Positions 1 through 64,000 are shown, counted from the stretch's first letter. The stretch is 64,000 nucleotides of DNA from Anaerolineales bacterium (GCA_019637805.1 JAHBVB010000001.1:73875-137874); one strand, 5' to 3'. The notes: generated from the sequence alone by a model not told the origin. Numbers and translations: made by a program.

Positions 1-1448
1 ATGGCCGCCTTGGGACGATAGGTACGACCCGTCACAGAGTTGCTGTACCACTCCAGGCCAATTTTATTAAGCGGCAGGGCCACTGCCGCATAGAGTGAGC
101 CTGCCACCAGGAAAACAATGATCACCAAGCCGGCCAGTGCGGCGGGAAACTCGCGGAACTGCACTACAACCGACCAAACCTGCTTGCTCATGCTGCTTAG
201 CTGGCGGGGTAGATCTCGTCCCCAGTGCCGGAAACCCTGCCAGAGCGCGGCCAACCCCAAAGTGCGCTTGGGTTGGCCCGCCCGTCGCACCTCCACCGGC
301 ACTGAAGATTGCCGCGGGCGAGCTAGGCGCAAACGGAGCGGTTCATCCACCCGCACCCGCGGGTCCACCAGGGCGTAGAACACCTCCAGCAAGACAACCG
401 TGACGCCCAGCAGGTAGGCAAACACGGTCACCAGGGCCACCGTGATCACCATATCCCCAGGGAACATCGACTCGCCCCAGAAGTTAGGTAGCGAATCCAC
501 ATAGAGCAAGCCGATGCCCGGCCACTCGAAGACCACTTCCAGTGCTATCGCCATCTGCCAGAAGCCCACCACGGACAGCATGAAGCTGGTGATAATGAAA
601 GCCAGCGAGGGGCGCAGAATATGCGTTCTTTCCAATACTCTGTTGGGCAAGCCGCGCGCCCTGGCCAGCTCCACATAATCCTCTTGGGCGAAGGAAAGCA
701 AGTAAGAGCGCCAGGTATACACGAACTGGAAGAATAGGTTGATCACAACCGCGCTGACTGGCAACACAAAGTAGCGCAGGTTGGAGGTAAACAATTGCCA
801 GTCGTCGGCCCCAGGCACCACCCGCCCCATGCCGGAGGCAGGTAGCCAGCGCAATTGCACGGCAAAGATCAGCACCAGCAGCAGGCCAATCACCCAACTG
901 GGAAATGTAGACAGCGGGGCCAGGAAGGAGATCACGCGGTCCAGCCTGGAGCCGGGCTGGCGGGACAAGCGCAAGGCCAGTGGCAGGCCGACAAAAAATA
1001 CGATCAGGTTTGAAAGACCCACCAGAAGCAGCGTATTGGGCAGGGCCTGCTTCACGATCGCGTTGACCGAGGTCGCCTGAGAATTGGTGGGCAGCTGGGC
1101 TCGCAGCTGACGGTGAGTGATCTCGCCCCAGTCAAGGGTCAGCGCTCGAACAGCCAAGCGCACCTGGCGTACTAAATAAGGGTCATTAAAGCCCGCTTCG
1201 TCCAACAGGTGAGCTTCGATCACCTGCAACTCCACGCGGTCTTGAGAAAATGTCTGTGCGCGGAACTCACGCGTGGCCTGCAGTTCAATCTGCCGGGCTA
1301 GGTTGGCCTCGAGCACTCCGTTGGTGTTGGCAACAATCACAGTCAGGCATATGCCAAAAAATACGGTGAGTCCTACCGTCAGGCTGCGTTTGAGCACAAA
1401 CGCTACAATACGGTAGGCAGGGTGGGCGAGGAATGAATCGAGCTGCAT
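1..1448 (-). CDS. ABC transporter permease, DppB/OppB (peptide/nickel) family; 3' end runs off the window
   Basis: Frame is open from ATG 1448 to position 1; it is absent from the ORF track because there is no stop in the window. My translation starts MQLDSFLAHPAYRIVAFVLKRSL. It contains the EAA-loop-like stretch QEDYVELARARGLPNRVLERTHILRPSLA typical of binding-protein-dependent permeases. Confidence 0.75.
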   Translation of the reverse strand, partial: MQLDSFLAHPAYRIVAFVLKRSLTVGLTVFFGICLTVIVANTNGVLEANLARQIELQATREFRAQTFSQDRVELQVIEAHLLDEAGFNDPYLVRQVRLAVRALTLDWGEITHRQLRAQLPTNSQATSVNAIVKQALPNTLLLVGLSNLIVFFVGLPLALRLSRQPGSRLDRVISFLAPLSTFPSWVIGLLLVLIFAVQLRWLPASGMGRVVPGADDWQLFTSNLRYFVLPVSAVVINLFFQFVYTWRSYLLSFAQEDYVELARARGLPNRVLERTHILRPSLAFIITSFMLSVVGFWQMAIALEVVFEWPGIGLLYVDSLPNFWGESMFPGDMVITVALVTVFAYLLGVTVVLLEVFYALVDPRVRVDEPLRLRLARPRQSSVPVEVRRAGQPKRTLGLAALWQGFRHWGRDLPRQLSSMSKQVWSVVVQFREFPAALAGLVIIVFLVAGSLYAAVALPLNKIGLEWYSNSVTGRTYRPKAA

Positions 1449-1488
1449 TAAATCACCTAGAGAAAACAGCAATACCTGACGTATGTGC

Positions 1489-1523
1489 AAAAACAGCCAG
1501 CGCATGAAGGCTGGCTGTTTTTT
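1489..1523 (-). terminator. intrinsic terminator downstream of tRNA-fMet
   Basis: 8-bp stem ACAGCCAG/CTGGCTGT (1493-1500 / 1511-1518) flanked by an A run and a T run, so it could act in both directions. Confidence 0.6.
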
Positions 1524-1527
1524 CGAG

Positions 1528-1599
1528 TAGCGGGGGCAGGACTCGAACCTGCGACCTTCGGGTTATGAGCCCGACGAGCTGCCACTGCTCCACCCCGCG
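1528..1599 (-). tRNA. initiator tRNA-fMet (anticodon CAT)
   Basis: Reverse complement reads CGCGGGGTGGAGCAGTGGCAGCTCGTCGGGCTCATAACCCGAAGGTCGCAGGTTCGAGTCCTGCCCCCGCTA. It folds as a cloverleaf with anticodon CAT. Three G-C pairs close the anticodon stem and there is a C1:U72 mismatch, both initiator hallmarks. CCA is not encoded. Confidence 0.9.
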
Positions 1600-1635
1600 G
1601 CAGACAAAGATATTATCACGTCCCCTTGGACTGCG

Positions 1636-2019
1636 TCAAGGGCCTGGGTAAAAAAGCCAGTTCATCCACGCATCCCAGGGGCTGGAAACAGCCGGAGTGG
1701 CCTGGAATTGCACCACCGCCTCCGGAGTTGCGTCCGCCGGCGCGATGGGGATCACCACAAAGTCGCCGTCGCGTGACCAGCGTGCATCCTCGCGGGCCCA
1801 CTCCTCCACCGCGGCCTGGGAGGTGGCATAAGCGATCTGGTCTTCCAGGCTGGTTTGCGTGGCAGCCAGCTCGGTCAGGCGCGCCTGCTGGTTCTCCAAT
1901 TGCTCGCTCAGCCGCAGGTACTCTGAAACGCGCTGTGTAAAGGCCAGCAGCACGAACACCAGCAGCATGGCGCCTACCACCAGCGGAAAGCGCTGTACGA
2001 ACTTGACGATCTTTTCCAC
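1636..2019 (-). CDS. septum formation initiator (FtsB/DivIC-like) protein
   Basis: 127 aa. N-terminal TM helix (VVGAMLLVFVLLAF) followed by the coiled coil LRLSEQLENQQARLTELAATQTSLEDQI, which is the FtsB/DivIC architecture. Confidence 0.6.
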   Translation of the reverse strand: MEKIVKFVQRFPLVVGAMLLVFVLLAFTQRVSEYLRLSEQLENQQARLTELAATQTSLEDQIAYATSQAAVEEWAREDARWSRDGDFVVIPIAPADATPEAVVQFQATPAVSSPWDAWMNWLFYPGP

Positions 2020-2103
2020 GACAGAAGTCTACCTTGCTGCACAAGCAGGTGCAAGCTGCAGGCCAGCTGGAAACAAAAACGGGCGCAAAATGCGCCCGCT
2101 GTG

Positions 2104-2187
<84 letters not shown>

Positions 2188-2280
2188 TGGAGGCGATATT
2201 CTAACCGGAATGTGCCGCCTGTCAACATATCCTGGCAAACTGCCTGGCCCGCGCTGCCTGTGCCGCGAAAATACCTGGTC

Positions 2281-2286
2281 TATAAT
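2281..2286 (+). promoter_or_regulatory. -10 box TATAAT 8 nt upstream of the kinase ATG (near-leaderless)
   Basis: TATAAT at 2281-2286, ATG at 2295, no Shine-Dalgarno in between. No convincing -35. Confidence 0.35.
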
Positions 2287-2294
2287 TTGAAGCG

Positions 2295-4622
2295 ATGGAA
2301 TTTTCCTGGCCCAGCATCGCCGCCCTCTTGGAAAGCCCCTTAGCCAGCACAGTCTACGTATTGCTGGCGCTTCTGTTGCTCACCGGCAGCAGCCTGTGGC
2401 TGCAAAGCCACCGGGAGCAGGTTTTCTCCGCCGGGGCCGGCCGCGCCTTTGGCTGGCTGATGGCCCTGCGCCTGCTGCAGGCCGTCGTGTCCGCAACCGC
2501 CTGGTGGGGTGAGCCTACTGCGGCCTGGGCGCTGCCGGCGCTGGAACGCGGCGTGCAGCTGATCAGCCTGGTGGCGCTGGCCTGGTTGTGGGCCAGGCAG
2601 CCGCGGTCACGCTGGTTGGCCGTGGGCCTGCTGGCGGCCGTCGCCGTGGCAGGTGGCTTAATGGCCAGCTGGATGAACGCGCCGGAGGGTGCCCGTTTCA
2701 ATTATTCGGGTCTGGACTACATATGGAGCGCCGCCAGCCTGCTGGCGCTGGCCGTGGCTGCCGCCCTGGTCTGGCGTCAGGAAAAGCGCGCCGGGCTGGG
2801 CATTGTCGTGCTGCTCACCTTGGGTCAGGTGCTGCACATGCTTCTCGCCGAGCCATTCGGCAATATGCCTTTCATTACCCAGGCGGCGCACCTGCTCAGC
2901 CTCTTGGCGCTCAGCCGCTTGCCTGCCCCGGCAGCAACCCCAGCCCCGCAAGGCCTGGTGCTGGAGCCCTCTCCTGAGATCGAAGAATACATCCCAGAAG
3001 GGTTTGAGCTGCCCCCCGTCCCCGAAGAGCCTGCAAGCCTGGCGGCAGCCCCGCTCAACCTGGAAGATCTAGCCAGGCAGGTGGCCGAAGCTTACAAAGC
3101 GGACTTATGCGTCTTCGCCCAGACCAATACCGAAGACAGCTACCTGGAGCTGGTCAGCGGCTACAACTTGCTGCGCGACCAGGCCACCCAGCCTGCCGAT
3201 CTGCCGTTGGTGGAGATGCCGTTGCTGACCGACGCCCTGCTGAACAGCAAGCCCCTCACACTCTCCGTAGACACGGATTCGGAAGAGCTCACCGCGCTCT
3301 CCCAGGCCCTGCGCCTGTCCTTCCCTGCCTTTCTCATGGCCCAACCGCTGGCTGGCCTGCTGGACGCCAAGCCATGGACCGCTCTGCTTCTGAACCTGAC
3401 CAGCGCCTGGCAGCCCGAAGATGAGCGCGCCCTGCAAAGCGACGCCGGTGAACTGGCGGATCGCCTGGCCGAAAGCCTGCAGCACTACGGCCTGCGGGCC
3501 GCCAGCCCTGCGGTGGAGCTGCTGCCCGCCCCCGCCAGTGAAGAGGTCGAAACTCTGCTGAGCCAGTTGGAAAACCTCAGCCATGAGAATGAGCGCTACC
3601 GCCAGGACGTGCAGCGCTTGCTGACTCATATTGACGAACTGCAAAACGAGGGCGTGCAAGAAGATGCCCAGGCGCTGCACAGCAATGAGCTGGTGGCGGC
3701 CCTGCAGCAAGAGAACGAAACCCTGAAACAGTCGCTGGCCGCCAACCGGTCCACCCTCGAAGCGCAAAGCGACGACACGCCCGAAACCCGCCAGGCCCGC
3801 GAAGAACTGCGCCTCGCCTTGCAAGAGATCGCTGCACTGCATGAGGAACTGGCCCACGCGCAGCAAACCACCCTGCTGCCAGCCGGGCTGCCCGCGCAGC
3901 CGATCAACGCCAAGCAGATGGAGGTCATCGCTTCGATCGCCCAGGAGCTGCGCCAGCCGCTCTCCTCAGTGGTTGGCTACACCGACCTCCTGCTCGGCGA
4001 ATCGGTGGGCATCCTCGGGGCGTTGCAGCGCAAGTTCCTCGAGCGCGTGCGCCACTCCACCGAGCGCATGAACACACTGATCGACAACCTGATCCACATT
4101 GCCGAGCTGGATGAAGGCGGCTACAGCACCCAGCGCAAGCCGGTCGAACTGGGCAGCGTGATCGACGACGCCATCAGTCAGATGCGCCCCCGCCTGCAAG
4201 AAAAACAGATCGCCCTGCGCGTGGACCTGCCGGATCAATTGCCCGAGCTCAACACCGACCGGGACGCGCTGCAGCAGATCCTCTACCATTTGCTGCAAAA
4301 CGCCGATGCCGCCACGCCCAGCGGCGGGGAGATTACCCTGCGCGCCCTGGTGGACAGCCAGGTGGAACTGGGCGACTTTGCCCTGCTCCAAGTCAGCGAT
4401 AGCGGCGGCGGCATCCCCGAAGAGGAATTGCCGCGCGTCTTCTCACGCGTCTACCGCGCCAGCAACCCGGTCATCCCCGGCGTAGGCGACACCGGCGTGG
4501 GCCTGACCATCGCCGAAACGCTGACCCAGGCCCTGGGCGGCCGCATTTGGGTGGAAACCGAAAGCGGCGTGGGCGCCACTTTTAGCATCCTGCTACCCCT
4601 CAACCCCCAAGCAAACGCATAA
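2295..4622 (+). CDS. membrane-bound sensor histidine kinase
   Basis: 775 aa. Multi-TM N-terminus, long coiled coil, HisKA H-box (EVIASIAQELRQPLSSVVGYTDLL) and an HATPase_c C-terminus (GGGIPEEELPRVF...GVGLTIAETL). Confidence 0.85.
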   Translation: MEFSWPSIAALLESPLASTVYVLLALLLLTGSSLWLQSHREQVFSAGAGRAFGWLMALRLLQAVVSATAWWGEPTAAWALPALERGVQLISLVALAWLWARQPRSRWLAVGLLAAVAVAGGLMASWMNAPEGARFNYSGLDYIWSAASLLALAVAAALVWRQEKRAGLGIVVLLTLGQVLHMLLAEPFGNMPFITQAAHLLSLLALSRLPAPAATPAPQGLVLEPSPEIEEYIPEGFELPPVPEEPASLAAAPLNLEDLARQVAEAYKADLCVFAQTNTEDSYLELVSGYNLLRDQATQPADLPLVEMPLLTDALLNSKPLTLSVDTDSEELTALSQALRLSFPAFLMAQPLAGLLDAKPWTALLLNLTSAWQPEDERALQSDAGELADRLAESLQHYGLRAASPAVELLPAPASEEVETLLSQLENLSHENERYRQDVQRLLTHIDELQNEGVQEDAQALHSNELVAALQQENETLKQSLAANRSTLEAQSDDTPETRQAREELRLALQEIAALHEELAHAQQTTLLPAGLPAQPINAKQMEVIASIAQELRQPLSSVVGYTDLLLGESVGILGALQRKFLERVRHSTERMNTLIDNLIHIAELDEGGYSTQRKPVELGSVIDDAISQMRPRLQEKQIALRVDLPDQLPELNTDRDALQQILYHLLQNADAATPSGGEITLRALVDSQVELGDFALLQVSDSGGGIPEEELPRVFSRVYRASNPVIPGVGDTGVGLTIAETLTQALGGRIWVETESGVGATFSILLPLNPQANA

Positions 4623-4694
4623 TTCCGCAGGGAACCATTTTCCCTGTCGATACGTTATGGTTATTAAGTGGCCCGATTATTGCATCGCACCCCA

Positions 4695-5729
4695 ATGATG
4701 AAGACGCGTCTCTTTGCCAGCATTTTGCTCTGTCTGCTTTTGGCCGCCTGCGCCCCAGGCATGAGCCCGCTGGGTCCCCAGGCCACGCCGACCGCCACGC
4801 CTTTTCTGCCCAACTTTGCCGGCCAGCCCGCCGGGTCTGAAACCAGCCCCACGCCAGACACGCGTGACCTGATCCCCATCCCTTTTGAAAACTACCCCGC
4901 CCCCACTGCCCAGTCGGACATCGCCCTGCCGGATCCGGTGGGCCGCTTCATCCAACCGGAAGGGCAGGTCAATATCCTGTTGCTCGGCTCTGACCAACGG
5001 CCCAATGACGGCGGGTTTCGCACTGACGTGATCTTGCTGGCCACCCTGAACCCGGCCGGTGAACTGGTTAACCTCACCTCGTTCCCGCGCGACCTGTATG
5101 TCTATGTGCCAGGCTGGAAAATGGACCGCATTAATGCCGCCTTCGTGCGCGGCGGCTTCGAAATGATGGCCGACACGATGGAATACAACTTTGGCGTGCG
5201 CCCGGACCATTATGTGCTCGCCACCTTCTGGGGTTTCAGATCCATCGTCGACACTTTGGGCGGCATCACCGTGCAGTCTGCCCGCGGGCTCAGCGACCAG
5301 CGTGACGGCCACGGCATCTATTCGGTGCCGGCCGGGTCCGTCTTCATGGACGGCGAGACCGCCCTCTGGTATGTGCGCTCACGCGCCACCAGCAGCGACT
5401 TTGACCGTACTCGCCGCGAGCAGGAAGTGCTGCAGGCCATCTTCTACCGCATGATCAGCATTGACGCCATCGCCCGCGCCCCCCAGCTCTACGATCAATA
5501 CCGCCAGAGCGTCACCACAGATGTCAGCCTCAGCCACATCCTGCCGCTGCTGCCTCTGGCCGCCAAGCTCGGCGCCGGCGGCGGCCACTCCGGCCACTAC
5601 GCCGTCGGGCCGGAGGATGTCAGCAGCTTCCGCACCTCCACCGGCGCCGCCGTGCTGCTGCCCGACCGCGCCAAAGTACTCAACATCATGCGCCAGTCGC
5701 TCAACGTGGCCTCCGCCAGCAGCAATTAG
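4695..5729 (+). CDS. LytR-CpsA-Psr (LCP) family cell-envelope transferase, lipoprotein-type signal
   Basis: NILLLGSDQRPNDGGFRTDVILLATLNP...LTSFPRDLYVYVPGWKMDRINAAF is the LCP core. I placed the start at ATG 4695 (MMKTRLFASILLCLLLAAC), in frame with track ORF 4668. Confidence 0.8.
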   Translation: MMKTRLFASILLCLLLAACAPGMSPLGPQATPTATPFLPNFAGQPAGSETSPTPDTRDLIPIPFENYPAPTAQSDIALPDPVGRFIQPEGQVNILLLGSDQRPNDGGFRTDVILLATLNPAGELVNLTSFPRDLYVYVPGWKMDRINAAFVRGGFEMMADTMEYNFGVRPDHYVLATFWGFRSIVDTLGGITVQSARGLSDQRDGHGIYSVPAGSVFMDGETALWYVRSRATSSDFDRTRREQEVLQAIFYRMISIDAIARAPQLYDQYRQSVTTDVSLSHILPLLPLAAKLGAGGGHSGHYAVGPEDVSSFRTSTGAAVLLPDRAKVLNIMRQSLNVASASSN

Positions 5730-5750
5730 CCTTCAGCATTCCGCACTCCC

Positions 5751-5818
5751 CATCCTGAGCGCAGCGAAGGATCTTTCTACACACCTCATCCTGAACGGCG
5801 TAGGCGTTATGAAGGAAC
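5751..5818. repeat. two short palindromic repeat motifs (CATCCTGAGCGCAGCGAAGGATC and CATCCTGAACGGCGTAGGCG...)
   Basis: ATCCTGAGCGCAGCGAAGGAT (ATCCT/AGGAT stem) recurs as ATCCTGAGCGCAGCAAAGGGAT near 50727. The region is intergenic. Confidence 0.5.
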
Positions 5819-5977
5819 CCCACTGTGCCAATGGCTCCTTCAAGCCCGGCTCGCAAAAAGCTCTGCAACCCTCCCAGCCAACCAGCCTCATTCTGCAAGA
5901 CGCTTGACATCCTGCCCACCTTCTCGCGTACTTGCACTCTCGCGTGCGATAATCCGCCTAGCCAACCACTCACCGCC

Positions 5978-6036
5978 AAAAAGATATATTAATCGGCCCA
6001 AAACCCCCGCCCCCCAGCGCGTTAATATATCTTTTT
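5978..6036. repeat. perfect 15-bp AT-rich inverted repeat AAAAAGATATATTAA-N29-TTAATATATCTTTTT
   Basis: Read directly: arms at 5978-5992 and 6022-6036. The arm plus G-rich spacer recurs at 15284-15330. Confidence 0.8.
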
Positions 6037-6058
6037 GACAACCGGCCCGCAAAAGCAT

Positions 6059-6087
6059 TTGACAATCGCAACCACCCCCTCTACACT
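6059..6087 (+). promoter_or_regulatory. sigma70-type promoter, leaderless start
   Basis: TTGACA (6059-6064), 17-nt spacer, TACACT (6082-6087). The ATG at 6095 lies 7 nt after the -10 box. Confidence 0.55.
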
Positions 6088-6094
6088 CGCAAGC

Positions 6095-7003
6095 ATGACT
6101 ATACGCAACGCCGAATCGCTCACCGCCCGCAGCCCGCTGCCGCCAGCCATCGCTGCCTGGGCGCTCTACCTGCAAGACCAGGGCTCCTCCACCCACACAG
6201 TCAAGGCCTTCACCGCAGATGTGCGCCTGCTGGCCACCTGGCTGCCGGCAGACCAGAGCCTGGGCGGCATCAGCACCAAGGATTTGGACAACTTCCTGGA
6301 ATGGATGCAAACCGAGCGCGGCGTGCCCTGCAGCCCCAAGACCTTTGCCCGCCGCATCACCTCCCTCAAAGCCTTCTTTCGTTGGCTGCAGGCCGCCGGC
6401 GTGACCCAGGCGGACCCGGCCGAAGCCGTGGTGCAGAAATCTGTGCTCAGCCCGCTGCCGGGCGTGCTGACCGAGGAGCAGCAGGCCCAGGTGCTCAAGG
6501 CCGCCGGACGTCTGCGCCGCGGCCGCAAGCCGGACGCGCGCAGCTATGTGCTGCTCTCGCTCTTGCTCAGCACCGGCATCAAGAAGGGCGAAACCCTGGC
6601 GCTGACCACCAATCACATTGACCTGGAAGCCGCCAACGGCCCGCTGGTCTTCGTGCGCTACGCCAATCCCAACGACCGCTACAAAGAACGCAAGATCGCC
6701 CTGCCCGCCGATTGGGTCGAAGCCTATCAGGAATACCGCGGCCAATACGACCTCAGCGAGCGTCTGTTTCCCTGGTCGCCGCGCCGCCTGGAATATTTGC
6801 TGCAAGACCTGGGTGAATCTGCCGGGTTGGACGCGCAGCTGTCCTTCCTGATGTGCCGTTGGACCTGCGCGCTGAATGACCTGCGCGCCGGCATGGAAGA
6901 GAACAAAATTCGCCAAAAATTGGGTGTGTCTGAGATCCAATGGCGCGAACTGGGCATGAAACTGCACCAGCTGCGCGGACATGAGCAGCTCAGCTTGCTC
7001 TAA
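6095..7003 (+). CDS. tyrosine recombinase (XerC/D-like) homologue with degenerate active site
   Basis: N-terminal SAM-like core-binding domain (IAAWALYLQDQGSSTHTVKAFTADVRLL...FARRITSLKAFFRWL). In the C-terminal domain box I reads LLLSTGIKKGE (Arg to Lys), box II reads LMCRWTCA instead of HxLRH, and LGVSEIQWRELG replaces LGHxxxxxTxxY, so there is no Tyr nucleophile. Confidence 0.6.
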   Translation: MTIRNAESLTARSPLPPAIAAWALYLQDQGSSTHTVKAFTADVRLLATWLPADQSLGGISTKDLDNFLEWMQTERGVPCSPKTFARRITSLKAFFRWLQAAGVTQADPAEAVVQKSVLSPLPGVLTEEQQAQVLKAAGRLRRGRKPDARSYVLLSLLLSTGIKKGETLALTTNHIDLEAANGPLVFVRYANPNDRYKERKIALPADWVEAYQEYRGQYDLSERLFPWSPRRLEYLLQDLGESAGLDAQLSFLMCRWTCALNDLRAGMEENKIRQKLGVSEIQWRELGMKLHQLRGHEQLSLL

Positions 7004-7006
7004 CGC

Positions 7007-7792
7007 CTAGTCTTTGTCCTGCATGCGGATGCTCAGCCCGATGCCGCCAAATTCCTCGCAGACAAATACAGGTTCCGCCGGGGTGCTCAACTCCGGTCGG
7101 AAGCGGTAGCCGATCTCGGCAAAGTCTTGCAAACTCTGGGCGTCCGCCACCTGGTGGGTGATCAGCCAGCGGGCAAAGGCGCCCCGTGCAACTTTGGCAT
7201 GCACCACCACAAAGCCGGGCTGGCCGGTCTTGGGGCTTACCGTCAGGAACTTGGGGGCTACCACGCGTTCCATATCGACATATTTGCCGACCGCATCAAA
7301 GTATTCGGCGGCCGCCAGGTTCACCAACAGGCCAGCGGCGGGCAGCAAAGCGGCGATGCGCTCACCCCAATAGGCATACAGGGTCTTGACGGCCAAGCCG
7401 GGTAACTTGTAGCCCATCTCCAGACGGTAGGGAGTGATGCCGTCCAGCGGCCGCAAGGCGCCATACAGGCCGGAGAGAATGTGCAAGTGCTCGTCCGCAT
7501 AGGCCCGCTCCCGGGCATCCAGCGTCGGGGCTTGCATGCCGCTGTAAATATCGCCAATAAAGGCGTCGATCGCCGCCGTCTGTGCGCCGGGGTCGGCATG
7601 CCAGTCAGCGATCAGCGCCTGGGTCTTCTCCGCCAGCGCCGGCGACAATTTCATCATCGCCGCCAGCTGCTGGGCGGGCATGCCTTTCAGGTAGCGGTCC
7701 AGCTCCTGCGCCTGGGCGATCAATTGGGGCTTGCGCAAGCCGGCCTGCGGATCCGTCCGCATGGCCTTGGAGGAATGGATCACAATATGCAT
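7007..7792 (-). CDS. yaaA: peroxide stress protein YaaA (UPF0246/DUF328)
   Basis: 261 aa, family-typical SGLYGALRPLDGITPYRLEM and N-terminal IVIHSSKAM. Confidence 0.8.
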   Translation of the reverse strand: MHIVIHSSKAMRTDPQAGLRKPQLIAQAQELDRYLKGMPAQQLAAMMKLSPALAEKTQALIADWHADPGAQTAAIDAFIGDIYSGMQAPTLDARERAYADEHLHILSGLYGALRPLDGITPYRLEMGYKLPGLAVKTLYAYWGERIAALLPAAGLLVNLAAAEYFDAVGKYVDMERVVAPKFLTVSPKTGQPGFVVVHAKVARGAFARWLITHQVADAQSLQDFAEIGYRFRPELSTPAEPVFVCEEFGGIGLSIRMQDKD

Positions 7793-7801
7793 GGGCGACC
7801 T

Positions 7802-9211
7802 TTATGGCATGGAATGCGTGAGCTGCAAGTGTAGCACCCGCTGGCTGGCGGCCTGCAAGCGCACCGGGTGCGCAGGGCGGTAGCCGGCCACCCACACGAT
7901 CGCTTCGCCGCTGCAAACCAGCGGCCAGGCCGCCCGCGCCCGCTGGGGCAGCTTGGCGTTGATGAAGAAATCCGAAAGCCTTTGATGGCCACCCTTCAGC
8001 CCCAACGGCTGAAAACGGTCGCCGGGCTGCGGGCGGCGCACAGTCAGCGGACCAGGCAAAGTATCCGCATCCAGCCAGGCTTGCAAGCCGTCAGCAGCGG
8101 CCCAGCCCGCCGGGGCGGCGGCCCAGCCCGCCTGCAGGCGCCAGCCAGCCGGCAGGTCCAGCGCCGCGGGCACCGGCAGTGGCTGCGGTTGTGCCTCAGC
8201 TTGCGGCCACTCCAGGGGCAGGTCGGCTTCGGGAGCCGCCAGCCAAAGCGCATCGCCTTCCAGCCAAAGCTGCAAGGCGCCTGGCCAGTCCAGCCGGCCG
8301 ACCGAGCTGGGACCAGTGGCCAGCTCCAGGCTGGCCTGCACCGTCTCAAAGCTCAGCTCGCCCGGCGCGCCCAGTTCGCTCCAGGCGCGGCGCAGCAGGC
8401 TACGCTGCAATGCCAGCGGCTCGCCGCGCAAAGCGGCGCGGCTCAGGCGCAGGTACTCTGCGCCACGCGCCGCCAGGCTGCGCTGCCAGGCCGCCTGGCT
8501 CAGCGCATCCAGCACGGCCTGCTCGGCGGCCAGCAGGTCAGCAGTCTGGGTCAGACGCCGCGCGGCCCCAGGGGCAGCCGCCTCCAGGGGAGGCAACAGT
8601 TCATGGCGCACGCGGTTGCGGAAGAAGCGCGTGTCCGCATTCGATTCGTCTTCTATGGGGGTCAGATCATGAGCCAGGCAATAGGCTTCCAGCTCGGCAC
8701 GCGTCACGCCCAGCAAAGGACGCAGCAAGGGGATCGTTTCGCTCCAGGGGTTGGGCAGCCAGCGGGGCTGCATGCTGCGCAGGCCCGCCGGCCCGGCCCC
8801 GCGCAGCAAGTGCATCAGCACGGTTTCGGCCTGGTCGTCGGCCTGGTGGGCGCTCAGCACAGCCGCCGCGCCTTCAGCGGCGGCTGCCTCAAACAAAAAA
8901 GCATAGCGCCGTTTTCGGGCCGCTTCTTCGATGGAGAGCTTGTGCTCTGCAGCGTATGCGCCCACATCCTCCCGGCGGGTGATGAAGCCGGCGCCCAGGC
9001 TGCGGGCCAGCTCCCCGGCCTGGCGGGCTTGCTGCGCCGAACTGGGGCGCAGGCCGTGGTCCAGGTGGGCAGCCAGCACAGCCTGGTTTGCCGCCCGCAG
9101 GGCGTGCAGCAGGGCCAGGCTGTCCACCCCGCCCGAAAAGCCCAAAAGCAGCCGGTCGGCGGGGCCAACGCCCTGGTCTGTGAGGCTTTGCAGAACCTGT
9201 GGCAGCAGCAT
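7802..9211 (-). CDS. tilS: tRNA(Ile)-lysidine synthase
   Basis: PP-loop LLGFSGGVDSLALLHAL, 469 aa with the TilS C-terminal domain. Confidence 0.85.
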   Translation of the reverse strand: MLLPQVLQSLTDQGVGPADRLLLGFSGGVDSLALLHALRAANQAVLAAHLDHGLRPSSAQQARQAGELARSLGAGFITRREDVGAYAAEHKLSIEEAARKRRYAFLFEAAAAEGAAAVLSAHQADDQAETVLMHLLRGAGPAGLRSMQPRWLPNPWSETIPLLRPLLGVTRAELEAYCLAHDLTPIEDESNADTRFFRNRVRHELLPPLEAAAPGAARRLTQTADLLAAEQAVLDALSQAAWQRSLAARGAEYLRLSRAALRGEPLALQRSLLRRAWSELGAPGELSFETVQASLELATGPSSVGRLDWPGALQLWLEGDALWLAAPEADLPLEWPQAEAQPQPLPVPAALDLPAGWRLQAGWAAAPAGWAAADGLQAWLDADTLPGPLTVRRPQPGDRFQPLGLKGGHQRLSDFFINAKLPQRARAAWPLVCSGEAIVWVAGYRPAHPVRLQAASQRVLHLQLTHSMP

Positions 9212-9290
9212 GGCTCAAATTATAGCTGTGGGCAGAATCTCGCGGCCGCCTGTATACTTAGGCAGGTTAAAATACGCACAACAAAAATCT

Positions 9291-10505
9291 ATGAGTTCTG
9301 AACAAGCGGTTTACAAGATCCTGGTCGTGGACGATGACTTGGATACCCTGCGTTTGGTGGGCACTACCCTGGAAAAACAGGGCTACCAGATCATTCCCGC
9401 CAAAGACGGCGTGGAAGCCTTGGAACGCGCCGCAATCGACGCCCCAGACCTGATCCTGCTGGATGTGATGATGCCTGGCATCAACGGCTATGAGGTCACC
9501 CGCCGCTTACGCCAGGAACCGCGCACAGCAAAGACCCCCATCATTTTATTTACCGCCAAAGCCCAGGTAGACGACAAGGTCGCCGGCCTGGAAGCCGGCG
9601 CCAACGAATATCTGACCAAGCCCACCCACCCGGCCGAGCTGGTGGCCCGCGTGCGCAGCCTGCTCAAGCAGAGCACGGGCGGCGCGCCAAGCCCTGCGGC
9701 TGCGCCTGCGCCACTGCAAAGCAGCCTGCCGCCGGCTCACTTCGACAGCGGCCGCGGCCAAATGTATGGCGTGATTGCGGCCAAGGGCGGCCAGGGCGTC
9801 TCCAGCCTCAGCATCAACCTCGGGGCCACCTTGCACCAGCAATACAGCGAGCAGGGCGTCATCGTGGCGGAAATGCGCCCGGGCCATGGCGACATCAGTG
9901 CCTGGCTGGGCTACACCAACGCCCAGGGCATGAACGACCTGCTGCGCATAGAGCCTTCAATGATCACCGCCAGCCGGGTTGAACAAGCCCTGGTGGCCTA
10001 CAAATCCGGCCTCAAACTGCTGCTGGCTTCCAACCGCCCCAGCGACGCCAGCCTGATCAACGCCCATGCCCAACTGGAGGCGGTGGTCAGCCAACTGCCC
10101 AAGCTGGCCGCCCACACCGTGTTGGACCTGGGCGTGGGCATGCCCCTCGGCATTCAGCGCGCCGTGCAGCTCTGCGACCGGGTCCTGCTGGTGGTGGAGC
10201 CGGATGTGCACACTATGCCGCAGACCAAAGCGCTGCTGCAAGATCTGCTGGACCTGGGCATCTCCAAATCGCGCATCTTGGGCGTTTTGATGAGCCGGGT
10301 GCGCACCGAAATGATGATGAACGCCAACGAGGCGCAAAAAGAACTGGGGATCGAGCTGGAAGCGGTGTTCACCCCCGCCCCGGAACTGGCTTACCAGGCC
10401 GCCCGCACTCACCAGCCGATGGTCAGCCTGGAGGGCGCCAGCTTCACCAGCCAGCAAGCCGACAAGCTGGCCAAGCTGCTCACTCAGGGCGTGCCGCGCA
10501 ACTAG
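9291..10505 (+). CDS. response-regulator receiver fused to CpaE/ParA-like P-loop domain (atypical Walker A)
   Basis: ATG 9291 is in frame with track ORF 8931; the upstream part overlaps tilS antisense. Receiver: ILVVDDDLDTLRL...LILLDVMMPGINGYEV...FTAKA. C-terminal domain starts VIAAKGGQGVSSLSINLG. Confidence 0.75.
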   Translation: MSSEQAVYKILVVDDDLDTLRLVGTTLEKQGYQIIPAKDGVEALERAAIDAPDLILLDVMMPGINGYEVTRRLRQEPRTAKTPIILFTAKAQVDDKVAGLEAGANEYLTKPTHPAELVARVRSLLKQSTGGAPSPAAAPAPLQSSLPPAHFDSGRGQMYGVIAAKGGQGVSSLSINLGATLHQQYSEQGVIVAEMRPGHGDISAWLGYTNAQGMNDLLRIEPSMITASRVEQALVAYKSGLKLLLASNRPSDASLINAHAQLEAVVSQLPKLAAHTVLDLGVGMPLGIQRAVQLCDRVLLVVEPDVHTMPQTKALLQDLLDLGISKSRILGVLMSRVRTEMMMNANEAQKELGIELEAVFTPAPELAYQAARTHQPMVSLEGASFTSQQADKLAKLLTQGVPRN

Positions 10506-12226
10506 CGCGCGCCGCGCCGCCCAAACTGGCGCTCGAGCATGTCGATCGCCAGGTGGATCATCGTCGGGCGCCCGTGGGGACAGGTGCGCGGCGCCTGACA
10601 GGCCTCCAAGTCCAACAACAATTGCCGCTGCTCCTCGGGGGAGAGTGACTGCCCGGCCTTGACGGCGGCGCGCTTGCAAATCCGCGCGATCAAGCGAGCT
10701 TCGATCTCTTTTTCCAGTGGGGTTTCATCTTCCTCGAAGTCCTCGACCACAGCACGCAAGGCGGCTTCAGGGTCACTGCCCAGCAGCAGGGCCGGAATAG
10801 CCCGAACCCGGTAGGTTTGCGGGCCGAAAGGCTCGATCTCAAAGCCCAGGCCGGAGAGCACATCCAACTGCGGATCCAGCAGCTGTGCCTGGGCCGGGCT
10901 CAGCTGCACTGTGGCCGGCTCCAGCAAAGCCTGCGAGGCGATCTGCGTCCTCTGCGCCTGGAAGCGCTCGAAGAGCACGCGCTCATGGGCGGCGTGCTGG
11001 TCCACCAGGTAGAGGCCATCTGGCCCTTCGGCCACCAGGTAAGCGGCGCCTACCTGGCCCACCAGGCGCAGCAAGGGCACGCCGCTGCCCGGCAGGGCCG
11101 GCTGCGCCTGCGGGGGAGCTTGGCCGTCTTCGGGGGCGGCCAAGCCCAACGAGACCGGCTCTTCCATCAGTGGTTCTGGCTGGGCCGGCAGCGGCCGCCA
11201 GGCCAAGCCAGCCTGCACCGGTTCCAGGGTGGGCAGCGGCGAGTAAGCCAGCAACGCGCGGCGCACGGCGCGCTGTAAGGCGCTGAAGACCGCATCGCGG
11301 TCGGCAAAGCGCACTTCGGCCTTGGTGGGGTGTACATTCACATCCACCATCTCCGGCGGCAATTGAAGGAAGAGCACCACCAGCGGGAAGCGCCCCACCA
11401 TCAGCATGCCGCGATAGGCTTGCAGGACGGCGCTGGAGAGCGCCGGATCATGCACCCAACGGCCATTGACGAAGAAGGTCATCTCCGAGCGGTTGGAACG
11501 AGTGACATCCAAGGGACTGATGAAGCCTTCGATATGAATGGCGCCCTGGGGCGCATCCACTTGCAGCATGCGGCGGGCCAGCTGGGCATCGTAGAGCACG
11601 GCCAGCACCTCGCGCCGGTCGCCGTTGCCGCTGGTGTGCAGGGTGGGACGACCTTCCAACTCCAGAGAGAAACGCACCTGGGGATAGGCCAATGCATAGC
11701 AAGCCACCAGGGTGCTGATGTGGCGCCGCTCAGTGGGCTCGCTTTTGAGGAACTTGCGCCGGGCAGGCGTGTTGAAGAACAGATCCGCCAGCTGCACCAC
11801 CGTGCCGGGCGCGGCAGGCATGGCCTGTAGTTGGCCCAGGCGGCCCCCGTCGGCTTGCACTTGTGCGCCGCCGGCGCTGTCGCCGGGGCGGGAGATCAGC
11901 GTCAGCCGGCCGACCGAACCCAGGGCGGCCAGCGCTTCGCCGCGAAAGCCCAAGGTACGGATGGCGGCCAAATCTTCCACGCGGCTGAGTTTGCTGGTGG
12001 CGTGGCGCTGCAAGGCCAGCGGCAATTCATCCGCCGGGATGCCGCGGCCATCATCGCTGACTTCGATCAGCTCCTGGCCGGCGCCCAGAACCCGGATGCT
12101 GATCTGGCTGGCGCCCGCGTCCAGGGCGTTTTCCAGCAGTTCTTTGACGACCGAAGCCGGCCGCTCCACCACCTCGCCGGCAGCGATCTGGGAAGCCAAC
12201 TCATCAGGCAGCACTTGGATGGGCAT
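10502..12226 (-). CDS. mutL: DNA mismatch repair protein MutL
   Basis: MPIQVLPDELASQIAAGEVVERPASVVKELLENALDAGA, then a C-terminal dimerisation domain. I placed the start at the second Met (12226). Confidence 0.9.
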   Translation of the reverse strand: MPIQVLPDELASQIAAGEVVERPASVVKELLENALDAGASQISIRVLGAGQELIEVSDDGRGIPADELPLALQRHATSKLSRVEDLAAIRTLGFRGEALAALGSVGRLTLISRPGDSAGGAQVQADGGRLGQLQAMPAAPGTVVQLADLFFNTPARRKFLKSEPTERRHISTLVACYALAYPQVRFSLELEGRPTLHTSGNGDRREVLAVLYDAQLARRMLQVDAPQGAIHIEGFISPLDVTRSNRSEMTFFVNGRWVHDPALSSAVLQAYRGMLMVGRFPLVVLFLQLPPEMVDVNVHPTKAEVRFADRDAVFSALQRAVRRALLAYSPLPTLEPVQAGLAWRPLPAQPEPLMEEPVSLGLAAPEDGQAPPQAQPALPGSGVPLLRLVGQVGAAYLVAEGPDGLYLVDQHAAHERVLFERFQAQRTQIASQALLEPATVQLSPAQAQLLDPQLDVLSGLGFEIEPFGPQTYRVRAIPALLLGSDPEAALRAVVEDFEEDETPLEKEIEARLIARICKRAAVKAGQSLSPEEQRQLLLDLEACQAPRTCPHGRPTMIHLAIDMLERQFGRRGAR

Positions 12227-12346
12227 GCTGGAAAGCGTAAAGCGGATAGAGAGCAACGTCAAGGGCAAACTCGATTGCAGCTTGTTTCAGTACGTGATAC
12301 TCTGTGGCGCTGTTCGTTTTATCCCTACAAGGAGAACCTGAAGACG

Positions 12347-13177
12347 ATGAAAATGCTGAGATCGCGTAAAGCTGTTTGGAGCGCCCTGCTGGCGCTGATG
12401 TTGCTGTTGGCCGCCTGTGGTGGCAGCCCGGCCCCCGCTGAGGAAGCCGTGGCGCCTGAAGCAGGCGAAGCCACCAGCCAGCCGCTTGAACCGGCGGAAC
12501 CTGAAGTAATCGGTGGCGGCCAGTGCGCCAATGAGTACTACCCCGTAGCGGAAGGGGCCACCTGGACCTATGCCGGCACTGGCAGCACCGGGGATTACAC
12601 CTGGACGGCCAGCATGAGCGGCGTGAGCGACAACGGCTTCACCCTCACCAACACCTTTAACGTGGACGGCGACACCGTGGTTGCCACCCAGCAGTGGAGC
12701 TGCACCAATGAAGGTGTAGCTGCCCTGCAGTTTGGCGGCGGCCCGGAAGCCTCGGTGATGGCCACCGGAGTGGATGCCACTTTCGAAACCACCGGTTCCA
12801 GCGGCTATAGCTTCCCGAACACGATCCACATCGGTGATACCTGGCAGCAGAGCTACAACATCCAAGGTGTGATGAACATGGCCGATGGGCTGAGCGCCAA
12901 TACCACCGGTCTGGTCACGCATATCTACACCGCCCAGGCGGAAGAGACGGTCACGGTGCCCGCCGGCGAGTTCCAGACCATCCGGATTCTGGTGGAGACC
13001 AACCTGCAACTGCAAGTTGAACTGATGGGCGTCACTCTGCCCTTCAGCATCGACTCGCAAACCACATCCTGGCTGGCTCGCAACGTGGGCTGGGTGCGCA
13101 GTGACAGCGGCCTGGCCATCGAAGGCGGCGAGGCGATGAACTCGGTCGTCGAGATGCAGAGCTACCATATCCCCTAG
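12347..13177 (+). CDS. hypothetical lipoprotein
   Basis: AAGGAGA RBS at 12329-12335, ATG 12347. Signal peptide plus lipobox MKMLRSRKAVWSALLALMLLLAACGG. No family recognised. Confidence 0.6.
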   Translation: MKMLRSRKAVWSALLALMLLLAACGGSPAPAEEAVAPEAGEATSQPLEPAEPEVIGGGQCANEYYPVAEGATWTYAGTGSTGDYTWTASMSGVSDNGFTLTNTFNVDGDTVVATQQWSCTNEGVAALQFGGGPEASVMATGVDATFETTGSSGYSFPNTIHIGDTWQQSYNIQGVMNMADGLSANTTGLVTHIYTAQAEETVTVPAGEFQTIRILVETNLQLQVELMGVTLPFSIDSQTTSWLARNVGWVRSDSGLAIEGGEAMNSVVEMQSYHIP

Positions 13178-13191
13178 CTGTCTGTGTTCCT

Positions 13192-13228
13192 AAACATAAA
13201 GGCCCGCCGATTGGCGGGCCTTTTATGT
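13192..13228. terminator. bidirectional intrinsic terminator
   Basis: GGCCCGCC-GATT-GGCGGGCC stem flanked by A-rich and T-rich runs, between convergent genes. Confidence 0.7.
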
Positions 13229-13738
13229 TCAAGAATTGGGTGACCAGGGCGGAGCCGTATTGGCTTTGCCCTGATTCCACAATTGGTAGGTCAATTGCAT
13301 ATGGCCGACATGCAAGCTGTAATGGGCGATGACATGCTGCAGGATCCAGCGCACCGGGTGGACATGCCCGTCATAGGTCAGGCTGGATGCGAGCCGCTCT
13401 GCATCCAAAGCGGACAGCACTTGGTGGCTCTGGGCAGCCACAGCGGCCAGCCTCTCCAGGATCTCATCGGCTGAACCGGCGACGAAGGCGAACTCCGCCT
13501 CACGCCGGCGGGTGTGCGGCAGGCCGCCGATCAGCTCCCCAATCCAAAAGTGCTCCGAGCCGGCGGTGTGCATGCCCAGCACGGCCAGGGAATTGACCCC
13601 ATCGGCACCCTCCGGCAGTTCGGGCCGCCAATTGAGGCCTGCCAGCGGCGTGCTGTGGATGATGCCGCCCACCTGGCCGCGTATACGCTCCAGCGTTTGC
13701 AAGGTCTGCTGGACTTCGGGGAGCATCTCTCCAGTCAT
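13229..13738 (-). CDS. DinB-family (four-helix bundle metal-binding) protein
   Basis: LAVLGMHTAGSEHFWIGEL...ILQHVIAHYSLHVGHMQL, a DinB-type His triad pattern. Confidence 0.65.
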   Translation of the reverse strand: MTGEMLPEVQQTLQTLERIRGQVGGIIHSTPLAGLNWRPELPEGADGVNSLAVLGMHTAGSEHFWIGELIGGLPHTRRREAEFAFVAGSADEILERLAAVAAQSHQVLSALDAERLASSLTYDGHVHPVRWILQHVIAHYSLHVGHMQLTYQLWNQGKANTAPPWSPNS

Positions 13739-13743
13739 GCCGC

Positions 13744-15168
13744 CTACTTGACGATGCCGCCGTCGGTCAGCTTGCGCAGGTCACTCAGCGCGGCCTGGAT
13801 CTCGGCGCCGGTTACGGGGCGGTCCTGGCTGACGTGCTTCAGCGCGCCGGCCTCGGCCTGCTCCACGGCGACTTCGCCCACGGTGCGGTCTTCTTTCAAG
13901 GCCTGCTTGACCAGCGCGGCGCCGGCCTGGTAGCCGATGACCGGGTTGAGGGCGGTGACGATGATGGCATTGCGTGAGAGCCAGCCCTCGGCCTTTTCGC
14001 GGTTGGCAGTCAGGCCGACCACACATTTGTCGGTAAAGGCGCGCACCGAGCCGATGATGACCTGCATCTCCTCAAAGAGATTGTGGGCGATGATCGGCAT
14101 CATCACGTTGAGCTCCAACTGGCCGGCGGCGGCGGCCAGGGCCACCGTGGTGTCGCAGCCCATCACATGGTACATGGCCATGTTGAGCATTTCAGCCATG
14201 ACCGGGTTGACCTTGCCCGGCATGATGCTGGAACCAGGCTGCAGGGCCGGCAGGCGGATCTCATCCAGGCCCGTGGAGGGGCCGGAGGAAAGCAAACGGA
14301 AGTCATTGGCGATGCGGGTGAGGGTCACCGCCAGGGTGCGCAGGCTGGCGGAGAAATCGGCCGCATCGGCCAGGGATTGCATGCTTTCGAACAGGTCGTC
14401 CGAGGTGTGCAGTTCAAGGCCGGTGATCTCGGAAAGCTGCTTGACCATGCCGGCATGATAGTCAGGGTGGGCGTTGAGCCCGGAGCCGGTGGCGGTGCCG
14501 CCGATGCCCAGGCGGCGCAGCCCTTCGGCGCTGCGCCGGATGCGGGCGGCATCGCGTTCCACGGCCTTGGCATACCCGCCAAATTCCTGGCCCAGGCGCA
14601 CCGGTACCGCATCCTGCAGGTGGGTGCGGCCGGATTTGACGATATCGTCGAATTCCTTGGCCTTGGCATTCAGGGCGGCGGTCAAGCCATCCACCACGCC
14701 CAGCAATTCCTCCAGACGCCAGAGGGCGCCCAGGCGGATGGCGGTGGGGATGGTGTCATTGGTCGACTGGGCCATATTGACATGGTCGTTGGGGTTGACC
14801 AACTTCTCGCCCAGGATCTGGTTGGCGCGAGCGGAGAGCACCTCATTGACGTTCATATTGTGGCTGGTGCCGGCGCCGGCCTGGAAAGGATCGACGACGA
14901 ACTGGTCGCGCCACTGGCCGTCCATCACTTCGGCGGCCGCGGTGGCGATGGCCTGGGCCTTGTCTTTGTCCAGCAGGCCCAGGTCGGCATTGACCTCAGC
15001 CGCGGCGCGCTTGATGGCGGCCATGGACCAAACGAAGGCCGGCCAGGGCTTGAGACCGGAGATGGGGAAATTGTCTACGGCGCGCTGGGTTTGCGCGGCG
15101 TAGAGCGCATTGGCGGGGACTTGGACCTCGCCGAGTGAGTCTTTTTCAATGCGGAAGTCTGTGCTCAT
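13744..15168 (-). CDS. aspartate ammonia-lyase / class II fumarase family lyase (aspartase-like)
   Basis: GSSIMPGKVNP signature. QAGAGTSHNMNVNEV and NPNDHVNMAQSTNDTIPT resemble aspartase (QSTND) more than FumC (QSSND). Confidence 0.8.
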   Translation of the reverse strand: MSTDFRIEKDSLGEVQVPANALYAAQTQRAVDNFPISGLKPWPAFVWSMAAIKRAAAEVNADLGLLDKDKAQAIATAAAEVMDGQWRDQFVVDPFQAGAGTSHNMNVNEVLSARANQILGEKLVNPNDHVNMAQSTNDTIPTAIRLGALWRLEELLGVVDGLTAALNAKAKEFDDIVKSGRTHLQDAVPVRLGQEFGGYAKAVERDAARIRRSAEGLRRLGIGGTATGSGLNAHPDYHAGMVKQLSEITGLELHTSDDLFESMQSLADAADFSASLRTLAVTLTRIANDFRLLSSGPSTGLDEIRLPALQPGSSIMPGKVNPVMAEMLNMAMYHVMGCDTTVALAAAAGQLELNVMMPIIAHNLFEEMQVIIGSVRAFTDKCVVGLTANREKAEGWLSRNAIIVTALNPVIGYQAGAALVKQALKEDRTVGEVAVEQAEAGALKHVSQDRPVTGAEIQAALSDLRKLTDGGIVK

Positions 15169-15283
15169 GGGTTCCTTTTCCGAATGAGTTGGTTCTGCTC
15201 TCTATTTTAATGCATCTGCTGGCGGGCAACTACAGGCGCAGTTGCGACTGTGCCGGTCTAGGTGATTTGTTAAGGTGGGCAGG

Positions 15284-15330
15284 ACAAAAGATATATTAAT
15301 CGTGCGGGGGGCAAGGGGTTTAATCAAACT
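15284..15330. repeat. second copy of the AAAAGATATATTAA + G-rich motif
   Basis: ACAAAAGATATATTAATCGTGCGGGGGGCAAGGGGTTT aligns with the reverse complement of 5993-6036 (AAAAAGATATATTAACGCGCTGGGGGGCGGGGGTTTT). Confidence 0.7.
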
Positions 15331-15473
15331 TTGGGTTGTGCACCCGGCAACCTGGCCCAAGACAAGCCGATTAAAGCATAGGCTTGGCGGCTGAGGTGAG
15401 TTTGGTGGAGCGTGTCAAGGAGGTGGGTTCGCCTCCTGGTAAGGGTCGTGCACTGGGATGGCTGCATAAAACC

Positions 15474-15752
15474 AGATTGCTTCGTCCGTCAGGCAGCGGC
15501 AGGTCTGCCGCTGCCTGTACTCCTCGCAATGACGGAGGGTATGGATCTGGGTCTTCAGGGGTGACACGGGCTGGATGGCTGGAGAGATTTGTTGTCAGGG
15601 GACAGCGGCAAGCCCCCTGCCTGTACTCCTCGCAATGACGGAGGGTATGGATCCGGGTCTTCAGGGGTGACACGGGCTGGATGGCTGGAGAGATTTTGTT
15701 GTCAGGGGACAGCGGCACCCCCCTGCCTGTACTCCTCGCAATGACGGAGGGC
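15474..15752. repeat. tandem array, 106-bp unit in about 2.4 copies, each unit carrying CCTCGCAATGACG
   Basis: Unit starts (CTGCCTGTACTCC) at 15511, 15617 and 15723. The 13-mer CCTCGCAATGACG lies at 15522, 15628 and 15734. Leading partial unit holds a 13-bp hairpin CAGGCAGCGGCAG/CTGCCGCTGCCTG and GATTGCTTCGTC. Confidence 0.85.
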
Positions 15753-15755
15753 TAT

Positions 15756-15788
15756 AAAAAAAGAGCCCGCCAAATGGCGGGCTCTTTG
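15756..15788. terminator. bidirectional intrinsic terminator
   Basis: 10-bp stem AGAGCCCGCC/GGCGGGCTCT (15762-15771 / 15776-15785), preceded by an A run and followed by TTTG. Confidence 0.7.
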
Positions 15789-15799
15789 CTGTGCAACGT

Positions 15800-16225
15800 T
15801 TACTTGGCGTGCTGCTGCCAACCGTCCCAGTAACCCGGGCCGTTTTCGAAGTAGTCGTAGTTCGACTGAACATCATCACGCAGGTTGACGGTCTCGCCAG
15901 CTGCCAGGGTCTTGGTGCTCGCGATCTCCACCGCATGGCCGTGGTGATTGCTGCCAGAGAACACCTGGTCGAAGCCAGGGGTGCCAACCGGCTTGGCCTG
16001 GCTCTCGCCACCTTTGGCGGAGTAGGCATCAGGCACTTCATCCTCGGTGAAAATGGCCTCGTAAGGACATTCCGGGATGCAGGCGCCGCAGTCAATGCAG
16101 GTGGCCGGGTCGATGTAGTAGAGCGGATACTTGTCCTGAGGCATGCCGGGAACGATACATTCCACAGGGCACACTTCAACGCAACCGCCATCGCGTAGAC
16201 ACAAGCTTGTGATGATGTGAGTCAT
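15800..16225 (-). CDS. 4Fe-4S ferredoxin-family protein
   Basis: CLRDGGCVEVCPVECI and CIDCGACIPECPYEAI cluster motifs. Confidence 0.85.
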   Translation of the reverse strand: MTHIITSLCLRDGGCVEVCPVECIVPGMPQDKYPLYYIDPATCIDCGACIPECPYEAIFTEDEVPDAYSAKGGESQAKPVGTPGFDQVFSGSNHHGHAVEIASTKTLAAGETVNLRDDVQSNYDYFENGPGYWDGWQQHAK

Positions 16226-16270
16226 GGATTACTCCTTCGTTGAGCTTGATTTTACTCTTACCAGCCTGTT

Positions 16271-16876
16271 TTAGCCAGCGAAGCGCTTGGCTACCTCAGC
16301 CCAGTTGACCACGTTCCACCAAGCAGTGATGTAATCGGGGCGGCGATTCTGATAGTTGAGGTAATAGGCGTGTTCCCACACGTCGACGCCCAGGATGGGG
16401 GTGTGGCCGCTCGAGAGCGGCGTGTCCTGGTTGGGCGTGGAGACCACGTCCAAGCCACCATCGGACTTCTTCACCAGCCAGGCCCAACCGCTGCCAAACT
16501 GGCCGACGCCGGCCTTGGCGAGCTTGTCCTGGAAGCTGGCAAAATCACCAAAGGCTTTGTTGATGGCCTCGGCCAGGTCGCCTTCCGGCTCCCCACCGCC
16601 GTTGGGGGACATAATCTCCCAGAACAGGGTGTGGTTGTAGTGGCCGCCGCCGTTGTTGCGCACGGCGGTGCGAATGTCTTCGGGAATGCTGTTGAGATCC
16701 TTGAGCAAGTCCTCGATGGACTTATCGGCCAGGTCGGGATGCTTCTCGATGGCCGCGTTGAGGTTGTTCACATACGCCTGGTGGTGCTTGCCATGATGGA
16801 TTTCCATGGTGCGCGCATCAATGTGCGGTTCCAGCGCAGCGGGTTCATAGGGAAGGTTGGGAAGCGAAAATGCCAT
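16271..16876 (-). CDS. Fe/Mn superoxide dismutase
   Basis: [36 protein letters not shown] ... [18 protein letters not shown]. Confidence 0.95.
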
Positions 16877-16956
16877 AGCTGCAGCTCCTTGGTTGGTTGT
16901 GGTTAAGCTGAAAACGGGCAGGAAACTCCTGCGTTACAATACGAACGAACTCTTTC

Positions 16957-16985
16957 ATTGTAATTAGCCCCTTACCCCTTGTCAA
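16957..16985 (-). promoter_or_regulatory. sigma70-type promoter for SOD
   Basis: On the minus strand: TTGACA (16985-16980), 17-nt spacer, TACAAT (16962-16957). Confidence 0.55.
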
Positions 16986-16997
16986 GAAAACCACAAT

Positions 16998-17912
16998 TTG
17001 AGCGCTATTTCGCCCCCTAGCACCAAACTTCCGCCGCATTTGGTGCTCTTTGTGGGCATCCTGGCGGTCTCGTCCTCGGCGCTGCTGATCCGCTATGCCC
17101 AGCGTGAGGCGCCGTCGCTGGTGATCGCGGCCTTTCGCATGGGCTTTTCAGCCCTGATCCTGCTGCCGCTGACCCTGCCGCGTCATGCGCCTGAGCTGCG
17201 CCGGCTGACCCGGTTCGAGCTGGGCCTGGCCGCCCTGGGCGGCGGCTTGCTGGCGCTGCACTTCGCCAGCTGGATCCTCTCGCTGGAGTACACCAGCGTG
17301 GCCAGTTCCGTGGTGCTGGTGACCACCAATCCGCTATGGGTGGCCCTGCTGGCCCCGCTCTTCCTCAAAGAGCGCCTGACCCCAGCGGTGCTGCTTGGCA
17401 TGCTGGTGGCCCTGAGCGGCGGCTTGTTGGTTGGGCTGAGCAGCAGCGGCAATCTGGCGGCCGGCAGCCAGCCCTTGCTGGGTAACTTTTTGGCGCTGGT
17501 AGGCGCCTGGACCGGGGCGGGGTATATCCTGATCGGCCGGCGGCTGCGCCCCGTGCTGCCGCTGACGCCGTACATCTTTCTGGTGTACGGCATGGCGGCG
17601 CTGGTGCTGGCGGCCATGCTGGCCTTCTCCGGGCTGCCGGTGAGCGGTTTTTCCAGCGAGATCTACCTCTACATGCTGCTACTGGCCCTGCTGCCGCAGC
17701 TCTTGGGCCATTCCAGTTTCAACTGGGCGCTGGCGCACCTGCCGGCTTCCTTCGTATCGATTGCGCTGCTGGGCGAACCTGTAGGCGCCATCATTCTGGC
17801 GTTCTTTTTGCTGGGGGAGACGCCCGGGCTGTTGGAATTGTTGGGCGGCGCATTGATCCTGGCCGGCATTTTCATCGCCACCGTGCAGCCCAGCGCCAAA
17901 AAGGGTGGCTGA
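16998..17912 (+). CDS. EamA/DMT-family transporter
   Basis: 304 aa, 10 predicted TM helices, two EamA-like halves. TTG start as in the track. Confidence 0.75.
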   Translation: MSAISPPSTKLPPHLVLFVGILAVSSSALLIRYAQREAPSLVIAAFRMGFSALILLPLTLPRHAPELRRLTRFELGLAALGGGLLALHFASWILSLEYTSVASSVVLVTTNPLWVALLAPLFLKERLTPAVLLGMLVALSGGLLVGLSSSGNLAAGSQPLLGNFLALVGAWTGAGYILIGRRLRPVLPLTPYIFLVYGMAALVLAAMLAFSGLPVSGFSSEIYLYMLLLALLPQLLGHSSFNWALAHLPASFVSIALLGEPVGAIILAFFLLGETPGLLELLGGALILAGIFIATVQPSAKKGG

Positions 17913-17955
17913 GTATAATTAATCCGGTTGTGCTGTACCCTTAGGAAGGAGTGCT

Positions 17956-18612
17956 ATGTTAATTCGCTGCAAACACTGTTACACCCCATTCACCCTCAGC
18001 CAGGAAGGCGCAGTTGCCGCCTTGGCGGAAGTACAGGCCAACAATTACAAGTATTACAACGCCCACTGCCCCCGCTGTGGGCGCCCGAACTCCGTGGCCA
18101 TGGCCCAGCTGATGCGGGAAGTGCCCGCTGAGACCCGGCAGGCGGCCGCAGCCCCTGCGGCCAAACCGGCCGCCGGCGCCAAGCCCGCCGCCGCAACCGC
18201 TGCGCGCCAGGCCGCCAGCAAGCCCAAGCCGTCCAAAGCTGAGGTGGAGAAGGCCATGAAGGCCGCCGCCGAAAAGGCCACCACGAAGAAAGCTGCCGCA
18301 AAGCCCGCGGCCGCAAAGCCCACGGCCGCAAAACCCGCGGCGGCGAAACCCGCAACCGCAAAACCCGCAGCCAGCAAACCGGCAGCCAGCAAACCGGCGG
18401 TGAAGGCAACCAAGGCACCCGCCAAGACGGCGGCGAAGCCCGCAGCCAAAGCAACCACCAAGGCCAAGGCTACTGCCAAAGCCCCGGCAAAGACGGCCGC
18501 CAAACCGGCCAGCAAGGCCAAAACTCCGGCCAAGGCCGCGGCGGCCAAGAAGACCGCGGCCAAACCAGCCGCCAAGAAGCCTGCGGCAAAGACGGCGGCC
18601 AAGAAAAAGTAA
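17956..18612 (+). CDS. Zn-ribbon protein with histone H1/AlgP-like Ala-Lys-Pro-rich tail
   Basis: N-terminus has CKHC...CPRC (two CxxC pairs). This is followed by about 150 aa of KPAA/AKPA repeats. Confidence 0.6.
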   Translation: MLIRCKHCYTPFTLSQEGAVAALAEVQANNYKYYNAHCPRCGRPNSVAMAQLMREVPAETRQAAAAPAAKPAAGAKPAAATAARQAASKPKPSKAEVEKAMKAAAEKATTKKAAAKPAAAKPTAAKPAAAKPATAKPAASKPAASKPAVKATKAPAKTAAKPAAKATTKAKATAKAPAKTAAKPASKAKTPAKAAAAKKTAAKPAAKKPAAKTAAKKK

Positions 18613-18617
18613 GCTAC

Positions 18618-18645
18618 AAAAAACGACCCCGAACGGGGTCGTTTT
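18618..18645 (+). terminator. intrinsic terminator
   Basis: ACGACCCC-GAAC-GGGGTCGT followed by TTT. Confidence 0.7.
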
Positions 18646-18692
18646 ACTTTTCGGAAGTTATGAACGATCCGAGAACAGCCTATACACTCCTT

Positions 18693-19168
18693 GTCATTCC
18701 GAGTGAGGGCCGCAGGCCCGACGAGGAATTCCTGATAAAGCTATAAACAGCTCGAGCTTGCGGGTAGGCAATCAATCCATAAACCAAGCTTCGCTCAAGT
18801 CTTCCCATTTAGGGTTAGCCGAAACGATTAACTTGCGCTTTTTCTCCCTGCGCCAACTCTTGATTTGCTTCTCGCGCAGAATGGCATCTTCCACGTAGGC
18901 AAATTCTTCGTAATACACCAGCCTGTATGTTTTTTCGCGGCGCGAGAATCCGGGCAATACTCCGCGTTTATGTTCCTCAACCCGGCGAAAAATGTCATTG
19001 GTCACGCCAACATAAGTGATGCCTGCTTTGTTGGACATGATGTACACGAAGAATGTACGCATCACGAGAAAGATTATAGGACTGGCAGTGCTTTATCCCC
19101 TAAGCTGTCTGTAGAACAATCCCAGCAGGAATTCCTCCTCGGGCCTAAAGGCCCTCGTTCGGAATGAC
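18693..19168. mobile_element. 476-bp unit: GIY-YIG gene bracketed by about 42-bp imperfect terminal inverted repeats
   Basis: Left arm is GTCATTCCGAGTGAGGGCCGCAGGCCCGACGAGGAATTCCTG (18693-18734). The reverse complement of the right arm (19126-19168) is GTCATTCCGAACGAGGGCCTTTAGGCCCGAGGAGGAATTCCTG. The interior is visibly AT-richer than the flanks. Confidence 0.55.
18772..19065 (-). CDS. GIY-YIG nuclease family protein (COG2827/YhbQ-like)
   Basis: FFVYIMSNKAGITYVGVTNDIFRRVEEHKRG...REKQIKSWRREKKRKLI. Confidence 0.85.
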   Translation of the reverse strand: MMRTFFVYIMSNKAGITYVGVTNDIFRRVEEHKRGVLPGFSRREKTYRLVYYEEFAYVEDAILREKQIKSWRREKKRKLIVSANPKWEDLSEAWFMD

Positions 19169-19206
19169 AACAGGTAGGTAAGACGGCATAAAATGCAGGT
19201 CAATCC

Positions 19207-20184
19207 CTAATCACTGCCTGGCCCTGAATACCAATCCAGCACGCGCAGGGCGCGCAGCGTGTTCCAGCGACTGGGTTGGCCCTCACTCTCGCCCAAGTCC
19301 ACCGGCATTGTGCCGGGATATTGGTTCTCCAGCAGCCAGCGACCTTCGGCGTCACGCTTGGACTCGACGAGTTCAATCGCCTCCGCCAGGCGTTCATCGG
19401 GCGCGATGCCAGCTTTGCGCAAGTACTCCAACCCGCGCAGCACGTCGTAGTGCCACCAGTTGGGGAAGGAGAAGCGCGCCCAATCGGGGTCGATCACCTC
19501 GCCGCTGCTCTTGCGGCGAAACAGGCCGCGCTCCAGCAGGTATTCTTGTCCGCGCAGGCGGGCCGCGGTCACCTCTGGGCTGGCGCCATGGACCAGTTCG
19601 TATTCCAGCAAAGCTTCCAGCACACAGATGGTGGTATTGAATGAAGAGCGCGTGGAGCCGTTCTCTGCTTCGCAGTTCCAGCCGCCGTCGGCCAGCTGCT
19701 CTTTGAGCAGGCGTTCGAGGATGCGCCCAATATCCTGGCCGAAGTAGGCGGCGCTGGCGGCCACCTGGCCGTTAATGCACGGCTCCACTTCGCCGGCAAA
19801 ATAGGGGTTGCCCACAAAGTCCCAGCCATTCCAGTTGCCGTCCCAATCCCAGCCGCGCCAGTGGACGCGCTCGCGCACTTGCTCCAGCGCATGCTGTGCC
19901 TGTTCGCTGGCCGGGTCGAGGCCCATGGCGTGCAGCAGGGTCAGCACATGCATGGTGGAATTCCAGCCCTGGTTCCAGGCCTCGCCGGCCCAAGCCCCGT
20001 CCTCACCTTGCAGGGCCAACAGCTGCGCGCCGAAGCCCTCGCCGGCTACCCGGGCGCGCTCGGCAGCCACCTGCTCTGCCGGCGCACCGACCAGGTCTTG
20101 CATCACCTGCCAACGCAGCGAGGGGTCGGAATCCAGCAGCCATTCGAGAACGGTGCTGCTGGGCTTTGTGGGTTTGAGCGTCAT
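19207..20184 (-). CDS. prenyltransferase/squalene-cyclase-repeat (alpha/alpha toroid) protein, function unknown
   Basis: QW-like repeats (LQGEDGAWAGE, QLADGGWNCE, KRDAEGRWLLE). I placed the start at ATG 20184, which follows GGAGG. Confidence 0.5.
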   Translation of the reverse strand: MTLKPTKPSSTVLEWLLDSDPSLRWQVMQDLVGAPAEQVAAERARVAGEGFGAQLLALQGEDGAWAGEAWNQGWNSTMHVLTLLHAMGLDPASEQAQHALEQVRERVHWRGWDWDGNWNGWDFVGNPYFAGEVEPCINGQVAASAAYFGQDIGRILERLLKEQLADGGWNCEAENGSTRSSFNTTICVLEALLEYELVHGASPEVTAARLRGQEYLLERGLFRRKSSGEVIDPDWARFSFPNWWHYDVLRGLEYLRKAGIAPDERLAEAIELVESKRDAEGRWLLENQYPGTMPVDLGESEGQPSRWNTLRALRVLDWYSGPGSD

Positions 20185-20209
20185 TGGATGCCTCCGTCTC
20201 AGATGAGCA

Positions 20210-21703
20210 TCAGCCAACCGCCCTCTCGCCCTCGGCGTTCAGCGCGGCAATGCGGGCGGCCAGGTCTGCGGTCAGCAGGTCGCCGTCCAGCCGCCAGGCC
20301 CAGTTGCCCAACGAGGTACCGGGAAGGTTGAAGCGGGCTTCAGTGCCAAATTCCAGAAAATCCTGAATGGGGGCCACTGTCAAAGCAGCGGGGGAGGCCC
20401 ACAGACTGTGCAGCATATCCCAGGCAACATGGATGCCGTTGCTGTTGAGGTATTCCAGGCAAAACCTGCGTTCGCTCTCCGGCGCCTTGGCAAACCAGCC
20501 TACCACCGTGTCATTGTCGTGGGTACCTGTATAGGCGACGCAGTTGACCGGGTAGTTGTGCGGCAGGAAGATGTGGTCCATGTCGGTGTCAAAAGCGAAC
20601 TGGAAGACGCGCATCCCAGGTAAATGGAAACGATCGCGCAAGCTGGTGACGATCGGCTCGCCTTCGCCCCCCAGGTCTTCCGCGATCAAGGGCAGATTGC
20701 CCAGCCGTTCGCGCACGGTCTCAAAGAAATCGGCTCCCGGCCCGAACTCCCAGGTCCCATGCACGGCTGTGGGTTCATCGGCCGGGATGGCGTAATAGTT
20801 GGCAAAGCCGCGGAAGTGGTCCAAGCGCAGCACGTCCACCAAGCTTAATACCGCTTGCAGGCGGGCCAGCCACCAGGCATAGCCCTGCTGTTTGTGTGTC
20901 TCCCAGCGGTAGAGCGGGTTACCCCAGCGCTGGCCGGTCTCTGAAAACATGTCTGGCGGCACCCCGGCCACGCGCAGCGGCTTGCCGGCTTCATCGATCT
21001 CGAAGAGTTCACGCGCCGCCCACACATCCGCACTGTCTTCGGAGACATAAATCGGCAAATCGCCAATGATGCCGATGCCCAGTTCGCCAGCGCGGGCGCG
21101 CAGTGCGCTCCACTGGCGGAAGAAGAGGAACTGCTCAAAGGCGTAGAACGAAATTGTGGCGGCATGGATCTGGCGGGCCTCCGCCAGGGCTTCAGGCCGG
21201 CGGTCTCGCACCCCAGCCGGCCAGGCAGACCAGGGCAACTCAGCCTCCTGGTCTTTGAGCGCCATGAACAAGGTGTAGTTATCCAACCAGCCAGACTGTT
21301 CCTGACGGAAGGCATCAAAATCCGCTTGCAGCTGCGCGTGGTCCTTCAAACGCAAGTAGGCAACCTGGAACAAACTGCGCTTCCAGTAATGCACCAACTG
21401 GTAATTGACCCGCTCGCCGGAGAAACTGGGCGCACTTTGCCAATGGGCCTCATCCAGCAGGCCATCTTGCACCAGCAGTTCTGGGCTGATCAGGTCGGGG
21501 TTACCGGCAAAAGAAGAATAGGACGCATAAGGCGAATCGCCGTAACCGGTAGGCCCCAGCGGCAGCACCTGCCACCAACGCGTGCGCGTGGCAGCCACAA
21601 AGTCCAGCCAGGCCTGCGCGCCGGGGCCAAGGTCGCCAATGCCAAAACGGCCCGGCAAGGCGGACACGGGCAGCAAGATGCCGGATTCACGAGTGAACAA
21701 CAT
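20210..21703 (-). CDS. malQ: 4-alpha-glucanotransferase (amylomaltase, GH77)
   Basis: GILLPVSALPGRFGIGDLGPGAQAWLDFV...WQVLPLGPTGYGDSPY...YTGTHDNDT. Confidence 0.9.
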   Translation of the reverse strand: MLFTRESGILLPVSALPGRFGIGDLGPGAQAWLDFVAATRTRWWQVLPLGPTGYGDSPYASYSSFAGNPDLISPELLVQDGLLDEAHWQSAPSFSGERVNYQLVHYWKRSLFQVAYLRLKDHAQLQADFDAFRQEQSGWLDNYTLFMALKDQEAELPWSAWPAGVRDRRPEALAEARQIHAATISFYAFEQFLFFRQWSALRARAGELGIGIIGDLPIYVSEDSADVWAARELFEIDEAGKPLRVAGVPPDMFSETGQRWGNPLYRWETHKQQGYAWWLARLQAVLSLVDVLRLDHFRGFANYYAIPADEPTAVHGTWEFGPGADFFETVRERLGNLPLIAEDLGGEGEPIVTSLRDRFHLPGMRVFQFAFDTDMDHIFLPHNYPVNCVAYTGTHDNDTVVGWFAKAPESERRFCLEYLNSNGIHVAWDMLHSLWASPAALTVAPIQDFLEFGTEARFNLPGTSLGNWAWRLDGDLLTADLAARIAALNAEGERAVG

Positions 21704-21745
21704 GAAGCCTGATTCTACCGTGCGTTTGCTGGCGATACCCGCCGA

Positions 21746-23095
21746 ATGGTAGACTGGATGCCAACCACTATGCAAGCCACCCCAATCCCCTCCCCCGACC
21801 TTTCACAAAAACGTATTTTTGCCCTCTGGCTGCCACTGGCGGCCAGCTGGCTGTTAATGGCCGTAGAGATGCCGTACATCAGCGCTGCATTGGCGCGCAT
21901 GAACGAAGCGGAGCGCATGATCGCCGCCTTCGGCCTGGCCGCCTCGCTGAGCATCACCATCGAAAGCCCGGTGATCTCGTTGCTGGCCACGGCGACCGCT
22001 CTGGCGCGCAGCTACCAGAATTACCTGATGCTGCGGCGTTTCACCTGGCACCTCATGATCCTGACCACGCTGCTGCAAGCGCTGCTGGCCTGGACGCCTT
22101 TGTTTGATGTGATCGTCAAAGGCTGGCTAAATGCACCGCCCAGCTTGCACCAACCGGTGCAGCTGGGCCTGCAACTGATGCTGCCCTGGAGCGCAGCGAT
22201 CGCCTGGCGGCGCTTCCGCCAGGGCATTCTGATCCGCTACGGCCACAGCAACCTGGTGGGCCGCGGCAGCATCCTGCGCTTGCTCAGTTCAGCCGGTTCG
22301 GCCACCCTGTTGGCCGTGCTGACCCCGCTGCCGGGCATCGCCGTAGGCGCCCTGGCCCTGAGCATTGGCGTCGTGCTGGAAGCGCTGTACTCCCATTGGC
22401 TCAGCGCCCCGATTGTGCGCGAACGGCTGGCGCCGGGCGCCAACCCGCGCCAGGCAGAATTAGGCTACAAAGAGCTGCTGAACTTCCACTGGCCGCTGGC
22501 GGCCAGCAACCTGCTGTATCTGTTCACCCAGCCGATCATTGCCGCGGCCCTGGCGCGCAGCCCGCACCCGGAGCTGAGCCTGGCGGCCTGGCCGGTGACC
22601 AGCGGCCTGCTGTTCATTAGCCGGGCGCCGGAAATGGCGCTGCCCGAGGTGACGATCGCCCTCAGTGATGAGGAACATCACCAGGCAGCCATGCGCCGCT
22701 TTGGCTGGCTGGTCGGCGTGGGCTGCTCTGTGTTCCTGTTCACGCTGAGCTTCACCCCGCTGGCCGAGATCTATTTCCACCAGCTGATCGGCGTCTCCAG
22801 CGAACTGGCGGCCATGGCCCGGCTGGGCGTGCAGGTGGCCTTGCTGATGCCGCTGGCGATGGCCTCTGTGGTCGTCTCGCGCGGGCTGCTGACCGCGCAG
22901 CGCCGCACGCAGCCTCAGGCGATCGCCATGGCGGTGGAGCTGGCCGCCCTGGCCGGCGTGCAGTTGGCCGGCGTGTGGCTGGGACTGCCCGGCGTGCCAG
23001 TCGCCGCCGCCGGCTTGACCATCGCTTTGTTGATCGAAGCCTTTATGCTGAACCGCGTGTTGCGCCGCACGCAGCCCAAGCAAGCGGGTTTATGA
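21746..23095 (+). CDS. polytopic membrane protein (MATE/MOP-flippase-like)
   Basis: About 12 TM helices. The start is uncertain (Met at 21746, 21758 or 21770). The family call is by architecture only. Confidence 0.4.
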   Translation: MVDWMPTTMQATPIPSPDLSQKRIFALWLPLAASWLLMAVEMPYISAALARMNEAERMIAAFGLAASLSITIESPVISLLATATALARSYQNYLMLRRFTWHLMILTTLLQALLAWTPLFDVIVKGWLNAPPSLHQPVQLGLQLMLPWSAAIAWRRFRQGILIRYGHSNLVGRGSILRLLSSAGSATLLAVLTPLPGIAVGALALSIGVVLEALYSHWLSAPIVRERLAPGANPRQAELGYKELLNFHWPLAASNLLYLFTQPIIAAALARSPHPELSLAAWPVTSGLLFISRAPEMALPEVTIALSDEEHHQAAMRRFGWLVGVGCSVFLFTLSFTPLAEIYFHQLIGVSSELAAMARLGVQVALLMPLAMASVVVSRGLLTAQRRTQPQAIAMAVELAALAGVQLAGVWLGLPGVPVAAAGLTIALLIEAFMLNRVLRRTQPKQAGL

Positions 23096-23112
23096 TTGCC
23101 TAAGGAGTAACC

Positions 23113-24084
23113 ATGCAATACACACAATTGGGACGTAGCGGTTTGGAAGTCAGCCGTCTGTGCCTGGGCACCATGAATTTTGGTCCGCACACCAAACAGA
23201 AGGACAGTTTTGCTGTAATGGACCAGGCGCTGGAGGTCGGCATCAATTTCTTTGATACCGCCAATGTGTACGGATGGAAGATGGGCGAAGGCATTACCGA
23301 AAAGATCATTGGCGAATGGTTCGCCCAAGGCGGCGGGCGGCGCGAAAAGACGGTGATTGCCTCCAAGGTGTTTGGGCGCATGGGCGAATGGCCCAACCAA
23401 CGCCGTCTTTCGGCCCTGCACATCCGGGAAGCCTGCGAAGCCAGCCTAAAGCGCCTACAGACCGACCATATCGACCTGTATCAAATGCACCACATCGACC
23501 GCACTACGCCCTGGGAGGAGATCTGGCAGGCGATGGAAGTGCTGGTGCAGCAAGGCAAGGTGATCTACGTAGGCAGCAGCAACTTCGCCGGCTGGCATAT
23601 TGCCCAGGCGCAGGAGACGGCCGCTGCCCGCCACTTCCTGGGCTTGGTGAGCGAGCAGAGTCTCTACAATTTGATGGAGCGCAGCATCGAACTGGAGGTC
23701 ATCCCGGCCAGCCAGCACTACGGCCTGGGGATCATCCCCTGGAGCCCGCTGAACCGGGGCACCCTGGGCGGCGCGCTGCAAAAGGCCAAGGCCGGCCGCC
23801 GCGCGGCGGACGACGTGGAAAAGATCGTGGCGCAGCACCGGCCACAGCTGGAAGCCTACGAGGCTTTCTGCGCCCAACGCGGCGAGTCTCCGGCGGATGT
23901 GGCCCTGGCCTGGCTGCTGCACCAGCCGGGAGTGACCGCGCCGATCATCGGCCCGCGCACGGCCGAGCAGTTCAAGGGCAATTTGCACGCGCTGGAGATC
24001 ACGCTGGACGAGGAAGCCCTGAAAGCCCTGGACCAGATCTGGCCCGGCCCGGGCGGTGCAGCCCCGGAGGCCTACGCCTGGTAG
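23113..24084 (+). CDS. aldo/keto reductase
   Basis: MQYTQLGRSGLEVSRLCLGTMNFG ... IDLYQMHHID ... IIPWSPL. Confidence 0.9.
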   Translation: MQYTQLGRSGLEVSRLCLGTMNFGPHTKQKDSFAVMDQALEVGINFFDTANVYGWKMGEGITEKIIGEWFAQGGGRREKTVIASKVFGRMGEWPNQRRLSALHIREACEASLKRLQTDHIDLYQMHHIDRTTPWEEIWQAMEVLVQQGKVIYVGSSNFAGWHIAQAQETAAARHFLGLVSEQSLYNLMERSIELEVIPASQHYGLGIIPWSPLNRGTLGGALQKAKAGRRAADDVEKIVAQHRPQLEAYEAFCAQRGESPADVALAWLLHQPGVTAPIIGPRTAEQFKGNLHALEITLDEEALKALDQIWPGPGGAAPEAYAW

Positions 24085-24109
24085 GCTTGTAACCACACAG
24101 AGGTTGAGT

Positions 24110-25294
24110 ATGACGAACTTGATTCAGGAAAAGGTGCAGCAGGCGGTGGCTGTGCTGCAGGAGCAAAACATTGACCTGTGGATCACCTTCGTGCGCGAGA
24201 CACGCGCCGGCGGCGACCCGATGCTGCCGCTGCTGTTTGGCACTGACCTGACCTGGCCAAGCGCCCTGCTGATCAGCAAGAACGGCGAGCGCATTGCCAT
24301 CGTCGGCCATTACGAAGCCGACACAGCCCAGAATACCCAAGCCTTCAGCCAAGTGATCGACTATCACACCTCCGTGCGTGAGGTGTTGAGGGACAGCGTG
24401 GCACGGCTGGACCCACAGACCATTGCGGTCAACACCTCCAGGAACGACACCTTTGCGGATGGCCTGACCCACGGCATGTACCAGCTGCTGCGCGAATACC
24501 TGGGGGAGCCCTATGCTGAACGGCTGACCAGCGCCGAAGCGATCGTGTCGGCGGTGCGCGGCCGCAAGACCGCCGAGGAACTGCGCCGGATCAGGAAAGC
24601 CGTGCGCAGCGCCGAGGAGATCTACGCCGAAACCTTCGATTTTGTGCAGGTGGGCCAGACCGAGCGTGAAATTGCCGCCTATATGCAGGGCCAGACCCAG
24701 GCGCGCGGCCTTGAGTTGGCCTGGGAGGCGCTGGCCTGCCCGGCGGTCAATTCCGGGCCAGACAGCCCGGTGGGCCACGCCGCGCCGACGGATATCCGCG
24801 TCGAACCCGGCCACATTCTGCACTTTGACTTTGGCGTGATGGAAGAGGAGTACTGTTCCGACATTCAGCGGGTGATGTACCTGCTACGGCCCGGCGAAAG
24901 CCAGGCGCCCGAGCCGGTGCAGCGCGGCTTCGAAACGATCATGAAGTCCGTGCAAGCGGCGATGAAGGCCATCAAGCCCGGCGCGCTGGGCCACCAGGTG
25001 GACGCCGCCGCCCGCCAAGCCGTGACGGACGCCGGCTACCCCGAATACATGTACGGCACCGGCCACCATATGGGTCGCAGCGTGCACGACGGGGCAGGCA
25101 TGCTGGGCCCGCTGTGGGAGAAGTATGGCGAGATGCCCAACGTCCCGTTGGAGGTTGGGCATGTGTACACGATCGAACCAGGTCTGGCGGTGGAAGGCTA
25201 CGGCTACATCGGCATCGAAGAAGACATCGTGGTAACGCAGACCGGCGCCGAGTTCCTCAGCACCCCGCAAACCGAGTTGATCCTGAAGAGATAA
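24110..25294 (+). CDS. M24-family metallopeptidase (Xaa-Pro dipeptidase-like)
   Basis: HFDFGVMEEEYCSDIQR, GHHMGRSVHD, YTIEPG and IGIEEDIVVT metal-ligand blocks. ATG 24110 is in frame with track ORF 24056. Confidence 0.8.
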   Translation: MTNLIQEKVQQAVAVLQEQNIDLWITFVRETRAGGDPMLPLLFGTDLTWPSALLISKNGERIAIVGHYEADTAQNTQAFSQVIDYHTSVREVLRDSVARLDPQTIAVNTSRNDTFADGLTHGMYQLLREYLGEPYAERLTSAEAIVSAVRGRKTAEELRRIRKAVRSAEEIYAETFDFVQVGQTEREIAAYMQGQTQARGLELAWEALACPAVNSGPDSPVGHAAPTDIRVEPGHILHFDFGVMEEEYCSDIQRVMYLLRPGESQAPEPVQRGFETIMKSVQAAMKAIKPGALGHQVDAAARQAVTDAGYPEYMYGTGHHMGRSVHDGAGMLGPLWEKYGEMPNVPLEVGHVYTIEPGLAVEGYGYIGIEEDIVVTQTGAEFLSTPQTELILKR

Positions 25295-25297
25295 GCC

Positions 25298-25768
25298 ATG
25301 CCAATCGAAAGCCTGCCCACGAAAAAGCGCATCGCCCTGGTGGCTCACGACGGCTGCAAGGAAGACCTGGTGGAATGGGCGACCCACAACCGCGAAGAAC
25401 TTGCCAAACACAAGCTGTATGGCACCGGCGGCACCGGCACGCTGATCGCTGCGGAGACCGGCCTGAAAGTGCGCCGCTTCCTGAGCGGCCCACTGGGCGG
25501 CGACCAGCAGATCGGGGCGGCGATCGCCACCAACGATATTGACATCCTGATCTTCTTTTGGGACCCGCTGCAGCCGCAGCCGCACGACCCCGACGTGAAG
25601 GCCCTGCTGCGCCTGGCCGTGCTGCACAACATCCCGACGGCCTCCAACCGGGCCACGGCAGACTTTTTGATCACCTCCGACCTGATGCGTGCCGAATACG
25701 AGCGCAGGATTCCGGATTTCCTGCGCCGCCTGCAGGAAGAACGCGAGGAGCTGGAAGACGATGACTGA
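25298..25768 (+). CDS. mgsA: methylglyoxal synthase
   Basis: KRIALVAHDGCKEDLVEW...LYGTGGTGTLI...GPLGGDQQIGA...IFFWDPL. Confidence 0.9.
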   Translation: MPIESLPTKKRIALVAHDGCKEDLVEWATHNREELAKHKLYGTGGTGTLIAAETGLKVRRFLSGPLGGDQQIGAAIATNDIDILIFFWDPLQPQPHDPDVKALLRLAVLHNIPTASNRATADFLITSDLMRAEYERRIPDFLRRLQEEREELEDDD

Positions 25769-26753
25769 GAACCACACCCTAACCTCGATCGACGGCATCC
25801 GCGTCGGTCACGCCCAAGACGATGCCGCGGTGACCGGCTGCACAGTGGTGCTGTGCGAAAAGGGCGCCGTAGCGGGCGTGGACCAGCGCGGCGGCGGGCC
25901 TGGCACGCGGGAAACCGACGCGCTGCGCCCAATGCACCTGGTGGACAAGGCCCACGCCATTATGCTGGCGGGCGGCTCCGCCTTTGGCCTGGACGCCGCC
26001 AGCGGCGCGATGCGCTATCTAGAGGAGAAGAAGGCCGGCTTCAACGTGGGCGTGGCGCGCGTGCCGATCGTGCCGGCGGCGATCTTGTTCGACCTGGGCA
26101 TCGGCTCCGCCAAGCGCCGGCCGGACGCCGAGATGGGCTACCAGGCCTGCCTGAACGCCAGCCGTGAGCCGGTGGCGGAAGGCAGCCTGGGGGCCGGCAC
26201 CGGCTGCACAGTGGGCAAGATCTTGGGCATCGGCCAGGCGGTCAAAGGCGGCATCGGCTCCGCCGCCATGGATATTGGCGGCGGCGTGAGGGTCGCCGCG
26301 CTGATAGCGGTCAACCCCTTTGGCGATGTGGTCGATCCGCATACGGGCGAGATCGTGGCCGGGGCGCGCAGCCTGCGCAAAGGGCCGATCAAGATCGGCA
26401 AGGGCCGCTTCGCCGACACGCTGGAGGTGATGAAAAGCCAGGTGGGCCGCACCGTGTTTGGCGCGGCACAGCGCGAAAACACGATCATCGGCGTGGTGGC
26501 GACCAACGCCCAGCTGGACAAGAGCGGCGCCAACAAAATGGCGGCCATGGCCATGAACGGCTTGGCGCGCAGCACGCGGCCGGCCAACACCATGCTGGAC
26601 GGCGACACGCTCTTCACCCTGGCAACTGGCCGGCGCAAAGCCGATGTGAACATCGTGGGGGCCTTCGCCGCCGAAGTGGTGGCGCAGGCGGTCATACGGG
26701 CCGTGCAAACGGCTTGGGGCCTGGGCGGCGTACCCGCCTTACAAGACCTGTAG
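25761..26753 (+). CDS. P1/S58-family peptidase (DmpA/BapA-like aminopeptidase)
   Basis: IDGIRVGHAQDDAAVTGCTVVL...GGGPGTRETDALRP...LAGGSAFGLDAASG. ATG 25761 overlaps the mgsA stop. Confidence 0.75.
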   Translation: MTENHTLTSIDGIRVGHAQDDAAVTGCTVVLCEKGAVAGVDQRGGGPGTRETDALRPMHLVDKAHAIMLAGGSAFGLDAASGAMRYLEEKKAGFNVGVARVPIVPAAILFDLGIGSAKRRPDAEMGYQACLNASREPVAEGSLGAGTGCTVGKILGIGQAVKGGIGSAAMDIGGGVRVAALIAVNPFGDVVDPHTGEIVAGARSLRKGPIKIGKGRFADTLEVMKSQVGRTVFGAAQRENTIIGVVATNAQLDKSGANKMAAMAMNGLARSTRPANTMLDGDTLFTLATGRRKADVNIVGAFAAEVVAQAVIRAVQTAWGLGGVPALQDL

Positions 26754-26827
26754 CAACTTGAAAGCCTATCTCGTTTTATAATAAGGCGTCTCGCCAAATT
26801 ATCGCTTTGTAGATAGGAGATCTCATT

Positions 26828-27151
26828 ATGGCTTCAAACACCGTAAGCAGTGACGACAAGTTATGGGCCGCGCTGGCCTATGTCTTCACTCCCGTAGTCC
26901 CCATCATCATCCTGCTGTTGGAGGACAAGAAGAACCGCCCCTTCATCAAAGAACACAACATGCAAGCCCTGGTTTGGGCAGTGGCGCTTTTCGTCATCCT
27001 GTTTGTGCTGGGCATCGTGACCTTCGGGCTGATTTCCTGCCTGGCTCCGTTGGCCTGGATCCCGCAGCTCTACTGGGCTTACAAAGCCTTCCAGGGCGAA
27101 TCGGTCAACATCCCTGTGGTGACTGACTTCGTCAAGAAGCAGGGCTGGTAA
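26828..27151 (+). CDS. DUF4870-type small membrane protein
   Basis: KLWAALAYVFTPVVPIIILLLEDKKNRPFIKEHNMQAL. Confidence 0.6.
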   Translation: MASNTVSSDDKLWAALAYVFTPVVPIIILLLEDKKNRPFIKEHNMQALVWAVALFVILFVLGIVTFGLISCLAPLAWIPQLYWAYKAFQGESVNIPVVTDFVKKQGW

Positions 27152-27163
27152 ACCAAGCCTCAT

Positions 27164-27195
27164 AAAAAGACCTGCCAGTGGCAGGTCTTTTTTTG
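27164..27195 (+). terminator. intrinsic terminator
   Basis: AGACCTGCC-AGT-GGCAGGTCT followed by T7. Confidence 0.8.
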
Positions 27196-27286
27196 TGGAA
27201 AACAATCCTTTGTAACAGTAGCATTTGGAAAAGCATTTCGTTTATAGTAAGGATATTAATCCACATTTCATAAAAGGAGATTTCAT

Positions 27287-27907
27287 ATGTTGATGGATCG
27301 TATCATTGGAGCGTTTACTTTCCGGAAGGGCGTGTACGCTGAGGTTGAGAAGGATACCTCCTTCACCACCACCGCCTGGGCGATCGTGGCGGTGACTGCC
27401 CTGGTCAACCAGATCAGCAGTTTCTTTGCTGCGCAGTCCGCCAGCGCGGCCGCAGCAGACTTCCTGGCTGAGACGGACCTCGGCGCGCTGGACATGACGG
27501 TTTCGCCGTTCAATATCATCTCCGGCACGCTGGTTGCCGTGGTGGCCTTTGCCGTGGGTTGCTTCGTGGTGGCCTGGGTCGGCAAGACCATGTTCAAAGC
27601 CGACGTGACCTTTGAAGAGGTCGTGCGCACCATGGGTCTGGCCAATGTGTGGGGTCTGGTAGGCCTGCTGGGCATTCTGTTCAGCTTTGTGCCGCTGCTG
27701 CTGTGCGCCATCTCCCCGCTGCTGTTCGCTGCGTCGATCCTGAGCATCGCCGCCTCCGCCGTGGCGGTGAAGGAAGCGCTGGACCTGGAATGGGGCCAGA
27801 CCATCGTGACCATCATCGTCGCCTGGGTGGCCATCTTCATCATCAACTTCGTGGTGGGTGGCCTCTTGGGTGTCGGCAGCGCGGTACTGTCCGGTTTGGG
27901 TCTGTAA
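27287..27907 (+). CDS. Yip1-domain membrane protein
   Basis: MDRIIGAFTFRKGVYAEVEKDTSFTTTAWAIV, then 5 TM helices. Confidence 0.6.
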   Translation: MLMDRIIGAFTFRKGVYAEVEKDTSFTTTAWAIVAVTALVNQISSFFAAQSASAAAADFLAETDLGALDMTVSPFNIISGTLVAVVAFAVGCFVVAWVGKTMFKADVTFEEVVRTMGLANVWGLVGLLGILFSFVPLLLCAISPLLFAASILSIAASAVAVKEALDLEWGQTIVTIIVAWVAIFIINFVVGGLLGVGSAVLSGLGL

Positions 27908-27934
27908 ACCAAGCTCTTTTGCAAAAACAACAAT

Positions 27935-27967
27935 AAAAAAGCGGCACGCTAGCGTGCCGCTTTTTTA
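27935..27967. terminator. bidirectional intrinsic terminator
   Basis: A6-GCGGCACGC-TA-GCGTGCCGC-T6, between convergent genes. Confidence 0.8.
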
Positions 27968-27979
27968 TTGTCCGGTATT

Positions 27980-28351
27980 TTAGCCAACCTCAGCCAGCGT
28001 TTCTCTCAGCGCCTTGCCGAGCTGGGCGCGCACGGCGACTTTGTCCATGCCGGCCGCGCGGGCCTCTTTCAAGCTGGCCGGGTTGTCGTGGCGGCCAAAA
28101 GCCATCCAGGGGATGTCGCCCGTGGCCGGGTGGCCTTTGGCCGCCGGCAGCCACTCCTGCCAGGGTAGCGTGCAGGTCAGGTCGAGCACCACCAAGGCGG
28201 TCGGTGCGGCAGCCAGAGCTTCCACAAAAGCCTCGGCGCTTAAAGGGCCTTCTACCCAGTCGAAGCCGAAACCAGCCGCCTGGGCTGCATCGCCGATCTG
28301 GGGCATGAAGAAGAGATCTGTGCCGAGAGCGAGTATCCGTTTGGTTTCCAT
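27980..28351 (-). CDS. stand-alone receiver(CheY)-like protein
   Basis: KRILALGTDLFF...ALVVLDL...AFGRH...MDKVAV follows a receiver-fold pattern. The acidic pocket is incomplete. I placed the start at METK (28351). Confidence 0.4.
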   Translation of the reverse strand: METKRILALGTDLFFMPQIGDAAQAAGFGFDWVEGPLSAEAFVEALAAAPTALVVLDLTCTLPWQEWLPAAKGHPATGDIPWMAFGRHDNPASLKEARAAGMDKVAVRAQLGKALRETLAEVG

Positions 28352-28404
28352 GTGATCCTTATGGCTGTTGAAGTAGAGGGCCACTATAATACCGTTCTGG
28401 AACG

Positions 28405-29001
28405 ATGAGAACGATCGTATTTGTAGGCGACTCGATCACTGAGGGCGCCGCAGACCATGAAATAGGCGGATGGAGCCGCCGGCTGGCAGCCAAGCTGCCG
28501 GCCAGCTGGCGGGCCGTGCATGCCGGCGTGGGCGGCGACACGATCACCCTGATCCTGGAGCGGCTGGAACGCGATGTATTGGCGCACCAGCCGCAGGTCA
28601 TCGTGCTGGCGGTGGGCATCAACGACAGCCGCACCTGGTCCGGCGTGCCTGAAGTCACGCAGCAAGCCTTTGCCGGCGGGCTGCAGCGTTTTGCCGCCTG
28701 CGTGCGGGCGGCGCTGCCCGAGACGCGCGTGCTGGTGGTGGGCCTGACACCGCTGGACGAAAGCCGCACCATGCCGATTGCCGAAGACTTGTATTATGCC
28801 GAGGCGGCGGGGCGCGACTATGACGCTGTTCTGCAGCGCAGCGCCGCAGAACACGGTTGGGGTTATGTGCCGCTGCAGCCGCGCTTCGAGCAGGCCGGCG
28901 GCGCCGCGGCGCTGACCAGCGACGGCCTGCACCCCACCCCAGACGGGCACGCGCTGATCGCCGCGGCAGTTGCCGAGGCCCTGGAGCCGTGGCTGCCATG
29001 A
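28405..29001 (+). CDS. SGNH/GDSL hydrolase
   Basis: IVFVGDSITEGA block I, VGINDS block III, DGLHP block V. Confidence 0.8.
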   Translation: MRTIVFVGDSITEGAADHEIGGWSRRLAAKLPASWRAVHAGVGGDTITLILERLERDVLAHQPQVIVLAVGINDSRTWSGVPEVTQQAFAGGLQRFAACVRAALPETRVLVVGLTPLDESRTMPIAEDLYYAEAAGRDYDAVLQRSAAEHGWGYVPLQPRFEQAGGAAALTSDGLHPTPDGHALIAAAVAEALEPWLP

Positions 29002-30254
29002 ACGTTCCGGCGCTGACCATTAACAAGGCCCAGGCGCGTCGCTTTCTGCTTGGCTATCAGGGTTTGTTGCCTGCGCGCAAATTGACCGGGAAGCAAGCCG
29101 TCTTCCGGGCCGTTCGCCAACTCAACAGCATCCAATACGACCCGATCAATGTGGTTGGCCCCAACCCGCACCTGGTGCTGCAGGCCCGCATCCGCAATTA
29201 CAAGCGGGACATGCTGGAAACCGCCTTGTACCAGGAACGCAGCCTGGTAGAGGGTTTCGACAAGGTCATGTGCATTTATCCCAGCGAGGACTGGCCGTAT
29301 TTTCATCTGTATCGCCGCACGATGGGGAGCCGATATGCGGGCAACCCCGGCTACGCCGAGGCGGCTAAGCTGATCGAAGGCGTGCGTAAGGAATTGGAAA
29401 CCCGCGGGCCGCTGTCTTCGCTTGAAATGGAAGAGGACAGCCGGGTCTTTGGCGGCTGGGGCACGCACATGCGCGCCGCACGCGTGGCCCTGGACATGCT
29501 GTTCTTTGGCGGCGACGTGGTGGTGCACCGGCGGGTGGGCAGCCGGCGCTACTTTGAGCTGAGTGAACGCGCCCTGGGCGAGCTGCACAGCCAGCCGGAC
29601 CCCCACCCCAGCCCGGAAGCCTACCTGGACTGGCATGTGCTGCGCCGCATCGGCAGCCTGGGGCTGGCCCGCGGATCCGGCACGGACCACTGGCTTTCCA
29701 TGCTCAAGGCGCCTGGCGGGCGCCCAGCAGCCTTGAAACGCTTGCTGGCCGCCGGTGCGATCCGAAAGGTGCAGATCAGCGAGTGGCCCGAGCAGGCCTT
29801 CTATATTCGAAGCCAGGACCTGGCGGCCTTGCACAAAGCCGAAGCGGCGGCGGGCGGCCAGCCGGCGGCCGCCTTCATTGCCCCACTGGACAATGCGATT
29901 TGGGACCGCACCCTGCTGGAAAAAGTCTTTGACTTTTATTACCGCTGGGAAGTGTATGTGCCCGCCCCAAAGAGACAATACGCCTACTATGTCTTGCCAG
30001 TCCTGTTCGGGGAAAATTTTGCGGCCCGCCTGGACCCGGCCTTTGAGCGCAGCAGCAAGACCTTCGTCATTCAGAACTGGTGGTGGGAAGCCGGAGTAGA
30101 CAAAAGAGACCCTGCTCTGGTTGTGGCGTTAGGCGAGTGCATTCAAGAGTTCGCCAAGTACCTGGGAGCCGAGAGCGTGCGCTTGGGGGATCCGATCCGA
30201 AAGGACGCGGTGCTGCGCAGCGCGTTAGAGGCGGCTGGCTATTCTGGCGGATAG
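28998..30254 (+). CDS. winged-helix DNA glycosylase YcaQ family (DUF1006)
   Basis: MNVPALTINKAQARRFLLGYQGLL...NSIQYDPINVVGPNPHLVL...YVLPVLFGENFAARLD. ATG 28998 overlaps the upstream stop. Confidence 0.7.
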   Translation: MNVPALTINKAQARRFLLGYQGLLPARKLTGKQAVFRAVRQLNSIQYDPINVVGPNPHLVLQARIRNYKRDMLETALYQERSLVEGFDKVMCIYPSEDWPYFHLYRRTMGSRYAGNPGYAEAAKLIEGVRKELETRGPLSSLEMEEDSRVFGGWGTHMRAARVALDMLFFGGDVVVHRRVGSRRYFELSERALGELHSQPDPHPSPEAYLDWHVLRRIGSLGLARGSGTDHWLSMLKAPGGRPAALKRLLAAGAIRKVQISEWPEQAFYIRSQDLAALHKAEAAAGGQPAAAFIAPLDNAIWDRTLLEKVFDFYYRWEVYVPAPKRQYAYYVLPVLFGENFAARLDPAFERSSKTFVIQNWWWEAGVDKRDPALVVALGECIQEFAKYLGAESVRLGDPIRKDAVLRSALEAAGYSGG

Positions 30255-31591
30255 ACGGGCTGCATTTCCCCCAGCACTTCACCCACCTGCCATAACCGCA
30301 ACCCCTGTGCCTGGCCTTGGCCGAACTGGCTGAGCCCATCCAATATCGCATACCCCCGCAACTCTCGTAAGCTGCGCTGGACGCGCACGGCAGTCAGGCT
30401 GTCCAGCCCCTGCTCCAGCATGACCTGTTCGAGCACATGCTGGGTGAGATCCAGCGCGCCGGCGGCGTGCAAGGCACCCCAATCGAGGAATTCCGTTTCG
30501 GCGGCCCATGCCTGCAAGTCCGCTTGCTGGGACTGGTTCCACCAGTCCCAGGCGGAAGTGAGATAGAGGCCCTGCGCCCGAGCGGGGTCTGCCAGATATT
30601 CGTACAGCTGCAAATTATAGGCCGCAGCCGGGGCGACCAGCACAAAGCGATCGCGCACGCCCAGGTCATGCAGCGCGTTGAGCAGAGCGGCCAAGCCAAA
30701 ACCACGCGCATTGGTGTAGATCACATTGGCATGCGCCTCGCGGGCGGCGAAGACAAAGTCAAATACATTGGCGAAGGGGTCGGCGTCCAGCTCGGCTTGC
30801 AGCACCAGATTGAGGTGGGGTTCAACCAGCACCGGCAGCGCCGTGCCATCGCCGGTGGGCGCCGGCGTGGGCAGGGGCGCCGGGCTGAGGGCCAGTTCAC
30901 CGGCCACATCCGCTGGCCAGGTGAGTAGGGCCAGGCGCAGCTCCGGGCCGGCGCCCTGGGGGCGCAGGCTGGGCCACTGGGCCAACAAGGCCTGCAGCGC
31001 AAAGTCCAACTGAGTTTGCGGGTCCGGCTCCAGAGGGAAAAGCGTATCGCCGCCGAAGGCCCCCGGACCCAGCGCCGGCAGGCCGGCTTCGGCCAGGCCA
31101 TCTGCCAGGGCGGCTTCGCTGGCCGGGTCGCAGATCAAGGCCAGCACGGCTTGCGGATGGCGGTCGAGTAAAAGGCCCAATTCAGCCCCGGTCTGTTCAG
31201 GAGGGCCATCCGCATTGCCGCGCACCAGAACCAGTTCAGCCCCCAAGAGGCCGCCAGCGGCATTGAGTGCCGCGCTGCGCTCCTCCAGCGCCCGTGACCA
31301 GCCACTGTAGGCCAGGCCAAAGGGTTCACCCCGCGGGCAGAAGTGCAAGACGGTCACCTGCCGGCCGCTGTAGTCGGGGAGCGGCGTGGGTGTGGGACCG
31401 CCCGGAGTGAGACTAGGGCTTGGGCTGGCCGTGGGCGGAGGCAGGCTGCCAATGGCCGGGAACCCCGGCAAAGTGGGCAAACCGACAGTGGGCAGACTGA
31501 CCACCGGCGTGGGCAGCGTCTGCGAGCTCAGCGGAGTACAGGCCGCCAGACACAAGGCGGCTAGCAGGGCGAAAGAACGCAGACGCAGCAC
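30239..31591 (-). CDS. hypothetical lipoprotein (periplasmic-binding-protein-like)
   Basis: Lipobox LLAALCLAAC followed by a Pro/Thr/Ser linker. No firm family. Confidence 0.4.
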   Translation of the reverse strand: MLRLRSFALLAALCLAACTPLSSQTLPTPVVSLPTVGLPTLPGFPAIGSLPPPTASPSPSLTPGGPTPTPLPDYSGRQVTVLHFCPRGEPFGLAYSGWSRALEERSAALNAAGGLLGAELVLVRGNADGPPEQTGAELGLLLDRHPQAVLALICDPASEAALADGLAEAGLPALGPGAFGGDTLFPLEPDPQTQLDFALQALLAQWPSLRPQGAGPELRLALLTWPADVAGELALSPAPLPTPAPTGDGTALPVLVEPHLNLVLQAELDADPFANVFDFVFAAREAHANVIYTNARGFGLAALLNALHDLGVRDRFVLVAPAAAYNLQLYEYLADPARAQGLYLTSAWDWWNQSQQADLQAWAAETEFLDWGALHAAGALDLTQHVLEQVMLEQGLDSLTAVRVQRSLRELRGYAILDGLSQFGQGQAQGLRLWQVGEVLGEMQPVYPPE

Positions 31592-31594
31592 CAG

Positions 31595-31948
31595 CTAACC
31601 CAAATTGAGGTAGAGTGCATCCGTCTTGGCGGCCATGACGAAATCGTTGTTATGCAAGCCTTTGATCTTGTGCGTCCACCAGGTGACGGTGACCTTACCC
31701 CACTCCGTGCGCAGCACGGGGTGATGGCCCTGCTCCTCGGCCAGTTCGCCGACTTGCTGGGTGAAGGTTAGTGCGCTGGCGAAGTCCTTGAACTTGAAGG
31801 CGCGGCGCAAACGCAGAATGTCCTTTTCGTCTACCAGGTTCCAATCGGGCACCTGGGTGTGCATCTCCTGCGCCTGCTGGGGGTTGAGCGAGGACTCATC
31901 CCCGCGGCAAGGCACACAGGTCTGTTGGGTAAGCAGTGAGTTGGTCAT
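31595..31948 (-). CDS. 4a-hydroxytetrahydrobiopterin dehydratase
   Basis: CVPCRGD...FKFKDFASALTFTQQVGELAEEQGHHPVLRTEWGKVTVTWWTHKIKGLHNNDFVMAAK. I placed the start at Met 31948. Confidence 0.85.
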   Translation of the reverse strand: MTNSLLTQQTCVPCRGDESSLNPQQAQEMHTQVPDWNLVDEKDILRLRRAFKFKDFASALTFTQQVGELAEEQGHHPVLRTEWGKVTVTWWTHKIKGLHNNDFVMAAKTDALYLNLG

Positions 31949-31998
31949 AAACAGGGCAACGTTGGGGCGATTATAATGTGACGCACAAGCAAATAGTT

Positions 31999-32035
31999 GC
32001 CGGTCGCAGCGCACCCGGCTGATCAAAACTGCACC
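31999..32035 (+). promoter_or_regulatory. preQ1-I riboswitch aptamer
   Basis: GCCGG-UCGCAGCGCAC-CCGGC-UGAUCAAAACUGCACC has a 5-bp P1 and an A-rich tail. Tail CUGC is complementary to loop GCAG (pseudoknot). It closely parallels the Thermoanaerobacter aptamer CUGGGUCGCAGUAACCCCAGUUAACAAAACAAGG. It lies upstream of yhhQ, a known preQ1-regulated gene class. Confidence 0.7.
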
Positions 32036-32074
32036 TTTGCTCGATCGCTGGTTGAGCCAGCGATCGAGCAAGTC

Positions 32075-32097
32075 AGCGCTGTCACAGGCGCTTTTTT
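32075..32097 (+). terminator. putative expression-platform terminator of the preQ1 leader
   Basis: AGCGC...GCGCT stem followed by T6. It is preceded by a perfect 15-bp hairpin at 32037-32071. Confidence 0.45.
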
Positions 32098-32114
32098 GTT
32101 GGCTGGAGCATGTG

Positions 32115-32747
32115 ATGACCAAAGAGACTCAAAACAGCTTATCGACCTTGGCGATCATCGTGATCGCCAGTTACATCGCCGCTCAAATGCTGGCGGATGT
32201 GGCCAGCATCAAGATCGGCCTGCTGGGCAGCCTGGCGGTCGACATGGGCACCTTCATTTACCCGATCACCTTCACCCTGCGTGACCTGGTACACAAGGTG
32301 CTGGGTCGCCAGGCCGCCCGCACCCTGGTGCTGGCGGCCGGCGGCATTAACCTGCTGATGGCCGCCTACCTGATGTGGGCGGCAGCCTTCCCCAGCGACC
32401 CAGTCTGGGGCCTGGGCGTCGAATTCAGTGCCCTGCTGGGGCCAGTGTGGCGCATCGTACTGGCCTCAATTGCAGCGGAAGTGGTCAGTGAGCTGGTGGA
32501 TACCGAGATCTATCACTGGTTCGTGACCAGAATTACGCAGCGCTACCAATGGGCGCGGGTGCTACTGAGCAACAGCGTCAGCGTGCCGGTGGACAACCTG
32601 ATCTTCTCGATCGGTGCGTTTGGCTGGGCGCTGCCCTGGCCCACAGTGTGGAGCATCTTCCTGGTCAACTTGCTGGTCAAGTACGGCATCACCCTGCTCA
32701 GTCTGCCGCTGATCTACCTGGCGCCCGACAAACAAGCTGGACAATAA
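32115..32747 (+). CDS. yhhQ: queuosine precursor transporter (YhhQ/COG1738)
   Basis: IASYIAAQMLADVASIKIGLLGSLAVDMGTFIYPITFTLRDLVHK. GGAG RBS sits before ATG 32115. Confidence 0.8.
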   Translation: MTKETQNSLSTLAIIVIASYIAAQMLADVASIKIGLLGSLAVDMGTFIYPITFTLRDLVHKVLGRQAARTLVLAAGGINLLMAAYLMWAAAFPSDPVWGLGVEFSALLGPVWRIVLASIAAEVVSELVDTEIYHWFVTRITQRYQWARVLLSNSVSVPVDNLIFSIGAFGWALPWPTVWSIFLVNLLVKYGITLLSLPLIYLAPDKQAGQ

Positions 32748-32775
32748 AACCCCGCTGCACGTGCAACGGGGTTTT
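32748..32775. terminator. bidirectional intrinsic terminator
   Basis: AAAACCCCG-CTGCACGTGCAA-CGGGGTTTT. Confidence 0.65.
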
Positions 32776-32905
32776 GAACCGGATGGTGCAAGTGGGGTCC
32801 TCTCCGTGAGGGTCCGCAGTTGCCTGGGATGGTTCGTCACGGAAGCCGGCCCCCGTGTGGTTCGTGTTGGTTCCAAACGTAGAAGGTCACACGTACAGCA
32901 GGGCA
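32748..32905 (-). ncRNA. candidate orphan small RNA (about 155 nt)
   Basis: Extended -10 TGCTATAAA on the minus strand (32919-32911) and the 32748-32775 terminator bracket a non-coding, hairpin-rich stretch (CCGTGA/TCACGG, CGTGTG/CACACG). No family recognised. Confidence 0.2.
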
Positions 32906-32953
32906 ATTCCTTTATAGCATACTGAGATTAAAAACAACCCACGCGCGGATTAA

Positions 32954-32991
32954 AACAAAGAGCCTGCATGAAGATCATGCAGGCTCTTGTT
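32954..32991. terminator. intrinsic terminator downstream of aspS
   Basis: 14-bp stem AAGAGCCTGCATGA/TCATGCAGGCTCTT, followed on the minus strand by TTTGTTTTAAT. Confidence 0.75.
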
Positions 32992-33009
32992 CGGTTCGCA
33001 GTGTCGCGG

Positions 33010-34782
33010 TTACTTGGCCGCCACCACCTTGATGTGCAGGTCTTTGAGCTGCTGCTCGTCGGCAGGTGTCGGCGCGTCGGCCATTACATCCCGGGCGGCC
33101 TGGTTCTTGGGGAAGGCGATCACCTCGCGGATGCTCTGCTCGTCGGCGAAGAGCATCACCAGGCGATCCAGGCCGGAGGCGATGCCGCCGTGCGGCGGCG
33201 CGCCGTATTCGAAAGCGTCCAGCATGTGGCCGAAGCGCTCCTGGGCCACTTCGGGCGTCAGGCCGATCAGCTTGAAGATGCGCGACTGCAGCTCGCGCTC
33301 GTGGATACGGATGGAACCGCCGCAGACTTCGATGTTGTTGAGCACCATGTCGTATTGCGCCCCGCGCATATTGGCCGGGTCGCTTTCGACCATGTGAATG
33401 TCTTCCGGCATCGGTGAAGTGAAGGGGTGTTGGCTGGCTTCCCAGCGGCTCTCCTCTTCGTCCCAGAAGGCGAAGGGGAAATCGATCACCCAGCAGAAAG
33501 CCAGCAGGTCGGGGTCCAGCAGGTTGAGCTTTTCGGCCAGGTGCACGCGCAGGCGGCCCAGGGCGGTGAAGACCACCTCCGGCTTGTCCGCCACGAAGAG
33601 CAGCAGGTCGCCCGGTTGCGCATCCAGCTGGGTCTTGAGCTCGGCCAGCTTCTCCGGGGCGAGGAACTTGCTGAACGAGGAGCGTTCTTCGCCTTCGGGC
33701 GTGATCGCCAAGTAGGCCAGGCCTTTGGCGCCGAAGTCCTTGACATAATCTGTAAGGGCGTCGATCTCCTTGCGGCTGTAGCCGCCCAGGCCGCGGGCAT
33801 TGATGGCGCGCACGTGCCCGTCGGAAGCCAGGGCATCTTCGAAGACTTTGAAGCCGGAGCCGGCCGCCCAGCCGCTGAGGTCCTGCAGTTCCATGCCAAA
33901 GCGCATATCCGGGTTGTCTTTGCCAAAGCGTTGCATGGCCTCCTTGTAGCTGAGGCGCGGCCAGGGCGTGGCCAGCAAGCGTTTGTGCGGCAGCAGTTCC
34001 TGCACCATAGCGGTGTACATGGTCTCCATCAGGTTCATCACGTCATCGCGCTCAACGAAAGACATCTCAATGTCGAGCTGGGTGAACTCCGCCTGGCGAT
34101 CGCCGCGCAGGTCCTCGTCACGGAAGCAGCGGGCGATCTGGAAGTAACGCTCATACCCGGCGACCATCAGCAGCTGCTTGAGCTGCTGTGGGGATTGCGG
34201 CAGGGCGTAAAATTCGCCAGGGTGCACACGCGAAGGCACCAGGTAATCACGGGCGCCTTCCGGCGTGGTCTTGAACAGGATCGGCGTCTCAATTTCGAGA
34301 AAGCCTTCCTTGTCGAGATAGTCACGGATGAACTTGATCACGCGGTGGCGCAATTCCAGGTTGGCCTGCATGCGCGGGCGGCGCAGATCCAGATAGCGGT
34401 ATTTGAGGCGCGTGTTCTCGTCGACCTCTTCTTCTTTATTGATCAAAAAGGGCGGGGTCTTGGACGGGTTGAGGATCTTGACCTCGCTGACCGCCACTTC
34501 GATTTCGCCGGTGCTCATCTCCGGGTTGGTCATGCCCTCCGGGCGGGGGCGCACCACGCCGGTAACCTGCAGCACCCATTCGCTGCGCACAGGCTCAAAA
34601 GCCGTGTGGGCTTCAGGCGCCGCCTCCGGGTCCGAGACGGTCTGCACCAGGCCAAAACGGTCACGCAAGTCAATAAAGGTCAGACCGCCGTGGTCGCGGC
34701 GGCGGTGCACCCAGCCGGCCAGGGTCACGGTCTGGCCGGCGTTGGCGGCGGTCAACTCTCCGCAGGTGTGTGTCTTATACAT
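33010..34782 (-). CDS. aspS: aspartate--tRNA ligase (bacterial type)
   Basis: [44 protein letters not shown]...[18 protein letters not shown]...GGSIRIH...[15 protein letters not shown]. Confidence 0.95.
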
Positions 34783-34810
34783 AAGTTCTCCTTAGTGTGC
34801 AGCGGCCCAG

Positions 34811-34840
34811 AAAAACAAAACGCCCGGCGGGTGCCGGGCG
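34811..34840 (-). terminator. intrinsic terminator inside the aspS leader (attenuator)
   Basis: CGCCCGGC-ACCC-GCCGGGCG (8 G-C pairs) followed by TTTTGTTTTT. It ends 28 nt before the aspS ATG. Confidence 0.7.
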
Positions 34841-34859
34841 AGAGGAGACTTGGTTGGGT

Positions 34860-34940
34860 TTAGTGCCCAAGCAAGGTCAATCCCGCCCGGAAAAGGGCGT
34901 TATTGTCCTCGTTATTGTTGTTCAGCAGGCTTGCATGCAT
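34860..34940 (-). CDS. putative 26-codon leader peptide MHASLLNNNNEDNNALFRAGLTLLGH
   Basis: My translation of the minus strand. The ATG lies 7 nt after the -10 box, and six of eight consecutive codons are Asn. It is too short for the ORF track. Confidence 0.4.
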   Translation of the reverse strand: MHASLLNNNNEDNNALFRAGLTLLGH

Positions 34941-34946
34941 TTTGGC

Positions 34947-34955
34947 ATTATAGCA
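34947..34955 (-). promoter_or_regulatory. extended -10 promoter TGCTATAAT
   Basis: Minus strand 34955-34947, then GCCAAA, then ATG (34940). Confidence 0.5.
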
Positions 34956-35008
34956 TAGCTACCATGTCAGTTTATACTCCTGTGCATTCTATGTTTGCAG
35001 GAGCGGGC

Positions 35009-35335
35009 ATGTCAAATAAATGGAGCAAGGCGATATTGGGTTTGGTGCAGGTAGCCGATATTGCCGTGCATGTCGCTACAGAGCAGGTGGAGCCGCTGCG
35101 CATCGCGGCCAGCCTCATCATCCTGGGCTGGTTGGCTGCCCGCAGCCGCGGCCAGGCGCAAACCCGCGCCAGCCAGCTGACTGTGATTGGCGCCTATCTC
35201 GCTCTGAACCTGGCCTTCCTGGCGCAGGCCGGTCTGACCAATCCGGATCAAGGCGGCCAGCTGCGCGTGCTGCTTTTGGTATTCGTCTTGGTGACGCTGG
35301 GGCTGGCGGAATGGTTGCAGCGCCAACAAAAATAG
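35009..35335 (+). CDS. small hypothetical membrane protein
   Basis: GCAGGAG RBS then ATG 35009. 108 aa, 3-4 TM helices. Confidence 0.45.
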   Translation: MSNKWSKAILGLVQVADIAVHVATEQVEPLRIAASLIILGWLAARSRGQAQTRASQLTVIGAYLALNLAFLAQAGLTNPDQGGQLRVLLLVFVLVTLGLAEWLQRQQK

Positions 35336-35366
35336 CGAGCTGAGCTCGCTATTCTCTCTTTGAAGG

Positions 35367-35450
35367 TAGCGCGGGTGGGAATCGAACCCACAAGAGGTTG
35401 CCCTCGGAGGATTTTAAGTCCCCTGCGTCTGCCAGTTCCGCCACCGCGCC
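35367..35450 (-). tRNA. tRNA-Leu (anticodon TAA)
   Basis: Reverse complement reads GGCGCGGTGGCGGAACTGGCAGACGCAGGGGACTTAAAATCCTCCGAGGGCAACCTCTTGTGGGTTCGATTCCCACCCGCGCTA. It has a long variable arm and anticodon loop CTTAAAA. Confidence 0.9.
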
Positions 35451-35479
35451 TTGGGCGTAATTCTATCGCAAGTACCGCC

Positions 35480-36001
35480 CTACTCTTCCATGGCCACATC
35501 CAGGGTTTCTGGGTCGTAGCGCACCGGGATGATCGTGCCGGGCTGCAGAGCACTAAGACGTGAGAAGGACAGCAAGCGTTCCGTCTCAGAAGTAAAAGGA
35601 GTTTCGCCCTGCGGCCGCACCTCCAGACCAAAACGCACCACAGGGGCGTCGTTGATATAAGTGCCCGTATTCTCGACAGAAAGGATCTCGGCAGTGGCGG
35701 CTCTGCCGGTTTGCAGAATGCGTTTATTGAGGCGGCTGCTCAAGAACGGAGTGCCAAAGATCAACAGCATGCTGACGATGGACATAGTGAACGTGAGTGT
35801 CATGGAAACCGTGGCCAGAATGGATAAACCAGAGCCGCGCCCCATCAGCAAACCGGGGAGGAGCTGGTCCACCCAGCGGGCAAAATCGGCGCCCCAGCCG
35901 CCTTCTTCGCCGATGATGCCCACAAAGATGCAGGTGAAGGGGATCCACATCAGCGCGAACATCCAGACGCCCAATTTTTGCAAGATCTTGATGCGCTGCA
36001 C
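35480..36001 (-). CDS. hypothetical membrane protein
   Basis: 173 aa, N-terminal TM segments plus a C-terminal soluble domain. No firm family. Confidence 0.4.
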   Translation of the reverse strand: MQRIKILQKLGVWMFALMWIPFTCIFVGIIGEEGGWGADFARWVDQLLPGLLMGRGSGLSILATVSMTLTFTMSIVSMLLIFGTPFLSSRLNKRILQTGRAATAEILSVENTGTYINDAPVVRFGLEVRPQGETPFTSETERLLSFSRLSALQPGTIIPVRYDPETLDVAMEE

Positions 36002-36015
36002 ATCAACCTCCGTCT

Positions 36016-36651
36016 CTATCCGAACCAGGCCGCCCAGCGGCTGGCCAGGCGCACCAGCGGGCCGCTGGGGCTGCCGTGCAGTTCAGCTTGCGCCACAGCC
36101 CGGCGCAGGCTTTCGCCGTCGTGGAAGTGCGGCAGGCGCATCGTAGCGCGTCCCACTTCCAGCAGGGTGTGCGCATCGGAGCCGGCGGTGCCGGGCAGCC
36201 CGTGGCGGGCGGCCAGTTGGGCGGCAGCCTGGTTGTAAGCCGGGCGCAAATTGCGGGCATTGAAGGTCTCGAAAGCGTCCACCAGCTCGGCCAGTTCCTC
36301 CAGCTCCTCGCCGGACCACAGGCCGCGGCGCGGGTCACAAGGGTGAGAGACGCTGATGAAAGCGCCCTGCTGGCGCAGTTGGGCGATGGCTTGGCGGTAG
36401 GGAGTGCGTTTGGGCACCAGCTCGGTGACATAGGCGGCCAGCAGTTCCCCTTTGTCGGTGAGCACCTCTTCGCCGACAATCACCAGGTCCGGGTCAAGCT
36501 GTTGAGCTTCCAAGGCGCCGCTGATGCTGTTGTGATCAGTGATGATCACGCGGTCCAAGCCGCGCCGGCGGCAGGCAGCCACCAGGTCGGCGGGCTTGAC
36601 CTGGCTGTCCTTCGAGGCATGCGTATGACAGTGGGTTTCGATGGTGAGCAT
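36016..36651 (-). CDS. PHP-domain metal-dependent phosphoesterase
   Basis: IETHCHTHASKDS...VIITDHNSISG...GSDAHT. Confidence 0.8.
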   Translation of the reverse strand: MLTIETHCHTHASKDSQVKPADLVAACRRRGLDRVIITDHNSISGALEAQQLDPDLVIVGEEVLTDKGELLAAYVTELVPKRTPYRQAIAQLRQQGAFISVSHPCDPRRGLWSGEELEELAELVDAFETFNARNLRPAYNQAAAQLAARHGLPGTAGSDAHTLLEVGRATMRLPHFHDGESLRRAVAQAELHGSPSGPLVRLASRWAAWFG

Positions 36652-36708
36652 AGTGATCAGTGAATTCTAACGCCTCCAGATGGTTATACTAAAGTCAGGA
36701 GTAAAACC

Positions 36709-37206
36709 ATGAACGCAGACGCATTTCGATATTTATACAATTACCACTTCGCAGAAAACCGCAAAATATGGAATTACGTTATGGCCCTGAGCCAGGAAGA
36801 CTTCACCAAACCTGTCGAGTACTCCATCGGCTCGGTGCGTGATCAGGTGGTGCACCTGGCTGATGTGGACGACGTCTGGTTCAGTGACTTGCGCGGGCAG
36901 GACGGCCCGACCGAGTGGCTGGAGCCGATGAGCTCTGCCGACCGCCAACAGATCCGCGCCGGCTGGGACCTAATAGAAGCCGGCATGCGCCAGTATCTGG
37001 AGACCCTGCAAGACGACATGCTCTCCGACAAACCGCTGTCCGGGGAAGATGCCGACCTGACGGTTTGGCAGGTGCTGCTGCATGTCATCAATCACGGCAC
37101 GGACCACCGCGCCCAACTCCTGCGCTTGTTGAATGATCTGGGGCAAAGGACCGGCCCGCAAGACTTGGTATTCCATATTTACGAGCACCCTTACTCGGCA
37201 GACTGA
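36709..37206 (+). CDS. DinB-family protein
   Basis: SVRDQVVHLADVDDVW...LLHVINHGTDHRAQLLRLL. Confidence 0.75.
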   Translation: MNADAFRYLYNYHFAENRKIWNYVMALSQEDFTKPVEYSIGSVRDQVVHLADVDDVWFSDLRGQDGPTEWLEPMSSADRQQIRAGWDLIEAGMRQYLETLQDDMLSDKPLSGEDADLTVWQVLLHVINHGTDHRAQLLRLLNDLGQRTGPQDLVFHIYEHPYSAD

Positions 37207-37270
37207 TGAGACCCCTGCCCGCCAGCTTCAAGCGCGCACCAGAAGTGAACCAAGGGAAGGCCCCGCGGGT

Positions 37271-38089
37271 CTAAGGGGTCGGGGTCAGGGTACCGGCCGG
37301 TGGGGTCGGTGTGCCTGCTGGACCGCTGACTTCGAATTCACCAACCACTTTGGGCTGATCGCCCACAAAGATCTGCACCTGGTAGATGCCCGGCAGCCAT
37401 TCCTGGCTGGGAGCCAGCCATTCCGTGTAGCCAAAACCACCGGTGCCGCCATCCCAGGGCATCGTCTCGAAATGCACCAGCTGACCCTGCCGGTACCAGA
37501 GCGCAGACCATTGCGAGTCCGGCAGCATGCCGTCATAGCTGAACGTGGCGTAGATGCCCTCGACCGGGCTCTCAAACAGCGTGCCCGGCTCGATGGCGGT
37601 GTAGGTCCGGAAGTTGAGATCACGGCTGAAGGTCAGCGGGCTGAAGACGGCCGCCGGGTTGGGTGTCACCACTGAGGTGAACTGGCTGCGCACTTCATCG
37701 GGCAGCTGGGGCGGCAGCGTAGGCGAAGGCGTATAGGTGAACTGCAGCGTAGGGGTCTCTGAAGGCGTCAACGTGAGCGTGGGAGACAAGCTGGGAGTGG
37801 GTGACAAGGTCGGCGTACTGGTTTGGCTGGATGTGGGCGTGACCGGGAAAACGCTGTAGACCACCGGGCGGCCAAACCAATGCAGCAAGGCTGCCAAGGC
37901 GAAAAGCACCAGGCCCCAGAAAACGGTGGCCCAGCCCTGCAGCAAGCGTTGCTGGCGCAGGCGATGGTAGGGCAATTCCCCCGCCTGCTGCATACGTGCC
38001 CGCCCAGTCCACAGCGTATACAACCCAAAGAAAACCAACACGGCCGTGCTGGTCAACAGAAAACTTTCCAAGTCCAGTGAAATGGTCAT
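37271..38089 (-). CDS. hypothetical membrane-anchored protein with Thr/Pro/Ser-rich linker
   Basis: Two N-terminal TM helices, then the low-complexity stretch TPTSSQTSTPTLSPTPSLSPTLTLTPSETPT, then a C-terminal beta-rich domain. Confidence 0.4.
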   Translation of the reverse strand: MTISLDLESFLLTSTAVLVFFGLYTLWTGRARMQQAGELPYHRLRQQRLLQGWATVFWGLVLFALAALLHWFGRPVVYSVFPVTPTSSQTSTPTLSPTPSLSPTLTLTPSETPTLQFTYTPSPTLPPQLPDEVRSQFTSVVTPNPAAVFSPLTFSRDLNFRTYTAIEPGTLFESPVEGIYATFSYDGMLPDSQWSALWYRQGQLVHFETMPWDGGTGGFGYTEWLAPSQEWLPGIYQVQIFVGDQPKVVGEFEVSGPAGTPTPPAGTLTPTP

Positions 38090-38175
38090 GCCAGCGGATT
38101 ATAGCTGTTGGCGAGACAATAACCAGCGGGCCAGACGGCCGCCGCTCCGGCTTTAAGGCGGTACTCAGGCGGGCT

Positions 38176-38184
38176 TGGTAGAAT
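38176..38184 (+). promoter_or_regulatory. extended -10 promoter TGGTAGAAT, leaderless start
   Basis: TGG-TAGAAT at 38176-38184, 6 nt (TCTCTT), then ATG 38191. No SD. Confidence 0.5.
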
Positions 38185-38190
38185 TCTCTT

Positions 38191-39243
38191 ATGTTGAAGG
38201 TGTCCCGCAGGGATTTTCTCAAGTTGGGCGGCTTGGCCCTGAGCGGGCTGGCGCTGACCGATACGCCGCTGGACCTTTACAAGCCGGCGGAGGCCAAGGG
38301 GCTGGTGCGGGTGGCCAACATCAACGGCATCCAGATCTACGACCAGCCGCAGTACCCGCGTTACAACGACCAGGTCAAGGTGGTGGGCACGCGCAAGCGC
38401 GACCAACTGCTGTACGTCTACGAGAAGTTTCAGTCCGAGACCGGGCCGGACTTCAACCCGATGTGGTACCGGCTAGACGAAGGCTATGCCCACACTGCGT
38501 ATTTGCAGCCGGTGGACACGCGACTGAATGAAATCCTGCCCGTGGAAAATGAAGAGGGTGAGCTTTTTGAGGTCACTGTACCGCTGACCCAATCCTACCG
38601 GCTGACGCGCACCTATGGCTGGGAAAAGCTCTATCGCCTGTATTACGGCTCCATCCATTGGGTCACAGGCGTCATCGAAGGCCCAGACGGGGCCACCTGG
38701 TACCGTATTTTGGACGATCTGCTCAAGATCGAATATTGTGTGCTGGCCAACCATCTACGCAAAATTCCAGCCAGCGAACTGACGCCGATTTCGACGCGTG
38801 TGGCGCCGGAGCAGAAGCGCGTGGAAGTCAGCATCGCCGAACAGCGGCTGTGGGCTTACGAAGAAGGTGCGGTGGTGCTGGATACCAAGATCTCCACCGG
38901 CATCCCAACTCTGCAGAGCACCAACGGCATCCCCACCTATACGCCCAAAGGCAACTTCCACGTCTTCTCCAAGATGCCGGTGCGCCATATGGGCGACGGC
39001 CAGATGACCAGCGACATCGCCGCCTACGAGCTGCCCGGCGTCCCCTGGGTCTCGTACTTCCACGAATGGGGCGTGGCCTTCCACGGCACCTGGTGGCACG
39101 ACAATTTTGGCAATGATATGAGCCGCGGCTGCGTAAACATGCGCACCGACGAGGCCAAGTGGTTGTTCCGCTGGCTGCTGCCGGAAGCTTCGCCGCCTAA
39201 GATGGCCAACCCGGGGCACGGCACGCGCATCGTCGTCTTCTAG
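38191..39243 (+). CDS. L,D-transpeptidase (YkuD) with Tat-type signal
   Basis: SRRDFLKLGGLALSGLAL; catalytic block VAFHGTWWHDNFGNDMSRGCVNM. Confidence 0.85.
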   Translation: MLKVSRRDFLKLGGLALSGLALTDTPLDLYKPAEAKGLVRVANINGIQIYDQPQYPRYNDQVKVVGTRKRDQLLYVYEKFQSETGPDFNPMWYRLDEGYAHTAYLQPVDTRLNEILPVENEEGELFEVTVPLTQSYRLTRTYGWEKLYRLYYGSIHWVTGVIEGPDGATWYRILDDLLKIEYCVLANHLRKIPASELTPISTRVAPEQKRVEVSIAEQRLWAYEEGAVVLDTKISTGIPTLQSTNGIPTYTPKGNFHVFSKMPVRHMGDGQMTSDIAAYELPGVPWVSYFHEWGVAFHGTWWHDNFGNDMSRGCVNMRTDEAKWLFRWLLPEASPPKMANPGHGTRIVVF

Positions 39244-39289
39244 CCGGTGATACAATCCGGCTATTGCGCCTCCGTTCACAAGGTAAGGA

Positions 39290-39805
39290 ATGAAGATCCC
39301 AAAAACGCTGATTTTTGCCGTGTTGGCTATCTTGTTAACTGCCTGCGCCCCGGCAACTAGTGAAATGCATGTGATCGAGCCCTGGGCTCGGGCCACGCCA
39401 GCCGGCAGCACGGCTGCGGCATACTTACAGCTGCACAACAGCACGGGCACGGACGATGCCCTGATTGGCATAAGCAGCGCTGTAGCGCGCGCCGTGGAGA
39501 TCCACGAAAACGTAAGCATGCAAGCCATGCAGGCCGAGGGCAGCCATGACATGGGCCACGACATGAGTGGCCATGCGGCCGAAGAAGCCCTGGGCCACGG
39601 TCACGAAGAGGGTGATGTGATGACCATGCGCCCCGTGGAGCGTATTGAGATCCCCAACAATGAGATGGCCACGCTGCAGCCGGGCGGCTACCACATCATG
39701 TTGATCGACCTGCAAAAGGACCTGGTGGCGGGCGAGAGCTTTGAGATGGTGCTGCACTTTGAGAATACGCAAGACATCACCGTGACGGTAACGGTTCGCG
39801 AATAG
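39290..39805 (+). CDS. copper chaperone PCu(A)C (DUF461) lipoprotein
   Basis: Lipobox LLTAC. EPWARATPAGSTAAAYLQLHN...GGYHIMLIDL. There is a His/Met-rich insert, MQAMQAEGSHDMGHDMSGHAAEEALGHGHEEGDVMTM. Confidence 0.75.
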   Translation: MKIPKTLIFAVLAILLTACAPATSEMHVIEPWARATPAGSTAAAYLQLHNSTGTDDALIGISSAVARAVEIHENVSMQAMQAEGSHDMGHDMSGHAAEEALGHGHEEGDVMTMRPVERIEIPNNEMATLQPGGYHIMLIDLQKDLVAGESFEMVLHFENTQDITVTVTVRE

Positions 39806-39844
39806 TCAAAAAATTATGGGCAGGTGACTCGCCCGACCTCACAA

Positions 39845-39964
39845 CGTCATTGCGAGGCGTGGCTGGCAAAGCCAGCCTGACGAAGCAATCCCATTTGCAG
39901 ATCCATTAAGTTAAAGATAGCCTCACCGCGCAGGTCGCTCACGGCCTGCGGCTCGCAATGACGG
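39845..39964. mobile_element. 120-bp MITE-like element with 12-bp perfect terminal inverted repeats
   Basis: CGTCATTGCGAG at 39845-39856 and CTCGCAATGACG at 39952-39963. Internal hairpin GGCTGG-CAAA-GCCAGCC and GACGAAGCAATC motif are shared with the 15474-15752 array. Confidence 0.6.
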
Positions 39965-39974
39965 TTAGGAGGCG

Positions 39975-41810
39975 CTACAGTAAAGCATCCAGCGCCAGCG
40001 CCAGGAAGAGCAGCGCCAGGTACATGCTGGAATAGCGGTACATACGCCAAGAGATCTTGTTGCCCTCGCCGCGCAGCACCTGCCAGGCAGCCCAGACCAG
40101 GATAGCGCCCAGTACGGCGGCCGAGATCAGGTAGAGATTGCCAGCCAGGCCCAACGGCGTCAGAGCCAGGGTCAGCGCCACCAGGGCCAATGTGTACCAC
40201 CAGATCTGCTTGCGGGTTTCAGCTTCGCCGCGCACCACAGGCAGCATGGGCACGCCGGCCCGGGCGTAGTCGTTCTGCTTGATCAGCGCCAGCGCCCAGA
40301 AGTGCGGTGGCGTCCACAGGAAAATGATCAGAAACAAGAACAGCGGCGTCCAGCTCAGGCTGCCGGTGACCGCCGCCCAGCCCACCATGGGCGGGATGGC
40401 CCCCGCCCCACCGCCGATGACGATGTTCTGCACAGTGGCGTGTTTGAGCCACATGGAATAGAGCACCACGTAGTACACCATGCCAGCCAGGGCCAGCACG
40501 GCGGCCAGCAGGTTGACGAAGTTGGCCAGCAGGAAGAAGGCCAACACCAGCAGAGAGAGGCCAAAGGCCAGGCCCTCGGCCGGGGTCAGCCGCCCGGCGG
40601 CGATCGGCCGGCGGGAAGTGCGGCTCATGCGCTGGTCGGTCTCGCGGTCAATGTATTGGTTGATCGCCCCGGAGCCACCGGCCGCCAGGGCGCCGCCCAG
40701 CAGCGTCCAAAAGGTCAGGGTCAGTGAAGGCAGGGCGCGGGCGCCCATCACCATGCCACCATAAGTGGTGACCAGCAACAGGGCCACGATGATCGGTTTG
40801 GTCAGACTAAAAAGATCTTGAAGGAACTGGCGTTTGTCCAGCGGCTCAGCCGCCTCGCGCTCCTCGTCTTGCGGGTCCCGGGCGGCAAAGCCCACCAAGG
40901 CCCACAGCACCACCGCCGCCGCCCACACAGCCGCCGCGCTGGCCACATGCAGGCCCAGCAGCGGAATGGGGAACTGCGTACTGACCTTCATGGCGCCGAC
41001 CAGCGCCTGTGAGAAGTACAGCACCACGGTCAGCGTGGCTGCGATGAGGATGCCGCGTTGGGAGCGCTGCGTGCGCCAGGCGCGGCGCAGCAGCATCAGC
41101 AGGTGCACCGACATCAGCGCCACGACAAAGCGGTGGCCCATGTGCACCCAACCCAAGGTGTGCGAGGGGATCAATTCGCCATTGCACAGCGGCCAGCCAG
41201 AGCAGGCATAAGTGGCGTTGGTCATGGCCACCAAGGCGCCGCTGACCAGCACGACGAAGATGCCCGCCAGGGCGCCGATGGCCGCGCGGGAGAAGCGGCC
41301 GCGGAAATGCAGACGTTCCGGCAATTTGCCATGTTCATAGAGATGAAAAGCGGCCACAGTTGAAGTGATCAGCAAGGCCAGGATGACCAATGCCACGCCC
41401 AAATGCACCGCCACCAGGTTGGGTGGTGTTTCGAGGACGACCACCAAGCCGCCCAACAGGGCCTGCACCACCAAAAGCACCAGTGCGATCAGCAGCGGCC
41501 GGCTGATCAGACCCTGGTCGCGGTAGCGCCACCAGGCCACCAGGAAGGAAACCAGGATCAGCGGGCTGGTGATGGCGGCCACCAGGCGGTGCGTGTACTC
41601 GATGATGGCATCCATGCGCATGGGCGGGATCCAGCTGCCGAAGCAAGTCGGCCAGTCTGGGCAGCCCAGGCCAGAGCCGGTGACCCGCACAATGCCGCCA
41701 ATAATGATGAGCAGGTAGGTCACGACGGAGGCGGTCAGGATCAGATAGCGGAAACGGCCCATTGCCTTGGGCTGGTTAGCCGGTTGGGTGGATTTCTTTG
41801 CTTTAGCCAT
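39975..41810 (-). CDS. fused heme A synthase (CtaA/COX15) - heme O synthase (CtaB/protoheme IX farnesyltransferase)
   Basis: N-terminal half has IIGGIVRVTGSGLGCPDWPTC (COX15). C-terminal half has LFSLTKPIIVALLLVTTYGGMV...RTSRRPIAAG (UbiA-type heme O synthase). I placed the start at MAKAKK (41810). Confidence 0.8.
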   Translation of the reverse strand: MAKAKKSTQPANQPKAMGRFRYLILTASVVTYLLIIIGGIVRVTGSGLGCPDWPTCFGSWIPPMRMDAIIEYTHRLVAAITSPLILVSFLVAWWRYRDQGLISRPLLIALVLLVVQALLGGLVVVLETPPNLVAVHLGVALVILALLITSTVAAFHLYEHGKLPERLHFRGRFSRAAIGALAGIFVVLVSGALVAMTNATYACSGWPLCNGELIPSHTLGWVHMGHRFVVALMSVHLLMLLRRAWRTQRSQRGILIAATLTVVLYFSQALVGAMKVSTQFPIPLLGLHVASAAAVWAAAVVLWALVGFAARDPQDEEREAAEPLDKRQFLQDLFSLTKPIIVALLLVTTYGGMVMGARALPSLTLTFWTLLGGALAAGGSGAINQYIDRETDQRMSRTSRRPIAAGRLTPAEGLAFGLSLLVLAFFLLANFVNLLAAVLALAGMVYYVVLYSMWLKHATVQNIVIGGGAGAIPPMVGWAAVTGSLSWTPLFLFLIIFLWTPPHFWALALIKQNDYARAGVPMLPVVRGEAETRKQIWWYTLALVALTLALTPLGLAGNLYLISAAVLGAILVWAAWQVLRGEGNKISWRMYRYSSMYLALLFLALALDALL

Positions 41811-42573
41811 TGCTTTCGTTCTTCTTCGCTTCCTGTCTGCGTACATAAAATGGGTAGCCAACCAGCAGCAGGCTGGCAAAGATAAACCATTGCACCGCGT
41901 AGCCAAAGTGCGAACCTTCGCTCAGGTCCATCTGCGGCACAGAAGCATACGGCGGCGCAGTTTGCTGCCCCGCTGGAATGCGCTGCAGGTAGACGGGCAG
42001 CAACTCTACATCCATCTGGTCTGCCAGGCGCGGCAGGTCCAGGTTGTTCCAGATCTCCAGGCGTTCCCCAGGCTGGGTAGTCGGGTCCGGCTGCAGGGAG
42101 CGTCCCAAACCAAAATCAGTCTCCGCCCGGCGCAATTGCCCGAAAACGGTCACCAGCCCATCTTCAATATAGGCGCCGCGCTGCTGGGTGTCCTCTTGCG
42201 GGATCCAGCCGCGTTCAACCAAAATGGCCTGGTTAGTGCCCTCGATCAACAGCGGCGTGTACAGATCCACACCCAGCTGATTGCCCGTCTCACCCAGCCA
42301 GACCTGGTTGCGCAACACAATTTCGTGTTCGGGCAAATACTGGCCGCGCACTGTCGCCTGGCGGTACTCCATGGAGTATAAATCCAAATCGAGGGCGCCG
42401 GCTTCCAGCATCAGGGTCGGGGCGGCCTGCTGCTCCATGACCCGGGCATTGAGGGCGCGGCGCCATTCCAGGCGATCCAGCTGCCAGACGCCCAGCCGCA
42501 CCAGCACCGCGAACCCGGCCAAAACCAAGACGCTGGCCAGGAGCCAGCGCCGGGTGAACAGCGGTTTCAGCAT
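41803..42573 (-). CDS. SURF1-family cytochrome oxidase assembly protein
   Basis: RRWLLASVLVLAGFAVLVRLGVWQLDRLEWRRALN, and a C-terminal TM YAVQWFIFASLL. Confidence 0.8.
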   Translation of the reverse strand: MLKPLFTRRWLLASVLVLAGFAVLVRLGVWQLDRLEWRRALNARVMEQQAAPTLMLEAGALDLDLYSMEYRQATVRGQYLPEHEIVLRNQVWLGETGNQLGVDLYTPLLIEGTNQAILVERGWIPQEDTQQRGAYIEDGLVTVFGQLRRAETDFGLGRSLQPDPTTQPGERLEIWNNLDLPRLADQMDVELLPVYLQRIPAGQQTAPPYASVPQMDLSEGSHFGYAVQWFIFASLLLVGYPFYVRRQEAKKNESNG

Positions 42574-43127
42574 TAGCCGCCCGTCTCGGTAAGCCCGTTG
42601 GGCGCGGAATTCTTGGGCTGCTTGACAGGAAAGACGATCAGGCTGTAAACGAACAGCAGCATGGCTGTGGGGGGAGCCGCAAAGCTAATTCCTAATAGAC
42701 GCGTGCGCAGGGTAGTCGCCTGGCGCACATTCAGGCCCAGAAATTTCGAGGCATTGAAAGAGCAGGCCAGGGCAAAGTGGTCGGCGGTATCCAGGCGCAT
42801 GCTGGCGCTGCCCTTGGCGGGGACATACAACGGCCCGAGGGTGTGCGACTGCGTGTCCTGGTTAACCACCACCAGCGTATCGCCCTCCACAAAGCTCAAC
42901 TCAAAGGGAATGGTAGGCGGCGACTCGCCGGCAGCCACCTGGGCGGCAGTGCCTTCGGGAATAAGCAGCTCGACCTCCTGCGGGGCGCGCACAGCGGTTT
43001 CGCCCTGCATGCGCAGACCCAATTCGCTGACCAGCCACACCGCCGCAATCGAGGCCACCAAAACCAGGAACAGACGCCAGCCGTAGCGCGCCAGGACCTT
43101 CATGGAAATTCGGGTAGTGCTTGCCAT
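42573..43127 (-). CDS. hypothetical membrane protein embedded in the oxidase cluster
   Basis: 184 aa with TM helices at both ends. Translationally coupled on both sides (TAATG overlap with SURF1). Confidence 0.4.
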   Translation of the reverse strand: MASTTRISMKVLARYGWRLFLVLVASIAAVWLVSELGLRMQGETAVRAPQEVELLIPEGTAAQVAAGESPPTIPFELSFVEGDTLVVVNQDTQSHTLGPLYVPAKGSASMRLDTADHFALACSFNASKFLGLNVRQATTLRTRLLGISFAAPPTAMLLFVYSLIVFPVKQPKNSAPNGLTETGG

Positions 43128-43137
43128 ATCTCAGCCT

Positions 43138-43749
43138 TTACTCAGCCAGCAGCAGTCTCAGATCGTGAGCCATATCGGTGGCGGTCATCTCGAACGGAAA
43201 AGTGATCCGCAGCAGACCTTCTTTATCGATTACCCAAGTACGCGTGGAATGCGACACCACATAGCCAATCTCGCTTTCCACCGTCTGGACAAAGCGGCCG
43301 GCCCCATAACCATTCCAGGCGTTCTCCAAAGCAGGCAGGTCCCCGGTGAGCCCAAAGAAGTCTGGGCTGAAGCGATCGACATAGGCGGCGATCACATCTG
43401 GGGTGTCACGCTCCGGGTCCACGGTGACAAAGATGAAGTCCACTCCGGCGGCTTCTTCGCCCAGGGCATCGGCAATCTGCTTGAACTTGGCCAGGGTCGC
43501 CGGGCAATAGTCCGGGCAGTTGGTGTAGCCCAAGTAGATCAGCACGACCTGGCCGCGGCGCTGGCTCAGACGGTACGGCGTGCCGTCCGCTTCCTGCAGG
43601 TTGAGGTCATAGGCCAACGGGGCCGGTGTGCCGATCGCCGAGCCGCGGAAGCTCTTTTGGGCCTCGAAGGCTTGCAAGCCAAGAAAAAAGACAGAAGTGG
43701 CCACCAGCAATGCGCCGGCGCCAATTAACCATATGCGGGTGTTCTTCAT
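43138..43749 (-). CDS. SCO1/SenC copper chaperone (thioredoxin fold)
   Basis: VVLIYLGYTNCPDYCPATL, a CxxxC motif, plus a distal His. Confidence 0.85.
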   Translation of the reverse strand: MKNTRIWLIGAGALLVATSVFFLGLQAFEAQKSFRGSAIGTPAPLAYDLNLQEADGTPYRLSQRRGQVVLIYLGYTNCPDYCPATLAKFKQIADALGEEAAGVDFIFVTVDPERDTPDVIAAYVDRFSPDFFGLTGDLPALENAWNGYGAGRFVQTVESEIGYVVSHSTRTWVIDKEGLLRITFPFEMTATDMAHDLRLLLAE

Positions 43750-43842
43750 AGCTTCCTATTCTAGCAAAAAGCGAGTCCCTTTGGAGAGGCGGCGCCTGCC
43801 CATCAGAACTCGCTTTTGTGTAAGCACAGTTGGTTCTACTCG

Positions 43843-44406
43843 TTAAATTGGATTGCCCATTAGATACAAGCCGACGTAGAAGAACATCCAGACCACGTCT
43901 ACAAAGTGCCAGTAGATGGCGCAGGCTTCCACGCCCCAGTGTTTTTCCGCGCTGTAGTGCCCGTTGCGGCCATTGTTCCAGACGATGAAGAGGAAGATCA
44001 CACCGGTCAGCACATGGAACGCATGGAAACCGGTCATGGCGTAGAAGACCGCGCCTTGCGCGCCGTCGCTCGGGCCAAAGTGAGCTACTTGCCACTCCAC
44101 ACCCACCACACCGACCAGGAAGATCAGACCCAGCACCATAGTGATGAAGATGTTGCGCAGGAAAGCCGGGCGGTTGCCGTGCGCCATTTCAATCTCGGCC
44201 CGGTTCATGAAGAACGAGCTGAACAAGAGCATCACAGTCACAATGATGCCCAGGTTTTGGTCCAAGTCGGGGCGCTGGCCGCCCAGCAGAACCACGCGGG
44301 CCACAAAGAGGCCCACGAACACGAACAGGTCCGAGAACAGGAAGAGCCACAAACCCAGCCGGTTGCGGCCCAGTTTGACAGCGTAACTTTCAGCGATAGC
44401 AGACAT
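43843..44406 (-). CDS. ctaE: cytochrome c oxidase subunit III
   Basis: 187 aa, 5 TM. FHAFHVLTGVIFL and YWHFVDVVWMFFY. Confidence 0.85.
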   Translation of the reverse strand: MSAIAESYAVKLGRNRLGLWLFLFSDLFVFVGLFVARVVLLGGQRPDLDQNLGIIVTVMLLFSSFFMNRAEIEMAHGNRPAFLRNIFITMVLGLIFLVGVVGVEWQVAHFGPSDGAQGAVFYAMTGFHAFHVLTGVIFLFIVWNNGRNGHYSAEKHWGVEACAIYWHFVDVVWMFFYVGLYLMGNPI

Positions 44407-44630
44407 TAATGCGCCTCATCGTCGGAGAACAAGCGTCCCACGTTCATGTAATAAACGATCACGAAGAAGGCCTTGAAGGCGGCCACGAGCAGCAGTGCCT
44501 GGCCCCAAGGGGGAGCAATGGCGCCCACCAGGTACTCGCCGAAAGTGAGCACACCAAGCATCAGGAAGACCCAGGTGCTGGCATTCAGCTGTGCCCGGCG
44601 GCTGCCGGCTTGGTCATTTGTCTCTGCCAT
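44406..44630 (-). CDS. ctaF: cytochrome c oxidase subunit IV (caa3 type)
   Basis: Small 2-TM protein. AAGGAG RBS precedes ATG 44630. Stop overlaps the ctaE ATG (TAATG). Confidence 0.6.
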   Translation of the reverse strand: MAETNDQAGSRRAQLNASTWVFLMLGVLTFGEYLVGAIAPPWGQALLLVAAFKAFFVIVYYMNVGRLFSDDEAH

Positions 44631-44634
44631 TGAA

Positions 44635-46575
44635 TTACTCCTTGCCTGTGGCAGCCGCGTGGGCATGGCCGGTGGCGGAGGCCGCCGGCATGATCACATA
44701 CGGAGAATCGATCTTGCCATAGTCATACGGCTCGCCGACCACTTCGAACGGTTCGGGGAAGTTGTGCAGCGGGGCCGGGGATGGGATGTGCCATTCCGGT
44801 GAACGGGAATTCCAGACATTGCCCTTGGCCTCCGGGCCCTTGCGGGCGCTGCGGATGAAGTTGTACAGCGCCAGGACCACCGAGAGGAAGATGGCGAAAG
44901 CCGCAATGGTGATCAGCAGATGGGTAAAGTCAAAGCCCAGCGCCGGATCGTAGTCCACGATGCGGCGGCGCATGCCCAGCAAGCCCACCAATAGCATGCC
45001 GTTGCTCAGAACCATGAAGCTGCCCCACATCAACCAGAAGTGCCACTTGCCCAACTTCTCGCTGTACATGCGCCCGGTCAGCTTGGGGAACCAGTAATAC
45101 AAGGCGGCGAAGAACGGGAAGACAAAGCCGCCGAACATGGTGTCATGGAAGTGACCGACCACGAAGTAGGTGTCGTGCAGGTGCAGGTCGGTAGCGATGG
45201 TGCCCAGCGGAGGGCCAGTGACGCCGCCCAGCAGGAAGATGATCACTGAACCGAGAGCGAAGAGCATCGGCGTGGGGAATTCCAACTTGCCTTCCCACAA
45301 AGTGGCCACCCAGCTGAAGAACTTCACGCCGGTAGGCACGGCCACCAGCAAGGTGGCATACATGAAGGGCACGCGCAGGAAGGGGCTCATGCCGGAGGCG
45401 AACATGTGGTGGGCCCACACGAAGAAGCCGATCAGGGCGATGCCCAGTGAGGACATGGCCACCGCTTTGTAGCCAAAGAGCGGCTTGCGCGAGAAGACCG
45501 GCAGCAATTCGCTGATGATGCCCAGGCCGGGCAGGATGAACACGTACACCGCCGGATGGGAATAGAACCAAAACAAGTGCTGATACAAGATCGGGTCACC
45601 GCCGGCCGTGGCGTCGAAGAAACCCATGCCGAACAAGCGCTCCAACATGACCAGCTGGAAGGACAAACCGATCATCTGCGTAGCGGTGAACTGGATGATG
45701 GAGGTAGCCAGGGCGGCCCAAACGAAGATGGGCATACGGAACATGGTCATGCCCTTGGCGCGCATGGTGAAGACGGTGACGATCACGTTGATGGCGCCGG
45801 CGATGGAGGAAAGGCCGACCAGATAGACACCGATCAGGAACATTTCCATGCCCAAAGGCGCACGTACGCTCAGCGGCGGGTACCCCACCCAGCCAGTGTC
45901 GAAACCGCCGAAGAACATGCTGCTGACCAGGATCAGGGCGCCGGGCACGTTGATCCAGAAGGCAAATGAGTTCAGGCGCGGGAAAGCCATGTCATTGGCG
46001 CCGATCATCATCGGCACCAGGTAGTTCATCAGGGCGCCAATGCCCAGCAAGTTGCCGGCGATCATCACCATGCCGTGCAGGCTCATCAGCGTATTGAAGA
46101 GATGCTCGCTGTTGTAGCCCAGCATGATCTCGAAGATATCGCTGTTCAGGAAGGTGATGCCGGACTGCGCCAGTTCGGTGCGGAAGAGCACCGCCATCAG
46201 GCCGCCGATGCCCAGCAGCAGGATGGAGGTTACACCATACTGCACGCCAATCACCTTATGGTCAAAGTCCACGCCGAAGTAGCGCATCCAGTTCGGTTTG
46301 GAGGGGTCCGGGTCAATATTCTCATTGATCGGTTTGCCCCGCGCCCAGCCCAGCCACTCGTCCAAAACGCCAACGCCCACCATAAAGGCGATGGCGCCAA
46401 TGATCACGCCGCCGACAACATGCACCTCAGTAATGTGCTGCTGCAGGGCGGCGTCCGTGCTGGAGACGGGCAAGCCCACCAGCACCCGAATGGCCATGGT
46501 CAGCGCCATGCCCACCACGGTGCCGATGATCTGGGCGATCAGACCACGTACCAGGCCTGTGGAAAGAAAACGCAT
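44635..46575 (-). CDS. ctaD: cytochrome c oxidase subunit I
   Basis: FFGHPEVY-like block WFYSHPAVYVFILPGLG, and HHMF, VVGHFH. I placed the start at ATG 46575, which follows GGAGG. Confidence 0.95.
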   Translation of the reverse strand: MRFLSTGLVRGLIAQIIGTVVGMALTMAIRVLVGLPVSSTDAALQQHITEVHVVGGVIIGAIAFMVGVGVLDEWLGWARGKPINENIDPDPSKPNWMRYFGVDFDHKVIGVQYGVTSILLLGIGGLMAVLFRTELAQSGITFLNSDIFEIMLGYNSEHLFNTLMSLHGMVMIAGNLLGIGALMNYLVPMMIGANDMAFPRLNSFAFWINVPGALILVSSMFFGGFDTGWVGYPPLSVRAPLGMEMFLIGVYLVGLSSIAGAINVIVTVFTMRAKGMTMFRMPIFVWAALATSIIQFTATQMIGLSFQLVMLERLFGMGFFDATAGGDPILYQHLFWFYSHPAVYVFILPGLGIISELLPVFSRKPLFGYKAVAMSSLGIALIGFFVWAHHMFASGMSPFLRVPFMYATLLVAVPTGVKFFSWVATLWEGKLEFPTPMLFALGSVIIFLLGGVTGPPLGTIATDLHLHDTYFVVGHFHDTMFGGFVFPFFAALYYWFPKLTGRMYSEKLGKWHFWLMWGSFMVLSNGMLLVGLLGMRRRIVDYDPALGFDFTHLLITIAAFAIFLSVVLALYNFIRSARKGPEAKGNVWNSRSPEWHIPSPAPLHNFPEPFEVVGEPYDYGKIDSPYVIMPAASATGHAHAAATGKE

Positions 46576-46591
46576 TCTGTTCCTCCTCAAC

Positions 46592-47638
46592 CTATTGCAA
46601 ACTTACGATGAAGGCAATGATTTGCTGGATCTGCTCTTCGGTCAGGCGGACAGCAAAATCTTGCGGCATGATGCCTGGCTGAAAGCCCTGCACGATCTGG
46701 GCATTGGGGTCCACGATAGACGTGTGCAAATACTCCAGGTCGGCGGTCACCACGCTGCCATCCGACAACGTGACGTCGTGGCCAAACAGCCCCAGCCAGG
46801 TGGGACCCACGCCGCTTTCCCCGGTCAGGGAGTGGCAGGCGGTGCAGCCGTAGGTGGTGGCCCAGCGCTGGCCGCATTGCTCATCGCCCAGGTTGCAGTC
46901 GCCCGCATTTTCGGCCAGCCAGGCGTCAAATTCGGCGGGGGTCACCACTTGTACATCGGCCAGCATAGCGTAATGCAGCTGGCCGCAAAGCTCGGCGCAG
47001 CGTACCTTGTAGAGGCCTTCCATATTCGGAGTAATGCGCAGTTCGCGCACAAATTCATCACCGCCGGGCAAGACATCCTGCTTGACGCGGAATTCCGGCA
47101 CCCAGAAGGAATGGATCACGTCAGCCGAGCGCATGCGCAGCACCACCTGGCGGTCTTTGGGCAGCACCAGGGTATCTGTGGAAACCGCCGTCAAAATAGT
47201 TTCGCCCGCTTCGGTCAGCACTTCCGCAGTGTATTCGAAGCGCCACACCCATTGGGAAGCGTACACATCCACGGTGAGTGCGTTGGCGTCACGGCGCTCC
47301 ACATCTGCCAGGGTGCTGGCGCCGATCACGGCCAGAATCAGCACGATCCCGATCGGAATGGCGGTCCAGATGATCTCCAGCCGGTCATTGTGCGAGACGT
47401 ATTTTCCGTCGCCGCGCTCGCCGCGTTTCCGCCGGAAGACGAAAACGCTGTAGAGTACAAAGACCGTAATGAGGGAAAAGAAAAAAGCAATCAGCCACCA
47501 GTGGATATTAAACAACCAGTCCACGGTGATGGCTTGCTCGCTGGCCTGCAGCGGAAGGATGGGCGCGTTGGTTAGGAACAAGCCCAAGCCCAGCGTAGAG
47601 GCAACCACAAGCAGGCCGACGATAACAAAATGAACCAT
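46592..47638 (-). CDS. ctaC: cytochrome c oxidase subunit II with C-terminal cytochrome c domain
   Basis: CuA site HSFWVPEF...CAELCGQLHYAM and heme c site CTACHS. I placed the start at MVHF (47638), which follows GGAGGAG. Confidence 0.9.
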   Translation of the reverse strand: MVHFVIVGLLVVASTLGLGLFLTNAPILPLQASEQAITVDWLFNIHWWLIAFFFSLITVFVLYSVFVFRRKRGERGDGKYVSHNDRLEIIWTAIPIGIVLILAVIGASTLADVERRDANALTVDVYASQWVWRFEYTAEVLTEAGETILTAVSTDTLVLPKDRQVVLRMRSADVIHSFWVPEFRVKQDVLPGGDEFVRELRITPNMEGLYKVRCAELCGQLHYAMLADVQVVTPAEFDAWLAENAGDCNLGDEQCGQRWATTYGCTACHSLTGESGVGPTWLGLFGHDVTLSDGSVVTADLEYLHTSIVDPNAQIVQGFQPGIMPQDFAVRLTEEQIQQIIAFIVSLQ

Positions 47639-47698
47639 GCGAATCTCCTCCGAGAATCCTCTCAGCCACAAGCCTTGCCGCTGCCAGCAGCAAAAATC

Positions 47699-47719
47699 GT
47701 GCAATTAAGCATATTGCAC
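47699..47719. promoter_or_regulatory. perfect palindrome GTGCAAT-N7-ATTGCAC in the oxidase operon leader
   Basis: Read directly. It lies about 17-37 nt downstream of the predicted TSS. Confidence 0.35.
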
Positions 47720-47742
47720 TTGTGCGGAAAGGTACGAAAGGC

Positions 47743-47751
47743 AGTATATCA
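47743..47751 (-). promoter_or_regulatory. extended -10 promoter TGATATACT for the oxidase operon
   Basis: Minus strand 47751-47743. A TTGCCT -35-like hexamer lies upstream with a short spacer. Confidence 0.4.
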
Positions 47752-47780
47752 TAATTGGGCTTTAGGCAAATCTTTGGCGT

Positions 47781-48254
47781 TTAAGCCGCGCCCAAGCCCT
47801 CCAGCACGTCCAAGACCTTGGAACTATGCTTAGGTACGCTTACTTTTTCGAAGATTTTGGCGATCTTGCCCTCAGCGTCGATCACGAAGGTGCTGCGCAC
47901 GACGCCCCAATATTTGCGCCCATACATGGACTTTTCCTGCCAAACACCGTACAGCTCGCAGACCGCATGCTGCGGGTCGGCCAGCAGCGGGAAGGGCAGG
48001 TCGTGCTTGGTCTTGAACTTCTGGTGAGAGGCTTCGCTGTCCGGGCTGACGCCGAGGACGACGGCGCCCTGGCTCTGGTAGCGCTGGTAACTGTCACGGA
48101 AATCGCAGGCCTGTTGGGTGCAGCCGGGGGTGTCATCCTTGGGATAGAAGTAGAGCACGACAGTCTGGCCGCGATAGTCTGAAAGTTTGTGGGTTTTGCC
48201 GGTTTCGTCGTTCAGGCTAAAGTCTGGGGCCGGTTGACCTTCTTTGATTGCCAT
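47781..48254 (-). CDS. bcp: thiol peroxidase / peroxiredoxin Bcp
   Basis: VVLYFYPKDDTPGCTQQACDFRD. Confidence 0.9.
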   Translation of the reverse strand: MAIKEGQPAPDFSLNDETGKTHKLSDYRGQTVVLYFYPKDDTPGCTQQACDFRDSYQRYQSQGAVVLGVSPDSEASHQKFKTKHDLPFPLLADPQHAVCELYGVWQEKSMYGRKYWGVVRSTFVIDAEGKIAKIFEKVSVPKHSSKVLDVLEGLGAA

Positions 48255-48336
48255 AAATCACCTGTATTTGCGAGTAGTGGATAGGTTCTTTCATTATAGC
48301 TAGGCATGCGCGGGACTGCCAGCGCATGGCTTGCCC

Positions 48337-49254
48337 CTAGCGCGTCCAAAATGAATAGGCCAGCAAATAACTGGCGGCGACGCTGAGCGCTACGGCGTTG
48401 AGCGTCAGCGCGCTCCAGTGCGGGCGCATGCCATCACCAATGCGGCCCAAGTACCAAACCTGCATCAGGGCCAGCGGCAGGCTGAGCCAGGGCGGGAAGG
48501 CGATGGCGGCGGGCAGCCCAGCCACGAAAGCCGCGGCGAAGAGCGCATACGCAATGAAGACACAGGCATGGTGCATTTGCAGGCCGCGCTGCCAGCCCAG
48601 GCGCACCAGCAGGGTTTGCTTGTCCGCCCTCAGATCGCTCGCATAGTCGGGGAACTCCAGGGCCAGCATGGAGGCGAAGGTCAGCATAGTGAGCGGGAAG
48701 GTGCTGAGCGCCAACAGGCGGTGCAGCTCGCCGGCCTGCAAGGCAAAGCCGAGCGCCGGCAGCAGGTTGGCCAGCAAGACCACGGTGGTCAGCTCCCCAT
48801 AGCCGCTGCTGGCCAGGCGCACCGGCGGTACCGAGTAGAGCACGGCCCCCAGGGCGATCAGCAGCAGGAGCAGGCTGACCAAGGGAGACAGGGCGCCTTG
48901 CAACAGCAGCGTGAGGGTCACCAGGGCGGTCAGTGTGAGCATGCTATAGGCGGCGGCCAGCGCCACCACCGGGCGCAGTTGGCCCGGGCCGGCGCCCAGC
49001 ACGCCGCTGCCGCCGGAAAACGGGGTGCGCTGCGGATTGAGCGCGTCGCCGGGGTAATCGAAGTACTCGTTAAGGTAGTGGGTCGCCAGCTGCAGGCTGC
49101 TGACCCACAACTGGCCCAGCAGGGCCAGGTTCCAATCGATGCTGACGCCCAGGTAGCGAGCGATGCCCAGACCCAGGGCATAGTTCAGCACCCCACCCAG
49201 CAAAAACAACGGTCGAGAGAGGCGCAGGAACAAGACCAGGGGATTGGCTCTCAT
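48337..49254 (-). CDS. UbiA-family prenyltransferase
   Basis: 9 TM, with the Asp-rich motif NEYFDYPGD. Confidence 0.7.
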   Translation of the reverse strand: MRANPLVLFLRLSRPLFLLGGVLNYALGLGIARYLGVSIDWNLALLGQLWVSSLQLATHYLNEYFDYPGDALNPQRTPFSGGSGVLGAGPGQLRPVVALAAAYSMLTLTALVTLTLLLQGALSPLVSLLLLLIALGAVLYSVPPVRLASSGYGELTTVVLLANLLPALGFALQAGELHRLLALSTFPLTMLTFASMLALEFPDYASDLRADKQTLLVRLGWQRGLQMHHACVFIAYALFAAAFVAGLPAAIAFPPWLSLPLALMQVWYLGRIGDGMRPHWSALTLNAVALSVAASYLLAYSFWTR

Positions 49255-49256
49255 GG

Positions 49257-49649
49257 TCAGGCCGGCTGGTCAGCCAGGTGCGGTTCGCTGTGGGTGCTTA
49301 GGACCAACAGGCGGGCAGGGCCGGCCGCCTGCAGGGTGCAGGCCACGCCGAAGGGCAGCAGCAGACCCTGCGGCTGGGCGGCGTCCAGGGTCAGGCTGAC
49401 CGCCGCGCCGTGGGAGGGAGACTGCGGGCGGCGGTCCTCCAGCTGCAGGTCCACCCGGCCGTCCAGCGCGAAGCAGATGCGGTCAGCCTCGCCGCGCAGG
49501 CCGGCGTTGTGCGCCTGGCCAGCGGCCAGGATCAGCAGGTCCAGCTGGCCAAAGCGGCGCAGCAGGTGCTGCTGATTGCTGAGTAGGGTCAGCTGGCCGT
49601 CCGCGGCCTCCAGCGGGAAAAGCAGCATATCGTGAATTCCTGAGGGCAT
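49257..49649 (-). CDS. hypothetical (cupin-like) protein co-transcribed with the prenyltransferase
   Basis: 130 aa starting from MPSG (49649). Its stop lies 2 nt from the downstream ATG. Confidence 0.35.
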   Translation of the reverse strand: MPSGIHDMLLFPLEAADGQLTLLSNQQHLLRRFGQLDLLILAAGQAHNAGLRGEADRICFALDGRVDLQLEDRRPQSPSHGAAVSLTLDAAQPQGLLLPFGVACTLQAAGPARLLVLSTHSEPHLADQPA

Positions 49650-49720
49650 GCGCAGGATTATAACGGGCCGCGCAGGCCGGCGTTCCGTGTTACAAAGTGA
49701 GCTCAATCTCAAGGAGTTGC

Positions 49721-50587
49721 ATGAACACCGGTCTTCTGTACATTACTACGGCATTGTTTTGGGGGCTTACCTGGCTGGCGATGAAGTTCCAACTGGGCCA
49801 AGTGGCCCCCGAGTGGTCGGTGGTCTACCGTTTCCTCTTGGCGGCGGCGCTCTTCTTTATATATGCCTGGTGGCGCAAACTGAACCTGCGCTACAGCCTG
49901 CAGGCGCATGGTTTGATGGCCCTGCAGGGCATCCTGATGTTCGCGTTCAACTACATCCTGCTGTATTTCGCCGGCTTCAGCCTGACCAGCGGCCTGGTGG
50001 CTCTGCTGTTCTCCACGGTGGTGCTGTTCAATGTGCTGTTCGGCACGCTGATCCTGCGCAACCCACTGCAGCCGCGCGTGCTGCTGGGCGCCCTGCTGGG
50101 CCTGGGCGGCCTGGCGCTGATCTTTGCGCCGGAGGTGCAGGGCGTGAACTTTGGCGGCGCCCAGCTGAGCGGCATTCTGCTGACCCTGGGCGGGGCTGCC
50201 TCGGTCTCCCTCGGGCAAATGACAGCGGTGCGCAACCAGCGTCACCAGATCCCGGTGGTGCAGCTGAATGCGTACAGCATGCTGTATGGCGCCTTGTTCT
50301 GTGCCCTGGTGGCGCTGCTGCGCGGCGTGCCCCCAACCCTGGAGAGCGACCCGCGCTATGTGCTCTCATTGTTGTACCTGGCCGTCTTCGGCTCGGTGTT
50401 CGCGTTTTGGATGTACCTGACCCTGCTGCAGCGCCTAGGCCCGGACCGGGCGGGCTACGTGACCGTGCTGGTGCCGCTGGTGGCGCTGGTGGTCTCGGTC
50501 TTTTATGAAGGTCTGGAATTGGGGGCGCTGCAGTTGGGCGGCGTGGGCCTGGTACTGCTGGGCAACGCCCTGGCGCAGAGGAAATAG
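49721..50587 (+). CDS. EamA/DMT-family transporter
   Basis: AAGGAG RBS then ATG 49721. 10 TM helices. Confidence 0.75.
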   Translation: MNTGLLYITTALFWGLTWLAMKFQLGQVAPEWSVVYRFLLAAALFFIYAWWRKLNLRYSLQAHGLMALQGILMFAFNYILLYFAGFSLTSGLVALLFSTVVLFNVLFGTLILRNPLQPRVLLGALLGLGGLALIFAPEVQGVNFGGAQLSGILLTLGGAASVSLGQMTAVRNQRHQIPVVQLNAYSMLYGALFCALVALLRGVPPTLESDPRYVLSLLYLAVFGSVFAFWMYLTLLQRLGPDRAGYVTVLVPLVALVVSVFYEGLELGALQLGGVGLVLLGNALAQRK

Positions 50588-50589
50588 CT

Positions 50590-50785
50590 GTTTAGCGGAT
50601 AGCTATTGGCAACTAGCTATTAGCCGACCAGAGACATTTATTGCTGTCAGCCCATAGTACGGGCGCACGCCGTGCACCTGTACCCGTTATTGATAAACGC
50701 ATGGAGAATGCGTAGTAGCTAGGCCTATCCTGAGCGCAGCAAAGGGATGTTGCGCTTTAGCTGATAGCTATTAGCTAAAGCGATC
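50590..50785. repeat. cluster of short palindromic repeats (ATAGCTATTRGC copies, GCTTTAGCT...AGCTAAAGC hairpin, ATCCTGAGCGCAGC motif)
   Basis: Read directly. GATAGCTATTGGC, CTAGCTATTAGCC and GATAGCTATTAGCT are present. The hairpin GTACGGGCGCACG/CGTGCACCTGTAC is also present. Confidence 0.6.
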
Positions 50786-50907
50786 AGCCGCTCTCGCCAT
50801 CGCGTCGCCCTGAGCGGGTACTCAGCCCTTTACCTGGACGCCGGGAGCCTGACCAGCGAAGGGCTTTCGATGCCCTGTCTTCCCCATGACTGCGGTGATA
50901 ACAGCAC

Positions 50908-51405
50908 CTACCGCCGCAGCTTGGGCAGCCAGCGCGGCACGCGGGCTTTGTAGTCGCGGTAGTTTTGGCCGAAGCGCTGCTCCAACCCCGGCTCCTCTGA
51001 CAAGACAAAGTAGGCATGGTTGATGAGCACGAAGGCCAGCGCCCACAGGGCCAGGGCCGGGCTGCGCAGCCACAGCGCTTGGCCCGCCAGCATGGCGGCC
51101 ACGCCGCTGATCATCGGGTTGCGCGTATAGGCGTAGGGGCCGGCGGCCACCAGCGCCTGGGTCGGGTCCCAGGGCGCCAGGGTACCACGCCCCACCCGGA
51201 AGAAGAGCCAAACGCACCAGGCAAACAAGAGCAACCCGGCCAGGAGGAGCAGCGCACCCAGGCCGCGCAGCAGCGGGGCGTCTGCTGCCAGGCCGCCGAA
51301 GCGCTCGTATAGCAGCCAGGGTAGCACAACAGTGACCATGAAGGGCAGCAGCAGGATGGAGAGCAGGTGGCGAGACACTCTTGGATTCATCATCCTTTGT
51401 TTCAT
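50908..51405 (-). CDS. isoprenylcysteine carboxyl / phospholipid methyltransferase family membrane protein
   Basis: YAYTRNPMISGVAAMLAGQAL...EEPGLEQRFGQNYRDYKARVPRWLP. Confidence 0.75.
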   Translation of the reverse strand: MKQRMMNPRVSRHLLSILLLPFMVTVVLPWLLYERFGGLAADAPLLRGLGALLLLAGLLLFAWCVWLFFRVGRGTLAPWDPTQALVAAGPYAYTRNPMISGVAAMLAGQALWLRSPALALWALAFVLINHAYFVLSEEPGLEQRFGQNYRDYKARVPRWLPKLRR

Positions 51406-52376
51406 CCTTCTTTCAATTCCGCGCCCAACGCCGCGGGCGGCGCGGCCTGCATCAGACCACGCAGGGGCCGCTGCAGCGGGGCCGGCAGGCGGGCCAGCAG
51501 CTGGCCGCCCAGGCGGCCGCTGACCACCAACAAGACCAGCAGCATCAGCAGCCAGGGCAGCGCATTCAAGACCACCACGGAGGACTCGCCCAGGCTGCGC
51601 TGCAAGACCACCGAGATCACCGAGCGGGTGGCCACGAAAAGCAGCACGCCCAGCGCCCCGCGCAGCGGCGACCAGCCGCCAAAAATGACGATGGCCAAGG
51701 CGATCCAGCCCAGGCCGCGGGTGTGGCCCTCGGCCCAGCCGATCTTGACGTCCAGCGAGTAGGCCGCGCCGGCCACGCCGACCAGCGCCCCGCCCAGCAC
51801 GGCGTAGGCGTAGCGCAGCTTGCGCACCGCCACGCCGCGGGCGAAGGCCGCCTCAGGGCGTTCGCCGGCGCTGCGCAGCGCCAGGCCGGGCCGCGAGTGA
51901 AAGATCCACCAGGTGCTGGCCAAAGTGAGCGCCAGGGCGAAATAGACCACTAAGTCCTGGTTGAACACGATCGGCCCCAGCACCGGAATGTCCTTCAACC
52001 ATGGGATGGGCAGGCGCGGCACCCAGATGCCCGGCAGGCGGGTGAAGTTCTGGCCCAGGAAGGCGCTTAGGCTGTCGCCCAACAGGGTCAGCACGAAGCC
52101 GACCGCCACCTGGCTCTGGCGCAGGGCCAGGCTCCCGAAGGCGACGACCAAAGCCATCAAGGCCCCCACCCCAGCTCCCGCCAAAAAGCCTAGCAGCAGA
52201 CTGTTGCTTACATAAGCGGCGGCAAAGCCCGCCATGGCGGAGAGCAGCAGGCTGCCATCCAGCGAAAGGTTGACCACGCCGGCGCGCTCGCTGAGCGTCT
52301 CGCCACACACGGCGATGATCAGCGGCGAAGATTGCAAGACGATCGAGGCGGCAATCGCGATCCAGTTGGCATCCAT
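51402..52376 (-). CDS. ABC transporter permease (BMP/nucleoside-type system)
   Basis: 324 aa polytopic protein, ribose/BMP-type permease fold. Overlapping stop/start with its neighbours. Confidence 0.8.
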   Translation of the reverse strand: MDANWIAIAASIVLQSSPLIIAVCGETLSERAGVVNLSLDGSLLLSAMAGFAAAYVSNSLLLGFLAGAGVGALMALVVAFGSLALRQSQVAVGFVLTLLGDSLSAFLGQNFTRLPGIWVPRLPIPWLKDIPVLGPIVFNQDLVVYFALALTLASTWWIFHSRPGLALRSAGERPEAAFARGVAVRKLRYAYAVLGGALVGVAGAAYSLDVKIGWAEGHTRGLGWIALAIVIFGGWSPLRGALGVLLFVATRSVISVVLQRSLGESSVVVLNALPWLLMLLVLLVVSGRLGGQLLARLPAPLQRPLRGLMQAAPPAALGAELKEG

Positions 52377-53440
52377 CAGCTTTGCCTCCCGGGCGTGCGC
52401 CTGGCGGAGCGCACTTCAGACCACCAGGTCTGCAAGCGTTCCCGGTCGCCAAACAAAAGCACCAGCAGCACCATCACGCCGGTGAGGATATCACCCAGCG
52501 AAGAGTGCAGCTGGGTGCGTAGCTGCAGGACAATGCTGCCGCTCAATACTGACGCAAAAAAGAAGGCCACCAGCGGCGTCCAGAACAAACGGAAAGCAGC
52601 CAGGATCACGACCATCAACGCCAGGTAGCCGATGCCGCCGGAAATGCTCTGGCGCAGGCTGTCGAACCAGCTGAGCACGCGCACCGCCCCACCCAGCCCG
52701 GCCAGCGCGCCGCAAAAGCCCATGGCCAGCAATGTCTCCCGCCGGCTGGAGACGCCCAGCAGCAGAGCGGAGCGCGGGTTGCGGCCCAGCGCCTTGAGGC
52801 GCAGGCCCCAGCTGCTGTTGCGCAGCGCCAGCACCACCAGGCCAAAGGCCAGCCCAGCCAGCGCCAGGGCCACCAGGCTGAAGCGCGTACTGCCCACCAG
52901 GGGCAGCAGCGCATCGGCATGGAAAGGGGCCGTGCCGCGGAAGCTGCCGCCCTCGGGCGGCTGCCAGGGTCCGGAAATCAGGAAATTGGTGAGGATCACC
53001 GCCAGATTGTTGAGCGCCAAGCCGCCAAAGATCTCGTGCACGCCCCAACGCTTGAGCAGACCGGCCAGGGCCGCCCACAGCGCGCCGGCGGCCATGGCGG
53101 CCAGCACTTCGAGGCTGATCTGCAGCGGCGCGGGCAGTTGCAGCGAAAGCGCCACCCAACTGGCGCCGATGGCGCCCAGAATAAATTGCCCTTCAATGCC
53201 GATGTTCCACAAACCCGCCCGAAAGCTGACCAGCAGGCCCAGGGCGCTGAGCAGCAGCGGGATCCAGAACGCTACAGTGGTCAGCAGGCGGTCCTGATTG
53301 CCGAAAGCGCCCTGCCACATGGCGCTGAAGGCTTCAGCGGGAGAGGTGCCAAAGGTGACCAGCAGCAAGCTGGTGAGCAGCAGCGCCGCCAACACCGGCG
53401 CCAGCGTCCACAGTTGGGCCAGCCAGGCTGGGCGGGTCAC
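52376..53440 (-). CDS. ABC transporter permease (BMP/nucleoside-type system)
   Basis: 354 aa polytopic protein, paired with the downstream permease. Confidence 0.8.
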   Translation of the reverse strand: MTRPAWLAQLWTLAPVLAALLLTSLLLVTFGTSPAEAFSAMWQGAFGNQDRLLTTVAFWIPLLLSALGLLVSFRAGLWNIGIEGQFILGAIGASWVALSLQLPAPLQISLEVLAAMAAGALWAALAGLLKRWGVHEIFGGLALNNLAVILTNFLISGPWQPPEGGSFRGTAPFHADALLPLVGSTRFSLVALALAGLAFGLVVLALRNSSWGLRLKALGRNPRSALLLGVSSRRETLLAMGFCGALAGLGGAVRVLSWFDSLRQSISGGIGYLALMVVILAAFRLFWTPLVAFFFASVLSGSIVLQLRTQLHSSLGDILTGVMVLLVLLFGDRERLQTWWSEVRSARRTPGRQS

Positions 53441-54897
53441 GCGCCGCCCCCGATCAGATGGCCCAGTTCGTTCAAGCTGGTCTGGCGCGCGTCCAGCAGG
53501 CGCGACATGCGCCCACCAGAGAAGACCGCGATGCGGTCACTGCGCTCCAAGAGCTCGTCCAGGTCGGCGGAGAGGAACAGGATGGCGGCGCCCTCGCGGC
53601 GGCGCTGATCCAACTGCTGCCAGATCCAATCGCTGGAGCGCAGGTCCAGGCCGCGAGTGGGATGCTCGGCCAGGATCAACTGCGCATCGTCGGGCAGCAG
53701 GCCAAACAAGACCCGCTGCTGGTTCCCACCGGAGAGTTCCTCCACCCGGCTGCCGGGCCGGGCGACGATCTGGTATTGCTTGATCCGTTGGCGGGTTTGG
53801 GAGCGGCTGGCGGCGCGGTCCACGAACAGGCCGTTCTGGCTGACCAGGGCCATGTGCTCCGCCAGGGTCATGCCGCTGACCAGGCCTTCTTCCAGGCGGC
53901 CAGCGGCCAGGTAATGCAGGCCCAGTTTGCGGGCGGTCAAATAGTCCAGGCGGGGCTGCCGCTGGCCCGCCAGGCGCAGCTCGCCGCCGGCCAGCGGAAG
54001 CAGGCCGGCGCAGGCCCGCAGCAGCAGTTCCTGCCCGTTGCCATCCAGGCCGGCCAGACCCAGCACTTCGCCGGCGTGCAGGCTGAGGTCCACGGGTTGC
54101 AGCTCCAGGCGCGGCGTGCGCACCACCAGGTCACGCAACTCCAATTGGGGTGTGCCCGCCGCCGGGCGCGGCCGGAGGGGGCGCTGGGGCAGTTCGGCAA
54201 ACATCAGGTTCACCAGCTTCCGGCTGGGGCAAGGCAGCTTGGCGCCGCCCACATAGTCGCCCTGGCGCAGCACGATGGCCTGGTCGCACAGCTCCTGCAC
54301 TTCTTCCAGCTTATGCGACACCAAGATGAGGGTTTTGCGCTCCTTGCGGGCCAGGTCACGCAGGGAATTGAACAATACGGTCTTCTGGTCAGCGCTGATG
54401 CCGGTGGTCGGCTCGTCCAGGATCAGCAACTGCGCGCCGCCCGAGAGCAGGCGCAGCAGTTCCAGCTGTTGGCGCTCGCCCAGGCTGAGGTCCTCGATGC
54501 GCTCGTGTGGATGGATTTCAAAACCATAGCGCTGGCCCAATTGGCGCAGCTGGTCCGCGGCGTGCCGCCGCGGGATCGCCAGGCCGCCCGGCCGGCCGAG
54601 CAGGTAGTTTTCCAACACGGTGAAGGGCGGCACATCCAGCGGGTCCTGGTAGAGCATGCCGATGCCGGCCGCCAGCGCATCCAGCGGGGAGCGGAATTGC
54701 TGGGGCACAGCGTCCAGAAGAATGCGGCCGCTGTCCGGCGTTTGGTAGCCGGAGAGGATCTTCATCAGCGTGCTTTTGCCTGCCCCGTTCTCGCCGAGCA
54801 ACCCGTAGATCCGCCCGGCTTCAAAGGTGAGGCTGATGCCCCGGTTGGCTTGCACTGGGCCAAAACTTTTAGAGATCTTGTCGAGTTCTACGCGCAT
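53437..54897 (-). CDS. ABC transporter ATP-binding protein (tandem ATPase domains)
   Basis: GLLGENGAGKSTLMKIL, LSLGERQQLELLRLL and a second NBD with LSGGNQQRV. Confidence 0.9.
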   Translation of the reverse strand: MRVELDKISKSFGPVQANRGISLTFEAGRIYGLLGENGAGKSTLMKILSGYQTPDSGRILLDAVPQQFRSPLDALAAGIGMLYQDPLDVPPFTVLENYLLGRPGGLAIPRRHAADQLRQLGQRYGFEIHPHERIEDLSLGERQQLELLRLLSGGAQLLILDEPTTGISADQKTVLFNSLRDLARKERKTLILVSHKLEEVQELCDQAIVLRQGDYVGGAKLPCPSRKLVNLMFAELPQRPLRPRPAAGTPQLELRDLVVRTPRLELQPVDLSLHAGEVLGLAGLDGNGQELLLRACAGLLPLAGGELRLAGQRQPRLDYLTARKLGLHYLAAGRLEEGLVSGMTLAEHMALVSQNGLFVDRAASRSQTRQRIKQYQIVARPGSRVEELSGGNQQRVLFGLLPDDAQLILAEHPTRGLDLRSSDWIWQQLDQRRREGAAILFLSADLDELLERSDRIAVFSGGRMSRLLDARQTSLNELGHLIGGGA

Positions 54898-54924
54898 GGC
54901 TTACCTGCACCTCAGCGGAAAGAA

Positions 54925-54962
54925 AAGCAGACCTGGGGCTCAATTGAGCCCCAGGTCTGCTT
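54925..54962 (-). promoter_or_regulatory. intercistronic 17-bp hairpin between binding-protein and ATPase genes
   Basis: AAGCAGACCTGGGGCTC-AATT-GAGCCCCAGGTCTGCTT. Confidence 0.6.
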
Positions 54963-54973
54963 GGGGAAATGCG

Positions 54974-56179
54974 TTATTGGCTCTCGCCCATGCCCTGCAG
55001 CAAGGCGGGCAGGTACCAGATCTGCTCGTCGGTGGCGCTTTGGCCGGCAGCCACATACACGGTACCGTCGCGCAGGTTGACCGGGCCGGCCCACAGGTCC
55101 ACTTCGCCAGCCGCTAGCTTGGCGATGAAGTCGTGCAGGTCGCTTGCGGCCTGGCCTTGCAGCGCCGGGCCGTCCAACCAACCCACATCGGTCTGGCCGG
55201 GGTCGGTCAGCGCGTCCCAGTTGGCGGCGTTCCAATCCCAGCTCTGCTCCCAAGTGCCAGCGGCCACGGACTCAGCCAGGGCCAGGTAGGCCGGACCCCA
55301 GCTAAAGAAGGGCACGCCCAGGCAGAAGGCCGGCGCGCTGTCGCAGGCGTTGAGATAGTCGTAGGGCACAGCCAGGATGGCTTCATCGGCGGCAGCGCGC
55401 TGGGCAGTGACGTCGATGGCTTCGGTGGTGTCAATGCCGCTCATGATCACGTCGACACCCGTATCGAAGAAGTTGTTGGCCACTTCGGTGGGGTCCAGGG
55501 TCACGCCCGGGATATTGAACCAGAAGCCGATCCAGGTCACGTCGAACTTAAGCGCTGCCGGATCCTCGCCGCGATAGGTTTCGTAGCAGTGGCGGGCGCC
55601 CAGGTAGGCCGAGGCGGTCAGGCGGATGGTCTCGTGGTTGATCAGCGGGCCGACATAGCCGATGTGGCCGGTTTGGGTATTGAGGGCTGCGGCGCAGCCG
55701 GCGATGGCCTTCATGTCTTCCATGCGGCCCATCACATTGCCCAGGTTGGCCGGGGCTTCACCGGTGCGAGCGTCATCCCCGGAGACATTAATGAAGACCA
55801 CTTCGGGATGGGAGGCAGCCACCGTAGTGGTGTCTTCCTCGAATTCGTCCGAAGTGGTGATGATCAGCTTGGCGCCCTGCTCCACCATATCGGCGACCAC
55901 ACTGGCCACCGTGGCTTCCGGCTTGTCAGCCGGGTTAAGGGACTCAAAGACGATCACCCGGCTGCCGGGCAGATGCTCTTCCACGAAGAGACCGCCTTCG
56001 TAGTGGGCCTGGCTCCAGCCATGATCGTTGCGCGGGCCTACCAGGATCAGGCCGATGGTCAGGCCTTCGGCGGCATCGTCGCCGGCAGCCGGATCCGGCT
56101 GGCTGGCCGCTGGGGCGCAGGCGCCCAGGATCAGGGTCAAGCTGAGCAGTACAGCAAATACAACCTTTTTATGAAACAT
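54974..56179 (-). CDS. BMP-family (Med/PnrA-like) ABC substrate-binding lipoprotein
   Basis: MFHKKVVFAVLLSLTLILGAC lipobox; GLILVGPRNDHGWSQAHYEG. I placed the start at ATG 56179, which follows GGAGGAAG. Confidence 0.85.
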   Translation of the reverse strand: MFHKKVVFAVLLSLTLILGACAPAASQPDPAAGDDAAEGLTIGLILVGPRNDHGWSQAHYEGGLFVEEHLPGSRVIVFESLNPADKPEATVASVVADMVEQGAKLIITTSDEFEEDTTTVAASHPEVVFINVSGDDARTGEAPANLGNVMGRMEDMKAIAGCAAALNTQTGHIGYVGPLINHETIRLTASAYLGARHCYETYRGEDPAALKFDVTWIGFWFNIPGVTLDPTEVANNFFDTGVDVIMSGIDTTEAIDVTAQRAAADEAILAVPYDYLNACDSAPAFCLGVPFFSWGPAYLALAESVAAGTWEQSWDWNAANWDALTDPGQTDVGWLDGPALQGQAASDLHDFIAKLAAGEVDLWAGPVNLRDGTVYVAAGQSATDEQIWYLPALLQGMGESQ

Positions 56180-56280
56180 CACTTCTTCCTCCGTTGGAAA
56201 TGGCGAATGCGCAAAAGGGTGGCGGTTTATCGGCTCTCCGGCGATCACCCCCCATCCTGCAGCGAGACCACCACGGGGCC

Positions 56281-56314
56281 AAAAAGAAACGCACCCTGGG
56301 CTTGCCAGGGTGCG
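56281..56314 (-). terminator. intrinsic terminator inside the ABC operon leader
   Basis: 10-bp stem CGCACCCTGG/CCAGGGTGCG with loop CAAGC, followed by TTTCTTTTT. It lies about 100 nt upstream of the ATG. Confidence 0.65.
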
Positions 56315-56440
56315 CCAATTTTCTTTGACACTCCTCCCCGAGAACCACTTCGGTTGGAGGTCAGCGTCCGCATTCAGCTACTCCGCGGGTGGTCTCACGA
56401 AAAATGTATCATATATGGGGGTAAAGGTCATCGTTACCGG

Positions 56441-56469
56441 AATATACAGGACAACGCGGCGGGTGTCAA
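56441..56469 (-). promoter_or_regulatory. near-consensus sigma70 promoter
   Basis: Minus strand: TTGACA (56469-56464), 17-nt spacer, TATATT (56446-56441). Confidence 0.6.
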
Positions 56470-56533
56470 GGGAGGCACCCCAAATTGGCCCGCTTTGGGC
56501 CAGGTCTAACCAAATTGCAGGCTGGCCACCAAG

Positions 56534-56539
56534 TAGAAT
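56534..56539 (+). promoter_or_regulatory. -10 box TAGAAT, leaderless start
   Basis: TAGAAT, then GGCCAC (6 nt), then ATG 56546. No SD. Confidence 0.4.
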
Positions 56540-56545
56540 GGCCAC

Positions 56546-57283
56546 ATGAAGCAGAACATGTACGATGACGAGGCTTTTTTCAGCAAATACAGCCAAATGA
56601 ACCGCTCGGTGCAAGGGCTGGCTGGCGCCGGGGAATGGCATACCCTGCAGCCCATGCTGCCAGACTTTGAGGGCAAAGCCGTGCTGGACCTGGGCTGCGG
56701 CTTTGGCTGGCACTGCCAATACGCCATCGAGCACGGCGCGGCCTCCGTGGTGGGCGTGGACATCTCAGAGAAAATGCTGGCTGTGGCTCGCGAAAAGACG
56801 TCCGGCGAGATCAAGTATGTATGCAGCCCGATCGAGGAGGCGGAGTTCGCCGAGGGTTCTTTTGATGCCGTGATCAGCTCTCTGGCCTTTCACTACCTGG
56901 CCTCATTTGACGACATTGCCGGGAAGGTGTGGACCTGGCTGAAACCCGGCGGGGACTTTGTCTTCTCGGCGGAACATCCGGTCTTCACAGCGCAGGGCAG
57001 CCAGGACTGGCAACGCGACGCACAGGGAATGATCGAGCATTTCCCCGTAGACAACTACTTTTACTCCGGCAAGCGAGAAGCCAACTTCCTGGGCGAGACG
57101 GTGATCAAGTACCACCGCACACTGACCGACTACTTCTCGGCGCTGCTGCAGAATGGCTTTGAGATCCGCGGTGTGGCCGAACCGCAGCCGAGTGCGGAGA
57201 TGCTGGCCAGCGTGGAGGGCATGCAAGACGAGCTGCGCCGCCCGATGATGCTGATCGTGGCCGCCCGAAAGACACCGGCCTAG
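56546..57283 (+). CDS. class I SAM-dependent methyltransferase
   Basis: VLDLGCGFGWH motif I, followed by VVGVDISEKML. Confidence 0.85.
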   Translation: MKQNMYDDEAFFSKYSQMNRSVQGLAGAGEWHTLQPMLPDFEGKAVLDLGCGFGWHCQYAIEHGAASVVGVDISEKMLAVAREKTSGEIKYVCSPIEEAEFAEGSFDAVISSLAFHYLASFDDIAGKVWTWLKPGGDFVFSAEHPVFTAQGSQDWQRDAQGMIEHFPVDNYFYSGKREANFLGETVIKYHRTLTDYFSALLQNGFEIRGVAEPQPSAEMLASVEGMQDELRRPMMLIVAARKTPA

Positions 57284-58632
57284 ATATTCAGGGTCAGCTT
57301 GGCGATCACCAGATAAATCGCCAGGCCGGTGGCGTCCACCAGGGTGGTGATGAGCGGCGCCGAAACCGCGGCAGGGTCGATCTTGAAGTGTTTGGCCAGC
57401 AGGGGGATAAAGGCGGCAATGCCGTTGGCCCATACGCAGATGGTCAAAACACCCAAACCGACCGCCATGGCCAGGTCCGGCTCAGGGCTCCACAACAGCG
57501 CCCGCCCGTAGGCCACCAGGCCCAGCAGGGTGCCCAGAATGAGCCCGGTCAGCAATTCACGCTGGATGATGCGCCCCATGTGCTGCATGTGCAGCTCGCC
57601 AGTCGCCAGGCCGCGGATCAGCGTGGAGACGGTCTGGGCGCCGGTATTGCCGCCTGTGCCGATCAGCAGGGGGATGAAGAAGGACAGGGCCACCACGGCG
57701 GCCAGTTCCTTTTCGAAGAACTGCAGCACAGAGGCGGTCATGGTGCCGGCGACAAACAGCAGCAGCAGCCAGCCCACCCGGCGGGTGACCACCGTCCAGA
57801 CGGGGACGCTGAAGTAGGCTTCGGCCTCCACGCCGCTCTGCACCGCGCCAAACTTGAGCAGATCCTCAGCGTGCTCGGCCGCCAGCACATCGATTACATC
57901 ATCGGCGGTGATGATGCCCAGGATGCGGTTGTCGGCATCCACCACGGGCATGGCCAGGAAGTCGTAGCGCGAGAGCAGCTTGGCGACCTCTTCCCGGTCG
58001 GTTTCAGGCAAGACGCTGATCACTTGGCGGTTCATCAGCCGGGCGATCTTGGCAGTTGGCGCGGCAATGACCAGCTCACGCAAGGAGAGCACGCCCAACA
58101 GACCGTCAGCGCCATCCACCACGTAGAGGTTGGTGAGCGTCTCGACCTTGCGTGAGATCTTACGCAGGTGGGCCAAGGCCTGGCTGGCGGTCATCTGCGG
58201 GTCCAGGCGGGCAAACTGCTCGGTCATCATTTGCCCGGCGGACTCGGCCGGGAAGCTGAGCAGGCGCTGCACATCGGCGCGCTGGCGTGGGGCCAGGGCG
58301 GCCAGAATGGCAGCCCGCCGGCGCTGCAGCACGCCCACCGCGTGGGCGGCTTCGTCCATCGGCAAGAGGTTCAGGATGGCGGCGGCTTGGGCGACAGGCA
58401 GCTCATCCAGCACGCTGCGCACGGCCTGGGGGCCGAGCTCATGCAGCACTTCGGCCTGATCGGCAGGGCTGAGCAGGCCGAAGACCAGATTGCGCTGGGC
58501 GGCGGGCAAATGCTCCAGGGCCTCGGCCAGGTCGGCGGGGTATTGCTTCTTCAGCAGACGGCGCAACCCACTCAGGTTGCCGGTTTGCAGGTGGGTACGC
58601 AGGGTTTCATATAAGTTCTGTGTGTTTGGCAT
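57280..58632 (-). CDS. mgtE: magnesium transporter MgtE
   Basis: N-domain, tandem CBS (VISVLPETDREEVAKLLSRYDFLAMPVVD) and a 5-TM channel domain with GNTGAQ. I placed the start at MPNTQ (58632). Confidence 0.9.
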   Translation of the reverse strand: MPNTQNLYETLRTHLQTGNLSGLRRLLKKQYPADLAEALEHLPAAQRNLVFGLLSPADQAEVLHELGPQAVRSVLDELPVAQAAAILNLLPMDEAAHAVGVLQRRRAAILAALAPRQRADVQRLLSFPAESAGQMMTEQFARLDPQMTASQALAHLRKISRKVETLTNLYVVDGADGLLGVLSLRELVIAAPTAKIARLMNRQVISVLPETDREEVAKLLSRYDFLAMPVVDADNRILGIITADDVIDVLAAEHAEDLLKFGAVQSGVEAEAYFSVPVWTVVTRRVGWLLLLFVAGTMTASVLQFFEKELAAVVALSFFIPLLIGTGGNTGAQTVSTLIRGLATGELHMQHMGRIIQRELLTGLILGTLLGLVAYGRALLWSPEPDLAMAVGLGVLTICVWANGIAAFIPLLAKHFKIDPAAVSAPLITTLVDATGLAIYLVIAKLTLNI

Positions 58633-58767
58633 GGCGTATTCCTTCGGCTGTGGCCCATTGTAGCCATACTGCCGCCTTCTCACCCGCAATCGCGGGGATT
58701 GCCAGACCGACCAGATTGGGGGCGTATAATTGGCTTAACATCATCCAAAAACCCAAGGACGGAATCG

Positions 58768-60351
58768 ATGACCCAAAACCCCTCAGCGACTGCCAACCTG
58801 GACCTTAGCAAAGCCCACCAGAACCTGAGTGTCCCCGAAGTATATGAGCACGCAGTGAAAGCCGGTGCGGTGCAGCTCACCGCCGACGGCCCTTTCAATG
58901 CGGTCACCAGCCCGCACACCGGCCGCTCACCCAAGGACAAGTTCACGGTGCGTGAAACGGCTACGGAACAGGACGTGCACTGGGGCCAGATCAATGTACC
59001 CTTCGACGAGGAAAAGTTCAATTTGATGCACCAGAAGGTGCTGGCCTACCTGGAAGAACGTCCCGCAATCTACACTCGGGACGTTTTCGCGTGTGCAGAC
59101 CCTGCCTACCGCATGCCAGTGCGCTTCGTCTCCGAATCGGCCTGGCACATGTTGTTCGTCAACAACATGTTCATCCGCCCTTCGGCTGAACAACTGAAAG
59201 ACTTTGAACCGGAGTTCACCGTACTGCACGCGCCGGAAATGCAGGCCGACCCAGAAACGGACGGGACGCGCAGCGGCACTTTCATCCTGGTGCACCTGAC
59301 CAAGAAACTGGTGCTGATCGGCGGCACACGCTATGCCGGGGAACTGAAGAAATCCATCTTCAGCGCGCTGAACTATCTGCTACCCAAGCAGGGCGTGCTT
59401 TCGATGCACTGCTCGGCCAATGTGGGCGCCGATCGCAGCACGGCGCTGTTCTTCGGCCTGTCCGGCACGGGCAAGACCACGCTTTCGGCCGACCCGGACC
59501 GGGCGCTAATCGGCGACGACGAGCACGGCTGGAGCGACAACGGCGTCTTCAACCTGGAAGGCGGCTGCTACGCCAAAGTGATCAAACTCTCGGCGGAGGC
59601 GGAGCCGGACATTTATGCCGCATCGCACCGCTTCGGCACCGTGCTGGAGAATGTGGTGCTCAACCCGGACCGTACGCCGGACCTGGACAGCGACAACATC
59701 ACCGAGAACACTCGGGCCGCCTACCCGATCCACTTCAACTCCAACACCGACAAAGACGGCATGGCCGGACACCCCAACCACATCGTCTTCCTCAGCGCAG
59801 ACGCCTGGGGCGTGCTGCCGCCGATCGCCAAGCTGACCCCGGAGCAGGCCATGTACTATTTCCTCTCCGGCTACACGGCCAAGCTGGCCGGCACCGAGCG
59901 CGGTGTGACCGAGCCGGAAGCCACTTTTTCGGCCTGCTTCGGCGAGGTCTTCATGGTTTGGGACCCCACCGTGTATGCGGAGATGCTGGCCGAGAAAATG
60001 GCCAAGCACAAGTCGCAGGCCTGGCTGGTGAACACCGGCTGGTCCGGCGGGCCGTATGGGGTGGGCAAGCGCATGAAGCTGGGCTTCACACGGGCGATGG
60101 TGCGCGCCGCGGTGGATGGGCGGTTGAACGACACCCCCACGGAGACCGAACCGGTCTTCGGCCTGGCGATCCCCAAGGCAGTGCCGGATGTGCCCAGTGA
60201 GGTCCTGGTGCCGCGCAGCACCTGGGCCGACCCCGCGGCCTACGACGAGCAGGCCGCCAAGCTGGCGCAGCTCTTCCATGAGAATTTCAAGCGCTTCGAA
60301 GCGAGCGCCTCAGACGCCATCAAAGGCGCTGGGCCGCTGGCAGGACGCTAA
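58768..60351 (+). CDS. pckA: phosphoenolpyruvate carboxykinase (ATP)
   Basis: TSPHTGRSPKDKF, FFGLSGTGKTTLS, IGDDEHGW. ATG 58768 is in frame with track ORF 58699. A TATAAT lies at 58725-58730. Confidence 0.95.
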   Translation: MTQNPSATANLDLSKAHQNLSVPEVYEHAVKAGAVQLTADGPFNAVTSPHTGRSPKDKFTVRETATEQDVHWGQINVPFDEEKFNLMHQKVLAYLEERPAIYTRDVFACADPAYRMPVRFVSESAWHMLFVNNMFIRPSAEQLKDFEPEFTVLHAPEMQADPETDGTRSGTFILVHLTKKLVLIGGTRYAGELKKSIFSALNYLLPKQGVLSMHCSANVGADRSTALFFGLSGTGKTTLSADPDRALIGDDEHGWSDNGVFNLEGGCYAKVIKLSAEAEPDIYAASHRFGTVLENVVLNPDRTPDLDSDNITENTRAAYPIHFNSNTDKDGMAGHPNHIVFLSADAWGVLPPIAKLTPEQAMYYFLSGYTAKLAGTERGVTEPEATFSACFGEVFMVWDPTVYAEMLAEKMAKHKSQAWLVNTGWSGGPYGVGKRMKLGFTRAMVRAAVDGRLNDTPTETEPVFGLAIPKAVPDVPSEVLVPRSTWADPAAYDEQAAKLAQLFHENFKRFEASASDAIKGAGPLAGR

Positions 60352-60356
60352 ACTCT

Positions 60357-60386
60357 AAAAAGCCTCCGAAATTCGGAGGCTTTTTT
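60357..60386 (+). terminator. intrinsic terminator
   Basis: GCCTCCGA-AAT-TCGGAGGC followed by T6. Confidence 0.8.
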
Positions 60387-60485
60387 GTTTTGCTTCTGTC
60401 TGAAAAAACCGCCTGAAGCGACTGAATTTTTTGGTGGCTTTTGCTTTATACTGCTCAAACATTGTTAGTAATGAGGAGATTTCTC

Positions 60486-61316
60486 ATGATCGGTATCAAT
60501 CCCCGCGGCCTGCTGGTCGCAACCGCCACAATGCTGGCCATCTTGTTGGCGGCCTGCAGCTCCGGCAATGCCCAATCCGAGAACCTGGCGGCCACGGAGC
60601 GTGCGCTCAGTGCGACCCAACAGGCGTTGGAGGCGCAGCAACAGCGCCAGTCGGACCAGCAGCAACCCCAGCGCGGCCTGGGTGCGCCGGCTACCGAAGA
60701 GGTACAGGAAGAAGAACAGCAGCAAGAGCAGGAACAGGAAGCCCCCGCAGTGACGGACAAGGGGCCGTACTACGTGGAGGAATTTTCTGAGCCGCCTATG
60801 GATTGGACCTATTACCTGCTCAGCGGCGACTCCAGGGACTTCCAGCTCTACACCGAGCGCGACCGCCTGGTGTTCGACATCAAAGGCGAATACATCTGGG
60901 CCTATTACACCTATGACAATTACACTTATGGCGATGTGCGCGTGGACTTCCGCGCCAAGAACCTGGGGAATAACAACAACAACGTCAGCCTGATCTGCCG
61001 GGTAAGTGAGCGCGGCTGGTATGAGTTCAATGTAGCCAACAACGGCCTCTACGCCATTTACCGCTACACAGTCAGCGACAACAACTTCCGCGAGCTGTAC
61101 AGCGGCGGTGTGGCCAATATGCGGATTGGCAAGGAAACCAACGACTACACCATGATCTGCAAAGGCAACCGCCTGACGCTGGGGATGAATGGCGTGGAGA
61201 TCCGCACGATCGAAGACAACTTGTTCGAAGAGGGCTTCGCGGGGGTGGGCGTGTCATCCTTTGACGGAACGCCGGTGCTGGTGGAGATGGAGTACGTGGA
61301 GATCTCGCAGCCGTAA
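60486..61316 (+). CDS. hypothetical lipoprotein with Gln/Glu-rich linker and lectin/jelly-roll-like C-terminal domain
   Basis: GAGGAG RBS then ATG 60486. Lipobox LLAAC. The QQALEAQQQRQSDQQQPQ linker is low complexity. Confidence 0.45.
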   Translation: MIGINPRGLLVATATMLAILLAACSSGNAQSENLAATERALSATQQALEAQQQRQSDQQQPQRGLGAPATEEVQEEEQQQEQEQEAPAVTDKGPYYVEEFSEPPMDWTYYLLSGDSRDFQLYTERDRLVFDIKGEYIWAYYTYDNYTYGDVRVDFRAKNLGNNNNNVSLICRVSERGWYEFNVANNGLYAIYRYTVSDNNFRELYSGGVANMRIGKETNDYTMICKGNRLTLGMNGVEIRTIEDNLFEEGFAGVGVSSFDGTPVLVEMEYVEISQP

Positions 61317-61342
61317 AAGCTGTTCTCCTTCAAGAAGAATAG

Positions 61343-61375
61343 AAAAAGCTCTTCGCTTTGGCGAAGAGCTTTTTA
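61343..61375. terminator. bidirectional intrinsic terminator
   Basis: A5-GCTCTTCGC-TTTG-GCGAAGAGC-T5. Confidence 0.8.
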
Positions 61376-61394
61376 TTAACCACCGAAGACGCGC

Positions 61395-62351
61395 TCAGGA
61401 CGACACTAGGCGCACGACTTCCTGCGCGCAGCCCCAGCTGAGCGTGAAGCCCGCCCCGCCGTGGCCGTAGTTGTGGATCAGCTGCTGGTCGCCGGGCAGC
61501 CGCTCCGCCTCCAGGCGTACGCTGGGGCGCACCGGGCGCAAGCCGACGCCTTCGGCGAGGATCTCGACCTGGGCGAAGGCCGGGTGCAAGGCAGCGGCTT
61601 TACGTAAGATGTCTTCTCGGTCGCTGGCGCGCGGGTCGGTCTCCCAATCATTTGCCTGGGCCGTACCCCCCAGCACAATGTCCGCGCTGCGCGGGATGAT
61701 GTAGCCCAGCGAATTGGGGCCTTCGTCGTCCAAGATCGAGTGCTGCACACCGTTGGGGCGCACCTTGAGCGTTTGCCCGCGCACGGGATAGAGGCTGTCA
61801 TCGCTCGCCAGTTGGCGGGCGCCCAGCCCGGTGCAGTTGACCACCACATCGGCGACCGCCAATGCTTCATCGACATGCTGGACGTCTTTCTGTTGCAGCT
61901 CGCCGCCCAGACGCCGGAACCAGGCCACCAGGTAGTCCATGTAGAGGCTGGTGTCGATGACCACCGACTCGGTCTCGAAGCCGTCCTGGTAGCCGGCGGG
62001 CAGGCGGGTCGGGTCCAGGCGGCGGTAGACGCCGCCGGCCGCGGCAGCCCACCACGGCTCCGTCACGGGGTGAGCATAAAGATCATGCACCACTGTCGGC
62101 CGGCAGCCGCTGGCCGGGTCCGGCAGCAGCTGCTGGCGGAAGAAGGCCAGGGAGTGCGCCGCCCAGGCGTTGACCCGCTCCAGCGGCTTGGCCAGGTAGG
62201 GGAACCACAGGGCGGCCGCCTGGTTGGAGGTGGTGTGCGGCGGCAGCTCACGCGCCCACAGGGTCACCGGCCGCCCAGCTTGCAGCAGCAGGATGCCGGT
62301 GGACAGGCCGGAGACGCCGGCGCCAAGCACGAGGGCGGGTTTGGCAGGCAT
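61395..62351 (-). CDS. FAD-dependent D-amino-acid oxidase family protein
   Basis: LVLGAGVSGLSTG dinucleotide fold and C-terminal HNYGHGGAGFTLSWG. Confidence 0.8.
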   Translation of the reverse strand: MPAKPALVLGAGVSGLSTGILLLQAGRPVTLWARELPPHTTSNQAAALWFPYLAKPLERVNAWAAHSLAFFRQQLLPDPASGCRPTVVHDLYAHPVTEPWWAAAAGGVYRRLDPTRLPAGYQDGFETESVVIDTSLYMDYLVAWFRRLGGELQQKDVQHVDEALAVADVVVNCTGLGARQLASDDSLYPVRGQTLKVRPNGVQHSILDDEGPNSLGYIIPRSADIVLGGTAQANDWETDPRASDREDILRKAAALHPAFAQVEILAEGVGLRPVRPSVRLEAERLPGDQQLIHNYGHGGAGFTLSWGCAQEVVRLVSS

Positions 62352-62373
62352 GGGGAAATTTTACGCTGAGACT

Positions 62374-62411
62374 GAACAAAAACGCACCGGTTGACCGGTG
62401 CGTTTTTGTTC
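62374..62411 (-). terminator. 17-bp hairpin downstream of tRNA-Arg
   Basis: GAACAAAAACGCACCGG-TTGA-CCGGTGCGTTTTTGTTC. Confidence 0.65.
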
Positions 62412-62413
62412 AG

Positions 62414-62486
62414 CGCGCCCAGAAGGATTCGAACCCTCAACCTACTGATCCGAAGTCAGTCGCTCTGTCCGTTGAGCTATGGGCGC
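62414..62486 (-). tRNA. tRNA-Arg (anticodon TCG)
   Basis: Reverse complement reads GCGCCCATAGCTCAACGGACAGAGCGACTGACTTCGGATCAGTAGGTTGAGGGTTCGAATCCTTCTGGGCGCG. Anticodon loop is CTTCGGA. Confidence 0.9.
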
Positions 62487-63668
62487 TTACGGGTAAATTA
62501 TACTGTTTTCGCCCTTAAAAACCGGTTTTGGAGCTTGCTGCTGCAAATCTGCTGCAGTTAATGGAGCTACAAGTTCATCCAAACGCTCTGCAGATTCGTT
62601 CGCCAAGCCAGGTATCAAATGGCCGTAGATGTCCAAAGTGATACTCGGCTTCGAATGTCCAAGTTGCCGGGCAATGCGGATTAGCTCCATGCCACTCATC
62701 AGCATAAGAGACGCCGCTGTATGCCTTAAGTCATGGAAGCGCATCTCTGGCAAGCCTGCCGCTTTCAAAGCCGCTTTGAATTGAGCCAACAAAACACGAG
62801 GTTCTTTCGGCGTTCCGTCCGAAGATGGAAACAAAAGATTTTCTTTATTTTCGCCAAGAGCAAATCTTGCTTCTTGCTGCTCTCGATATTGCATCAGTTT
62901 TCGAAGCGTCAATCTTCCTAGCTGCACAGTGCGGATACCACTTCGGCTCTTGGGTTCTGAGAACACAAGTCCCTTGTAGGGAATTCTCTGTAGCTGCCTG
63001 CGCACCAAAACAGTAGCACTGGCCCAGTCTACATCTGACCAACGCAGGCCAAGCAATTCACCCTGCCGCATGCCAGTAGTGACGGCCATCTGCAACACCA
63101 TCCCCAACCAGCTTCCCTCAGTTGTCAGAAGTAAGCTCCGCACTTGAACATCGGAAAGAAACTTCATTTCCGGCGGCCTAAAAGTAGGCTTGTCTACTCG
63201 CCTAGTTGGACTATATGGAATTAGTCCCTGCCGCTCAGCGAAGCCAAGTGAAGAACGCAGCACGCCATGAAGTAGTTGGACTGAACGCGCCCCAAGCCCG
63301 CCCTTGAGTTTTTCAGCATAAAAGTCTTGGATCGCTACTGGCTTTAGGTCTGCCAGTTTCACCTTTCCAAATTTCGGGAGTAGATGATAGTTGCCAATCC
63401 CTTTGTACTGAAGCCAAGTCTTATGGCGCACCCTGGGCTCTATCAAGAGCAGCCACTTTTCAAAGAATTCTTCAAAAGTCAGGTCTACCCCTCTGGCGGT
63501 TAAGCCTTGGTCTTTTTGATTGGCCATTTCCCGCAGCCAATTCACACATTCTTTTCTAGAAGAAAACGATTTGCTAAATCGTTTACCATCAATAGAGAAT
63601 TGTGCTTGCCAACGGCCATTATCTTTTTGGTAGATTGCGCCTTCTTGATTGCCTCTTCTTTTAGCCAT
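62487..63668 (-). CDS. tyrosine-type site-specific integrase (phage integrase family)
   Basis: Intact catalytic blocks TGMRQGELLGLRWSDVD, HDLRHTAASLM and LGHSKPSITLDIYGH. Confidence 0.9.
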   Translation of the reverse strand: MAKRRGNQEGAIYQKDNGRWQAQFSIDGKRFSKSFSSRKECVNWLREMANQKDQGLTARGVDLTFEEFFEKWLLLIEPRVRHKTWLQYKGIGNYHLLPKFGKVKLADLKPVAIQDFYAEKLKGGLGARSVQLLHGVLRSSLGFAERQGLIPYSPTRRVDKPTFRPPEMKFLSDVQVRSLLLTTEGSWLGMVLQMAVTTGMRQGELLGLRWSDVDWASATVLVRRQLQRIPYKGLVFSEPKSRSGIRTVQLGRLTLRKLMQYREQQEARFALGENKENLLFPSSDGTPKEPRVLLAQFKAALKAAGLPEMRFHDLRHTAASLMLMSGMELIRIARQLGHSKPSITLDIYGHLIPGLANESAERLDELVAPLTAADLQQQAPKPVFKGENSIIYP

Positions 63669-63765
63669 TCCTTTTCTCCTTATTCGAGATTAGGAAAGGC
63701 AGTTTGGCTATACCCTAGGTTTGTAAGGTGCAGGTGGTTCTGAGTCATTGTAAACCAACCCACAC

Positions 63766-63957
63766 CTACGCTGACCGCTTTGCCTCAATAAAGCGTTTCA
63801 GATCTTCCAGCTTCACCCGAACCGCCCCCCCAATTCGGATAGTGGGTATGTCCCCACGCTGCATCAGTTGGTATGCAAAAGCCCGGCTGATATTCAGCAT
63901 CTTGGCCACCTGACTGGCCTTGAGCAATTGATAGGGGGTTTGCACTTCAAGACTCAT
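63766..63957 (-). CDS. excisionase-family helix-turn-helix DNA-binding protein
   Basis: LLKASQVAKMLNISRAFAYQLMQRGDIPTIRIGGAVRVKLEDLKRFIE. Confidence 0.75.
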   Translation of the reverse strand: MSLEVQTPYQLLKASQVAKMLNISRAFAYQLMQRGDIPTIRIGGAVRVKLEDLKRFIEAKRSA

Positions 63958-64000
63958 CGCCACCCCCACTCAACAAACTCTCAAACCGCCGGCCACGCTT

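Follow-up and report, generated by a model that had tools for sequence, protein, structure and literature searches.

The 226-nt intergenic region in front of aspS in an Anaerolineales bacterium very probably harbors a translated, Asn/Asp-sensing transcription attenuator of the ribosome-mediated (leader-peptide) type. Leader and gene lie on the minus strand of the stretch of DNA analysed here, called "the window", 64,000 nt of this member of the Chloroflexota (GCA_019637805.1 JAHBVB010000001.1:73875-137874). The leader combines a short ORF with a start signal, a cluster of Asn and Asp codons, an intrinsic terminator and a covarying antiterminator, with a geometry that suits a ribosome in modelling. 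A first-pass annotation had read the locus as an attenuator of the trp/his/pheST type, and those predictions of this reading that computation can test all held at the level of sequence. It had also described the -10 box at 34955-34947, the 26-codon ORF with N N N N E D N N at codons 7-14, segments 1 to 4, the U-tract, and the 28 nt with AAGGAG before the gene; each was recovered at its position. The elements are, in order of transcription:

35331..35353, no strand assigned: bidirectional terminator of tRNA-Leu(taa) and of a divergent small membrane ORF (terminator prediction)
34947..34955, minus strand: extended -10 promoter TGCTATAAT (sequence; TGnTAnAAT in most homologous leaders)
34860..34940, minus strand: leader ORF, 26 codons and a TAA stop (34862-34860), MHASLLNNNNEDNNALFRAGLTLLGH (sequence, translation)
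34899..34922, minus strand: regulatory codons 7-14, AAC AAC AAT AAC GAG GAC AAT AAC, reading N N N N E D N N (sequence)
34895..34899, minus strand: segment 1, CGCCC, anti-antiterminator partner of GGGCG (paired in the minimum-free-energy fold)
34881..34890, minus strand: segment 2, CCGGGCGGGA, partner of either segment 1 or segment 3 (folding, covariation)
34849..34875, minus strand: middle hairpin CUUGCUUGGG-CACUAAA-CCCAACCAAG, enclosed by the antiterminator (fold)
34834..34843, minus strand: segment 3, UCUCGCCCGG (TCTCGCCCGG), common to antiterminator and terminator (duplex search, folding)
34811..34840, minus strand: intrinsic terminator, stem CGCCCGGC/GCCGGGCG with loop ACCC (34840-34821), then TTTTGTTTTT (34820-34811); -17.4 kcal/mol
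34788..34793, minus strand: Shine-Dalgarno sequence of aspS, AAGGAG (sequence)
33010..34782, minus strand: aspS, bacterial-type aspartyl-tRNA synthetase (AspRS) of 590 aa with His31 and Gly83 (profile match)
32960..32986, minus strand: terminator of aspS itself, -20.6 kcal/mol

Transcription unit and start of the leader

The aspS product belongs to the bacterial-type family NCBIfam NF001750 (841 bits). The gene after it, a queuosine-precursor transporter, is convergent, and given this neighbour and the terminator at 32986-32960 the aspS unit is monocistronic. On the upstream side, the divergent small membrane ORF begins at ~35009, and the bidirectional terminator at 35331-35353 is predicted to insulate the aspS leader from upstream transcription. 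Since tRNA-Leu(taa) and the divergent ORF both end at this terminator, transcription of aspS must originate within the intergenic region. The U-tract is separated from the aspS ATG (34782) by 28 nt, AAGGAG included. This short gap bears out the earlier remark that there is no room for another promoter before the gene.

One could nevertheless regard the mini-ORF and its terminator as a separate gene for a small protein or sRNA, with aspS driven by a promoter of its own. The unit does possess both a promoter and a terminator, and terminated attenuator RNAs such as rnTrpL act in trans in other bacteria. The 28 nt left for an aspS promoter, however, consist mainly of its Shine-Dalgarno sequence, the peptide is unconserved outside the N/D run and the residues forced by the RNA stems, and the element stays linked to aspS regardless of the gene upstream (see below), all of which makes such an arrangement extremely unlikely.

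In the window, TGCTATAAT is followed by 6 nt (GCCAAA) and then by the leader ATG at 34940; transcription is predicted to start at the A of this ATG or directly beside it. Homologous leaders, mostly with TGnTAnAAT kept upstream of the mini-ORF, add weight to the proposed box. The distance from -10 box to ATG is exactly 6 nt in 14 sequences (the window and 13 other loci), with a spacer of variable sequence. In ~6 further loci the ATG lies 7-9 nt past the box, and the remaining ones show untranslated regions of 20-37 nt with GAGG-like Shine-Dalgarno sequences. No Shine-Dalgarno sequence precedes the leader ORF of the window, which fits a leaderless transcript in its lineage, and the invariant spacing lends support to the leaderless start suggested by the first-pass annotation. 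The 2011 survey that predicted a leaderless signal of the TAtaaT type in some Chloroflexi assigned leaderless genes to no more than 4 of its 12 Chloroflexi genomes (PMC3160421). Leaderless initiation and transcription-translation coupling in Anaerolineae are assumed here, with no documented precedent.

A second promoter-like site, TTGACA-18-TAGAAT at 35015-34986, was absent from the earlier description. A start from it would leave a 39-nt untranslated leader devoid of a Shine-Dalgarno sequence. It was rejected as a conserved promoter: it overlaps the start of the divergent ORF and, unlike the TGCTATAAT-type box kept across the family, it is lost even in the 98%-identical locus L001, where it is degraded to TTGTCA with a 20-nt spacer.

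Conservation of the codon run, reading frame and helices

The 80 species-representative loci returned by an AspRS protein query all belong to Chloroflexota-like MAGs, with Anaerolineales as the nearest. The leader architecture is found upstream of aspS in ~44 of these 80 related species genomes, at AspRS identities from 98% down to 59%. Its elements keep the same order: first a TGnTAnAAT box, next the short ORF that contains the Asn/Asp run, then a G-rich segment 2 of the GGGCG type, the stop codon and the terminator. Three of the leader-carrying loci, L009, L028, and L022, come from complete genomes (CP075367.1, CP070764.1, and OY776212.2, respectively). The first-pass annotation had held that an unconserved mini-ORF and unconserved 2:3 and 3:4 complementarity would speak against the attenuator, and had proposed a search for N/D-rich mini-ORFs before aspS in relatives. 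The opposite of the former is observed, with both the ORFs and the pairings conserved in ~44 Anaerolineae species-level genomes.

The codon run is a singular feature of the window. When all six frames of the 64 kb are scanned, it is the sole site with at least 7 N/D codons out of 8, and none of 5000 dinucleotide shuffles of the intergenic region reaches 7/8; a chance origin is excluded. Across relatives, at least 5 N/D codons out of 8 occur upstream of aspS on the sense strand in 25 of 79 loci, as against 0/79 on the antisense strand and 0.76% of shuffles. Homologous short ORFs were delineated in 45 leaders, with 18-39 codons (median 29) and runs such as DNNNLDNN, NNNDNNN, NNNNDNDD, and NNNDNDNND. 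The signal is diluted in two subgroups: loci L024, L026-L031, and L038 possess only 3-5 N/D codons per 8, and in L010-L013, L019, and L022 the run reads VVNNKDINP.

Several traits of these ORFs point to translation and not to an RNA motif. In 45/45 leaders no stop interrupts the N/D frame after its ATG, whereas the other two frames accumulate 47 and 117 stops within these spans. Inside the run, relatives differ by synonymous exchanges of AAC with AAT and of GAC with GAT. In 37 of 44 leaders the stop codon falls 10-22 nt upstream of segment 3 (median distance 15 nt), compared with 3/44 and 5/44 for the first stops in the other frames. The last N/D codon precedes segment 2 by a median of 7 nt, and the run always ends 0-14 nt before it. 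Frame, stop position, and the distance from run to segment 2 are thus conserved in the way that ribosome-mediated attenuation would require. Leader peptides are expected to show little sequence conservation outside their regulatory codons, and those described here are otherwise unconserved, save for the N/D run and the residues forced by the RNA stems.

At the RNA level, the nucleotide sequences of the leaders diverge, and the 2:3 pairing is retained via compensatory changes. A terminator at the same position was detected in 43/44 homologous leaders scanned. From seven close leaders aligned with MAFFT, RNAalifold retrieved this terminator but not the 1:2 pairing, the middle hairpin or the 2:3 helix, since the variable middle part is misaligned by MAFFT; the helices were instead sought as duplexes, locus by locus, and on an alignment guided by a covariance model. 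When the region after the run is searched against the 5' arm of the terminator, the best duplex at each locus is a helix of the 2:3 type. Its variants differ by lineage and include CCGGGCGGGA/UCUCGCCCGG, CGUUGGGCGA/UCGCCCAACG, CGGGCGUGU/ACACGCCCG, and GCGUCGGGUGGU/AUCGCCCGAUGC. This helix is 75.9% paired on the MAFFT alignment (slid registers 36-48%) and 77.7% paired on the covariance-model alignment (slid registers 36-49%). In the latter, 7 of its 10 pairs have changed on both sides, and the covariation score exceeds that of 500/500 shuffles. Furthermore, cognate pairs of segments 2 and 3 are more stable than swapped ones in 10,000/10,000 permutations. The terminator (3:4) helix reaches 82.9% paired, against 32-43% for slid registers. 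The form of the 1:2 pairing differs between lineages.

A covariance model built on the 2:3 helix was used to search 610 kb. It matches the aspS leader of the window and of 43 loci, and almost nothing else. The extra matches are the terminator of the upstream gene (L002, 2710-2813) and a decayed duplicate of the leader (L041, 1417-1514, and L006, 1442-1516). The upstream genes vary from locus to locus, so the leader element travels with aspS.

This conserved frame also bears on the idea that another RNA sensor, be it T-box-like, a riboswitch, or AspRS-bound autoregulation of the thrS type, operates the same terminator and that the ORF is incidental. The leader is well structured, some Firmicutes aspS genes are T-box regulated, and Chloroflexi do possess a few T-boxes (PMC2494555). 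Such a sensor, however, would not need the conserved open frame, start signals, and stop position. Moreover, the leader measures only ~130 nt from -10 box to U-tract, contains no T-box sequence, and displays no conserved aptamer-like structured region beyond the GGGCG/CGCCC switch core. Rfam returns nothing at the gathering threshold for the leader; at E <= 10, only terminator look-alikes emerge (AgvB, a betaproteobacterial toxic sRNA, and a CRISPR repeat; best E = 0.03). With no match to RF00230 or to any other cis-regulatory family at E <= 10, a T-box or riboswitch identity was rejected, and sensing by RNA alone is considered very unlikely.

Folding of the leader and the predicted response to a ribosome

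The unconstrained leader of the window folds at -61.5 kcal/mol, lower than 200/200 shuffles (z = -3.85). This fold contains a 1:2 hairpin of 5 bp, the middle hairpin, and the terminator, the stem of which (34840-34821) is all-GC. The first base of segment 1 is the last base of the final Asn codon, and its partner in segment 2 is GGGCG at 34888-34884. The alternative 2:3 helix, between CCGGGCGGGA (34890-34881) and TCTCGCCCGG (34843-34834), comprises 10 bp with one G-U (-20.8 kcal/mol, z = -4.9 versus shuffles). The leader stop codon (34862-34860) sits in the loop of the middle hairpin. This hairpin, at 34875-34849, was missed by the earlier annotation.

Ribosomes were modelled by masking a footprint that extends to 12 nt beyond the A-site codon's first base. 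Segment 1 then falls inside the footprint if the stall occurs on codons 12-14. In the window, the terminator is predicted with a probability of 0.98 when no ribosome is present and, again, when one has reached the stop. An A site placed on codons 12-13 lowers this only to 0.35, which is not a clean equilibrium switch; several relatives fall to ~0 once a ribosome occupies their N/D codons. If the transcript is cut ahead of segment 4, upstream pairing of segment 3 amounts to ~0.9 for ribosome positions up to and including the run. Two to three codons past it, this pairing falls to 0.1, because the ribosome then covers segment 2. These calculations, which are thermodynamic only, agree with the earlier proposal that a stall on Asn/Asp codons would favour 2:3, and the comparison of constrained and unconstrained folds that it had called for gives a terminator without a ribosome and a segment 3 paired upstream with a ribosome on the run.

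The basis of termination as the default outcome is more intricate. Of 44 full-length leaders folded without a ribosome, 34 are predicted to form the terminator (P > 0.8). Once the transcript is truncated ahead of segment 4, however, 2:3 is still preferred with no ribosome present (0.87), so that default termination must, in these models, depend on kinetics or on translation by a ribosome and not on a strong 1:2 hairpin. Termination of an untranslated leader is not clearly predicted: the 1:2 hairpin is short and its form varies. Segments 2 and 3 are ~35 nt apart, about one ribosome footprint, with the stop codon in the middle of the gap. This suggests that a terminating ribosome may physically part the two segments.

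The following mechanism can be proposed. The extended -10 promoter would start the RNA at or next to the leader AUG, giving a leaderless message from which the 26-codon leader would be translated. With ample Asn-tRNA(Asn) and Asp-tRNA(Asp), the ribosome would traverse codons 7-14, cover segment 2, and reach the stop codon in the ~35-nt gap; behind it, segment 2 would be free to join segment 1. Segment 3 would then pair with segment 4, and RNA polymerase would terminate at the U-tract, 28 nt short of the gene. A shortage of either charged tRNA would make the ribosome stall on the N/D run, covering segment 1 and leaving segment 2 exposed. The latter would capture the nascent segment 3, block the terminator, and allow aspS to be transcribed.

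The same switch might also act as a general sensor of translation capacity, flipped by any slowing of the leading ribosome or by failed initiation, the N/D run being merely slow or unstructured. Equilibrium models do form the antiterminator with a ribosome at any position upstream of segment 2, and in several lineages N/D enrichment is weak, with 3-4 codons per 8. Yet the Asn and Asp codons are conserved while neighbouring residues are free to change, only these two amino acids are enriched, an effect missing from the antisense strand and from shuffles, and the run invariably keeps its place just ahead of segment 2. The enriched pair, furthermore, matches both tRNAs that a non-discriminating AspRS would charge. 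A sensor indifferent to codon identity is therefore unlikely, and the Asn/Asp-sensing attenuator is the reading retained below.

AspRS type, related systems and significance

Within the regulatory runs, Asn codons outnumber Asp codons ~3:1 (163 versus 56 across leaders). Asn represents 15.3% of leader residues versus 2.6% of those in AspRS proteins, a six-fold enrichment, and Asp in the leader peptides is enriched only locally. The enzyme itself points in the same direction. The best match of its N-terminal anticodon-binding domain is the Asp/Asn ligase of the P. aeruginosa transamidosome (4WJ3), and the window AspRS shares the RRRDHGG and RPEG..NP motifs with P. aeruginosa and mycobacterial ligases annotated as Asp/Asn (4WJ3, 4RMF, 4O2D). 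The Asp-only T. thermophilus enzyme (1EFW/6HHV), in contrast, displays a Leu and a two-residue gap at the positions of His31 and Gly83. These two residues (P. aeruginosa numbering) were reportedly implicated in tRNA(Asn) recognition by Bernard et al. in 2006, and His31 is present in nearly all leader-carrying loci. A non-discriminating type, as surmised in the first-pass annotation, is thus supported for the window AspRS by its signature residues, and the Asn-dominated leaders are in agreement.

Such an enzyme would feed the indirect route to Asn-tRNA(Asn) described in PMC2330236. In Dehalococcoides and in Actinobacteria, AsnRS is absent and an amidotransferase is present (PMC2494555); among Chloroflexi, Dehalococcoides is the only group for which the literature makes this statement. 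Pfam and NCBIfam scans of nearly all larger ORFs detected none of gatCAB, asnS, asnA, and asnB in the 64-kb window. The proposed circuit would raise AspRS when Asn-tRNA(Asn), the product of AspRS and GatCAB, is short. Since Asn codons dominate the leaders and the AspRS carries residues of the Asp/Asn type, the circuit most likely answers a shortage of Asn-tRNA(Asn), and induction of aspS under this condition appears well motivated. The stricter view, that the leader chiefly counts Asn codons and that aspS transcription is set mainly by Asn-tRNA(Asn), the end product of a non-discriminating AspRS and GatCAB, is slightly favoured over its contrary.

Known leader-peptide attenuators cluster in Proteobacteria, in Actinobacteria, and in a few Firmicutes, and mostly control biosynthetic operons. 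The aspS leader resembles the Proteobacterial trpL, hisL, pheL, thrL, leuL, and ilv leaders in its short ORF with clustered regulatory codons. As in these systems, exclusive antiterminator and terminator hairpins share one strand, and the terminator lies just before the gene. The mixing of codons for more than one amino acid within the run is found in thrL and ilvL, and the control of an aminoacyl-tRNA synthetase in the E. coli pheST leader (pheM). It differs from the Proteobacterial attenuators by its aspS target, its Asn/Asp codons, its occurrence in Chloroflexota, and its probably leaderless start here. Its stop codon, moreover, is located after segment 2, in a hairpin enclosed by the antiterminator. 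No sequence similarity links it to any of the Rfam leader families.

Outside Proteobacteria, His leader peptides have been predicted before hisS paralogues and hisZ in bacilli (Naville and Gautheret 2010, PMC2965389). They are akin to the aspS leader as attenuators predicted by comparative genomics upstream of synthetase-family genes, although amino acid, gene, and phylum differ and their ORFs are not leaderless. Leaderless short ORFs with polycysteine runs are documented in mycobacteria (Canestrari et al., bioRxiv 10.1101/834739), as is an attenuator uORF of ilvB1 (PMC13236596). They share with the present system a leaderless sensory ORF at the 5' end and a codon run that reports the charging of one tRNA, and their hosts also use the indirect Asn pathway. 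The mycobacterial Cys elements, however, act on translation by unmasking a ribosome-binding site rather than through an intrinsic terminator, and they control biosynthetic operons and not a synthetase. In Firmicutes, T-box leaders are found at aspS and hisS-aspS (PMC2494555). Gene, uncharged-tRNA signal, and antitermination output at a leader terminator are all alike. The T-box binds tRNA directly and needs no translation, whereas the sensor here is a predicted translated ORF, devoid of a T-box motif. By analogy, the aspS leader would take the place of the Firmicutes T-box.

No leader peptide of aspS and no Asn-codon leader is described in openly searchable full texts, a scope that does not extend to subscription journals (e.g., Lopatovskaya et al. 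2010); apart from unrelated papers, the only match is the unspecific label "tRNA synthetase leader" used in a Shewanella screen. The earlier statement that an attenuator of this kind is undescribed for aspS agrees with this searchable literature. The mechanism is a textbook one, and what is new is its specificity, its target gene, its phylum, its probably leaderless start, and its proposed link with tRNA-dependent asparagine synthesis.

A well-conserved attenuator family with an essential synthetase as its target is thereby added for Anaerolineae, which are poorly studied and mostly uncultured. Mini-ORFs of this kind escape automated annotation. The conserved 6-nt spacing hints at leaderless sensory ORFs beyond Actinobacteria, and the leader, at ~130 nt, would constitute a compact natural Asn/Asp-responsive switch. 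It also provides an independent argument, drawn from sequence only, that the AspRS enzymes concerned feed the tRNA-dependent asparagine pathway. If Asn counting is true, this would be the first asparagine-sensing leader peptide and the first leader-peptide control of aspS, on a leaderless message, as well as the first classical attenuator family documented in Chloroflexota. The codon make-up of the leader could then serve as a genomic read-out of a non-discriminating AspRS.

Surroundings of aspS in the window

Several features flank aspS or lie elsewhere in the window:

Window 32037-32747, plus strand: queuosine-precursor transporter gene (TIGR00697 / Pfam Vut_1), convergent to aspS.
Window 34986-35015, minus strand: sigma-70-like site TTGACA-18-TAGAAT, near-consensus (11/12 matches).
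Window 35009-35335, plus strand: divergent ORF of 108 aa, hydrophobic, beginning MSNKWSKAILGLV.
Window 54926-54961: perfect palindrome of 36 nt, AGCAGACCTGGGGCTCAATTGAGCCCCAGGTCTGCT (-35 kcal/mol), with a T-run following it on the minus strand.

The sigma-70-like site is found upstream of TGCTATAAT, the conserved extended -10 box of the leader, and its -35 hexamer overlaps the start codon of the 108-aa ORF, for which Pfam and NCBIfam returned zero matches. It is not conserved in the nearest relative, L001, and may be either a second promoter peculiar to the window genome or a match by chance. The palindrome falls within an ORF-like stretch (53458-55080, plus strand) without a Pfam match.

Queuosine modification targets exactly the tRNAs with a GUN anticodon (Asp, Asn, His, and Tyr). 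The regulatory codons of the leader are read by tRNAs of this class, and the transporter gene adjoins aspS; this tie may be a coincidence.

A second leader copy next to tRNA-Leu(taa)

Two of the relative loci retrieved with AspRS, L041 and L006, carry a second version of the leader:

L041 1393-1514 and L006 1442-1516: decayed duplicate of the aspS leader, with the ORF MLWPVIVDSNNPQRTGCHCLAIR (then stop) and a weakened terminator.

This copy lies ~40 nt 5' of a tRNA-Leu(taa) gene, and the true aspS leader begins ~1.4 kb downstream of the copy. The upstream neighbor of aspS in the window is likewise a tRNA-Leu(taa) (35365-35450). In L006, ARAGORN gives the homologue of this tRNA (1557-1642) a four-base anticodon, 'taaa', in an enlarged anticodon loop; either a misassembly or an atypical tRNA could explain this call.

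A seemingly decayed leader and divergent leaders

Some 100 nt 5' of aspS, locus L014 (AspRS 75% identical) retains TGCTATAAT together with a GGGCGATTTACTTTT remnant, its mini-ORF being just MRPRVSN (then stop), without the Asn/Asp run. The attenuator thus looks decayed in this lineage. A leader sub-family, VV(N/D)NKDINP, occurs upstream of aspS in L010-L013, L019, L022, and L025, with Asn and Asp codons interspersed with Lys and Ile codons. The AspRS of these loci harbors Glu or Asp at position 83, not Gly (RPAEM / RPEEM), and the sub-family could reflect a joint shift of AspRS specificity and leader codons.
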